Shown here in pieces: positions 1-46,902 of a stretch of 46,902 nucleotides of DNA. Each line of letters opens with the position of its first letter. Position 1 is the first letter of the stretch. Under the pieces are notes generated by a model, which saw nothing but the letters and a program-made list of their open reading frames with translations, had not been told where the DNA came from and did no database searches. Origin of the DNA: Guillardia theta CCMP2712 (taxonomy: Eukaryota > Protista > Cryptophyta); contig NW_005434660.1 of assembly GCF_000315625.1 (NCBI RefSeq), forward strand, positions 974,365 through 1,021,266. The letters are read 5' to 3'. The translations under genes were made by a program, and so were the position numbers.

Positions 1-3000
1 CTTTTGAGCAAGTGGAACCCATGGACAACAAGCTCTAATACCTGCTGATCACACCGCTATGTACGCTGTTTCAATGGCAAATCTAAACTTACGACTGAAA
101 TCGAGCTATCCTGCAGAATAGTCTGTTGCGGATTAGAAAAATTCTCATCACCCCCATCCTGCTGCTCCTCCTCCTCCTCCTCCTCCTCCCCCTCCTCCTT
201 CTTCTCCTCCCCACTGCCGACGTCCAACACTGATCCGTCCAGCTTGCCCTTGCTCGCATTCTTGTCACCAGTTGCCTCCCTCTTCTGACCTCGCTGGCGC
301 AGACGTTCTTTCCTCACAATATCGATTCTGCTCAGAGTGAAACGATTAGACGCATCCGAGACCTGCAAACTTTATTCAGGGTGCAAGAGAAGAGGAGGAG
401 GAGAGGAGAGGAGAGGAGGGGGCAGGAGGGGAGGGGAGAACGGAGGGCAGGAGAGGAGGAGAAGGAGGAGAAGCAGCAGGAGCAAAAGCAGCAGGAAGAA
501 GAGCAGGAGCAGCAACAGGAGAAGGAGGAGGAGGAGGAGGAAGAGGAGGAGGAGGAGGAGGAGGAGTAGGAGGAGGAACAACAGGAGGAGGAGGAGGAAG
601 GCTTTTAAACCTCAACAGACAAGTCAGTGGATAGAGATCGCGAGTGTTTCGCCTCGTAGTCCAGGGCGACCAGGCAATCGTCCTTGTGGTGAGGGCAATC
701 TTGCTTCTGATGTGACGACTGCGCCTGCTGCCAAACATAACGGTGAGTTTCACTGACTGATCAGATGAAAGCAGATACGAGATCAAGCAACGTCTCTTTT
801 CACTTTCACCTCCTCGCCCCTACATCATTCTCTCACTGCCTCCCCTTCTTTGTTTGCCCTTCTCAATCTTCTGCTCTGCTCTGCTCTGCTCTGCTCTTCT
901 CCCCTCCCTCCCCATCTTCTTATTCCTCTCCCCTCGCCTCCATCATACCTTCTTTTCCAACGCAGAGGACAGAGCGTCTTCAAGCGCATTCGTCGTTCTC
1001 TTCCTCCTTGAGTTTCCTTGTTTCTCGCCTCCCTTGTCACTTGCTCCCTCCTCCTTCTCGCTCCCCGCAAACCTCCTGCTCCTGTCACTCCATCTCGAAT
1101 TCCGAATGTTTGCAAGCAGCGGCAACGACGGCCAGTCCGTGTCCTCCATACCTCCTCCTCCTCCTCCCCCACCTCCGCCTGAAGCACTCTTCTTTCCTGT
1201 ACCCTTCCCCGCGCTCCGACCATTTCCATCACCCCTGCCCTCCTCCTGGGAGTTAGAGGACGCGAGAATTTCCCCATCCCTCGTCTCCTCTGCCTTCTGC
1301 GCGATCTTCTGGAAGAAACAAGGAGATTCGCAGCCTTCAGGTTGAAACCCTTCTTCTTCCTTGTACGCCTCCCTCGGCCCGAGGACGTACAGCCGGCAGC
1401 ACAGCAGCGGCCGACCGTCTTTCATCCTGACCTTCCTCAACTCAGCAGTCCTCCTCCTCCTCTCACTCGCATCCCCCCCCTCCTCCCCCTCCTCCATCTT
1501 CCTCTCTTCGCTCCTCCTGCATTTCAATGGGAGGCACAGGAATTCCCTCCCAACCTCCGCCATCTCCTTCTCGCACTGCTCGTAGAAACGATGATTCGAG
1601 GCAAGGAAGGTGAACGGGTCCTCCCTCTCCTTTCTCCTCCTCCCGCACCCCGAGAAGCTCGAGAACGTCAGTCCACTCCTACACCCATCCTCCTGTAAGC
1701 AGGAGGCGGCAGCGTGAAGGCAGGGGAGAAAGTTGAAGGAGACTCGCTCGCACTGACGTTTCTCCTCCTTCCATTGCAGGTCGCACAGAGACAGGAGGCA
1801 ACTCAGGTGCTCCCGCCGTGCTGGCCCCCTGCTAAGGCTGCTGAAGACAGCTATCGCTCGCTTCTTCCTCCTCTCATGCTCCTCCTTCCTGTACAACTTG
1901 GGGGCTCCTCGCAGATACTCCGACAGGCCTTTCCTTGCTGCTTCCCTGCAGCACCTGACAGAAACTTCTTGATCCGCCCATAGCCCACCTGCCAACTCCA
2001 TCGAGACATCTTCGATCATGACGTTCCCCCTCTCCTCCTCCAACTTGTCTGCCCCCTGCTCCTCCCCGCCGCCCGTGGAGGAGGTGGTGCTGGCAAGAGC
2101 CTTCCTGGCCTTCCTCGCATAGTTTGAGCGCCAAATCTCTCCATCCACTGGGGTCACTCTGAGTTTTGGAGGAGGATGAGTACTGAAGGACAGGATGGGG
2201 ATAGAGGAATCCAGATGAGCGGAGAGGAAGGAGGAGAAGGAGAAGGAGGAGGGGAGATCGTCTCCCCACCCATCATTCTTCTGATTGGAGGACCCGTCCG
2301 CAACCTCCTCACTGATCTGCATGTACATGTCCAGTATGTCCTCCATCCGTTTCTTGTTGCTCTCCAGAAGGACATTTTCATCCTCCAAGATGTGAAGACA
2401 CTTGTCAGCCGAAAGAGCGAAGAGCGCCTGCGCTCAATCATCCTCCTCCTTCACTCTCCTCTCCTCCACCCTCTCCCTCGATCTCCTGCCCATCTCTCCC
2501 TCCCACCTCCATGACTCTCTCCTCCTTTCCTCCTCTCCCCCTTCCTCCTTGTCCCTCACCTTGTAACTCGGTCTGAGGAGACAGCCCGAGCTGATGAGCA
2601 GCTGGCGGATCTGAAGGACAAGGGGCGTCACGCCAGAGAGAGCACAGGGAGGAGAAGGAAGGAGAAGGAAGGGGGAGTTGAATATCGAGGAAAGAAAAGT
2701 AGGAGCGAAGAGGAGGGAGGGAGGAGGAGGAAAGAGGGCGGAGGGTGGAGGGGAGACGAGAGGAGGGAGGAGGGAGGAGGGTGGAGGGGAGACGAGAGGA
2801 GGGAGGAGGGAGGAGGGAGGAGGGAGGAGGGAGGAGGGAGGAGGGAGGAGGTAGGAGAGAGGAGAGAGGAGGAGGAAGGAGGAAGAAGTAGGGAGGAATG
2901 AGGAGGGAGGAATGAGGAGGGAGGAGGGAGGGAGGGGAGGGAGGGGGATGGAGGACTGCAATGCTCACTTGGGCATCGAGCGCCTTTTCGAGTCGCAGCA

Positions 3001-4664
3001 AGTTTGACGAGATCTTCGGGTTGACACTTTTTTTCCGCTGCACAAGCGTGAGAGGGATGGAGGGGTGCGAGGGTGGCGACGGCAAGTACCACGAGGAAAG
3101 ACAAGCAGGGAACCACATCCACCAAGACTGAAAGGCGAGCGACAATCGTGTCGTCGTCAATGATCCTGCCTCTTACCCTCGCTGTGTTTTGTCTGTTGCC
3201 CGGGAGCTGTTCTTCTGCCTCAACCATGAACCGCTTTATCATCACAGCCTGACTTCGCGTCAGTTGCCTCGCAAGCTCTGGGCAGGGAGAAAAAGGACAA
3301 GAGAGTTCGAGAGAGAAAGGATAACCCTGGATGATTCACCTTTGCTGATTGCAGCGATCGGAGGATGGAAAGAAGGTGAGGAGGGAATCTGAAAAAAATT
3401 CAAAGATTATTTGCCAACGTCATTGTGCGCACCTCGGTCCCTCCAGGCAGAAGAACACGCACTGCGCACTTAAGAAGATCGTGAGCAGACACGATCGCCA
3501 TGCATGTTCCTGTGTCATGAAGCAATGAGACAGCAATCACAACCTGTGCAGCATTGAAACACCTGTTGCTCAGATGCAAAGTACGCTTCGTCGTCCTTGC
3601 CTGGAAACAGCAGCAGCGTTCAGCGGAGGAAGCAACAATTTCAAGGAGGGAACCAAGAGAAAGCAGAGTCTCTTGAGATGGGAGATAGAGATAGATCACA
3701 GGTCCTGCCCGTCCGTTGGATACATATCCTTCGATCCTTGGCATGATCTGAGGTTTGCAGAGATCCAGTGTTCTCCTGGATAGTCGTCAATATAACATCT
3801 TCTAGGTCAGTGAACATCACACGTTCCCCGTCACACCGCACCAAATCAAACCTCTCCAGTCGAGAACGAATGTTTCACCTTTGTTGCTCTTGCGCAAGCC
3901 GGAGAAACTTTCTCGTGCTGAGTCTTCCATTGCTACCCTCTCTGTCTCCCTCCTCCTCCTCCTCATCATCATCATCATTCTCATCCTTATCCTCATCCTC
4001 ATCCTGTTTGTAGTGGTTGTTATGTCTCCTACGTAGCAGAAGAAAACAAGAGAACCTCAGGGATGAAGACCGGGATAGGAGGGACCGCATTCTCTTCGAG
4101 ATCTATAGCTGTACACTCATCCAAAAATGCCGGACGCTGTCAAACACTTTCAATCCATCGCAATATGCTCATACACCCAATCGGTGTTGACAGTGCATAC
4201 CTCACTGCCCTCAATATTGACGAGGCCAACAACATGGTACTTTCCAGGCAGAAGTCCTGAGAGGAAGAAGATTCATGCTCCGATGATAGAAGACATAGTC
4301 ATTGGACACCTTTGGGGTTGACTTTTAGGCTGAATGTTTCAAGTTTCAACAGGGATATGAAGTCAGCCGAGAAGGGTCACATCAAGCTTTTCCAATTCTC
4401 ACATCTTCTTCTCGTCTTCGTCATTCTCCTCTTTCTTTTCACCAACCTGGTCGCACAACATGTCCATATCACAGCGTTCTCCACAACCTCCGACTTGTAC
4501 CTGGTCTGTGTCGGGCATGAAAGGTTGTACTCCCACCAAGTGGCTGAGTTTGCCCGTCGTGTTCATTGAAGTTTGCAGCATGTACTGGACGAGTTCTTGA
4601 GGTATTTCTTGAGCCTACCTCGACCACCTCCACTGCTATATCTGCCTCCTCATTGCGCGCATGA
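1..4664 (-). CDS. SMG8: SMG8-like nonsense-mediated decay factor (multi-exon; 3' end runs past the left edge; 5' exons tentative)
   Basis: ORF 943-2388 has SMG8-like segments in the expected order: LYRKEEHERRKKRAIAVFSSLSRGPA, CDLQWKEEKRQCERVSFNFLPCLH, SFSGCGRRRKEREDPFTFLASNHRFY (cf. SMG8 CNCGR..R.DPF...AN..FY). Later exons give CLVALDYE (cf. FVGFEYE) and SVVSLDLPL (cf. ILNSDMPL). The exon near 3570-3745 gives EGYV...VIYLYL. Joining the 3800-4664 exons to this gene is uncertain. Confidence 0.75.
386..600. repeat. (AGG/AGC)-rich low-complexity tract, probably intronic in the SMG8-like gene
   Basis: Runs of gaggag/agcagg; they explain the poly-L/P/E/R ORFs in the track. Confidence 0.85.
2640..2955. 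repeat. GA-rich low-complexity tract with (GGAGGGA)n, intronic
   Basis: Almost pure G/A on the + strand, with an internal duplication of ggagggtggaggggagacgagaggagggaggagg. Confidence 0.85.
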
Positions 4665-4972
4665 ATCCTTGTGACTGATCTTCGTTCATTTCCGATCTCG
4701 CAAGGAGCTTGCTGGGATCATTCAACATTGTGCCCAACCCTTGCTTGCAAATATCATCCCCCGCTCTCCCCCCCCCTCTCCTCCTCTCCTCTCTCCTCTC
4801 TCCTCTCTCTCTCTCTCCCCCTCTCCTCTCTCCTCTCTCCTCTCTTCCTCTCTCTCCCCCCCCCTCTCCTCTCTCCTCTCTTCCTCTCTCCTCTCTTCCT
4901 CTCTCCTCTCACTTTCCTTCCTCCCCCATCCGTCTTGCCACCCGCATGCCTTCGTGCATTCCTCCTTAATAA

Positions 4973-4993
4973 TTTTACTTAACTTTGAGTAAA
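4973..4993 (+). repeat. Dispersed motif copy 1 (TTTTACTTAACTTTGAGTAAA)
   Basis: Matches copies at 17227, 17850, 18387, 20976(-) and 44816. Followed by a CCCGGG/GGGCCC cluster at 5013-5033. Confidence 0.8.
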
Positions 4994-5364
4994 TGGATCG
5001 GAGGCTACTGAACCCGGGAACCGGGCCGGGCCCTTCCGACACTAAGATGCTCGTAACAAATCCGCCCCAGAGAGATAGATAGAGAGAGAAAAAGGCAGCG
5101 TCAACTTCTACCCCAAATTACTAGGGAAAGACTTGAAGTACTTCACTACCTTTGCGCCTCGCCCTCATACTCACTGTCGTGTCTCTTGGCTGCCATGCTG
5201 CAGGCTGAGCTATCGCCGCCAACTCGCAGTCGCCTTAGCTGTCTCGCAGCCATGCTGTCCTTGCGTTCCTGAACAAGTGCCTGCTCCTCTGCTCGTCTTC
5301 CCTTACCCTTGCGCTCCTCTAGTCCTCCCACCCTCTCTGTCTCTCCTTCACCGGACATTCCTCC

Positions 5365-8300
5365 ATGGCCGTTTCTTTCACGCTTGTGAGGGCGAGCCTC
5401 GCCCTCTTCCTTCTCTTGCTTTACGCAGAGGCTGGCGAGCCAGGAGAGCGCAAGATCAAGACCTTCATCAGCAGCCTTGACAACGACGACATCAAGAAGC
5501 CGCACGAGATCGCGGACTTGAAGGAGAGCAGCTTCAAGAAAATCGAGCCAACTACCGAGTTCGGGCCCCTGGCAGATCAGCGCGAATTCAACGAGTTTGT
5601 CAAGGCAGGAGAGCTCGCCTGTGATGGACCCAACTGTCCTTACCGCCAGGCGATTCTTCCAGGAAGCAGAGGGCGGGTAGGGTCATACTTCCCGCTCGAT
5701 CCCGTTAAGAAGGAGAAGAAACTGGTCGAACACCTCATCTCCTCCCTCGGCCCTCCCTGTGCTGTCATGTGCAACAGGACGCAGGTGGACAAGAGCGCTC
5801 ACACCGTCCTGCTGGCATCCGCGGGCAAACTCCAAGATTGCATCACGGCATGTGAAGGCGACAAGAAGCAGCGGGTAGAGAAGCTCTTGTCAGAGATTGA
5901 TCGTGTGCGCGCCAAGAATGCAGAGGCCGTGGAGAATAGGCCTTCGTCCTACTCGAAGCCCATCAGCTCCACCAGCTCACTGGAGGCGCCAGCAAGCACC
6001 TACTATGACGAGAACGAGCTTCACTGCAGCGTGTCCGAGAGGACGAGGGTTACTTGCAACCTTTGCCATGGATCCAGCGCGTTCAGGTTCCGCGGGTATC
6101 GAGTGGAACTGGCGTTCCCCAACGAGCAACGCTTTGTGCCCTCCTATCCCTTCTCTTCTCCAGCTGATCAGAAGCAGCTTCGAGATTTTCTCAGCCGGGT
6201 GTCCCCTGACTCGGTCAACACGTTCAGCCTGTCGCCGTCTCAGGACTCCATCTGCCTCTCCTGCAATACTCCCCCCATGGTGTTTGACGCCCTGGCGCGG
6301 GTTGGTCTCAACCTGACTGTGTTCGGGAGCGAGCGAGGCTACGGGCTGAGCGGGACTTGGACTTTCATGAGAGGGCTGAACAACGAGTACAAACTGACGA
6401 GCACCCCTGTCCTTGCTTTCCGCCTTCATCCCCATCCCATTCCCCGCGAGGAAGGGAGAGAAGAGAGAGCGATCTCTGTGATCTGGTCGCAATCGTACCA
6501 CCCATGGGATGAAGCTACGACCCTCGTCCCGCATCTTCACGTGCACGACGCTGTCGGCGTTCTTCGGTTGCAGGGAGACATCCAGTTCGACCGACCGGGA
6601 GCTCAGAATTCTCTGCGCAAGATTCACGCCTACATCAATGGGTCGTTGGTGTTCGGAAAGCAGAAGATGCCCATCGTCGCGCAACAGCCTCTTGACTCCC
6701 CTCAAGGAGTGGCCCAAGGCAGTTTTCATGGCAGTTTGACCGCTTCCGAGGTTCTCGCCGGGTTTGACTGCCATTCGGCTGCCCTTACAGGAGCTCCACG
6801 TGAGAATTGCGATCCGTTCCCAGCTGGTGAGGTGCATGAGAGGCTGAGCAGCATGAACCTGCAGTTTGCGACGTTGAGCGATGTTCAACTGCTCGCTCGC
6901 TACTACACAGACGGTGCCGAGAACGTCTTCTACAAGCTAGACGGGACTCTCTCCCTCTGGCCCGACTGCTCCTCCACCATCTTCTCTACCTTCCAGCATC
7001 GTTCGTCCTCTCTTCGCGATCTGGTCTTTGTATGGATCATGAATTTTCATGCTTCATCGAGCAAGACGGTCATGGAGATGGTCGCGCACCTGACTGGCTC
7101 CGCAGCTTCAGCAGACTGGACGCGATTCGACCTGCACGACATGTCTCTGATCGTGTCAAAGACTCCCTACGACTTCTCGGACGCTCCCATGCAGCTTCCT
7201 CTCCTCGTGAACCGCGTTGGTGCGGGTGTGACCATGACTGTGACTCTGTCCCTCAAGCCCGAGGATCCAGTGGGTCGGCTGCTGCTGCCCATGATGGAGC
7301 GCGAGAGGCTGAGTGACGGTCGGAGGGACGTCACCATGACAGGAGCCTTGCATGATGGCAAGATGGCTCTGACTGCGCCGTTGGGAGACTTGACGCTTGG
7401 AGGAGGCTCGACGCTCTCTGACGCTTCTCTGAGGATCGAGCAGCGCCAGTCAGGCGACTCGTCGGAGTTCTCGGCGGGTCTGACTGGAGTTGTGGTGATC
7501 CCCCTCAATGGCCTGAGGTCCCAAAGCTTCAGAGCTTATCTTGCCCTCCAGTTCGCTGATGACGGCGAGCCGCACCTCGAGCTCGTTGGGTCGCTGCCGT
7601 CAGCCATCAAGGAGTTCCTGGGGTATGACAGCACGAGTCTGAGATTCGTGGTGGTTCGCACTCCCTTCTTCTCCTCCAAGGTCTCCTCCTTCATCGCCGA
7701 AGCTGTCCTCTACGCGGGCCCTGCATGTCAAGATCACAAGAAGCCGCAAAGATGCCTCGATGCTCGAGTGGTAGCTGGGCTCAGCGCCAGGGACTCTCGT
7801 CAGGACATGCTGGCGGGCAGCTTTGGTAGTGTTGATCTCCGGGATGTGCTCAGCGTGTACGGTGGCTCCTCTCTCGCGAAGGTTCCTGCTTGGCTCCAGC
7901 TGGCCTCCTTCAAGGGAGGCGCGAATTTCACACTGGCACGGCTCGACCACACAATCCCCGGGTCGTCCAACAACTTTCACAGTGTGCCAGCAGGATTCTG
8001 TGGTGAGGGCAAGCTTGACATCTTGGGAGAGGAGGGAGAGGCGAAGTGGGTGGTGGATCCCAGCACTGGAGCAGCTCTGGTCAACATCGACATGCCCCGC
8101 GTCTCTCACGGGCAGATCGAGCTGGGACAGGACAACAGCCCTCCCCTCCTCAAGTTGCATGTCGATCCCCAGCACGACTCCAGCTCGGCTTGGCTGCAGG
8201 GGCTGCTGCGAGTCGGGTCCCTCCTCAAGCCGGTGGTCTTCGAGCTTCAAGGGGCCGAGTGGCGATCCGCGTTCTCAGCCCGATACGGCGAGGCAGGCCT

Positions 8301-8681
8301 GCCACTCCTTGCTCGCGCGTCCATCCCAGCCAAGGCATGGAAGCAGTCGGCCATCAGCCTGAGTCTCCTGCTGGCCCCCGAGGGTGTCAAGTCGCTGACG
8401 CAGCAGCTGCAGCAGCAGCTCCAGATCCTCTGTCAGGTCCAGCCCGCGGGTTGTGGTGGGAAGGTGCTGAAAGAGCCGCCCGTGGCAATCTGCCGCATCA
8501 AGTTCGCCACGTTGCACTCAGACGCGACCCCGAGGATGCTGGCGGAAGCGACGGCAGAAGTTGATGTTGCGATCTCAGGTCGACGCCACAAGTTCACTGA
8601 GCAGCTGAAGCTCGACGACATGCACGAGACTGCCAGGAAGTTGGCGACTTTCATCGTGTCAAAGAACCTCCTGGGAAGAGA

Positions 8682-8717
<36 letters not shown>

Positions 8718-9435
8718 AGGAGCAGGAGGAGACTCTGTTGCAGCATGCGATCGTGCCGAAGACTTTTCGGCCCTATACCTCGGCCAACGAGCTTCAACGA
8801 TCCCCTTCTCCTCCCTCGCTACCCCTGAGTCTTTGCGCAATGCACTGAAGCTCGACAACTTGCCCATCGTCAGCCGGGGAGAGGACGCGGAGCTTCCTGA
8901 CTCGATCTCCCTGAAGCTTCTCGAGCAGCGGAGGAAGGCGGCCGAGCGCTACGAGGATGAGCAGCGAAGAGATGCGAGGAGGAGAGATGAGTCCGTGAGA
9001 CGCCCGGGAAATGGCGAGAAGGATGGGAAGCAGGAGGAGAGACAGAAGGAAAAGCTGCAAGCGCCTGTCACCACGAGCTTCTCCGACAAGACTTGGATCT
9101 CAACTGCCCTCGAACCTTCGCCCTCCTCCTCCACGGTCTCTGCGTTGCACCATCGAACCCAAGGAGCTGACAAGAGCTCGGAGAAGGAGGAGCTTCAACG
9201 GTACCTGAACAAGAGCAAGGAGCTGAGAAGTTCCGTGCGGTCTCGTCTGGACGAGCTCAGGAAGTCGATGCAGAGCCTGCGAAGAAGAGCGATCGGGAGC
9301 AAGCAGAAGGCAGTGGAGCTCGAGAGCGCGAGGAGACAGAGAGGAAGTGGAGTAGCTAAGGGGGGAGGAAAGTCTATGGTAGCCGGGGAAATGCGTCAAC
9401 TCGATGGTCTCAATGCGATGGCACATGCTGTCTGA
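5365..9435 (+). CDS. Intronless 1356-aa secreted protein of unknown function
   Basis: Uninterrupted 4-kb ORF. Signal peptide MAVSFTLVRASLALFLLLLYAEA, long beta-strand-like middle region, (GA)n linker from a GGAGCA repeat at ~8682-8730, and a charged coiled-coil-like C-terminus. Confidence 0.85.
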
Positions 9436-9662
9436 TCTGGAGGAGGAGGAGGAGGAGGAGGAGGAGGAGGAGGAGAGGACGACAACAGAAGTAGTCTTTG
9501 ATTATTGTTTCTCTAACAGCAGATTTTGTTTACATGGTCCGTAAGATCTACTGCGTTTGTGTTCTAAATAATAGCACCAGGACGTGTGGGGTGAAGAAAA
9601 AACGAAGGGAAAGGGAGGGGGCGAAGATGGTGGAGCAAAAGGGAGAGCGTCTTCGAGAAAGT

Positions 9663-12091
9663 TCAGGGAGTCTCTTCTAAGGCTGCGAGCGCCATGGACG
9701 TAGCGAGGTCGTCGGTCGTATCCATGGATGACTCCAGCTCTCCCCGACCTCCTGACGAGTCAGGCGTCATCGACTTCTTCTGCTTCCTGCTCTACGCGTC
9801 AGTTCCCCTCCATCTCCAGCTGTCGCTCACCTCCCCCCTCTTCGTCCTCTCGCACGAGTCTGGCAGGGCTCATCCCCTGCGTAGCATATCCTCTGCATGC
9901 GGCCCTCTCCCTCCAAGTCGCCTCCCATGCTCGTCGGCAGGCCCAACGGCTCGCCGAGGTGCTGCAGCATCATGTCCGAGCTGGTGGAGCGGCAGAAGGG
10001 GCTCCTCTGCTCTCCGATCGCCTGGGACGTGCTCGAGAAGTATCTTCCAGGGAAGTAGCGACCGTCGGCAGGTGATGTCTCGGCCGTGCTGCTTCCTCCT
10101 CCTGTCTCTGAACCGAAGTAGAGTCCAGGTCGCGGCGGGGACTTGGTGGACGACAGCGCAGGAGACTTGGAGGCATCGAAGGCGCTGAAGAGACGTTCCT
10201 CGTCCCCCACAGCCAATTGCTTCAGGTCAAGACGCTCTCTTGCTCGCTCTTCGTATCCCCTCGCTCTGCTCAGTTGAGGGCTGTTGGTCGCCCTCTGGTT
10301 CGCTCGCTCCATGTCCTTAAGCCTCCCTCGAACGGCATTGACTTCTTCTTCCAGCACCTGCTCTTGGATCAGAGCCCCGCAAAGCAAAAATAAAGGCGCT
10401 GCTACCTCTGCAGCCTTCTCCGCCGCAGCTTTCTCCCTGGTGACCTTGTAGATCTTCTTTTCTGCTGCTTCCATTTCGGCCTGCCATTGTACCGAAAGCT
10501 GCTCTAGTTGCTGAACCTTGCTCCTCATCTCTTCGAGCTCTTGCTTAGTGTAGTGCAGATCCAAAGCCTGAGAATGGATATGAACATTTAAAAACAGAAT
10601 CAGAGCATCAGCCGACCTGGGAAGTCAAGTCTCTTGCCGACTGATCTCGTTCCATGCGAGATTGATCATTCCTTTGGCGCATCTCTTCCAACAGCCTCTG
10701 CAAATTCTCTACTGCTGCCTTCTCATGCTGTAGTTTTGCTTCCAGCGCAGAATTTCGAGCTTCAAGGTCTTGAATCTGCATAGCTTTCAAGTCCTCTCGC
10801 GGCTCCTTGCCGGCAATCTTTTCATCATTGCCATCAGCCTTTGCCAAGGTGTACAGAATGTTGAAGGCTTTGAACGCCGGATTCACATGGCTTGGAAAAC
10901 GAGGAGCGAAAACGACGCAGGCAGTGATCAGCATAAACGAAGTTGCAAATCCGAGGATGAAGCTCATCTGAAACGACATTCCCCTAGAACACGGACTTGG
11001 CTTTCCTGCGGTTGATTTCTCTGCAGTGGTTTCTGAGCAAACTTTGCAAATGGATGAGATCTCGTTGCCGCAAATCTCGTGAGAGGGAATTTCTTGCCTC
11101 TGAAGCATGGAGTCACCAACCAAGTGAACACATAAAGTATGCATTACCGGATATTCCGCCATCTGCTCTTTGGAAGCCGAAGGCATGCCAAGGTCACTGA
11201 GATCTGCCTTGTTCTTTCTTGGCTTGTCTGCAGCTTCAGAGGCATCATGAGCACGTGGATAGCCTTTCGGCGTCAATGCTTCCCGGGCCACAAGTTTTCC
11301 CTGTGACTCCAGTCCTGTACCTGGCTCTGGTGACGCGGAGATTTTCCACCTGCAAAGGTCCTCCTCACCACACTCCTCCAAGGCCGCCTCCCTCGCATGT
11401 TGAGCGGAAGAAATCTTGCAGGCTGGATCTTTGCATGCTTCGCCTTTCTTAGTCCGTCTCAAGGTGGCTGTAACACGATACTCTGCATCGATCCTTCGCT
11501 CATTTTCGAGCAAGGCATTGCTTCCTTTCTCAGAGAAGGGGCTGTCTTGAACATAATTGCATACGCCAATGTACCAACGACCCGGTGACAAATGTTCTGA
11601 TGTCACCACGACTCCATGGTGATCGCCTTGTTTTTTGAACTGCAGGAGAAGTGAGTCGGAACAACAAAACACGAGCAGAAACGAGAGGTGAAAGAACAGC
11701 ATGAATGCAAGCCAAGGCAAACAGCAATATCTATTGGCACCTGATAGTAACTTGCATAGTTGTGTTCGTCTTCAAGTGAGTGACGTAAAATGGGCGAGGC
11801 CTTAACCAACAGAAAAAGTTTCGTGGAGCTGCTGTCAAGATCCACGACGAGGTTGTATCCAACGCTTGTGACATTAATGAAATAGTTATGGCAAGAACTT
11901 GAAAAAACTCTGCCGGTAACTTGTTGCCCGCTGTTCAAGCTGCCGAGCACCGACGATTTGTACGAAAGAATATTATCTTCCATCGACTCAATGCCGAGGA
12001 ATCCCACCAGCAGCAAACATATCTTCAAAGTGCATCTACATAACATTGGTAGATTCATGTTCGCTGCAATAGGTTTTGCGATCCCAAACAT
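9663..12091 (-). CDS. Multi-exon type I membrane protein: signal peptide, PPC-like beta-sandwich ectodomain, one TM helix, cytosolic coiled coil
   Basis: ORFs 11603-12091, 10608-11720 and 9827-10564 can be joined by GT-AG introns. Hydrophobic N-terminus (KICLLLVGFLGI); HNYFINV..NLVVDL and LSPGRWYIGVCNY (PPC-like); TM FQMSFILGFATSFMLITACVVFA; heptad-rich region afterwards. Last exon reads ...MALAALEETP-stop at 9663. Confidence 0.7.
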
Positions 12092-13398
12092 TCAAATATC
12101 CTATAAAGCCTGATTCATTCCTGCAGAAACAGAGGTCACCTACGGAACTTCAAGCTCACGAAGAGTTAGCAACCCTGCTGCCCGAATGCTCGCCTATCGA
12201 GAGATCACTCACCCTCTATTTCATGACTCTCCACTCACTACATGCTACATGCTTACTTGCACCCACAAAATACCCCATCTACCTCGACTCTTATTCCTAG
12301 CATACCTCATCGCATTCCCCCTGCCCTCCCCCGCCCCATTCGCTCAAATCTTTCTTCTTCATGAAGACTGGATATCCTAATCCTGGCTTGTTCTCGTTCT
12401 TCATTTCAGCATAGTCTCTGTCCTCCCCTGCTCCATCGTCGATGCTGCTTTTCTAGTTCCTTTCGCTTCCTCCTCCTCCTCCGCCCCCCCCCCTTCATTT
12501 TCGCCTTCTTTCCTAACCAACAACTGACATCTCATCCAGCCGCCCCCTGACACCCCCCCCACCCCTAGTCATCTACCCCACCCTACTTCATCAACAGCCA
12601 CCATTTATAGTACCCCTAAAATGACACCATAAAATTCCTAAAAGGACCCGTATGAATGTCTCCAAATCTGAAACACCGGTAGAAAGTCGCCCCCGTTGAC
12701 TACCCCACCTTTTCTGGTCACCAACCAGCATGCCACACACGGACCCACCCAACTTCTTCAAGTTTAACCCCTACCCGGTAAAAATTGCCCAGCTCCTTCA
12801 TTACCGTCCACTACCCACCCCCTTTGTAGAGGAAAAAGACTTCTCATGACCCCTGGTTGAATTCTCCGATAGACAAAAGCGTACTACCCACCCTTGTAGT
12901 TCATAAGAAGTCCACCCCTACCCCTAGTAAATGGAGATGTACCGAACTGGCCCTCTGCTTCAAGGCTAAATTTAGAATCTATTTTGGAAAAGATGTGTTT
13001 TCATCATTGAAAAGCTGTCTTTCTAGTGCAGATTGGGACGAGATTGATCTAGATGGGTTCATAAAAATTGTAATGTAAGAAATAAGATATAGCTAATATA
13101 GTTTCAGGTCGTGTCTGGGTAATTGTATTTAGCTGGACTCTTTAAATTAGGAATTTTGCAACATGCCCAAGGAAATTTCAGCGAACGCGATTGGGTGGCG
13201 AGAAGAGAAGGCGAGGAGGGAGGAGAGAAACTGAGACCCTACACAAGAACAAGTGAGACCCTACACAAGAACGGCAACGAGGAAGTGTTTCTTTCCCTCG
13301 AAGTGAAGGCGAGGAAGCTGCAAGTGTAGATTTCGCGGGGCGAGAGGAGGATGCGTGGAACTACTGCATCACAGGGGAGCAAGTGAGGAGCTCGTGCC

Positions 13399-15279
13399 AT
13401 GAATGGCAACACTGGGGATGAACAACTACAGGTGAGATTGAGGATTCATGTTTTCAATACAGACTTTGGCGGTAAGGGTTGGATTGAATCTGGCCGTGTT
13501 GCTGGCTTGCATGACTTGAGATGACACATGCTTTGAAAGTTAGAGGATAAATCATCTCCGAGAAGCTGTGATGGTTTGACGCGAAGCTGGGTGGATGATG
13601 CTTTCCTACCAACAAGCAATGTTAGTGCCATTTGTAGTCTCACTCCATGATGCTTGTATGTTTTAGGTTGCCGATCTGAATTTCGAAGTCTGTTACGAAA
13701 AAGTGAAACCAATTGGAAATGCTGGCGCCGGTGATCAAGACATCTTTTGGACGTGTCAAAACTTGTAACGATAAACTGTGACAATATTTCAGCTCTTGTC
13801 GGGGACAAGCTGTCTACTGGATTTCCTTGGATTACAACGGTTTGGCTGGAAAGTAACGATATATCACATGAAGGGGTTTCTTTGCTTGCCAAGGGCTTTG
13901 AGCGGGTGGGCATGGTGTTGGATGCTTGTAGAAGGTTTGATCTTGATGTGCAGCATGAAACTTTGACCGACCTGTCGCTTGCTGGGAATCCTATCCGCAA
14001 AGAAGGGCTGCAAGTAAGAACTGGTCAGTCCCATCCAAAAGAATTCACTGCTATCTCGCTTTACAGTTGACGATCGAGAGCTTCCTAAAGAACCCAAACC
14101 CTAGCATAGCACGCCTCAATGTGCGGAGCTGTCAAATCAATGTGTAAGTCTAAAGAACTTGATAAGGCAGCTCGTCTCAAATTTTGTCAGACTTCCCATG
14201 GAGATCTCAGAGCTTGATTCGCTCAAGGAGCTGCTCTGTGAGGACAATCCAATCAGATACCCTCCAAAGGATGTAAGTTCGGGATGCTTGTTCCTACCTC
14301 ATGCAGTGCATTGGGGCAGGTTGCCTTTAGGAGAATAGCAATCCTTCGTCAATTCTTGAAAGCAGCGAAGAATGACACTGCTCATGAGGGCGGTGATCCG
14401 GTTGGTGACTAGGAATGACTGGGTGAATGTCGTGACGATGTTGGTGGTTTGAAAGGTTGAAAGAGAGCGTGAAAGAGAGCATCGGTGTGCCACACGTGGA
14501 TTTTCACGACAACAGATCTCAACATGATCGCTGATATCAGTGCAGGAGTCAGGATCCTACCGCTTCTGCCTTGGACGTGCAATTGCCTGACGGGACGGAG
14601 GCAGTGGTACCTGAGACTTGCTCCTTGGCTGTTCGAATGTTTCCAACTGCTCGATCTGCAGAAGCAGGAAGCCTCCTTTGGTTCTTCAGGACTCAATGTG
14701 AGCACCTCGAGGTAAAGCAGATGTCTGATTTCACTTGAGTTTCCAGTCAAGATTGTTGTGTTCCTTTTTGATTTCCCGCTTCTCGCTTGCCGTAGTTATA
14801 ACCCGCATACAACGTTCGTCCATGGAAGTATTTGGTACAGCAAAATGCCGACGATCGATCCTGTTTCTCTTGTTCGAAAGCAGAACGAGGTAGCAGAACA
14901 AGAAGAATTCAGGGTGAGATCTGCAACCCTGGTGAATCCTAAAGATTCAGATTGGTTTCCAGATAATTCCGAACATAACTCTCAGATACACTGACGATTA
15001 GTGAGAACGCGTCTCGATGCTTCGATCAAGCCGAGCCTTGATTCTAGTGTGGAAATGCTGTGTTGCTCTTGTCTTTTCCTTGTCGTGAGTGATCTCAACT
15101 CCAAATCTTGCCATGTCACCTTCCACAATGATGTAAGATTAAAAAATGAAGTTGCGGTTCATATCTCGCCCTTCACAGATCAACACTTCTCTGTAGTTTC
15201 TGCTTCGCCATCTATCTCTGCGGTCTACTCCTTCTAACTCAGAATCCAAAAATTGAAGGCACTAATGAAAACAGCGTGA
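13399..15279 (+). CDS. Leucine-rich repeat protein (many small exons)
   Basis: Exons encode ITTVWLESNDISHEGVSLLAKG, LTDLSLAGNPIRKEGLQ, IARLNVRSCQI and LPMEISELDSLKELLCEDNPIRYPPKD, which are RI-like and typical LRRs. Start and end exons are tentative. Confidence 0.65.
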
Positions 15280-15486
15280 ATGTCAAACGCGTCCCACAGC
15301 AGCCCATACAGCCGCCAGTTCGGATCAGGACACAAGCTGAGCAAGTTTCATTCACGGCCTCACTATTGCACAATTGTATGATTGCATTACAGGACAGCAA
15401 GACTTATCAAGTCCGTTACAGTCAATAACGTAAAGACTGACTGGACTGGTCAGTGTAGCGGCGGTGCTGAGATACTACCACCCGGC

Positions 15487-16589
15487 TTACATCCTCATCG
15501 GTTGCGGTAGGCTGATCTCTGGGCCCGATTGTTGAGGATAACCTCCAGGCTGCTGAGGAAAAGCTTGTTGTTGAGGAGACGCTGGTTTCTGAGAAAACCC
15601 GACAGATGCGGAGGTTTGCGCAGCCGATTTGTTGACTGCAGAGCAATGGTTCAGGAGTCGAAGAAGCAATAAGAAGTGAGGCTTACCTCCGAGGTCATCG
15701 GGGGAAAAGAAGGACGAGTGTTGCATCTTCGTGCCTGGCACCTTCCCTTGACCATACAGGCGCGATGTGAAGAATTCCACAAAGGGGCTCTTGGGAATTA
15801 TGTTTACACTGCAGAACAGGCAAAGCCACCGCTCTTGGATGGAGAGGAAACCAGGAGGTGAGTCGAGGTCCGTGATCTTCAATGCATCCTTCTGACTGAT
15901 GCAGCAGACCTTGCCGGAGTTCTTGTATATCACTCGATTCTCATCGATTGGAGGTTCGCAGCGGCACTTGCTTGTCTGTCGAAGACAACAGCACTTGTTT
16001 TTGCACTCACCTCCCAACTGCTTTTCCTGCAACCTGAGGTAATACCTCAAATCTGTCACAATACAGGACGAATCTTCCTCCTGCACATTCTCGAGGAAGC
16101 ACTGGGTACTCCCGTACCCACAGAGATACTTGTGGACACAAGAACCGATGAGGCCATGGTCGGACAGAATCTCACCGCAGTCAACCGTGTACTGCCTCAA
16201 CAGACAGCACAGCTTGTCGTCCCAGTCGTACAAGCGGATGCCACCATAGTCTCCTGTGCCCCAGTTCTCGGGATGCTCAAATCCTAGACCAAGGCAATAT
16301 GCATATCCCAGCCACGAGACATCCCAATCTGAGACCTTGTCCGATGAAAATTGCTGCACATGTACGTCATTTGCGCAATGAGAGATTTCCCTATGTTGGT
16401 CACTGTCATGGAAACCGATGGGGCATTTCAAGCTTTCTTATTCGAACGTGCGATCCAAGAACAACGATTGGATGAAGAATCATCATGACAAGATGAAGAG
16501 ACACTGCATGTAGGAGGACAGGAGAAACTTTGGTGTTGGTGACCGAAAAAGTGGAGTTTGAGGTGACTGTCGCGAAAACAGAACGACAT
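15487..16589 (-). CDS. Cysteine-rich protein of unknown function with a P/Q-rich C-terminus
   Basis: 314-codon ORF 15487-16431 with many CC/CxC clusters. Likely in-frame intron at ~15638-15686 (GTAAG...TGCAG). The start needs an upstream exon that was not resolved. Confidence 0.55.
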
Positions 16590-17226
16590 GAAATTCCAAA
16601 AGGAATTTAGGGAAAAAGAGAAGTAGGGAAGGGGGGAGCCTGAAAAGTAAAGAGCGAAGAAGGTAGCAAGGTACAGAGGTACCGAACATAGGAAGAGAAG
16701 AAAAGAGTGAAAGAGGACAAAATAGGAGAGAAGGAGGGGGGGGGGGGGCTGAGGGAGAGAGGGAGAGCAGAATGCAGAGAGGGGGAGAGACGGTTGGACT
16801 GAGGAGGAGAGTAAGAGACAGAGTCTCCAAGAGCAGGAGATGAAAATAGGTGTTGGGGAGGCAGCGCATGCAGGGGCCAAGGCGTTGAGAGCGCAGCAAG
16901 CGAACGTCTGTTGTACCGGCATGCTGCTGCTTTCCGAGTTCTTCCTCCTCTTGCCTCGCTAACGTGTCGGAATTTCAGTACTGTCAGGGGGTAGGGGTAG
17001 TAATGACGGGTATGGGGTCCACATTTTAGCACCGAGACAATAGGTAATAACTCACCTTGGGGGTGGGGTCCTCACTCGCGCCCCTATTTGGTATCTCTGC
17101 CACCTATGTAGCTGGAGGCCGCCAAGGCAAATTGACCGGTACTTCACTCAGTCCGGGGGTAGCTGGCGGAGGGGTGGGTGGGGTCAGTGCCAATCGTTAC
17201 TATGGTGACCAGTCAGTACTAGTAGA

Positions 17227-18475
17227 TTTTTTAACTTAACTTTGAGTAAAGAAGTGGTAGTGTCGCACTACTAGGCTGAAGGAGACGGTGACTAAAAGTT
17301 TTGACTGACTCTGGTCAAAGTTCATAGCGGCCACCGCGACATCGCTGGCATGGCCGCGCGGGGGACTTGTCCTGCGCGCAGTTAAAGTGAAGGTATCCGT
17401 TAAGTTTGGGGGACAGCAACCGTTACTTGAGTCATTCCAAGACCCGGCGTACTACCACCGGTACGTCTCTGCGGCTAGGTGATTCGACTTGCCGCTGGCA
17501 GTGCAAACGAAGCCGGTCCAGGATCCGACCGGCGATGATGATGGCATGCACGGTAAGCCTGATCAGCTCAAGGCCTCCCCGCCCTCCGAAGTTCGCTGCC
17601 CGGCATCATCGAGGGTGCCACTGGCAGTCGGGCCATGATGGCATGGCCTACTACTGAGCCTCGGAGCCGCCCCGGGCCCGGCCCTGCTGCCCGGCCTGCC
17701 ACTGAGTACGAGTCTAGCTTTCTTCATATCCCTACTAGTTTCGGATTAGGTTTGGTTCTCGCTGTCTTTTCTCTTCTCGCCGTTCAAGTGGCCTGTGCGA
17801 CGGTGTCAGGGTCAAGCCTCCTCGACTCTCCTGATTGTCCTCGTACTGCTTTTTAACTTAACTTTGAGTAAAGAAGTCAAGTTTCAAGTTTCCACCCGGG
17901 CGGGGATCGGGTAAGTTACCTTGCAAGAACTAGGCGGGGCCCGGCCGGGGGGCCGCGGTCCCCGGGCCTAGTCACTCGCCGCGCCGTCGGAGTTGATCAT
18001 ACGCAGGGCCCAGTGGGCTGCCGGGCGGCCCGGCCGCTGCCGCTGCGGTGCGTGGCATCCTTCGGCGGGGGGCACAGGCAGGCAGTCGGCCCGTGACATG
18101 CGGCTGGCATGGGCCGGGGGGTGGGGGGGGGGGCGGGGATCCTGCGTGTCACTGGTAGTGTTAAGTGAAGGTATCAGTTGCTGAGTTCAAGTTGGGGGAG
18201 CCTTGGACGGCGCTGAGTAGTGACTGAGGCAGGATGAGGATTCAATGATTGGTTCTCGCTGTCTTTTCTCTTCTCGCCGTACGGCCAGTATGGCCTGTGG
18301 CCGCTGTGCTCCCGTCGGACAGTGTCATGGTCAGTTGAAACCTCCTCTACTCTCACTGAGTCCTGATTGTCCGACTCGTACTCGGATTTTTAGTTGAACT
18401 TTGAGAAAAGGAGTGGCCAATACATGACCGTGTGATTCAACGGTCCGAGGCTCGTTCAGATTTGAGTAAAAGTTG
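17227..18475 (+). repeat. Degenerate head-to-tail array of ~550-650-bp units, each bounded by the TTAACTTAACTTTGAGTAAAG motif (candidate non-autonomous mobile element)
   Basis: Motif at 17227-17255, 17850-17877 and 18387-18414, with a fragment at 18461-18470. Internal blocks are shared between units: 17338-17417 vs 18095-18202 (gctggcatgg...gttaa(a)gtgaaggtatc) and 17752-17877 vs 18249-18414 (ttggttctcgctgtcttttctcttctcgccgt...ctgattgtcc). Confidence 0.7.
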
Positions 18476-18670
18476 GGTACCACTACGACTTCGACGCCCC
18501 GCGGCCCGAGCCGGGCCGGCCCGAGCCGGGCCGGGCATTAGGCGCAGCTCAGCACAGGGATCAAGTTATTTATCGCTGCTGTGGTGACAGGGAATCAGGT
18601 AGAGACAATGAGAGAAAATCAATCAAGTTTCACACCTCAGGCTTCACTGGCGTGCTCCGGCTGCCAGTAG

Positions 18671-20638
18671 TTAAGCGTCAGCCAGCAGCCCGTCGATCTT
18701 CTTCCTGTTCTCCTCGTTGCCTCGCGCCATCGACTCGAGCGCTACGGAGCCCTTCCTCTGAAAGTCCGCCTCCTCCTTGTGCAACCTCATCGCAGTGATG
18801 ACCGCCTTGATGCCCTCGGGCCGGACTCTCTCCTGGTTCTCCCTGTTGGACTCGCACAAGTGGCCGAGGGCAGCGCAGCCAGCCTCCAACAGCAGAGCGA
18901 AGGTCGAGTGTGCCCTCATGGCCGCTACTATCGCTTCGATGCCCATGGCCCCCCTGATCTTGTCCTGGTTCTCCTTGTCCGACCGCGCCAGCACCCCCAG
19001 GGCATTGATTGCCGCGTACTGGACATCCTGCTGGCAAGGCAAGGCCTGCATAGCCGCCATGATGGCCTCGATGCCCCCTGCATTTCTGATCGCCATCCGA
19101 TTGCGTGGATTGCCGTCCGCCATCAGAGCAAGGTGAAAGGTGCCATCCTTTTGCACTTCCTCGTTCCGTACGAATGCTTTCAGTGCTGCCAGGATGACCT
19201 TGATGCTGTCGGCTTCTGAAGCCAAGAGTTGGGAAGCCTTGTTGACGCCAATCAGCACGTTGAGAGCTTTGATGCCGTGCATCTGCACAGTCACATTTTT
19301 GCGGTGCACCTTCATGGTACCTATGATCTTTGGGATTCCGTCGAGTTCCAAGATCCTATCTGTGTTGACGGGGTTGGAGTTTGCAAGACAGTGCAGTGCT
19401 CGGCATCCTTCTTCCTGAACTCTAGCCACTTTCCCGTAGGTCTTCATGGCCGATTCGATAGCATCGATGCCACCCACTGTTCTGATGGCATCCTGGGTCG
19501 GCATGCCCAACAGAGCCAAGTTCGCAAACGTCTTGCAGCTCACCTCCTGAAGCGCCCACATGTCGTGGTGGTTCCGCATGGTCAGCATGACAAATTCGAC
19601 TCCTCCGTGCTTTTGAAGCCTCGCACAGTTCTGCAAAGTGGAGGATGCTACAGTCAACAAGATGCTCCCCTTCAGCTGCAACTCCCCTCGCATCTTGTGC
19701 ATCAACATGGTATCCATGATTGCCTCGATCGCGCCAGCCTCCCCAAACATCCTACAGGTCTGCATCTCTCCCTCTCCCCAGAGGGAGAACAACAAGGAGA
19801 ATGCTTGCTCCGCAACTTTCAAGTTCTTGCCGTGATTCCGCAACGCAGCAATGGCTACCTCGATACCACCCGCATTCCTGACCCTCTCCACACCGGCTTC
19901 TTGATCTCCTCCTATGCTCCTCAGAGCAGCGCACGCGCATTCTTGAAGCTCGCGCTTCTTCGGGAATCTTTTCATCGCTGTCACAACTGCCTCAGCTCCC
20001 CCGGCCTGCCGAGCCCTGGCTGCGCTCTTGGGCTGGTAAGGCACAGGTGCTAGGTAGTCACCAATAGCCAGTTCTATGTACGAAGCGAGAGCAATGCAAC
20101 AGGAACTCTGCACATCCGCGTCTCCTGCATGGAACTTCATACATTCCACCATCAAGTCGATGGCGCCCTCCTCCCTCACGATATCCAAGTTTGCCACGTC
20201 CTCCTCGATGGCGACTTGCAAAATCATCGCACCGCATGCCAGGGCACACGTGTCTTTCATGACATGTTTAATGCAGGAAATGACTGCCTTGATCTGCGAG
20301 GGACTGCAGTTGACCGCGTAACCCTCCTCAATTTCCTCTGCAATCATCATCAGCGTGAAACCATGCTGACCAGGGTTGTTGCTAGCCTCAATCAAACTCA
20401 GCTTGTACTGGATCAATTCATCGCTCTTCTTGGACTTTCTCCCGCACTTCTGTTTCTTGGCAGATTTCTTCTTCGTCGGGCATTCTGACCAATCTAATTG
20501 CGTCTTCGAGGCCACGGGGCTCATGCACGTCGAACTTTCGGCTGTCGAATCTTCCATCTCGGCTTCGAATGTGCGGGATATCGAATCACTGCCAGGACAA
20601 GAGCTGTGCGGGAGCGGGGGAAACCGTTGAAGGATCAA
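18671..20638 (-). CDS. Intronless armadillo-repeat protein (aardvark/LRRK2-ARM-like); the ATG start is probably MEDSTAE near 20557
   Basis: About 12 repeats of ~42-44 aa with consensus GGIEAIxxAMxxHxxxxxVQxxGCxALxxLA. Confidence 0.9.
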   Translation of the reverse strand: MILQRFPPLPHSSCPGSDSISRTFEAEMEDSTAESSTCMSPVASKTQLDWSECPTKKKSAKKQKCGRKSKKSDELIQYKLSLIEASNNPGQHGFTLMMIAEEIEEGYAVNCSPSQIKAVISCIKHVMKDTCALACGAMILQVAIEEDVANLDIVREEGAIDLMVECMKFHAGDADVQSSCCIALASYIELAIGDYLAPVPYQPKSAARARQAGGAEAVVTAMKRFPKKRELQECACAALRSIGGDQEAGVERVRNAGGIEVAIAALRNHGKNLKVAEQAFSLLFSLWGEGEMQTCRMFGEAGAIEAIMDTMLMHKMRGELQLKGSILLTVASSTLQNCARLQKHGGVEFVMLTMRNHHDMWALQEVSCKTFANLALLGMPTQDAIRTVGGIDAIESAMKTYGKVARVQEEGCRALHCLANSNPVNTDRILELDGIPKIIGTMKVHRKNVTVQMHGIKALNVLIGVNKASQLLASEADSIKVILAALKAFVRNEEVQKDGTFHLALMADGNPRNRMAIRNAGGIEAIMAAMQALPCQQDVQYAAINALGVLARSDKENQDKIRGAMGIEAIVAAMRAHSTFALLLEAGCAALGHLCESNRENQERVRPEGIKAVITAMRLHKEEADFQRKGSVALESMARGNEENRKKIDGLLADA

Positions 20639-20643
20639 CGGCG

Positions 20644-20736
20644 GGGAGGATATCTCAGATGAGCCCGAGGAAGGGAGGATGTCTCAGATGAGCACGAGGA
20701 AGGGAGGATGTCTCAGATGAGCACGAGGAAGGGAGG
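20644..20736. repeat. 29-bp tandem repeat x3 just upstream of the ARM gene
   Basis: gggaggat(a/g)tctcagatgagc(c/a)cgaggaa at 20644, 20673 and 20702. Confidence 0.9.
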
Positions 20737-20975
20737 AAAGAGAGATGTGCAAGAGGGCGAGGGGGAGAGCAGCGCGAGGGCACCCACGAGTGGGACTGGC
20801 GGGGAAATGATTGCCCTGCCCTTGGGTGACGAAGTACTACCCTTCAAAAATGGAGCTTTTTGGTGAAATTTTTGAGGGGTAGGGTGGTGATTCAAATTTG
20901 AATCCTCTATCTCCGACGGCGACTCGCTGCTCAGCGCTTGTCCCGGTCCGGACGGCCCGGGCTACACGGACTTGC

Positions 20976-21016
20976 CTTTACTCAAAGTTAAGTTAAAAAA
21001 CAGTACGAGGACAATC
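20976..21016 (-). repeat. Dispersed motif copy in inverted orientation
   Basis: Reverse complement reads gattgtcctcgtactgttttttaacttaactttgagtaaag, one mismatch from 17833-17873. Confidence 0.9.
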
Positions 21017-21499
21017 CTTCCGAGCCGTACTGATGACTCTCACATAATGAACCCTCCACCTGCCGCGCCAAACGGTTGAACCTTGCAGTCACTGAACAAT
21101 GACGAGGTCTGGATCCGGGAGGCAGGAGGTGCCGCACGGCCATGGGCGCACACCCCGACAGCCCTGCCGTACAGGAGCCTGCCAGGCGCCGTGTGCGGGC
21201 CTGGGCTGGCAAACCTTGCATTGGCACTGACAACAACACGGTTTTGTTGTCTTGTAGCTCGTAGAAGTGGTTGAGCGGCAGCTAACGTCAGTGATTCCCT
21301 CAAGCCCCTGTGCCTCTCGGATCCACTTGCTGCATGTGTACTGGACGAGGCAGGCTCAATGGGTGTGTGTTGGGAATAACATAGCTAGATATACCTCCAA
21401 GGGACACGAGGACTGCAACGACTAAGGATTCTTCCCACATACAGGTGTGCAGGAGCCTGTTGGCTCGAATGTCGAAGTGACAAGAGGATCAAGGTGTAG

Positions 21500-23874
21500 A
21501 TGATATCACTCTTTCAGAGATGTCTTGCACAACGTTGACGACCAGTCCACGTGAGATGTCGAAGGAAAGAGACTGAGAGCGCTTTGTGTTTCAGACTTGA
21601 GGCGAGCCAGGAAGGGGTCGGAACGGCAGCAGTGTCCGACAGTCTTGTGTTGACAGGCAAAGACGAGCAGCTCGGTCACGGTAAGTCCAGAGATCCTCTG
21701 GTCAGCCCAAGGATGAGTAGCGGCACAGGAGCTCTCCGATCGCCAGCCGATAGAGGGTTGATGAATCCCCTTGCACGTGCTCACCTGCCCATGGTCCATG
21801 ACCGCTGCTGGGGACACACTCTGTACTTGCTGCTGGGGACACACTTCGTACTTTCATTTTTCGCATCATTCTGCTCTGATTTTTCGCTACCTCAAATCCC
21901 ATCTATTCTCATAAGGATTTTTCACATTGAGTTGAAAGTTTTCATACAGTAAGAGTGTGAGAAATAATCTCTATATCATAGCAGGGTGAAAAGTTTTAAA
22001 GAGATTGTGAGAATCGTGATAAGAAAATCTCGCATAAGTTTCAAAGCCTTAGGGCTTCGCCCATGGGTCAGCGACAAAGTCGCTTCCCACCTGTTTGCTC
22101 GATAAAGTGCTTCGCACCAAGATCTCCTGATTGTGATCGTCAAGAGTCTTTATCTTCTGCCCAGCCAGCATCACTGGCGGCGAGCAGGATGTTCTGAAGC
22201 TTGTTGCCTACAGAGGTGGTTCCCTCTCGATTCCAGCGGAGTTTGTGGGATGTTTGTAGTCCAAACATATTGCAAGGGATCAGAAGCTGCGAAGAGGTCT
22301 TTGACTTGAGGGCGACGGCGACGTTGGGATAGTGAGGTGGTGAAGCTAATGTCTGGCCTTGTCAAAGCTTGTATGTCGAGATTGCTTTCAATAGCAGCCT
22401 GATAGAACTTGTGTTGCGATTATGTTGTCTTAGAAGATGACGTCGTCTTTGGGAAGGAGCAAACATAGGAACGAGGGGGAACGATTGTTGTCAGCTTCAG
22501 GAGAGCTTCAAAGCATACTTTTCCAATGAAATGCTCTTGGAAGAGAGTGAAGGCACCTTGATCTAGGTCTTGTTCAAGCGGTGCTCACAGGAATAGTTGA
22601 GCTCTTGTCGGAGAGGAGGAAGGTTGTACAGGAGAGTCTATAGATCGCATCGTTGATGACAAAGAGGATGTCTGATGTAATCTGCCTCCTTCTGACCTTC
22701 GACTCCCAAGTTCTGCTTGCAGTCTCTTTGGTACACCTTGTAATACGGCAACGGAAACGTACCTTCCAACATCTTCTTCATAGTATCCTACTACACTAGT
22801 ATAGATTTGAGCTGTAGAGTATTGCTTGCGTATCACCACGCTCTCTGTCGCTATACGTCCAGAATGTCGACCATGTTGGAAACTGAGCACTGTTTCGACT
22901 GCTGTGTTCCACTTCCAGTGTGAAAGCATAGTATCTTGAAAAAAGCCTCTTTCCCGTTGCCGATGTCTTCAACAGCACCTTCCATACAATCGTTTCTACA
23001 TGTTCATACAAGAAAATCATTCTGAATGAGACAAACTCGCTCGACATGCTACTGGCATGCGATACCTACCCTTCAATATCAGAGGCCATGTCAGTATCTT
23101 GGTCTCGAACATGGTTTCGCACTCCAGTTCGCTTGACTCCATAGTTATACTTTTGGTGACCTTGTGCAGATACCAACTCCAAGAGACCGCTGCAGTAGCC
23201 GTCGACCTTCCTCAATCTGAAATCACCCTTGCTCCTCACTCCCTGCTTATCCTCAAAAGCAACTCTGGATATCTCGGCTGTCTATCTTCAGCTACTGTGC
23301 GCTTACTGTGCATTGCTCGGGTGCAGTGCCAGTGGGTGTACATACGGGTGAACATCAGAACAACGTGCGACGAGTCGCCTCCTACTGTAGCTTCAAACCG
23401 CTGGTGAGCTTGAAGCCTGTATGACTGAGTGTGTGGTTACCCCTGGTAAGCTTGAAGCCTGTATGACTGAGTGTGTGGGTTAACCCTGGTGAGCTTGAAG
23501 CCCGTATGACTGAGTGTGTGGTTACCCCTGGTAAGCTTGAAGCCTGTATGACTGAGTGTGTGGGTTAACCCTGGTGAGCTTGAAGCCTGTATGACTGAGT
23601 GTGTGGGTTACCCCTGGTGAGCTTGAAGCCCGTATGACTGAGTGTGTGGGTTACCCCTGGTGAGCTTGAAGCCCGTATGACTGAGTGTGTGGGTTACCTC
23701 TGGTTAGCTTGAAGCCTATATGACTGAGTGTGTGGTTACCCCTGGTAAGCTTGAAGCCTGTATGACTGAGTGTGTGGGTTACCCCTGGTGAGCTTGAAGC
23801 CTATATGACTGAGTGTGTGGGTTACCCCTGGTTTCTTCTCTCCGACGCTCCTCCGCCCTCTCTTGCTCCTCCAT
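21500..23874 (-). CDS. Probable multi-exon gene of unknown function (structure unresolved)
   Basis: Several short coding-like minus-strand segments (e.g. RFEATVGGDSSHVVLMFT, ORFs 22585-22929 and 22171-22365) bounded by GT/AG. No family recognised. Confidence 0.3.
23401..23832. repeat. Minisatellite: 10 copies of a 42-43-bp unit
   Basis: ctggt(g/a)agcttgaagcc(t/c)(g/a)tatgactgagtgtgtgg(g)ttaccc starting at 23401, 23443, 23486, 23528, 23571, 23614, 23657, 23700, 23742 and 23785. No unique spacers. Confidence 0.97.
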
Positions 23875-24204
23875 CTTCCCTCCCAACTCGTGTCGGGCAG
23901 GGGGGTCAAGGACGGGTCATTTTATCTTTGAAATTTGGGGTGGGGAAGGGGTGGGGGGGTACAGGCGTTGAGTCGTAATGGAGTGAGGCATGCTGCAAGT
24001 GCGAACAGAAGAGGAACGAAGCGAAGAAAACAGAGAAGGAGAAGGAGAGGAAAGAGCAAGAGAGGAAGGAGGAGAAGAAGAAGGGAAGGGGAGAGGAGAA
24101 GGAAAAGGATAAAGGCGGAGGAAGACAACTCAGCAGAGATTGCTGTGCTTGAACCATGCGTGAATGTCTAAAGGAACCTCGCTTCTTCCTCGTTGAGACA
24201 TGAC

Positions 24205-27006
24205 ATGTCTGGTCGATTCATTCTCACTCTACTTGCGCTGGTCAGCTCCTGGCTGGCTTCAGGCCATCTGCTAGCCTCAGGCCATCCTCTACCCTGCTTC
24301 GAACGTGGCAGCATCAGTGCCAAGCAATTGAAACAGCTGAGATGTTACAGGGGTGTGAGTAGATTGAGAGGAGGGGGAATCTCCGGGTTTCAGCGATGGT
24401 TCACCCAGCAGTTTCCGTCGGCCGTCATCAAGGCGACTGAAGATCAGCATGAGGAGTTCGACCATGTCCTCTTCGACATGAACGGCCTCCTCCATACCGC
24501 GTGTCGGAAGGCCAAGGACTTCGAGCATGCAATACTGAGAGTGTACAAGGAGCTGGATGCTACCTTGCGCACCCTGATACCCACCAAGAGCGTCGTACTG
24601 GCCTTCGATGGCCCGGGGCCCTTGGCAAAGCTTCTCACTCAAAGGAAGCGCAGGAACAAGTCGTCCAAGGCCTCCAAGTACAAGCTCAGTGGCCTGCACA
24701 TCACCCCAGGAACGAAGTTCATGCAGACGATGAGGGAGGCTTGCGAGTACTATGCTGCCCTGCGGCTTGTGGCATCAGCCAAGTTCAAGAATGTTGCTTT
24801 CTACATTTCGGGCGCAGATGTAGCTGGTGAAGGTGAGATCAAGATCATCGAATGGATTCATAACCTGCTTCAGAACCAAAATGACGAGAAGATCATAATA
24901 GTTGGAGGAGACGCTGACCTGGTGCTTCAGGGCCTTGCAGTGCTTCGGGTCAAAGATCTGTTCGTCTATGCCGGCAAGGACATGTCGCAGCATCCCAGCA
25001 GCAGGAAGGCCAAGGGAAAGTCTTCTCCCTCCATCGTCCTCAGCATGTGGGAAGTTGTCCGCAGTCTTGAGAGGTTGTTCCCTGGCCAGTCACAGGCAGT
25101 TCGTGCAGACTTGATCGTCCTGATGATCATGAATGGCAACGACTACTTGCCGAAGGTGCGCGGAGGTAGCTTTGAAAGCTTCTTCAGAGCCTACAAGAAG
25201 GTGAAGGCGATGATTGGCGTACACTGATCTGTGACTCTTTTTGATGAATGACTAGGTGAAATCGATGGTGGATTTTAAGGACAGGTTCCTGCTCAACGGA
25301 AGTGAAAAGATGTTTGACTGGAAATTCTTGCACGCGTTCATGTCGCTAGTGCAGAAGGATGTCCCTCCAATCCCGTCCTACACCCCTTTGGACATTTTAG
25401 ATCGAATGGCGGACACAGACTCGAACGTGCTCCAGCGGCAGGACTACGTTTCAGAGTTATCCATGTACTATCAGAGGAAATACAAACAATCAGCTGCTGA
25501 GTTGAATGTTTCATCTTCCCAATTGCCCAACACGAATTGGCAATGCACCATCATGTGGGAGGGGAAAGCGTTTGTCGGCGAGCCTGAAAGGAGCATTCGA
25601 GCAGCCAAACAGGTGAGTACACGTTGCTTCTTGCTCCGTGTCAAGATCTGAAGTCTCATCTCCCTAGAATGCTGCGAAGGAAGTTCTTATTGCATGCGGA
25701 ATCATCCCTGACGACAAGGCGCAATTGGAGGAGGAGGCTGCCATGGTTGGCAATGGCAGAAATTTGACCACCATTACCCAGCAGGACAAGCAGAATCTTG
25801 GCATAGAACCAGCGGAGATGAGCGATGAGGGAGGCGCAGAGCTTGTTGAGTCGTACGAGAAAGCTTTGAACGAGTCAGAATCAGAAGAGGCCGAGTTGGA
25901 TGAAGACGACAACCTGGCTGGTTCATCCCTACCTGAGGATGATGAAGAAGAAGATGAAGACTGGGACGAAAACTTCGAGTATGAAAACGTCAAGATAGAA
26001 TATGAAGACATGCTGAAGGCCTCTCAAATCCCTTTGGATAACCGTGCTTTCGACAAGGTGTCAAGAATGCCCTTTAACATCCCAGACTACTTCGAGAGCT
26101 TGTTATGGAACATTCAAATGTACATCGATGGGTATGTCCCGGACTACTTCTACACGTACAATTTCAAGTTTGCTCCAGACGCCAAGAGCATTGTGAAATG
26201 GATCGAATCTGAGGACTTTGCACCTTTCCCTGAGCTGAACATTCCGTACTCGGAATGCCGAGCCCTACAGCCACTCCACGCTTGTCTGGCCATGATGCCT
26301 TCGACTTCACCCGAGTTTGTTCCCAAGGCCTACCAGTCCCTCATCTGCGAACCCAGCTCAAGGCTTTACCAAGTGCTCAACGTGGACTCGAAGGATTTTG
26401 ATGTTCCGGAGTTTCTGGACATCATGAACACGATTGATGGCAGACTCCTCACCCCAGAGGAAGAGATACAAACTCGGGACAATGGCTGCTGGAGTATTTT
26501 CTTCCGCACCAACAATTACCGGATGAGCAACTTCGCCAGGGGAAGAACGAAAGCGCAAGCACGAGACCCGGATGAAGTTCTGCTGCTGGGCTTGTCACAA
26601 CCCAAAGTGACCCTCGAGACTCTGACGGAGACAAACATGCCTCAGCCTCCCAACTCCAAGACTTCGAAATTCAGGAAAATTTTCGTGAGGTGCGTCAACA
26701 TGAGAGAGGGTTTTTTGATCCTCTGATCGTTCACACGTGACTCAATCAGGAAACCGGACATGCAGCTCCTCAAGATTCAAGCTCAGGACTTTCCTCCTTG
26801 CCTTGCATGGCCAACCCTCGAGCGGATGGATGACGACAAGAGTCTTAACTTCGCCTACGGAGACATCCTGTCGATCCCGTGAGTCTGCTGACCCAGTGCA
26901 CATGCATGTCCTTATCCTGGACTCCAGGTACGCGCGTCCTTTCCGGATCAAAGATCCCCCCTCAGTGCCAGAAGCTCCTCTCAATGGCACCCGACGAAAT
27001 GGCTGA
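24205..27006 (+). CDS. XRN-family 5'-3' exoribonuclease with an N-terminal targeting presequence and an internal dsRBD-like domain (5 exons)
   Basis: XRN motifs GISGFQRW, FDHVLFDMNGLLH, LAFDGPGPLAKLLTQRKRR, ITPGTKFM, GEGEIKI, GGDADL and GNDYLP; all seven catalytic acidic positions appear present. CR2-like YFESLLWNIQMYIDG..YFYTYNFKFAP and ALQPLHACLAMMP. Introns at ~25201-25255, 25613-25667, 26690-26749 and 26879-26927. Confidence 0.9.
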
Positions 27007-27024
27007 AGAGTTTCATGTCAATTG

Positions 27025-27186
27025 TTGGTGATACCAAAAACATCACCCTTGGTGATACCAAAAACATCACCCACAATTGTAAGCGATAGCGAACTCATGA
27101 TGAATAATTGTTAGCGATAGCGAACTCATGATGAATAATTGTAAGCGATAGTGAACTCATGATGAATAATTGTAAGCGATAGCGAA
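27025..27186. repeat. Two adjacent tandem repeats 3' of XRN: 24 bp x2 and 31 bp x3.6
   Basis: ttggtgataccaaaaacatcaccc x2 (27025-27072) and aattgtaagcgatagcgaactcatgatgaat x3 plus a partial copy (27075-27186). Confidence 0.92.
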
Positions 27187-27428
27187 AAACAACAGACGAC
27201 GAGATTGTCAACTTTTCAATGTTGGGTTGTCAAAATGTTGTGTTGACCCCACCACCACAACCCTTCAAGCCACGGGGTCCATCCAGACTTGCAGCCAGGG
27301 TAGATAAGAAGATAGGGGGTACTATTATGAGGAAAAGGGGGTCATTCGAATTTTGACGGGGTAGCGGTGGTTAGTACAGGTGGGTCATCCGGAAATAGCG
27401 ATCATGGCTGCGTAGGCTTGAAACGAAT

Positions 27429-31984
<4,556 letters not shown>

Positions 31985-32230
31985 TAAGAAGAATTGACAG
32001 GAATGGGAAACGAAAGAGAGATTGCTTATTGGTATAACATGTATATTCAATGTATGTTCATCCAAATGATGCGATATCAAGGGAGAAGGTTGTTACATTC
32101 ATTGACAACTCTCCTGTTCTCTCTTCACCCCTCTTCTCCTTTTCGAACTTCTCTCCAACTCTCCACATCCTCCCACCTCCTACTCCCCAACTCTCTTACT
32201 CCTCCCGCATCTTCTTGGTTTGCTTCCTCT

Positions 32231-34223
32231 TCAGTGCAGGTCGAAGTCGATGATTCCTTTCTCCTGCTGCACGTCAGCTCGGCTTGTCCTGCAGGCCCCG
32301 CAAACTTCTCACCTTGGCCAACTCGAGGTACTCCGAGTGCATCGGGGTTGGATCAGGGAACCCTGAAGAGACTCAGTGGAGAGGAGAGGCAGCGAGCATG
32401 AGGAGGTGAGCAGTGGGGGAGGGAAAGCGGTAACAGGAATCGAGGAGGGAAAGAAGCACAAGGAGGAGAAGTTGGCGGTGGTGGTGGAGTGGGTTGGGGA
32501 TGAAGGAGTAGTAGCAGCAGGAGAAGGACGAGGAGGACGAAGAGGAGGACTATGTAACGGGAGTGCAGGGGGAAGGAGAGTGGCGGGAGGAGCAGGATGA
32601 GATAGAAAGGGGCAACGCGGGCAACGCGGTTGGAAAAGTTGAGAGCAGAAACGAGGAGAGCAGGGGACGACGAGGGTCTAGGAGAAGATTTCTCACCAAT
32701 CTGCTTTGCCTGCTGGGAGAAAGTGTACCAGAAGCCGTTCCTGAAGGGATACTGCTCGATCTGCGAAACCCGTATGACGATCAGAGGAGGAAGGGAGGAT
32801 GAGGAGCGAAGGAGACACGGAAGGTAGAAGACAAGACGGGGTGTGACCTTGCAAGGACGGAACTCAACATTGTCATGCTGCGAGTAGGCGAACAATCTCT
32901 CTTCCACACCGTACATCAACGTCACTGCAAGTGTTCCTGGAAGAGACTGCAAGACGTTAGACAAGAAAAATGCACGTGAAAGACTCATGACAACAAGAAA
33001 TACAGATGACATAGTAACATGACAGTTGACATAGTAACGTTACAGATGAACATCATATGACATGACGATTGCGTCATTGCGATGTTTTACCCTTGCAATC
33101 TCCGTAATCATCTCTTGACATTCTTCTGTGTGACTTTGGCCAACCTCTCCGATGCTGATTCCTTTGTTCAACGCACCCACAAGCGGAAACACGCTGTCGA
33201 AGATAACCTGCTCCCTCATCTCTCAGTGATCTCATGCTTCACCCCTACCCCCTCCCCCCTTGGAACTACCCCCTTCCCGTTCGCTTCTTTGCTTCCTCCT
33301 CCCCTCCCGCACCTTTTCCAGCATCGCCCTCCTCCAGTCGCGGTAGAACATCGTCCTGCTGTGCCTGTGGCAGCTTCTCACTTCACCTCTCGCCCCCTTC
33401 CCCTTACAAGTTCAGTCGGTCTAGTCGCTGCTTCAGCGCGCCCGCCCACTTCCCGCAGATGCTCGTCTCTCCCGCGTACTTGGGCTCCCCGTACGCGTCT
33501 GTTCCCAAGTCCTGCACGGGTTGATCAAACAACCGAGGGGGAAGACAAGGATGAGGTGGATGGGGGAGAAACGTGGCGAAGAATACGGAGACAGAGGAAG
33601 TGGGACAGGAGCATGAAGTGAGGGGAGAGGGAGGAAGGAGCGAGAGAAAGCAAGGTCCTCACGACAAGACTATCTTGTGGTCGTCCTCCCTTGGAGAAGA
33701 GGGTGAAGTAAGGAAGCATCTGAGTGTTCTCGTTCCCGCACAGAGCGTACTTCTTGAGGATCGGCTCGATCATACCATCCTGCACAAACACAAGGTCGTC
33801 GAGCTTTGACTGAGGGCAGGAACGAATCACATTCTCCAGCTCTGACGTAGGGACGCACACGTACACCGGAAAGCTCTCGAGCCCCTCGTGGACCTCAGGG
33901 ATTTGCCCTCCTCGCCCCACCACAACGTCGTCCCCCCCCCCCGCTCCTCTCAGCATCTCCCCCACGCGTCCGCCACCGACAATGACAGAGGGAGTATCGA
34001 CAGATGCAACCTGCTCCTTGCCTGACAGCAGGTCCTGATACTCCTCCAACGCCTGTGGGTTGCTCCACACCTGCATCCTCCACCCATGACGAGGGCAGGC
34101 ACGAGGACGGAGTGACTGAGACCAACAGGATGGGCTGACGCGGAACGACTGGGAGGGGAGAAAGAGCATGACGACCCACGAGAGTCGCACGAGACTTTTC
34201 AAGTTCATCTGCCAGTCATCCAT
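32231..34223 (-). CDS. Plastid-targeted At1g16080-like Rossmann-fold protein (ketopantoate-reductase-like fold), multi-exon
   Basis: PSVIVGGGRVG, DLVFVQDGMIEP, TSICGKWAGAL, RRAMLEK|VIFDSVFPLVGA, VEERLFAYS, YPFRNGFWY and GFPDPTPMHSEYL|EKGIIDFDLH-stop follow the order in this conserved plastid family as I recall it. The N-terminus is a signal peptide ending SQS-F followed by an R/S-rich transit peptide (ASA-F-type stromal signal). Confidence 0.8.
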
Positions 34224-35063
34224 CAACTTTGCGACAAAGAAGCCTCCCACACAGAGCGAAAAAAAGCATGCGCCATCATTAAAACCTTTCTATTATGCTT
34301 TTGCACAATTTTACACTTCTATCACTTGATCATTCCGAGACCTTTTCTCTCTTTTCTTTCATTATAAAAACCAACACTCAACAAACCAACACAACTCGAA
34401 CCAAGTCCCCATGCCTATTGCTCGCGAATGCCTCGCGTCGGCTCCTCCTATCCATCTCTTTCTTGAAACTGCTTTCTGGCTGCATTCATTTCTGTCTCAG
34501 TAGAAAATTCTTTACATTTTCCTTGAGTCCTTCATCTTTACAGAAAGTATCCGTACATCTGATAACTGTCCCTCTTCCTTTTCTCATCCCTTTCCATCCT
34601 TTACTTTATCTCCTCTCCTCGTTCATTGATGCGTATTTGAGCAACATCAATCATCTTGTTTTGCTGGCAGTGATCGTCTCCTTCTCTCATCCATCCCATC
34701 CCATCCCATTCCTTGGCGCTCCTGCTTTTTTCCAGCATTTCTCTTCTTGTATCTACTACCCTACCCCCTGATTTCCCCAAGAATACCCCACAAAAATTTG
34801 ATTCAATACTACCCCTACTTTTTACTCTTGAAAGTACCCTATGCCCTCAGAGAAAGAATACCCCCCATTCCCTGACGAACTACCCCACCCTTGAACTGCG
34901 GCTTTGCCCTCGAAAAAAATAGTTTTCTTTCCACCCCCACCCCTTCTATTCCTATGATGTACCCTCAAGTGGATCATGATTGAGTACCCCATCCCCTCTT
35001 TCCCTTTCGAAGTACCCCTGTTACCCAACGACCCCTCCAAATTGCATCTCATTGCAAGGCGAC

Positions 35064-37470
35064 ATGATGGCTGAGAGGGAGAGGGGCGGAGAACATGCGA
35101 GAAGAGAAGAAGGAGGAGCAGGATTACCAGAGGAAGCAGCTATGCATTACCCAAGGTCAGAGGAGAAGAAGATGAGATTGTCCATGAAGGGAATGAGGGA
35201 ATGGCGTCGTGAAGGAAGATAAACAAGGAGTACCTGGAAATGTTCGATAGCGTCGAGGAGGACAGACATTCTGTATTAGGGTGAAAGTTGGCCGTTCAGC
35301 ACTAAAATCAAAGTTATTTCCTGGGAAAGGAAATGTTGAGCAAGACTTGAAGTCAGCTGTATCCCAAGGGAGACGCTGTAGGTCTTCTAACGTAGGTACG
35401 TAGGACGAAGGTGAGTTGCGAAGAAGCAACTCCGCATGGACAAGGAGGTCGAGTTTGTCGAGCAAGGAGGCGATCGTCAACGATTACTCAACGCTGCATC
35501 CTCACCTATGGCCTTCGGCTATGAGGTATCGGAGGACGGGAGGCCATTGAGGGTTTAGGGTTCACTGTGTTACTGTGCTGTGCTCAGGAAGTCGCTTCTT
35601 CGCTCTTGCATCCTGCAGAGCTGCCCCAGACCCACAACGAGCTCTCTGACGGCAGCGTCCGTGCGTCAATGGCTCATTACAACGTGTCCGGACAGCTCGG
35701 AAGCCCGTCAGAGCATTTTCACATGCAGAACGCAAGCAGCGTGTATCGGAGGTCGATGAATGAGAACTTCAACATCCAAGAGAAAGAAATCGATAGACTC
35801 GAGAAGATCGGAGAAGGTTGTGACCCTTGAGCCGCTCTTCCTCATTGATCTCATGGCTCTTCCTCATTGATCTCATGGCAGGGGTAGTTGGAAACATCTA
35901 CAGGGGAAGATGGAGGATGCTTGACGTGGCCATCAAGGAGCTCAAAGTCGACTATGAGAAGGGCAGCATTGCGCATAGCGACCTGCTGAAGGTGGACCAG
36001 CAAATCATCGTCAGCTCTCTCACATTCATGCGCAGGATTTCTCCATGTGGTCACGAGTTCGTCATCCCAACATCTGCATGTTCCTCGGGTTGCCCTCCCC
36101 CTCTTCGCCCAAATTCCTCACCCCCTGTGCTCCTCGTGCCCAGGATCGTGATAAGTAGTGAAGTCCCCGCGATTGTTTGCGAGATGATGGAAGGGGGAAG
36201 CATGGAAACTTTCTTTGTGCAGAACAGGAAGAGGTACGGACGAGATTGGAGGCCAAGCAGTCGCAAGGTTTATGAGTGGTCGCTTTGCTTGAACAGGGTA
36301 CATGAGAATTCCCTGCTCCTGTTCTCCTCCTCTCCATGCTCATCCTGCTCCTCCTGTTTCATTTGCCCGCTGATCTTGACATATTGCTCACAGGCCTTAT
36401 GCTACTTGCATGAATCGTCTCCTCCCATTGTTCATCGAGACATAAAACCTGCGAACCTTCTGCTGTCTGCTGATCACTCGTTCCTCAAGGTCTGCGTCGA
36501 AAGGCCATTCCCTCGCTGACCCTCTTCACAGTTGACTGACTTTGGGTTGGCGCGGGTCAGACCGGGAGGAACGTACAACATGTCGGGGAAGACAGGAACG
36601 AAAAGGTGTGGGAGAGGAGGGGAGAGGGGAGCCTGACGTGGTGGTAGGTATATGGCGCCAGAAGTGGTGCGTTGCGAGGGAGACTATGGAACGCCTGTGG
36701 ACATTTATTCAGCAGGTGAGAGAGTCAAAAGCAAAGGAGGTAGAGGTTGGAAGGGTGGGTGGGTCAGACAGGAGCAAGAGGGAGCAATGAGCAGGGTCGA
36801 AGATTCCAAAGGATCAAGACAAGATGCGGGAAGAGCTTACTTGTATCAGGCATGATCATGTGGCAAATGTGTGCGGGTCAGAGACCGTTGGAGCACATCT
36901 CAGCAGACGCCGTGGCATGTCGAGCGTCCGACCCTCAGGTACCGCGAGAGAGGAAAGAAGCGAAGATCAGGGAGGGAGGGAGGGAGGGAGGGAGGAGGCA
37001 GAATGATGCTGCTCAGGTAGATGGCAAGCAAGACACTAAATCACGTGTTGTAGGAGAACCTGCGGCCGAGCATGGATCGGGTCAGATGGAAGGATATGCA
37101 GTCTCTCATAGTTATGGTGAGGTGGAGGAGAGCCGAGCTGCGTGCTGAGCTTGTGGCTCAAGATGTGGAACGGCCAGCCCATGGAGCGACCGACAGCTCG
37201 AGAAGTTCTGACGATCCTTGAGCGAATGCGAGGGCGTCCTGGCCGAATGAGAAGGGTGAGGGAGGATAGCAGAGGGAGGGAGGGAGGGAGGGAGGGAGGG
37301 AGGGGGAGAAAATGGAAGAGCGCAGCACGAGGGGAGGGAGAAGAGAGTAGAAGTGTAACAGGGATTGGAAACTGACAGGGAGGGAGCCCAGAGGGGGAGA
37401 GGAGGGGGGGGGGGAGGAAGATGACGTCAGAGCTGCAGGTGGGATGCTCGTGCGGACTCTTTGAAGTGAT
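35064..37470 (+). CDS. Tyrosine-kinase-like (TKL/Raf-like) protein kinase, about 12 exons
   Basis: IGEG|VVGNIYRGRW, VAIKEL, RHPNICMFLG, HRDIKPANLLL, LTDFGLAR, TGTK|RYMAPEV, VDIYSA|GMIMW and MWNGQPMERPTAREVL across GT-AG introns. Confidence 0.92.
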
Positions 37471-37550
37471 GATGCATTGGGCACCCTTCCATTGAATTTT
37501 CTTAATGCCGATGCCTCCTATCTGTTTCCTTCCTTCCCTTCGCCCTTTCC

Positions 37551-40500
37551 TCATGTTCGCGTCTGCTCTTCGAGTCTCCAGTGGTGTAGGTTTGCCTTGA
37601 GCCGCTCTAGAATCACTTCAGAGGCGGGGAAGCAGCTCACCCACGCGACCGCCAGCGGGTTCACGACGAGCTCGAAGAATCCAATCTGCGACTTAGTCAC
37701 CCCTGGCTTGTTTCTGTCCATCAGGTAGGAGACAGGCAGCCCCAGTGATCTCTCTACATCCCCCTGCCGGAAGAGCTCGTCCTCCAGTCTCTGCGACCAC
37801 TGCACGTGCACGTCCAGCTCAGCGTAGGCGTGGCCGAGGTCGCACATTTTGATCGCTCCTCGCAGCATCAGCACTAGGCTCTGCTCGTCCACCTCCGGCG
37901 GCCCGTTGGCTTCCTTGCTCGTCTCCTGCCCCGGTCCGTTGAGAGAGGGCGCGAGCTCCGGCGTGGATCGCTTCTGCACGCGATGCAGCAGCTCAGTGCG
38001 GATGAGGGATACCATCCTCTGGTGCTCTCCCATGTCGGTCGCGAGGACCATGTCGATGATGAGCTTGCGGATCTTCGACTGCGAGAGCTGCGGCACGCTG
38101 TGCATGAAGTTGCAGTCCGGGCGCTTCATGATTCGGAAGGCAGCAGCGAGGTGATGGTTCTCGTTGGGTGCCTTGTCGTTATGTAGGAGAGCTCGCTCGT
38201 GCCCCATCTTGACGAGAATGTCGTTGTTCAGCCCCAGGTGCTCGAAGTCGTGGATGATCGCCGCGAGCAGGGCCGCGAGAATGTCCGTTGGCCCCATGAA
38301 TTCCCCGATTCCCCCTCTCGATATGAACATGTGCATCTTCTGCGTCACGTCCGCGCAGTGGATCGCGTTGTGGTAGGGGTTCGACTTGGGCATTCCGCTC
38401 TCAATCTCCTGCAGGAACTTGACCAGCCGCGCCGAGTCCAGCGCGAAGTTGTCGACACACCCGTGGGTCTTGAGAAGGAAGAGGGCCAGCACTTGAACAG
38501 GTTTGCCTCCCGTCACCTCATTCAGCTTAAACGGATTGAAGTTCCAGTCATGAATAGTCTGCAAGCATTCACTGACTTCGCTGCTGTTCATAAGCTCTGC
38601 TATTCCCCGCTCAAGGAATGAAAGATGGTCTGACATCTTGTGCGACAGTTTCGTGTCTCCAAAGCTGTTTAGCAACTGAGGAGGAGGAAGTAGCGTTGCA
38701 TGTACACTGCTTGCCTCATTCATCGCCACGTCATGCGCGTCCTGCTGCAATTCTTCCCCCGTGCGCGACTCCTCCCCCGATGGACGATCGTCGCCCTGCT
38801 CCTCAATCTTCGTCTCGAGATCCTCAAAGTTTTCGGTCTTCTGAACGCCCAGCAAGCCAGCCACATCGTCGTCAAAGAGGCCAAGCAAACCAGCAGGCGA
38901 GTCAAAGTTGAAAGGAGTCTCTGGGGACTGCCGCCCTGTAGTTGAATAGATCTCATGCTCTGCGTTCTTCATTTCAACATCATCATCGTTAACATTCACA
39001 TCCAAGTTGAGCGCCTCGTAGAGATTCTCTGTGTCCTTGGCGATGATTTGAAGCAGGTCTCTCGCCAATGCGACATGAAACTGATCATCCCCGTCCCGAA
39101 TGCCATCCAATGAACATTTTACGTGATTCATGGCCAAAATCATCGACGGCTCTATGAAGTGTTCTGCTTTGCGGAGCTCAGCATAATGCATTTCGAATCT
39201 CATCCAATCGAGAGAACACAAAAGGTACAAGAAGAAGAATTTTCTGGAGCTGCATAGTGCACAACACTTTTGAAGATCATCCCTTACTTCCTTGACCCAG
39301 TTGTCACGCGATTCAACTTCTTCGAACAGGTCGATCTTGTCAGACGCTGTCATGATCTTGGAGGCACAGAGGAGACGAAGATATTCAGACTGAAGGTAAC
39401 TTCCAAGTCGGAGAACGTCTGGCAGGCATGCCGTTATCCTCGACTTGACCAGCTCCCAGTCTCCTCGAACAGCAATACATTGTAAACTGAGAATCGGATC
39501 GATCTTTTGCGTATGAGGTCCAACGTTACTTCCGAACGCTCCATGCCCCCCCTCCCCATCCCGCGACTCCGCCGACGCAGATTCAGAGTCGAGCAGAGAG
39601 CCGAAGTCGGACATGTCCTCGTCCAGGTCAAGGTTCTCGCGCTCCGACAAGATGTTCCCCTCGTGAAGCATCGAGAAATGCGCATTGATCCGCGGGTTGC
39701 AGGCCCATCGCTTCGCACGGTTGGCCAGCGACGTGCAGTGACCGAGGTCGTACTGATGCGCGATGTTCAAGGCGCGCAACGCAAACTCCTCGCATTTTCC
39801 CACTTCTCCTGTGAGCGGGAAATATTCGTTCGCTAGTGTACACAACACGACACAGAGAGTAGGAGGATGCGCCGCTTCCTCTGCCATTCTAACAACTTCC
39901 TCCAGCTTTCCACGCGCATTTTGTAGATCCCCCACGACAACAAGGGCAGGTGCCCATGACGACAGAGCAACGATGGTTTGTATGACTCCGTTGATGGCGG
40001 CGAGCTCCGAACCTGAAGCAAGATAGTCATCATAGATCTGCTTGAGACTGTCCATGTAGTGAAACAAGTTGTCAAAGTCTCCAGTGAAATAGAGAGCTGG
40101 GATTAGAGACGCCATTCCCAGCTCTTCATGCAGCCGATTTGATGTTCTCTTTCCTGACTTATAAATTCTCTTAGCAATCTTTGCGCCAACATCATAAAGC
40201 TGACGGCCGTACAAGTTCACACAAATCCCAGCTAGAGCAGGAACAGCAAGGTCGTCCAGATCTTCTGACTGTGGAATCAGTCTATGCAGACCATGATACG
40301 CTGCTATAGACTCGGGACTGCCATGGCCGTAGACAAGTAGTGTATGCGGAGCCATCTCTGCCAGCAGCATTAGCTTGCGATCTGCGATGTCTTTCTGCAA
40401 CGGAACCCTGTCAAGTATCCTGCATGCTCGTTGCAGCAATTCGATGGCAGGCAAGTACGAACATTCTGCCATTGCAGCATGCGCTGCCAAGTGTAGGTAG

Positions 40501-43500
40501 TTAGCAGCTCGATGAACGTCCTCAACTCCAACTTGGCTGTGATCAGCGGCATGCGACCAATGGTGAGCCAAGATCAAATGTGACGATCGCTCATCAAGAT
40601 CTAGCGAGCCTTCGTAATACTCGGCCACAAAATGGTGCCAAATTCTCTGGTAGCTTTTGAGCAAACTCTGATTTACACTTTCAACAAGTCCAGGGATTAC
40701 AACCTTATAAACATCGTACATTCCTGTTTTCGGATTCTTCTGATTAACGTATGCAGCAAAACTATTGTTTGAAAAGCTATCATTTGCAAGAGCTCCCTTG
40801 TATTGAAGAAGCTGAGCATGGACCTGTGATTGTATCGTGGGCGTTTGCCACTGCCAGTTGGCACACTCGTGGCAAGTGCTCGACTCTGTGCTCAACATTT
40901 GCTTCATATCTTCAATTCGTGCAGGTTGCAGCATTCCCAGGTTAATCAGCTGCTGAATGCTAGGTTCAAAATCAGGCGCAAAGTTTGGAAAAGTACTGCT
41001 GTACACATGACGAGCAAGATTAATTGTGAAGAGCGCATTATGTGAAAGAAAGCAAACAACTTTGACGAGCATCTGAACATGCACCAACAACCGATCGCCA
41101 AATTCTCCTCGGCCCAAAGCTTGCATTCTTGTCAAACCATTGTCCAAACCGGAAAGATCATTGCGAGAGACAATGGCGCCATCGCGTGTTCGAAAGATGT
41201 GCCCGTTGTCCACAAGATTTGCACAGACATTCTTTACGAAGCTCGGAGAGCATTCTCCTTTCTGTATCAATTGAACAAAGTAGGATTCAAGGGGAGGCGG
41301 AATATGCTGTACATTGTACGTCTGTCGCAGCAAATCGATGACCTTCCGCTTGAGAAAATGATACGAATAATTGTGTCTTGTATTGAATACTTCAAGCGGG
41401 GTGTCTCTTCCTTTCACTTTTACCGCAGGCATTTGTTCAAACTCAATCATAAGGCTCGATGCATCATGTGTCTCCTTATCAACGAGAATTACGTTTTCTC
41501 CCGCTTTGCACATGAGACGAGCAGCCATGTTGCACACACTCCCCATCGCACACATCTCTCGTCTTGTACTACTCCCAACAAACCCCGAGTAAGCTGTTCC
41601 TGTAGTGATGCCAATGCTTAACTTGATTGACAAATCCTGTACCCATTTCCGCATCTCAAGTCCTGCCAAGACGGCTCGCACAGGATCATTCTCGTGAGGC
41701 GAAAATGGGGGCATTCCCATAACACATATTGCTAATAGCCCCTTGTCATCCTGTAAAAACTGGCGCAAAGTTCCCTTTCGGCGATATGTTGCAACTTGAA
41801 TGGCAAGGAGAGCTCGATGGGTTTGCAGAACAGTGTCATAGTCGGGAGCTTCAAGGTCAAGATGCAGTCTGACAAACATGACGGTCATCTTTCGCAAATC
41901 AGCGGCAAAGGGAGCAATGTCCTGCAAGTCTCTTGCTCCTTCGTGACAGTACATTTTCAGAATCGGCCAAGCAGTGTAAGTGAGATTTTCAGGGATGCTG
42001 ATTCCCGGAGGATTTACGCTTTCGGAGGGTTCAGTGTAGCCCATGATTTTGAAGTTTCCTGCCATCGTTTCCTCCGCTTGAAACTCAGATTCAATGTGCG
42101 TCCAAGCCACCTTGCTCACTACGAGAGTACCGATTGCTGCCTCCTCCAGAGCATCTGCAGCCTCGAGCAAAGCCTTTCCAATAACGAGAAATTCTTTCCG
42201 AGCGCCGTTGTGCTTGTCAAGTTGTGCTCCACCAACGTGAGCAAACCACATCGGTCCACAGCTTAGAGATTGATGGAGACGCAATGTCACTCCTGCAGTG
42301 TACCGTTTACCACCACTGTATGCTTTCTTCATGTCCGCAAGCTCCTGGGCGATTTCAGGTTTTTGAGAGAGAAGAGGTACGAGCGCTGCATAGCTGAGAT
42401 GGATCATGACACAATTGCTTCCAGCAACGACAGTTGCTGTCCGTTTTGATGCGTGAGTAGCGCCATCTCACCTACGATTTCCCCTTCTTCCAGCGTTGCG
42501 ATTTCTTCACCGTGATCAATACTTTCTTCAATACTGCATTTCATGGACTGATCTGCGCTTTCGGATTCTTTTTTGACAAATATATTCACCATACCAGAAT
42601 GAACGATCAGCATGGAGTCAGCTGGAGATCCCTGCTTGATGATGACATCGCCAGCACTGAAACGCTGCAACTTGCACTGCTCTGCCAACATGGCCAGCTC
42701 CGTGCTGGTCAGAACCTGCGCATGAGTTCAGTAAGTGAATCGAAAGTCTTCGACAAACTCTTCAAGCAAACAAAGGAGATTCGCAACCAACCTTGAGCCA
42801 AGCGATGGCTCGCAGCCTCCTTCGAATTTCTAAACCCTCTAATTGAACAGCTGAAGCCAACCACCCATTCTCATCTCCCATTTCTTGTTTGTCTGCATCC
42901 ACAAGAGCAGCAGTGGCAAAGTGACGGGCAAGCTGATCTGCGAATTCAAGTGTGTTGGCGTCCGGCACGTGAACCTGCCAAATATAATCAGAAACGAGTA
43001 GTTTAAATCACTTCGATTAACCTTGAAGGTGCCGTGCAGTCTTTCAAGCTCCATAGCACACGTGACGGCTTGTTGAATGGTCTATACAAGAACAAACATT
43101 AGATGTCGCCCTGTGGGGAACTTGCATACCTTTGCTAAGGTGTTCTGGTCACACTCCCAGATCACGATGACAGCATCCCCAGCGAATTTTACGATATCTC
43201 CTGCCCAAGCCTCGACGTGCTTGATAATAGTGCTGAACATTCGATTGATCGTTGAAGTGAGAGAATCTATGCCTTCTTGCCCAAGCCCCTGGAATCTGTC
43301 CGACAATCTGGTAAAACCCTGCACATGCGCTAACTCAACCTGCAGTTTCGCAGAATTTACAAGCAGAAAATCTTACGGAGATGTCGACAATTAGGACCAC
43401 TGCCAACCTCAGCTCAGCATCTATGGGCTGATACAAACATGTCAGGTTGCTTCGAAACAAACATGGTAAATGTTACAAATTGATTTGTTGTGGCAATGCT

Positions 43501-43859
43501 CCAGTGACGAAGGACGTCTTTTGTGACTTGCTGCTCATTTCATGTTCAGACGTGCTTCATTCAAGGTCACTTGAGGAAAACCTGGTCTTGGTGCGATGTG
43601 TGCTGTTGTTGGACTGCCTTTGCGATTGCAACTCTTGGCAAGAAACACTGGAAATACCTGTTCATAGTCGATGAGCAATCAATCGTTGACGACTCGAACA
43701 GTCTTACTCATATTTGCGTTGGTTGACCAGGCTGACTGCCGCACGCCACTTCTTCCCTTTGAGAGCAAGAGGCTTCGTTTTCTCATTTAAGGATGGTCTA
43801 CGGCCGATACCATTCTCACCCTGTTGCTCTTCGCCCGACTTACGGAGCACCTTCAGCAT
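37551..43859 (-). CDS. Soluble-type (ADCY10/sAC-like) class III nucleotidyl cyclase with an inserted cNMP-binding domain, helical/TPR-like region and C-terminal class I phosphodiesterase; frameshift at ~42445
   Basis: C1: VLIVDIS|GFTRL..GDIVKFAGDAVIVIW (43390-43155). CNB domain: FSAGDVIIKQGSPADSMLIVHSGMV..GEIVGEMALL..RTATV (42715-42400). C2: LRKMTVMFVRL..QFLQDDKG..SIGITTG..GFVGSSTRREMCAMGSVCNMAARLM. PDE: YHNAIHCADV, HDFEHLGLNN, ENHHL, LATDM, IKMCDLGH, FRQGD, KSQIGF. Start codon tentative. Confidence 0.92.
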
Positions 43860-44803
43860 CTTTTCCGTTTGTGTGGTTCCACCACAACTGAACGGATGTT
43901 CGTAAAACCAATGACCGACCGCGATATACTGACAAGCGTTCAGACCATCGATCCCTTGTCGAGATTTCCACACAATCTATCAATATGCAAGAGCTTATCT
44001 CGTCCAGGCAAGATGAATCAAGAGCAATGCAAGAGACTGAACAGATTCACAGATCTTCTCCCATCTTATACGCTGAGAGCAGGAGGCCGAGGGCTGACAG
44101 CCGCTAAAAAGTATTGCTTGTCATCAGCAGCGACTGTCCATAAAATTCTCGGTCCTGAGCCCAATGTCAAAGAAAAGTTCGACATTACCCTTGCTAGTAA
44201 AGTATCGTTCAGGAGCACGCTCATTGCTACCTTGATTAGACCATGTAAAATCTAACGTCTCGATCATGTACCGAGATCTCTTCTGATTTTAAACAAGAAT
44301 ATTCTTCTCGACTCTTTGCTTCCTCTGCCTCTTCTTGCCCGATTCGAGTGACTAAAAATCGCCTTCCTCCTTCCTCGCACCTCATGCATATTGATCAACA
44401 CTACCCCTCAGACTCAATACCCCACCCCTACCTCCTTCGTTCAACCCCACCCACCATTTCCTATCTTGAAACCCACTCTTTGATCATTTCAGGAACGTCT
44501 CTGCCGGGAACCCTCCACATGATTACACTACCCCTACCTTTCCCCCCAATCCATTATAAACTGAGCCGGTACAAGGAATTCAGTACCCCACCAATAACTC
44601 TCTCGGAAGCGGGCAGGTTTGGGGCGGGGGTTGGGGCGCCAGCCATGAGACTACCCTTCTTTTTCACATCTCTACCACCCACCTCCATGAGATTGATGGG
44701 GTAGAAATCAGGGGGGCAGAGAAAGAGATCGCGAGGGGGTACAGGGGTAGAGAAAGAGATCAGGGGTATAGAGAAAATATTCATGAAGGGATCGATAGTG
44801 TAG

Positions 44804-44835
44804 GTCTCGTACTAATTTTAACTTAACTTTGAGTA
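44804..44835 (+). repeat. Dispersed motif copy (gtctcgtactaattttaacttaactttgagta)
   Basis: Shares both the tcgtact prefix and the core with the 17833 and 20976 copies. Followed by ccgggcc. Confidence 0.85.
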
Positions 44836-45148
44836 CATGTGTAGGGCAACACGATCCGGGCCTCGGAGTCGGAGGCATGCAGAACTAAGTTCGTGAAGTT
44901 GAAGACAAGGAGCAGCCTTCGCATAAAAGAGGAGCAGCCTCGCAAAGACAAGGTTTAGGGTCCCAATACCCGCGCGCCTCTTTAGACTTAGGATTGTTTT
45001 GCAATGCTCTCAAGGAAAAGGTGGCGGAGTGGTTGCACAGCAAGCGCTGGACTCGCGTGCAAGGAAACAGCAAGAAGGCCAGGAGGGTTCCGAAATTCCT
45101 AATCATGGCACTGAGTAAATTCTCGCTGAGCTTGAAGGAAGACAACCG

Positions 45149-45295
45149 TTTAGGGTTTAGGGTTTAGGCCCTGACAGAGGCATGCTGCTCCCTGACAGAG
45201 GCATGCTGCTCCCCTGACAGAGGCATGCTGCTCCCTGACAGAGGCATGCTGCTCCCTGACAGAGGCATGCTGCTCCCTGACAGAGGCATGCTGCT
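45149..45295 (+). repeat. Interstitial telomere-type repeat (TTTAGGG x~3) fused to a 21-bp minisatellite x6
   Basis: tttagggtttagggtttagg at 45149-45168, then ccctgacagaggcatgctgct x6 at 45169-45295. Confidence 0.93.
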
Positions 45296-45376
45296 CTGCG
45301 GCGCGTAGGGAGAGCGCAAGGGGACCGGAGGAAGCTGCGAGCAAGAGGTTCGTATAGTTCAAACAGCTTTCTAAGC

Positions 45377-46902
45377 ATGGTACTACAGTATGATGAGAGC
45401 GTTCGCAACCTGCTGTATCGGAGATCATGCCAATACACGCAGGGCGAGCGCTCTGGAGGCCACGTCGAAGAGGCCGCCGACCTCGTCGAGAGGGTGAAGA
45501 ACTTCGCGAAGCGGTATCCTGGTAGTAGGACAGCTCATGCTTGCAGAGCTGAGGGGGGATGCACCCCCGACGCTATCGCTGAAGCCATCCGCTCAACATG
45601 TCGGCAGGCGAGACGCGACCTGTTTGAAGACTCTCTGAGGGAATGGAGCTCAGAGTCGAGAGCATGGTTTATACAACAGATGGAGGAGGCCAAGAAGCAG
45701 AATGTCGAGACATACATCGGCACAGAAGGCACCGAGGGGACCTCCTTCATCTCCATGACTCTCCTGGGCATCTCCTCGATGTATGTTCGACAAGAAGACA
45801 AGTTGAAATCGAAGCTTATGGAACTGGGTCTCATGGTAGACTCAGTCGATGGAGTCGACAAGGCCATCATGTGGAAAGCACCTTACAGACCTGAGATAGC
45901 ACGAGCAGACGACATCTCAGTCACCGTCTCCTTCCTTCGGAATGAAGCAGCCATGGAGCTATGGGAAGGCAGGAGAGAATACTGCATAGACGGCAGATCG
46001 TTCAGAGCCACAGAGGTGAGCATTGCACATGACCGGTCCTTCAAGCTTCGAGCCAAGCGAGGACCTTGGGGCAAGGGAGGGAGCCTTGCCGAGCTATCAC
46101 AGCTCTTAGCTCTTGGAGGAATGTCGACGGCCGACATAGCTCAGATCTATCGATTTCAGCTGCTCTCGCAATCTCTTGCAGCCGCAGAGGTACAACCACT
46201 TGCGGGCATGCTCGTGCAGGGTCCTGGGCAGAGAGGTCGCAAGGGGCCGAGCCCGAAGACGTATGTTGCTGTTGGGGCAAGTACTGGCACTCTCCAGCAA
46301 AAAGAGCTGGAGTGGGTGCTCAGCTCGCCTTCGACGGCAAGTTGCGAGCAGACCTTGGCCTCGTTCAGAGAGAGCGAGGCGATGGAGGGGGTACATCTCA
46401 CTCTCATCAGCGACGACGCCAAGCTCAGAGAGACGTTTGCAGTCGAGCTCACAGCCGACACCTTCGTTCCTAGGGGAAAGATCGCTAAGCAAAGGAGGGC
46501 ACTCCGCGAGAGAGATCATGCGGGGCGCAGCAGCTTCAGAGTACAGATCAAGTCGAGGTCAAGCATGAGCACAGGCCGCTTCTCGAGGAAGGAGATGGAA
46601 GCGCTGTGCGGAGGAGGTAACACATCGATCACGAGAGTCAAGCGAGCCATGTTGGAGTTAGCAAGAAGGATAGGCGTGACGCTGGTCAGCGTCGAGGTCG
46701 AGGAGGATCGTGACACGCTCAGCTGGGATGGGAGCCTGATAGCTCTCTCCCTGGCGACCAAGGCAGAGGCTCGACGCTTGATGGAAGACATGCCCTTCTA
46801 CTTGGAAGGGATCCTGGAAGTCAAGCTCGAAGCGGTGGGGTTCAAGCTCAACGGGCCTCAGCATGAGTTATGTGCCGGGGAAGGGGGTACCAGTCCAATA
46901 AA
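45377..46902 (+). CDS. Uninterrupted ORF of at least 508 codons, truncated by the window edge; function unknown, possibly encoded by a mobile element
   Basis: Translated by hand: MVLQYDESVRNLLYRRSCQ...LFEDSLREWSSESRAWFIQQMEEAKK...SFRVQIKSRSS...LEVKLEAVGFKLNGPQHELCAGEGGTSPI, with no stop before 46902. It is missing from the track because it has no stop codon. Confidence 0.7.
   Translation, partial: MVLQYDESVRNLLYRRSCQYTQGERSGGHVEEAADLVERVKNFAKRYPGSRTAHACRAEGGCTPDAIAEAIRSTCRQARRDLFEDSLREWSSESRAWFIQQMEEAKKQNVETYIGTEGTEGTSFISMTLLGISSMYVRQEDKLKSKLMELGLMVDSVDGVDKAIMWKAPYRPEIARADDISVTVSFLRNEAAMELWEGRREYCIDGRSFRATEVSIAHDRSFKLRAKRGPWGKGGSLAELSQLLALGGMSTADIAQIYRFQLLSQSLAAAEVQPLAGMLVQGPGQRGRKGPSPKTYVAVGASTGTLQQKELEWVLSSPSTASCEQTLASFRESEAMEGVHLTLISDDAKLRETFAVELTADTFVPRGKIAKQRRALRERDHAGRSSFRVQIKSRSSMSTGRFSRKEMEALCGGGNTSITRVKRAMLELARRIGVTLVSVEVEEDRDTLSWDGSLIALSLATKAEARRLMEDMPFYLEGILEVKLEAVGFKLNGPQHELCAGEGGTSPI

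What the first reader, a model, noticed from the sequence alone, without database searches (positions are those of the whole stretch)
37551..43859. One polypeptide that could make, sense and degrade a cyclic nucleotide (cyclase + CNB domain + PDE)
Seen: tandem sAC-type cyclase domains with both metal-binding Asp residues in C1 (VDIS, AGDA) and the catalytic NxxxR in C2 (NMAAR), a cNMP-binding domain, about 900 aa of helical region, and a class I PDE with intact metal-binding His/Asp motifs and the invariant Gln (KSQIGF). C2 and the PDE lie in one uninterrupted 1618-codon frame, so the fusion is not a gene-prediction artefact. Known: plant CAPE fuses an N-terminal PDE to a single C-terminal cyclase, and ADCY10-type enzymes have neither a PDE nor a CNB domain. 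Inference: a self-contained feedback module, such as a pulse generator or local cNMP microdomain, in an architecture I do not recognise as characterised.
Basis: partly seen in the sequence, partly recalled or inferred. Interest (0 to 1): 0.9.

Follow-up and report, generated by a model that had tools for sequence, protein, structure and literature searches.

The report
Cyclase, cNMP sensor and phosphodiesterase fused
A single expressed gene of the alga Guillardia theta encodes a 1976-residue protein that joins a soluble-type cyclic-nucleotide cyclase, a cyclic-nucleotide-binding domain inserted inside that cyclase, and a cyclic-nucleotide phosphodiesterase; I found no description of this combination in the literature, and the public annotation hides it by splitting the gene.

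Summary
The window is Guillardia theta CCMP2712. On the minus strand, 43859 to 37551, lies one 8-exon gene. Intron-free cDNA-type contigs from two studies confirm all seven GT..AG introns. One 7.5-kb contig runs from upstream of the start codon to at least 37950 inside the PDE domain, and on for 1,662 unmapped letters.

All three runs with contigs, including a DNA run, carry one extra base after 42443. With it, the CNB exon reads in frame into the 1618-codon ORF and restores a canonical phosphate-binding cassette. The protein is 1976 aa.

Domain order: C1a, CNB insertion of about 200 aa, C1b, C2, winged-helix-like units plus TPR-like solenoid without a P-loop, disordered linker, class I PDE. 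All catalytic residues checked are present. The public model (EKX50674.1, 327 aa) covers only the PDE.

The same architecture occurs in Hanusia phi (92% identity) and in two unnamed lineages (52% and 42%). Guillardia and Hanusia also have a PDE-less paralog.

The feedback function is inference. One lineage has a degenerate cassette, and G. theta has at least 96 other CNB matches, so "self-contained" is doubtful. The closest known system, plant CAPE, is an independent fusion in the opposite order. Verdict: new variant of a known kind, interest about 0.6.

The parts
37551..43859 (-). Whole coding region: 8 exons, 1976 codons plus stop, after adding the one base missing from the assembly.
   Evidence: Spliced and translated from the joints. 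Exons: 43708-43859, 43582-43657, 43477-43530, 43377-43427, 43130-43318, 43022-43081, 42792-42974, 37551-42715.
42972..43418 (-). C1a, the first half of cyclase domain C1 (aa 98-195, spread over 4 exons). It holds both metal-binding Asp residues (VDIS D109, AGDA D159) and the Lys of VKFAGDA.
   Evidence: Ortholog P0002 aligns to human ADCY10 residues 41-132. Motif positions. Conserved in all complete orthologs.
42294..42971 (-). Insertion of about 200 aa inside C1 (aa 196-396, one intron at 42716-42791). It carries the CNB domain.
   Evidence: sAC-like relatives without the insertion align to aa 95-195 and then aa 400-700 with no gap on their side. In the AF2 model the CNB beta-barrel lies between alpha3 and beta4.
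42408..42691 (-). CNB domain core (aa 264-358). Phosphate-binding cassette at aa 337-353, reading GEMALLTHQKRTATVVA.
   Evidence: Pfam PF00027 E 4e-13 on the truncated frame and E 4.5e-17 over profile positions 2-88 of 89 in the 92%-identical Hanusia protein. The two halves of the cassette lie in two frames of the window and are joined by the extra base.
42443..42444 (.). One-base deletion in the window assembly. Reads have T on the plus strand (a fifth A in an A-run on the minus strand) between these positions.
   Evidence: table 4: the insertion is present in every contig covering the site in X1, X2 and the DNA run X12.
42027..42293 (-). C1b, the second half of C1 (aa 397-485; beta4, beta5, alpha4 and following).
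   Evidence: BLAST to sAC-like STAND cyclases P0007 and P0009. AF2 strands 327-346 and 360-365 of the ortholog model. Foldseek match to the human sAC core.
41382..41909 (-). C2 cyclase domain (aa 525-700): K580, C644, N651, R655.
   Evidence: Pfam PF00211. Alignment to ADCY10 residues 278-452 places K on K334, C on T405, and N/R on N412/R416. These residues are invariant in all family members.
40698..41375 (-). Two small winged-helix-like alpha/beta units (aa 703-928). No Walker A motif.
   Evidence: AF2 model with pLDDT mostly 75-89. Regular-expression search found no P-loop. Pfam finds no AAA_16.
39027..40688 (-). TPR-like alpha-solenoid (aa 932-1485).
   Evidence: AF2 shows helix pairs with pLDDT 80-94. 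Weak Foldseek matches to APC5, APPBP2, Rap and MalT domain III. Weak Pfam TPR_MalT hit. BLAST of aa 940-1027 to the post-NTPase region of sAC-like STAND proteins.
38634..39026 (-). Acidic linker predicted as disordered (aa 1486-1616). The PDE-less paralog ends at a position that aligns inside this stretch.
   Evidence: pLDDT 24-30. Poorly conserved among orthologs. The paralog's stop comes just after its LLDLLNDNIFD motif.
37602..38375 (-). Class I PDE catalytic domain (aa 1703-1960): H1704, H1708, H1744, D1745, H1748, D1816, D1881, Q1932.
   Evidence: Pfam PF00233 E 4e-66 over profile positions 1-237 of 238. Matches to PDE1B and PDE4B/D structures at E about 1e-48, with the motifs aligned. 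Conservation in orthologs.

Best explanation
Shown:
- This is one expressed Guillardia theta gene for a 1976-aa soluble protein.
- A sAC/ADCY10-type tandem cyclase (C1 plus C2) carries a CNB domain spliced into the alpha3-beta4 loop of C1.
- It is followed by winged-helix-like units, a TPR-like solenoid (a STAND-type arm that has lost its P-loop NTPase), a disordered linker and a complete class I PDE.
- All catalytic and ligand-contact residues checked are present.
- The architecture is conserved across lineages that are 42-52% identical.

Inferred:
- The protein is a bifunctional enzyme that both makes and degrades a cyclic nucleotide. I judge cAMP most likely (about 60%), because the substrate-selecting Lys is present and the PDE is closest to the PDE1/PDE4/PDE7/PDE8 types.
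- The inserted CNB domain makes the cyclase sensitive to cyclic nucleotide. Both ends of the CNB domain are anchored in the catalytic fold. From my own knowledge, the pseudo-symmetric alpha3-beta4 loop on C2 helps form the Gs-alpha groove in mammalian membrane cyclases, and the C1 site is the presumed Gi-alpha site. Ligand-driven movement of the CNB helices should therefore change the C1-C2 geometry. The sign of the effect is unknown.
- The tethered PDE removes product next to its source. This would keep signals brief and local, feeding the many other CNB proteins of the cell.
For: One gene and one transcript:
- Run X1 holds a 7,500-nt contig with seven GT..AG introns removed, spanning 37950-43949 and beyond. 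X2, from another study, shows six of the seven joints in the pieces listed, all seven in the joint table. DNA run X12 keeps the introns.
- The frame is continuous after the read-supported one-base correction.

Domains:
- Pfam matches.
- The ortholog's C1 and C2 match human ADCY10 at E 7e-25.
- The AF2 model of the ortholog's N-terminal module superposes on human sAC cores at TM 0.70-0.74 (target-normalised), with the CNB domain as an excursion.
- The PDE matches PDE1B and PDE4 structures at E about 1e-48.

Conservation of architecture and residues:
- Hanusia phi P0001.
- P0002, on 6.2-kb transcript contigs in 12 runs.
- P0195, a single 1951-codon ORF on a eukaryotic metagenome contig.
- L006, where two adjacent gene calls together rebuild the same protein.

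The insertion is real: relatives lacking it align on both sides of it, and in L006 aa 21-1089 lie in one exon.

Precedent: CAPE is a characterised bifunctional cyclase/PDE (abstracts; PMC5159850, PMC11032487).
Against: - No activity has been measured.
- The second substrate-specifying position of C2 is Cys. Human sAC has Thr there. From my own knowledge, membrane adenylyl cyclases have Asp and guanylyl cyclases have Cys. With the cassette's RTA triplet (as in PKG and CNG/HCN channels, also from my own knowledge), this leaves cGMP or mixed specificity open.
- The P0195/L006 lineage lacks the Glu and Arg of the cassette, so ligand sensing is not essential to the family.
- A PDE-less paralog exists, so the cyclase part can work alone.
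- A short-read contig cannot exclude extra isoforms that start or end between C2 and the PDE.
- In the one raw-read RNA run only 6 reads were laid, so that run neither supports nor tests the transcript.
Confidence: 0.6

Rival explanations
1. Cross-talk integrator rather than self-feedback. The cyclase makes one nucleotide (for example cAMP), while the CNB domain senses the other (for example cGMP), the PDE hydrolyses the other, or both. The protein would then couple two pathways.
For: The C2 specificity pair is mixed: Lys plus Cys, invariant in the family. The cassette has the RTA triplet, also seen in cGMP-preferring sensors (my own knowledge). The best PDE structure match, PDE1B, is dual-specific, and the cGMP-specific PDE9 is not far behind.
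Against: No positive evidence for different specificities. Most of the top-ranked solved PDE relatives are cAMP-specific (PDE4, 7, 8). Lys at the first position is the adenine-selecting residue in sAC.
Confidence: 0.2
2. One catalytic domain is a pseudo-enzyme. For example, the PDE domain only binds cNMP as a regulator, or the cyclase is an inactive scaffold. The protein would then have a single activity.
For: Dead enzymatic domains are common in multi-domain signalling proteins (general knowledge). The STAND NTPase has already been lost from this family.
Against: Every catalytic residue checked is kept in both domains in G. theta, Hanusia and P0002, and in the parts available for the third lineage, at 42-52% overall identity. 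The Pfam PDE match is full length.
Confidence: 0.1
3. The locus mainly yields separate proteins, cyclase-CNB and PDE, through an internal promoter, internal polyadenylation or proteolysis in the disordered linker.
For: The paralog ends within the stretch that aligns to the linker. The linker is about 130 aa and predicted as disordered. The public annotation has a PDE-only model. Short-read contigs cannot prove a single molecule.
Against: The contig is unbroken, with one mean depth figure over its whole length, which cannot show local changes in coverage. There is no stop codon for 1721 codons. In P0002 the whole ORF sits on 6.2-kb transcript contigs with short UTRs in 12 runs. The PDE-only public model is explained by the assembly frameshift.
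Confidence: 0.07
4. Assembly or annotation artefact: two neighbouring genes wrongly joined.
For: The assembly does contain an error at 42443.
Against: That error splits the gene rather than fusing it. DNA contigs of X12 are collinear wherever they cover the stretch, which leaves gaps of about 460 nt near 39471-39929 and about 290 nt near 42525-42813. The same order is found in independent genomes and transcriptomes.
Confidence: 0.01

Closest known systems
CAPE (COMBINED AC with PDE) of Marchantia and other streptophytes with motile sperm; CAPE-like proteins of oomycetes (PMC5159850, PMC8115329, PMC11032487)
   Same: A class III cyclase and a class I PDE sit in one polypeptide. CAPE is described as a dual-functioning enzyme, and its authors propose local control of cAMP.
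   Different: CAPE has the PDE at the N-terminus, then further regions, then a cyclase domain at the C-terminus (abstracts; text quoted). The abstracts and passages read mention no CNB domain. Here the cyclase is N-terminal and of the tandem sAC type, a CNB domain is inserted in it, a TPR-like arm follows, and the PDE is C-terminal. A liverwort protein with PDE and cyclase domains, which I take for a CAPE (P0008), matches only through its PDE at 31% identity. The fusion is therefore independent.
Mammalian soluble adenylyl cyclase ADCY10 and the sAC-like STAND cyclases of cyanobacteria and chytrids
   Same: Tandem C1-C2 pseudo-heterodimer. Metal-binding Asp residues on C1; Lys and Asn/Arg on C2. 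Best sequence and fold match. A TPR-type C-terminal arm.
   Different: Differences in this protein: a CNB insertion in C1; no P-loop NTPase (AAA_16); a PDE at the end; Cys where sAC has Thr405. Bicarbonate regulation was not assessed.
GGDEF-EAL proteins of bacteria (c-di-GMP synthase and phosphodiesterase in one chain)
   Same: Same logic: opposing make and break activities for one second messenger in a single protein, often with a product-binding allosteric site. This rests on my own knowledge.
   Different: Unrelated folds, a different messenger, and prokaryotic.
Sensor-coupled PDEs: GAF-regulated PDE2/5/6/10/11, rhodopsin-PDE, H-NOX-PDE
   Same: A class I PDE placed C-terminal to a sensory module. 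Rh-PDE is listed. H-NOX-PDE proteins are among the nearest PDE relatives.
   Different: None of these carries a cyclase. Here the sensor is embedded in the cyclase, not next to the PDE.

Membership tests
Class III nucleotidyl cyclase, sAC/ADCY10 type | Two cyclase homology domains in one chain that form a pseudo-heterodimer | tested here: met
   Two matched stretches to ADCY10 (C1 41-132, C2 278-452), E 7e-25. AF2 model against sAC structures, TM 0.70-0.74 target-normalised.
Class III nucleotidyl cyclase, sAC/ADCY10 type | Two metal-binding Asp on C1; Asn and Arg (NxxxR) and the substrate Lys on C2 | tested here: met
   D109, D159, K580, N651 and R655 align to sAC D47, D99, K334, N412 and R416.
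Class III nucleotidyl cyclase, sAC/ADCY10 type | Second specificity residue Thr (sAC) or Asp (membrane AC) | tested here: not met
   Cys644 aligns with sAC T405 and is invariant in the family. The nucleotide made cannot be called from sequence.
Class III nucleotidyl cyclase, sAC/ADCY10 type | C-terminal STAND module: P-loop NTPase (AAA_16) followed by TPR | tested here: not met
   No Walker A motif and no AAA_16 hit. Only winged-helix-like units and a TPR-like solenoid remain. Relatives do carry PF13191.
Cyclic nucleotide-binding domain (PF00027) | Pfam score above the gathering cut-off; beta-barrel followed by helices | tested here: met
   49.5 bits on the truncated frame. 62.2 bits over profile positions 2-88 of 89 in Hanusia. 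Barrel plus helices in the AF2 model.
Cyclic nucleotide-binding domain (PF00027) | Phosphate-binding cassette with Gly-Glu and Arg-Thr/Ala | tested here: met
   The cassette reads GEMALLTHQKRTATVVA after the read-supported base insertion. It is degenerate in the P0195/L006 lineage. Ligand binding itself is not testable here.
Class I cyclic nucleotide phosphodiesterase (PF00233) | Full-length catalytic domain with HNxxH, HDxxH, two further Asp and the invariant Gln | tested here: met
   223.5 bits over profile positions 1-237 of 238. Motifs align to PDE1B. Motif positions.
CAPE | N-terminal PDE, then further regions, then a cyclase domain at the C-terminus | tested here: not met
   The order is reversed, the cyclase is tandem, and the only similarity to the liverwort protein P0008, which I take for a CAPE, is the PDE domain. 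CAPE architecture taken from the abstracts and the text.
CAPE | Both cyclase and PDE activities demonstrated | not testable with these tools
   Needs recombinant protein assays.

The most novel reading that the evidence does not exclude
The CNB domain inserted at the alpha3-beta4 allosteric loop makes the cyclase directly gated by its own product. With the tethered PDE, a single polypeptide would then behave as an autonomous pulse generator, adaptation unit or oscillator for a cyclic nucleotide. That would be a natural one-protein feedback circuit, and a template for engineered ones.
Probability: 0.3. Interest if true: 0.8.

Novelty: new variant of a known kind. Interest (0 to 1): 0.6.

Why it matters
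Bifunctional cyclase/PDE enzymes are so far represented by plant CAPE. This is a second, independent fusion. It is built on the soluble-cyclase scaffold and adds a ligand sensor inside the catalytic domain, at a loop that G proteins use to regulate mammalian cyclases.

If both activities and product gating are confirmed, it would give a compact natural system for studying how synthesis, sensing and degradation shape local cyclic-nucleotide signals. It would also be a case study in allosteric control by domain insertion.

The result also corrects the G. theta reference, which has a one-base error and a gene model truncated to the PDE. That explains why the architecture is absent from the annotated proteome.

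Tried and rejected
- Intron between the CNB exon and the long ORF. I first looked for a splice donor after GEIV or GEMALL. Rejected: the cDNA-type contigs have no joint there and instead carry one extra base.
- Raw RNA reads of X17. Only 6 reads were laid, which is too few to say anything about transcript ends.
- P-loop search in the middle region: nothing found.
- Foldseek on the middle region gave only generic TPR-type matches at weak E-values. It gave no specific function.
- ESM Atlas feature search with P0002: best score 0.81, and no large cluster with this architecture.
- Representative search with the helical region plus PDE. Apart from fragments of this family, the hits listed match through the PDE domain only. 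Of 13 scanned with Pfam, cyclase and CNB domains appeared only in P0043, a fragment of this family; the four longest unrelated ones scanned had none.
- Literature. Six full-text searches found CAPE, Rh-PDE and reviews, but nothing on a sAC-CNB-PDE protein or on G. theta cyclases.
- The careful ML tree did not finish. Only the quick tree is reported.
- Not attempted: naming the organisms behind P0002 (runs SRR152746xx) and the metagenome contigs, and assessing the bicarbonate-site residues.
Full report
**What is there**

The window belongs to Guillardia theta CCMP2712. Its assembly has 87.1 Mb in 669 contigs. A 327-aa protein identical to the C-terminal end of the gene is EKX50674.1 / XP_005837654.1, GUITHDRAFT_66867.

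On the minus strand a 1618-codon ORF runs from 42407 to 37551. Pfam finds in it a full class I PDE (PF00233, E 4e-66, aa 1345-1602) and a cyclase domain (PF00211, E 2.6e-8). The short ORF just upstream matches the cNMP-binding family (PF00027, E 4e-13).

**Transcript evidence and gene model**

I laid four public runs on 37950-43949.
- Run X1 holds one 7,500-nt contig that covers the whole stretch, runs past both ends and lacks seven short segments of 47-76 nt.
- Each missing segment is bounded by CT..AC on the plus strand, which is GT..AG on the minus strand.
- Run X2, from another study, shows six of the seven joints in the pieces listed; the joint table credits it with all seven.
- The contigs of run X12 carry none of the joints. 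I therefore take X12 as DNA and X1/X2 as cDNA.
- All three runs place one extra T after 42443 on the plus strand. The reference assembly has therefore lost one A from an A-run on the coding strand.

With the introns removed and that base added, the transcript has a single ORF of 1976 codons from the ATG at 43859 to the stop at 37551. The frameshift had split the phosphate-binding cassette of the CNB domain. Its first half (GEMALLTHQ) lies in the upstream frame and its second half (KRTATVVA) in the frame of the long ORF. This error also explains why the public annotation keeps only a 327-aa PDE fragment.

**Anatomy**

Positions refer to the corrected protein.

| Residues | Element | Evidence |
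|---|---|---|
| 98-195 | C1a, first half of cyclase domain C1, with both metal-binding Asp (D109 in VDIS, D159 in AGDA) | |
| 196-396 | Insertion carrying a complete CNB domain, cassette at 337-353 | |
| 397-485 | C1b, second half of C1 | |
| about 525-700 | C2, with K580, C644, N651, R655 | |
| 703-928 | Two small winged-helix-like units | |
| 932-1485 | TPR-like solenoid | |
| 1486-1616 | Linker predicted as disordered | |
| 1703-1960 | PDE, with H1704, H1708, H1744, D1745, H1748, D1816, D1881, Q1932 | |

Three observations show that the CNB domain is truly inside C1.
- sAC-like cyclases without it (P0007, P0009, P0013) align to aa 95-195 and then directly to aa 400-700.
- In an environmental relative, aa 21-1089 are encoded in one exon.
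- An AF2 model of the ortholog P0002 (residues 50-720, mean pLDDT 70, catalytic parts 80-93) puts the CNB barrel between helix alpha3 and strand beta4. The model still superposes on human sAC catalytic cores at target-normalised TM 0.70-0.74.

By sequence, the best solved relative of the cyclase is human ADCY10, at E 7e-25 with both domains matched. The best solved relatives of the PDE are PDE1B and PDE4B/D, at E about 1e-48, with the metal-binding and glutamine motifs aligned.

The middle region has no Walker A motif and no AAA_16 match. Its relatives do carry that NTPase. Its solenoid gives only weak TPR-type fold matches, MalT domain III among them.

**Relatives**

Full-length proteins with PF00211, PF00027 and PF00233 are:
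- Hanusia phi P0001, 92% identical.
- P0002, 52% identical.
- P0195 and P0003, 42% identical.

P0002 sits as an unbroken 1954-codon ORF on 6.2-kb transcript contigs in 12 runs, with about 220 nt of 5' UTR and about 150 nt of 3' UTR.

P0195 is a single 1951-codon ORF on a metagenome contig, next to eukaryotic genes of the Mon2/Sec7-like kind.

On another metagenome scaffold (L006), the gene caller produced two adjacent genes 112 nt apart. One (P0043) has the cyclase and CNB domains. The other (P0022) has the helical region and PDE. tblastn with the G. theta protein shows that together they rebuild the same protein with introns. This copy is 92% identical to P0195, so it belongs to the same lineage.

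That makes three divergent lineages. Only Guillardia and Hanusia, both cryptophytes, are named.

All cyclase and PDE catalytic residues are conserved wherever sequence is available. The CNB cassette is canonical in Guillardia, Hanusia, P0002, P0004 and the paralogs. It lacks Glu and Arg in P0195/L006.

G. theta has one paralog at G000:C5:658-662 kb with C1a-CNB-C1b-C2 and the helical region. It ends at a stop codon at a position aligning inside the linker, and a convergent glycine-transporter-family gene follows directly. Hanusia P0005 is its ortholog at 90% identity.

A quick ML tree (the careful search did not finish) makes the CNB-inserted family monophyletic. It places the PDE-less paralogs next to the Guillardia/Hanusia PDE-bearing copy, with the PDE-bearing P0002 and P0195 outside. 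This suggests, tentatively, that the PDE is ancestral to the family and was lost in the paralog.

Beyond the family, identity drops to about 30%, to cyanobacterial and chytrid sAC-like STAND cyclases without CNB or PDE.

Among 120 long proteins with the most similar PDE domains, only P0001 and P0002 also carry a cyclase. The next PDE relatives are green-algal PDEs, then animal PDE1 and PDE4.

**How it probably works**

Shown: one gene, a continuous cDNA-type contig, intact catalytic and ligand-contact motifs, and conservation across lineages.

Inferred:
- The protein both synthesises and hydrolyses a cyclic nucleotide, as CAPE does in plants (abstracts).
- The CNB domain is tied by both of its ends into the C1 alpha3-beta4 loop. 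From my own knowledge of membrane adenylyl cyclases, the equivalent loop of C2 helps form the Gs-alpha groove, and that of C1 is the presumed Gi-alpha site. A ligand-driven rearrangement of the CNB N- and C-terminal helices should therefore shift the C1-C2 geometry and change activity.
- I cannot tell whether this would be activation or inhibition.
- The PDE hangs on a flexible linker of about 130 aa and would remove product near its source.

Which nucleotide is involved is open.
- Lys580 matches the adenine-selecting Lys of sAC.
- The second position is Cys, as in guanylyl cyclases (my own knowledge; alignment).
- The cassette has the RTA triplet.
- The nearest solved PDEs are dual-specific or cAMP-specific.

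I lean towards cAMP, at about 60%.

The module is unlikely to be self-contained. The genome has at least 96 further CNB-domain matches.

**Comparison with known systems**

CAPE is the characterised cyclase/PDE fusion. Oomycetes have CAPE-like proteins with the same organisation (PMC8115329). CAPE has the opposite domain order, and the abstracts and passages I read mention no CNB domain. The liverwort protein found here that I take for a CAPE, P0008, resembles this protein only through the PDE domain.

This protein works like CAPE in principle but is not a member of that family. It belongs to the sAC-type cyclase lineage by fold and catalytic residues. It departs from that lineage in four tested features: the CNB insertion, loss of the P-loop NTPase, Cys at the second specificity position, and the PDE.

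Six full-text searches found no description of this architecture. The library does not cover most subscription journals, so this is not proof of absence.

**Caveats**

- A contig assembled from short reads does not prove a single mRNA molecule.
- The left 1.66 kb of the X1 contig (beyond 37950) probably merges with the transcript of a convergent protein-kinase gene at 35567-37375.
- The raw-read RNA run gave only 6 reads.
- The AF2 models rest on shallow alignments of 6-8 sequences.

**Verdict**

The protein is a new variant of a known kind, the bifunctional cyclase/PDE. Interest is about 0.6.

Noticed in passing
window 42443-42444: The reference assembly lacks one base in an A-run on the minus strand. 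Three runs, including a DNA run, carry it. The resulting frameshift probably explains why the public G. theta gene model (EKX50674.1, 327 aa) covers only the PDE.
   Followed up: yes
window 35567-37375 (+): A convergent multi-exon protein-kinase gene (Pkinase match, HRDIKPANLLL motif). Its last ORF ends about 180 nt from the stop codon of the cyclase-PDE gene. The 7.5-kb X1 contig probably merges the overlapping 3' ends of both transcripts.
   Followed up: partly
G000:C5:658085-661963 (L005:2583-6482): A PDE-less paralog (CNB inside C1, then C2 and the helical region). It ends at a stop at a position aligning inside the linker and is followed by a convergent glycine-transporter-family gene. 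Its ortholog is Hanusia phi A0A7S0I376.
   Followed up: yes
G000:C8:674108-674401: A fragment 67% identical to the start of C2 (ORF aa 137-234), with four stop codons inside. It may be a pseudogene piece of this family.
   Followed up: no
P0006 (MMETSP1392) and P0212 (Chlamydomonas eustigma): H-NOX plus HNOBA domains fused to a class I PDE are among the closest relatives of this PDE domain. A haem/NO sensor coupled to a PDE rather than to a guanylyl cyclase is unusual in itself.
   Followed up: no
G000:C107:9753-12287: At least six CNB-domain matches in tandem, most in one 843-aa open frame. The genome as a whole gives at least 96 CNB matches and 27 PDE matches, which indicates a very large cyclic-nucleotide signalling repertoire.
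   Followed up: no
L006:8079-17475 and L009:6001-11856: In the environmental lineage the CNB cassette has lost Glu and Arg, while the cyclase motifs and all PDE motifs in the sequence available are kept. The 3' part of the PDE in L006 is split by introns of about 1-2.4 kb, unlike the short introns of G. theta.
   Followed up: partly

What the first reader, a model, noticed from the sequence alone, without database searches (positions are those of the whole stretch)
42300..43060. cNMP-binding domain inserted inside catalytic domain C1
C1 stops after the helix AVTCAMELERLHGTFK (~43025) and resumes about 200 aa later at TLRLHQSLSCGPMWFAHVGG..KEFLVIGKALLEAADA, equivalent to sAC IRVKIGLAAG..HFLVIGQAV. 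The CNB domain fills the gap. Inference: an insertion within the fold suggests direct allosteric control of the active site by product or by the other cyclic nucleotide.
Basis: partly seen in the sequence, partly recalled or inferred. Interest (0 to 1): 0.75.

Follow-up and report, generated by a model that had tools for sequence, protein, structure and literature searches.

The report
Cyclic-nucleotide sensor nested inside a cyclase
An expressed gene of a cryptophyte alga (most likely Guillardia theta) encodes a soluble-type adenylyl cyclase in which a cyclic-nucleotide-binding domain is spliced into a surface loop of the first catalytic domain. I found this layout only in cryptophytes and in no paper, so it may be a natural product-sensing switch built into the enzyme; that function is untested.

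Summary
The gene lies on the minus strand and has eight exons. RNA contigs from two runs show all seven GT..AG introns.

C1 runs through exons E4 to E6 and breaks after helix alpha3 (…HGTFK, 43022). It resumes at strand beta4 (VTLRLHQ…, 42290). About 203 residues lie between: a conserved linker and a full CNB domain (Pfam PF00027, 5.6e-13).

- The part before the insertion aligns to human sAC residues 41-132.
- A profile of the part after it aligns to sAC 137-221 (E 6.7e-11).
- An AlphaFold model of the homologue P0002 superposes on sAC with Z 43.8, 2.5 Å, 421-431 of about 460 residues. The two halves therefore form one domain.

It is an assembly error: three independent runs carry the extra base.

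The layout is conserved. A second copy in this genome has the insertion but no PDE domain. Hanusia and Chroomonas also have it. It is rare: about a dozen 50%-identity clusters among 1.84 billion representatives.

Allosteric control by a cyclic nucleotide is plausible but untested. The insertion point is a peripheral loop, not the active site. About half of the relatives have lost the ligand-binding arginine.

The parts
43708..43859 (-). Exon E1, coding part. The ATG is at 43859. The last two bases form a split codon with the first base of E2. The transcript reaches at least 44154.
   Evidence: RNA contigs X5 and X7 run unbroken over 43705-44154 and join to E2. Translation has no stops.
43582..43657 (-). 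Exon E2, the N-terminal helix before C1 (…YFQCFLPRV…)
   Evidence: Joints 43654/43705 and 43530/43582. The motif is shared with P0002, P0005 and P0007.
43477..43530 (-). Exon E3 (18 codons)
   Evidence: Joints in X5 and X7. It matches P0001 residues 39-58 at 95%.
43377..43427 (-). Exon E4: C1 strand beta1 with the first metal-binding Asp (…VDIS)
   Evidence: Joints 43427/43477 and 43317/43376. It aligns to sAC VDISGFT, Asp47 (via P0002).
43130..43318 (-). Exon E5: C1 alpha1, alpha2, beta2 and beta3, with the Lys and second metal Asp (GDIVKFAGD)
   Evidence: Translation. It aligns to sAC 50-110, including Lys95 and Asp99.
43022..43081 (-). Exon E6: C1 helix alpha3. Its last residue is the last one before the insertion.
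   Evidence: Joints. It aligns to sAC up to residue 132.
42843..42974 (-). Insertion, N-side linker. It has a conserved motif (HVPDANTLEFADQLARHFA) followed by a variable acidic stretch.
   Evidence: The motif is conserved in P0001, P0002, P0005, P0088 and P0095. The model has low confidence here.
42321..42842 (-). CNB domain: N-terminal helices, beta-barrel, phosphate-binding cassette, and helices alphaB and alphaC. Intron 42791..42716 interrupts it.
   Evidence: Pfam PF00027, 5.6e-13. PDB hits to the CNB domains of PKG, PKA-R, HCN and MloK1. Model residues 172-329.
42444..42447 (-). A-run where the window lacks one base. With that base the cassette reads …THQ-K-RTATVVA in frame.
   Evidence: 'Put in behind 42443: T' in X5, X7 and X2. 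P0001 agrees.
42291..42320 (-). Short connector (about 10 codons) from CNB helix alphaC to C1 strand beta4
   Evidence: Model residues 330-337 of P0002:40-720, pLDDT below 50 at 331-335.
42036..42290 (-). Second half of C1 (beta4 to beta8)
   Evidence: Profile A2 hits sAC 137-221, E 6.7e-11. Coordinates.
41379..41894 (-). C2 catalytic domain, with the purine-binding Lys (DDKG) and the Asn and Arg (CNMAARLM)
   Evidence: Pfam Guanylate_cyc, 2.6e-8. It aligns to sAC 278-452. Coordinates.
37602..38375 (-). C-terminal class I cyclic-nucleotide phosphodiesterase domain
   Evidence: Pfam PDEase_I, 4.1e-66, full profile 1-237 of 238.

Best explanation
SHOWN. This is a transcribed, intact gene for a protein of about 1976 residues. 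Its parts, in order, are:
- a soluble-adenylyl-cyclase-type tandem catalytic core (C1-C2);
- a long helical region;
- a class I phosphodiesterase.

A module of about 203 residues sits in the alpha3-beta4 loop of C1. It consists of a conserved linker and a complete CNB domain. The two C1 halves are predicted to fold into one normal domain that pairs with C2 as in human sAC. The catalytic residues are present: two metal Asp in C1, and the purine Lys, Asn and Arg in C2. The CNB cassette keeps its ribose-binding Glu and phosphate-binding Arg-Thr.

INFERRED. The CNB domain binds a cyclic nucleotide, most simply the enzyme's own product. That product is probably cAMP, because the purine-specifying Lys is invariant; however, the second specificity position is Cys, as in guanylyl cyclases. 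Ligand binding would move the alphaB/alphaC hinge of the CNB domain. Helix alphaC is tied to C1 strand beta4 by only about 8-10 residues. The movement would therefore be passed to the central sheet and the beta4-beta5 arm of C1. This would change how C1 sits on C2 and so change cyclase activity. From memory, the insertion point corresponds to the alpha2/alpha3 cleft of C1 where inhibitory G-alpha-i docks on mammalian membrane cyclases, a site known to control catalysis from a distance.

The sign of the feedback cannot be read from sequence. Together with the C-terminal PDE, it would give either a set-point controller (if negative) or a pulse generator (if positive).
For: - Gene model and expression: seven GT..AG joints in two RNA assemblies, and the frame restored by reads. 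Exon translations have no stops.
- Insertion point: sAC 41-132 aligns before it and sAC 137-221 after it. Uninterrupted tandem cyclases bridge the same point with about 20 residues.
- One domain from two halves: AlphaFold pLDDT 84.9 and pTM 0.75. Foldseek TM 0.78-0.83 by target. VIA Z 43.8, rmsd 2.5 Å, 421-431 of about 460 sAC residues.
- CNB identity: Pfam and PDB CNB hits.
- Selection: the layout is kept in a second G. theta copy, and in Hanusia, Chroomonas and metagenomic relatives. The CNB part is 95.6% identical to Hanusia, against 92.6% for the rest.
- Tie to the cyclase rather than the PDE: the second copy on contig C5 has the insertion with a full CNB (1e-15) but no PDE.
Against: - No ligand binding or enzyme activity can be tested here.
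The CNB-core interface and its distance to the active site were therefore not measured.
- The model is of the 48%-identical homologue P0002, not of the window's own protein.
- The phosphate-binding Arg is lost in about half of the relatives (P0003/P0007, P0006, P0091, P0092, P0094, P0098, P0103, P0108, P0118). The insertion therefore persists without canonical ligand binding in those lineages.
- The bicarbonate-binding Arg of sAC (Arg176) is Ala here, so sAC-type regulation cannot simply be carried over.
Confidence: 0.55

Rival explanations
1. The nested CNB domain mainly controls the C-terminal phosphodiesterase, or switches the polypeptide between making and degrading. This would resemble GAF domains in PDE2/5 or the CNB domains of Dictyostelium GbpA/GbpB. 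Its position inside C1 would then be an accident of evolution.
For: The same chain carries a complete PDEase_I domain (4.1e-66). P0002, P0003 and the P0007 locus also carry or adjoin a PDE. Product-activated PDEs are well known (from memory).
Against: The G. theta copy on C5 and Hanusia P0005 keep the insertion, with an intact cassette, but have no PDE. About 1300 residues separate the CNB from the PDE domain.
Confidence: 0.2
2. The insertion is a ligand-independent structural module, for example a docking, dimerisation or localisation surface. The CNB fold has been retained but no longer works as a sensor.
For: About half of the family has lost the phosphate-binding Arg yet keeps the insertion and the cyclase catalytic residues. 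The most conserved element is the non-CNB linker motif.
Against: The window's protein, Hanusia P0001 and P0005, and P0002, P0004, P0096, P0109 and P0116 keep the full Gly-Glu…Arg-Thr-Ala cassette. That would be unexpected without selection for ligand binding.
Confidence: 0.2
3. The feature is an artefact: a pseudogene with a frameshifted CNB, or a wrong gene model that merges separate genes or exons.
For: The window as assembled has a frameshift at 42444-42447.
Against: Three independent runs restore the frame. Two spliced RNA contigs cover E1 to E8 without a break. Transcript-derived homologues have the same order of parts.
Confidence: 0.03

Closest known systems
Human soluble adenylyl cyclase (ADCY10, e.g. 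PDB 4CLF) and bacterial or protist sAC-type tandem cyclases
   Same: C1-C2 lie in one chain. The metal Asp pair and Lys are in C1; the purine Lys, Asn and Arg are in C2. The fold superposes at Z 43.8. A long helical C-terminal region follows.
   Different: A module of about 203 residues (linker plus CNB) replaces the 4-residue gap in the alpha3-beta4 loop. The bicarbonate-binding Arg176 is Ala. sAC Thr405 is Cys. No AAA_16/STAND hit was found. A PDE domain sits at the C-terminus.
Cyclases regulated by their own product through a terminal sensor domain: cyanobacterial CyaB1/CyaB2 (cAMP-binding GAF domains, PMC4411481) and bacterial cyclases fused end to end with a CNB domain (PMC4886424)
   Same: A cyclic-nucleotide sensor and a class III cyclase lie in one polypeptide, which allows product feedback.
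   Different: In those enzymes the sensor precedes or follows the catalytic domain. Here it is nested inside the catalytic fold.
CAPE of Marchantia and other streptophytes (combined adenylyl cyclase and cAMP phosphodiesterase, PMC11032487)
   Same: One polypeptide carries both synthesis and degradation of a cyclic nucleotide.
   Different: [quoted passage not shown] The protein here runs cyclase(C1[CNB]-C2)-helical region-PDE. Common descent was not tested.
IMP dehydrogenase with its CBS (Bateman) module inserted in the catalytic barrel (from memory)
   Same: A nucleotide-sensing regulatory domain is inserted in a loop of a catalytic domain. This is a working analogy for allostery by domain insertion.
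   Different: The folds and chemistry are unrelated. It is an analogy only.

Membership tests
sAC-type (ADCY10-like) tandem class III cyclase | Two class III catalytic domains in one chain forming a pseudo-heterodimer | tested here: met
   Two sAC stretches plus the C1b profile hit. The model superposes on sAC residues 7-468, Z 43.8. The model is of homologue P0002.
sAC-type (ADCY10-like) tandem class III cyclase | Catalytic residues: two metal Asp in C1; purine Lys, Asn and Arg in C2 | tested here: met
   VDIS (E4), GDIVKFAGD (E5), DDKG and CNMAARLM align to sAC Asp47, Lys95, Asp99, Lys334, Asn412 and Arg416 (via P0002).
sAC-type (ADCY10-like) tandem class III cyclase | Bicarbonate site (Lys95 and Arg176 of human sAC) | tested here: not met
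   The Lys is present. The Arg176 position aligns to Ala (alignment applied to the window sequence). Residue numbering of sAC is from memory.
sAC-type (ADCY10-like) tandem class III cyclase | C-terminal STAND/P-loop plus TPR region | tested here: inconclusive
   Only a weak TPR_MalT hit (E 0.064) and no AAA_16. Bacterial relatives do carry PF13191.
CNB domain (Pfam PF00027) | Profile match above the curated cut-off | tested here: met
   49.1 bits against a cut-off of 27.5 on 42407-42715. 57.9 bits for the C5 copy.
CNB domain (Pfam PF00027) | Phosphate-binding cassette with Gly-Glu and Arg-Thr/Ser-Ala | tested here: met
   GEM…THQ in piece E8a and RTATVVA in piece E8b. They are in one frame once the base shown by reads is counted. 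Hanusia P0001 is the same.
CNB domain (Pfam PF00027) | Binds cAMP or cGMP | not testable with these tools
   Needs a binding assay.
Class I cyclic-nucleotide phosphodiesterase (PF00233) | Full-length profile match with the His/Asp metal motifs | tested here: met
   223.5 bits, profile positions 1-237 of 238. The YHNAIH and HDFEH motifs are present.
CAPE-type AC/PDE bifunctional enzymes | N-terminal PDE followed by a single C-terminal cyclase domain | tested here: not met
   The order here is tandem cyclase first and PDE last. Not filed as CAPE.

The most novel reading that the evidence does not exclude
This would be the first natural case of a ligand sensor nested inside the catalytic fold of a class III nucleotidyl cyclase. 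The enzyme's own product would gate synthesis through the C1 beta4 strand. With the PDE on the same chain, the protein would be a self-contained generator of cyclic-nucleotide pulses or set-points. It would also be a ready-made template for engineering cyclases by domain insertion.
Probability: 0.4. Interest if true: 0.8.

Novelty: new variant of a known kind. Interest (0 to 1): 0.62.

Why it matters
All described sensor-cyclase combinations that I could find place the sensor before or after the catalytic domain (PMC4886424, PMC4411481). Five full-text searches found no paper on a nested one.

A nested CNB domain at the loop equivalent to the G-alpha-i docking cleft would show a new way to couple a signal to cyclase geometry. 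It would also give a compact natural scaffold for engineered, ligand-gated cyclases.

Biologically, it suggests that cryptophyte algae run an autonomous synthesis-sensing-degradation circuit on one protein. This circuit has at least two copies per genome, one with and one without the degrading arm.

Tried and rejected
1. Pseudogene reading of the frameshift. Rejected: X5, X7 and X2 all carry the extra base.

2. A 35-nt GTGAG…CAG mini-intron (42471..42437). It would also restore the frame, but would delete the cassette. Rejected: no joint is seen there in either RNA contig, and homologues keep the cassette.

3. My first exon model. It read …VELAHVQGFT with His in place of the metal Asp, using the acceptor at 43340. 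Replaced by the RNA-supported exon E4 and the acceptor at 43319.

4. A start codon at the ATG in …ATGAACAG (about 43665). It lies inside the E1-E2 intron.

5. Single-sequence phmmer against the PDB did not find the second half of C1. A 36-sequence profile did.

6. The Hanusia transcript P0001 as a full template. It lacks exon E4 and reads through an intron region at its 5' end, so P0002 was folded instead.

7. Literature searches for a description of this layout or of cryptophyte cyclases found nothing relevant.

9. Not done: joining the exons into one protein for a search or a fold.

10. Not done: measuring the CNB-core interface. Model coordinates are not exposed.

Full report
**Where and what**

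The finding lies in a minus-strand, intron-bearing gene. The long ORF 37551..42407 and the short ORFs upstream of it are exons of one gene. The best database hit is a transcript-derived protein of the cryptophyte Hanusia phi (P0001, 93% identity, 1921 aa, with PDE, cyclase and CNB domains). The window's assembly has 87.1 Mb in 669 contigs. From memory, that fits Guillardia theta, and other notes of this scan also name that species (unchecked AI notes).

**Gene model**

I laid four public runs on 41000-45500. Two assemblies (X5, X7) skip seven intervals that all begin GT and end AG on the minus strand, so they are RNA. A third (X2) keeps these intervals, so it is DNA.

The exons are:

| Exon | Coordinates | Content |
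|---|---|---|
| E1 | about 44154..43708 | ATG at 43859 |
| E2 | 43657..43582 | helix before C1 |
| E3 | 43530..43477 | 18 codons |
| E4 | 43427..43377 | C1 beta1 |
| E5 | 43318..43130 | C1 alpha1 to beta3 |
| E6 | 43081..43022 | C1 alpha3 |
| E7 | 42974..42792 | linker and start of CNB |
| E8 | 42715..37551 | rest of CNB, C1 second half, C2, helical region, PDE |

Each exon translates without a stop. The introns are 47-76 nt long. Summing the exons gives a protein of about 1976 residues.

All searches of the window's own protein were done exon by exon, by reference.

**The frameshift**

In the window, the first part of the CNB domain (…GEIVGEMALLTHQ) and its continuation (RTATVVA…) are in different frames. 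The site is a run of four A's (minus strand, 42447..42444).

X5, X7 and X2 each carry one more base there (table 4). Hanusia P0001 reads THQ-K-RTATVVA. The gene is therefore intact, and the window carries a homopolymer error or a difference peculiar to that assembly. A 35-nt mini-intron would also have restored the frame, but no joint is seen there.

**Is C1 really split?**

Four lines of evidence say yes.

1. Pfam finds cNMP_binding on 42407-42715 (5.6e-13), Guanylate_cyc for C2 and PDEase_I (4.1e-66) on the long exon.
2. The homologue P0002 has the same order of parts and a complete N-terminus. It aligns to human sAC at residues 41-132 before the insertion and 278-452 for C2.
3. A 36-sequence profile of the segment that follows the CNB domain hits sAC 137-221 at E 6.7e-11. 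The insertion therefore replaces the alpha3-beta4 loop (sAC 133-136).
4. Uninterrupted tandem cyclases match both flanks and bridge the point with about 20 residues. Examples are P0011 from Chloroflexota-type bacteria, Salpingoeca P0034 and P0008.

In the window's protein the insertion is 203 residues, about 195-397.

**Do the halves form one domain?**

I folded P0002:40-720 with a 36-row alignment. The result has mean pLDDT 84.9 and pTM 0.75.

- C1 is formed by model residues 38-136 and 338-422.
- The CNB domain is residues 172-329.
- C2 is residues 469-645.

Foldseek ranks human sAC first, with TM by target 0.78-0.83 over the whole length. VIA-align gives Z 43.8, rmsd 2.5 Å and 421-431 aligned residues of about 460, with model residues 1-648 against sAC 7-468. 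More than 90% of the sAC core is matched, including both parts of C1.

Two caveats apply. The model is of a 48%-identical homologue. Its coordinates are not exposed, so I could not measure where the CNB domain sits on the core.

**Anatomy of the insertion**

- After alpha3 comes a strongly conserved motif (HVPDANTLEFADQLARHFA), then a variable acidic stretch. Both have low model confidence (residues 144-169).
- Next come the CNB N-terminal helices, the beta-barrel (with a variable loop, model residues 244-259), the phosphate-binding cassette, and helices alphaB (304-313) and alphaC (315-329).
- About eight residues then lead into beta4 at 338.

The C-side junction is therefore short and the N-side junction long. 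From general knowledge of CNB domains, ligand binding moves the alphaB/alphaC hinge. That movement would act on beta4. This is inference.

**Catalytic competence**

The window keeps both metal Asp and the Lys of C1 (E4, E5). It also keeps the purine Lys, Asn and Arg of C2. The Lys is invariant in all 36 aligned proteins, which suggests ATP as substrate. The position of sAC Thr405 is Cys, as in guanylyl cyclases, so I leave specificity open. The Arg of the sAC bicarbonate site is Ala.

**Conservation and distribution**

- In the window's genome, a second gene on contig C5 has the same C1a-CNB-C1b order. Its long exon ends in a stop and is followed by an opposite-strand glycine-transporter-like gene. 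It therefore has no PDE. Hanusia P0005 also has no PDE.
- At least one further cyclase in the genome (contig C34) matches both C1 flanks. They lie only 113 nt apart, so there is no room for a CNB domain between them.
- A profile search of 1.84 billion representatives found five full-length proteins that match the whole profile in one stretch: P0007, P0091, P0092, P0094 and P0098. It also found about ten fragments that cross a junction. All other strong hits are multi-CNB proteins.
- The named members are Hanusia phi and Chroomonas sp. CCMP1168, both cryptophytes. The rest are unnamed metagenome or transcriptome contigs.
- The cassette Arg is kept in the window's protein and in P0001, P0002, P0004, P0005, P0096, P0109 and P0116. 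It is lost in P0003/P0007, P0006 (His), P0091, P0092, P0094, P0098, P0103, P0108 and P0118. The cyclase motifs remain in all of them.
- Between Guillardia and Hanusia, the CNB part is 95.6% identical and the rest of the long exon 92.6%.

**Reading**

The architecture is established. The most likely function is product sensing that modulates the cyclase through beta4 and the C1-C2 orientation (confidence about 0.55 for the whole statement).

- The PDE-less copy argues that the sensor belongs to the cyclase.
- The loss of the Arg in many relatives, and the flexible junctions, argue for caution.
- From memory (Dessauer et al. 1998; Tesmer et al. 1997), the equivalent cleft of C1 in membrane cyclases binds G-alpha-i, and the mirror site on C2 binds G-alpha-s. 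Peripheral sites of this kind can therefore control catalysis. I did not test this correspondence.

**Comparison with what is known**

Product-sensing cyclases with terminal GAF or CNB domains are known (PMC4411481, PMC4886424). A cyclase-PDE fusion is also known (CAPE, PMC11032487). Five full-text searches found no description of a sensor nested in the cyclase fold, nor of cryptophyte cyclases.

I rate it a new variant of a known kind, with interest 0.62.

Noticed in passing
window 43377-43427 (exon E4) and 43531-43581: The Hanusia phi transcript protein P0001 joins E3 directly to E5 (…TTNQF|GFTRL…). It therefore lacks the 17-codon exon that carries strand beta1 and the first metal-binding Asp. 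Its N-terminus also reads through the region that is the E2-E3 intron here. This is either a mis-processed transcript or an in-frame exon-skipping isoform that would make a catalytically dead C1. The two Guillardia RNA contigs include E4.
   Followed up: partly
G000:C5:657420-658729 (L019:1921-3230) and onward to L019:6482: A second gene in this genome has the same CNB-in-C1 insertion and a C2 domain, but no phosphodiesterase. Its long exon ends at L019:6482. A glycine-transporter-like gene (PF03458) follows on the other strand.
   Followed up: partly
window 45169-45296: A 21-bp minisatellite of 6 copies, 98% matching. The runs differ here: there are variant letters, and one contig replaces part of the array. 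The ORF list shows it as a repeated EQHASVR-like peptide on the minus strand.
   Followed up: no
window 45228-45500: Word depth jumps to hundreds or thousands in all contig runs (X5 14058, X7 577, X2 1566, against a DNA baseline of about 5.5). Several variant positions occur. This looks like a high-copy repeat or a very abundant transcript just upstream of the cyclase gene.
   Followed up: no
window 42927-42974 (motif HVPDANTLEFADQLARHFA in exon E7): The non-CNB linker at the start of the insertion is the most conserved stretch of the whole insertion across copies and species. Yet the model gives it low confidence. It may be a docking element for another part of the protein or for a partner.
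   Followed up: no
L015-L018 (metagenome scaffolds carrying P0007): In a freshwater-type metagenome relative, the cyclase-CNB gene call (1152 aa) is followed about 110 nt later by a separate call of about 800 aa with PDEase_I. This is probably one gene split by an intron or a frameshift. That lineage would then also have the cyclase-PDE fusion, although its CNB cassette is degenerate.
   Followed up: no
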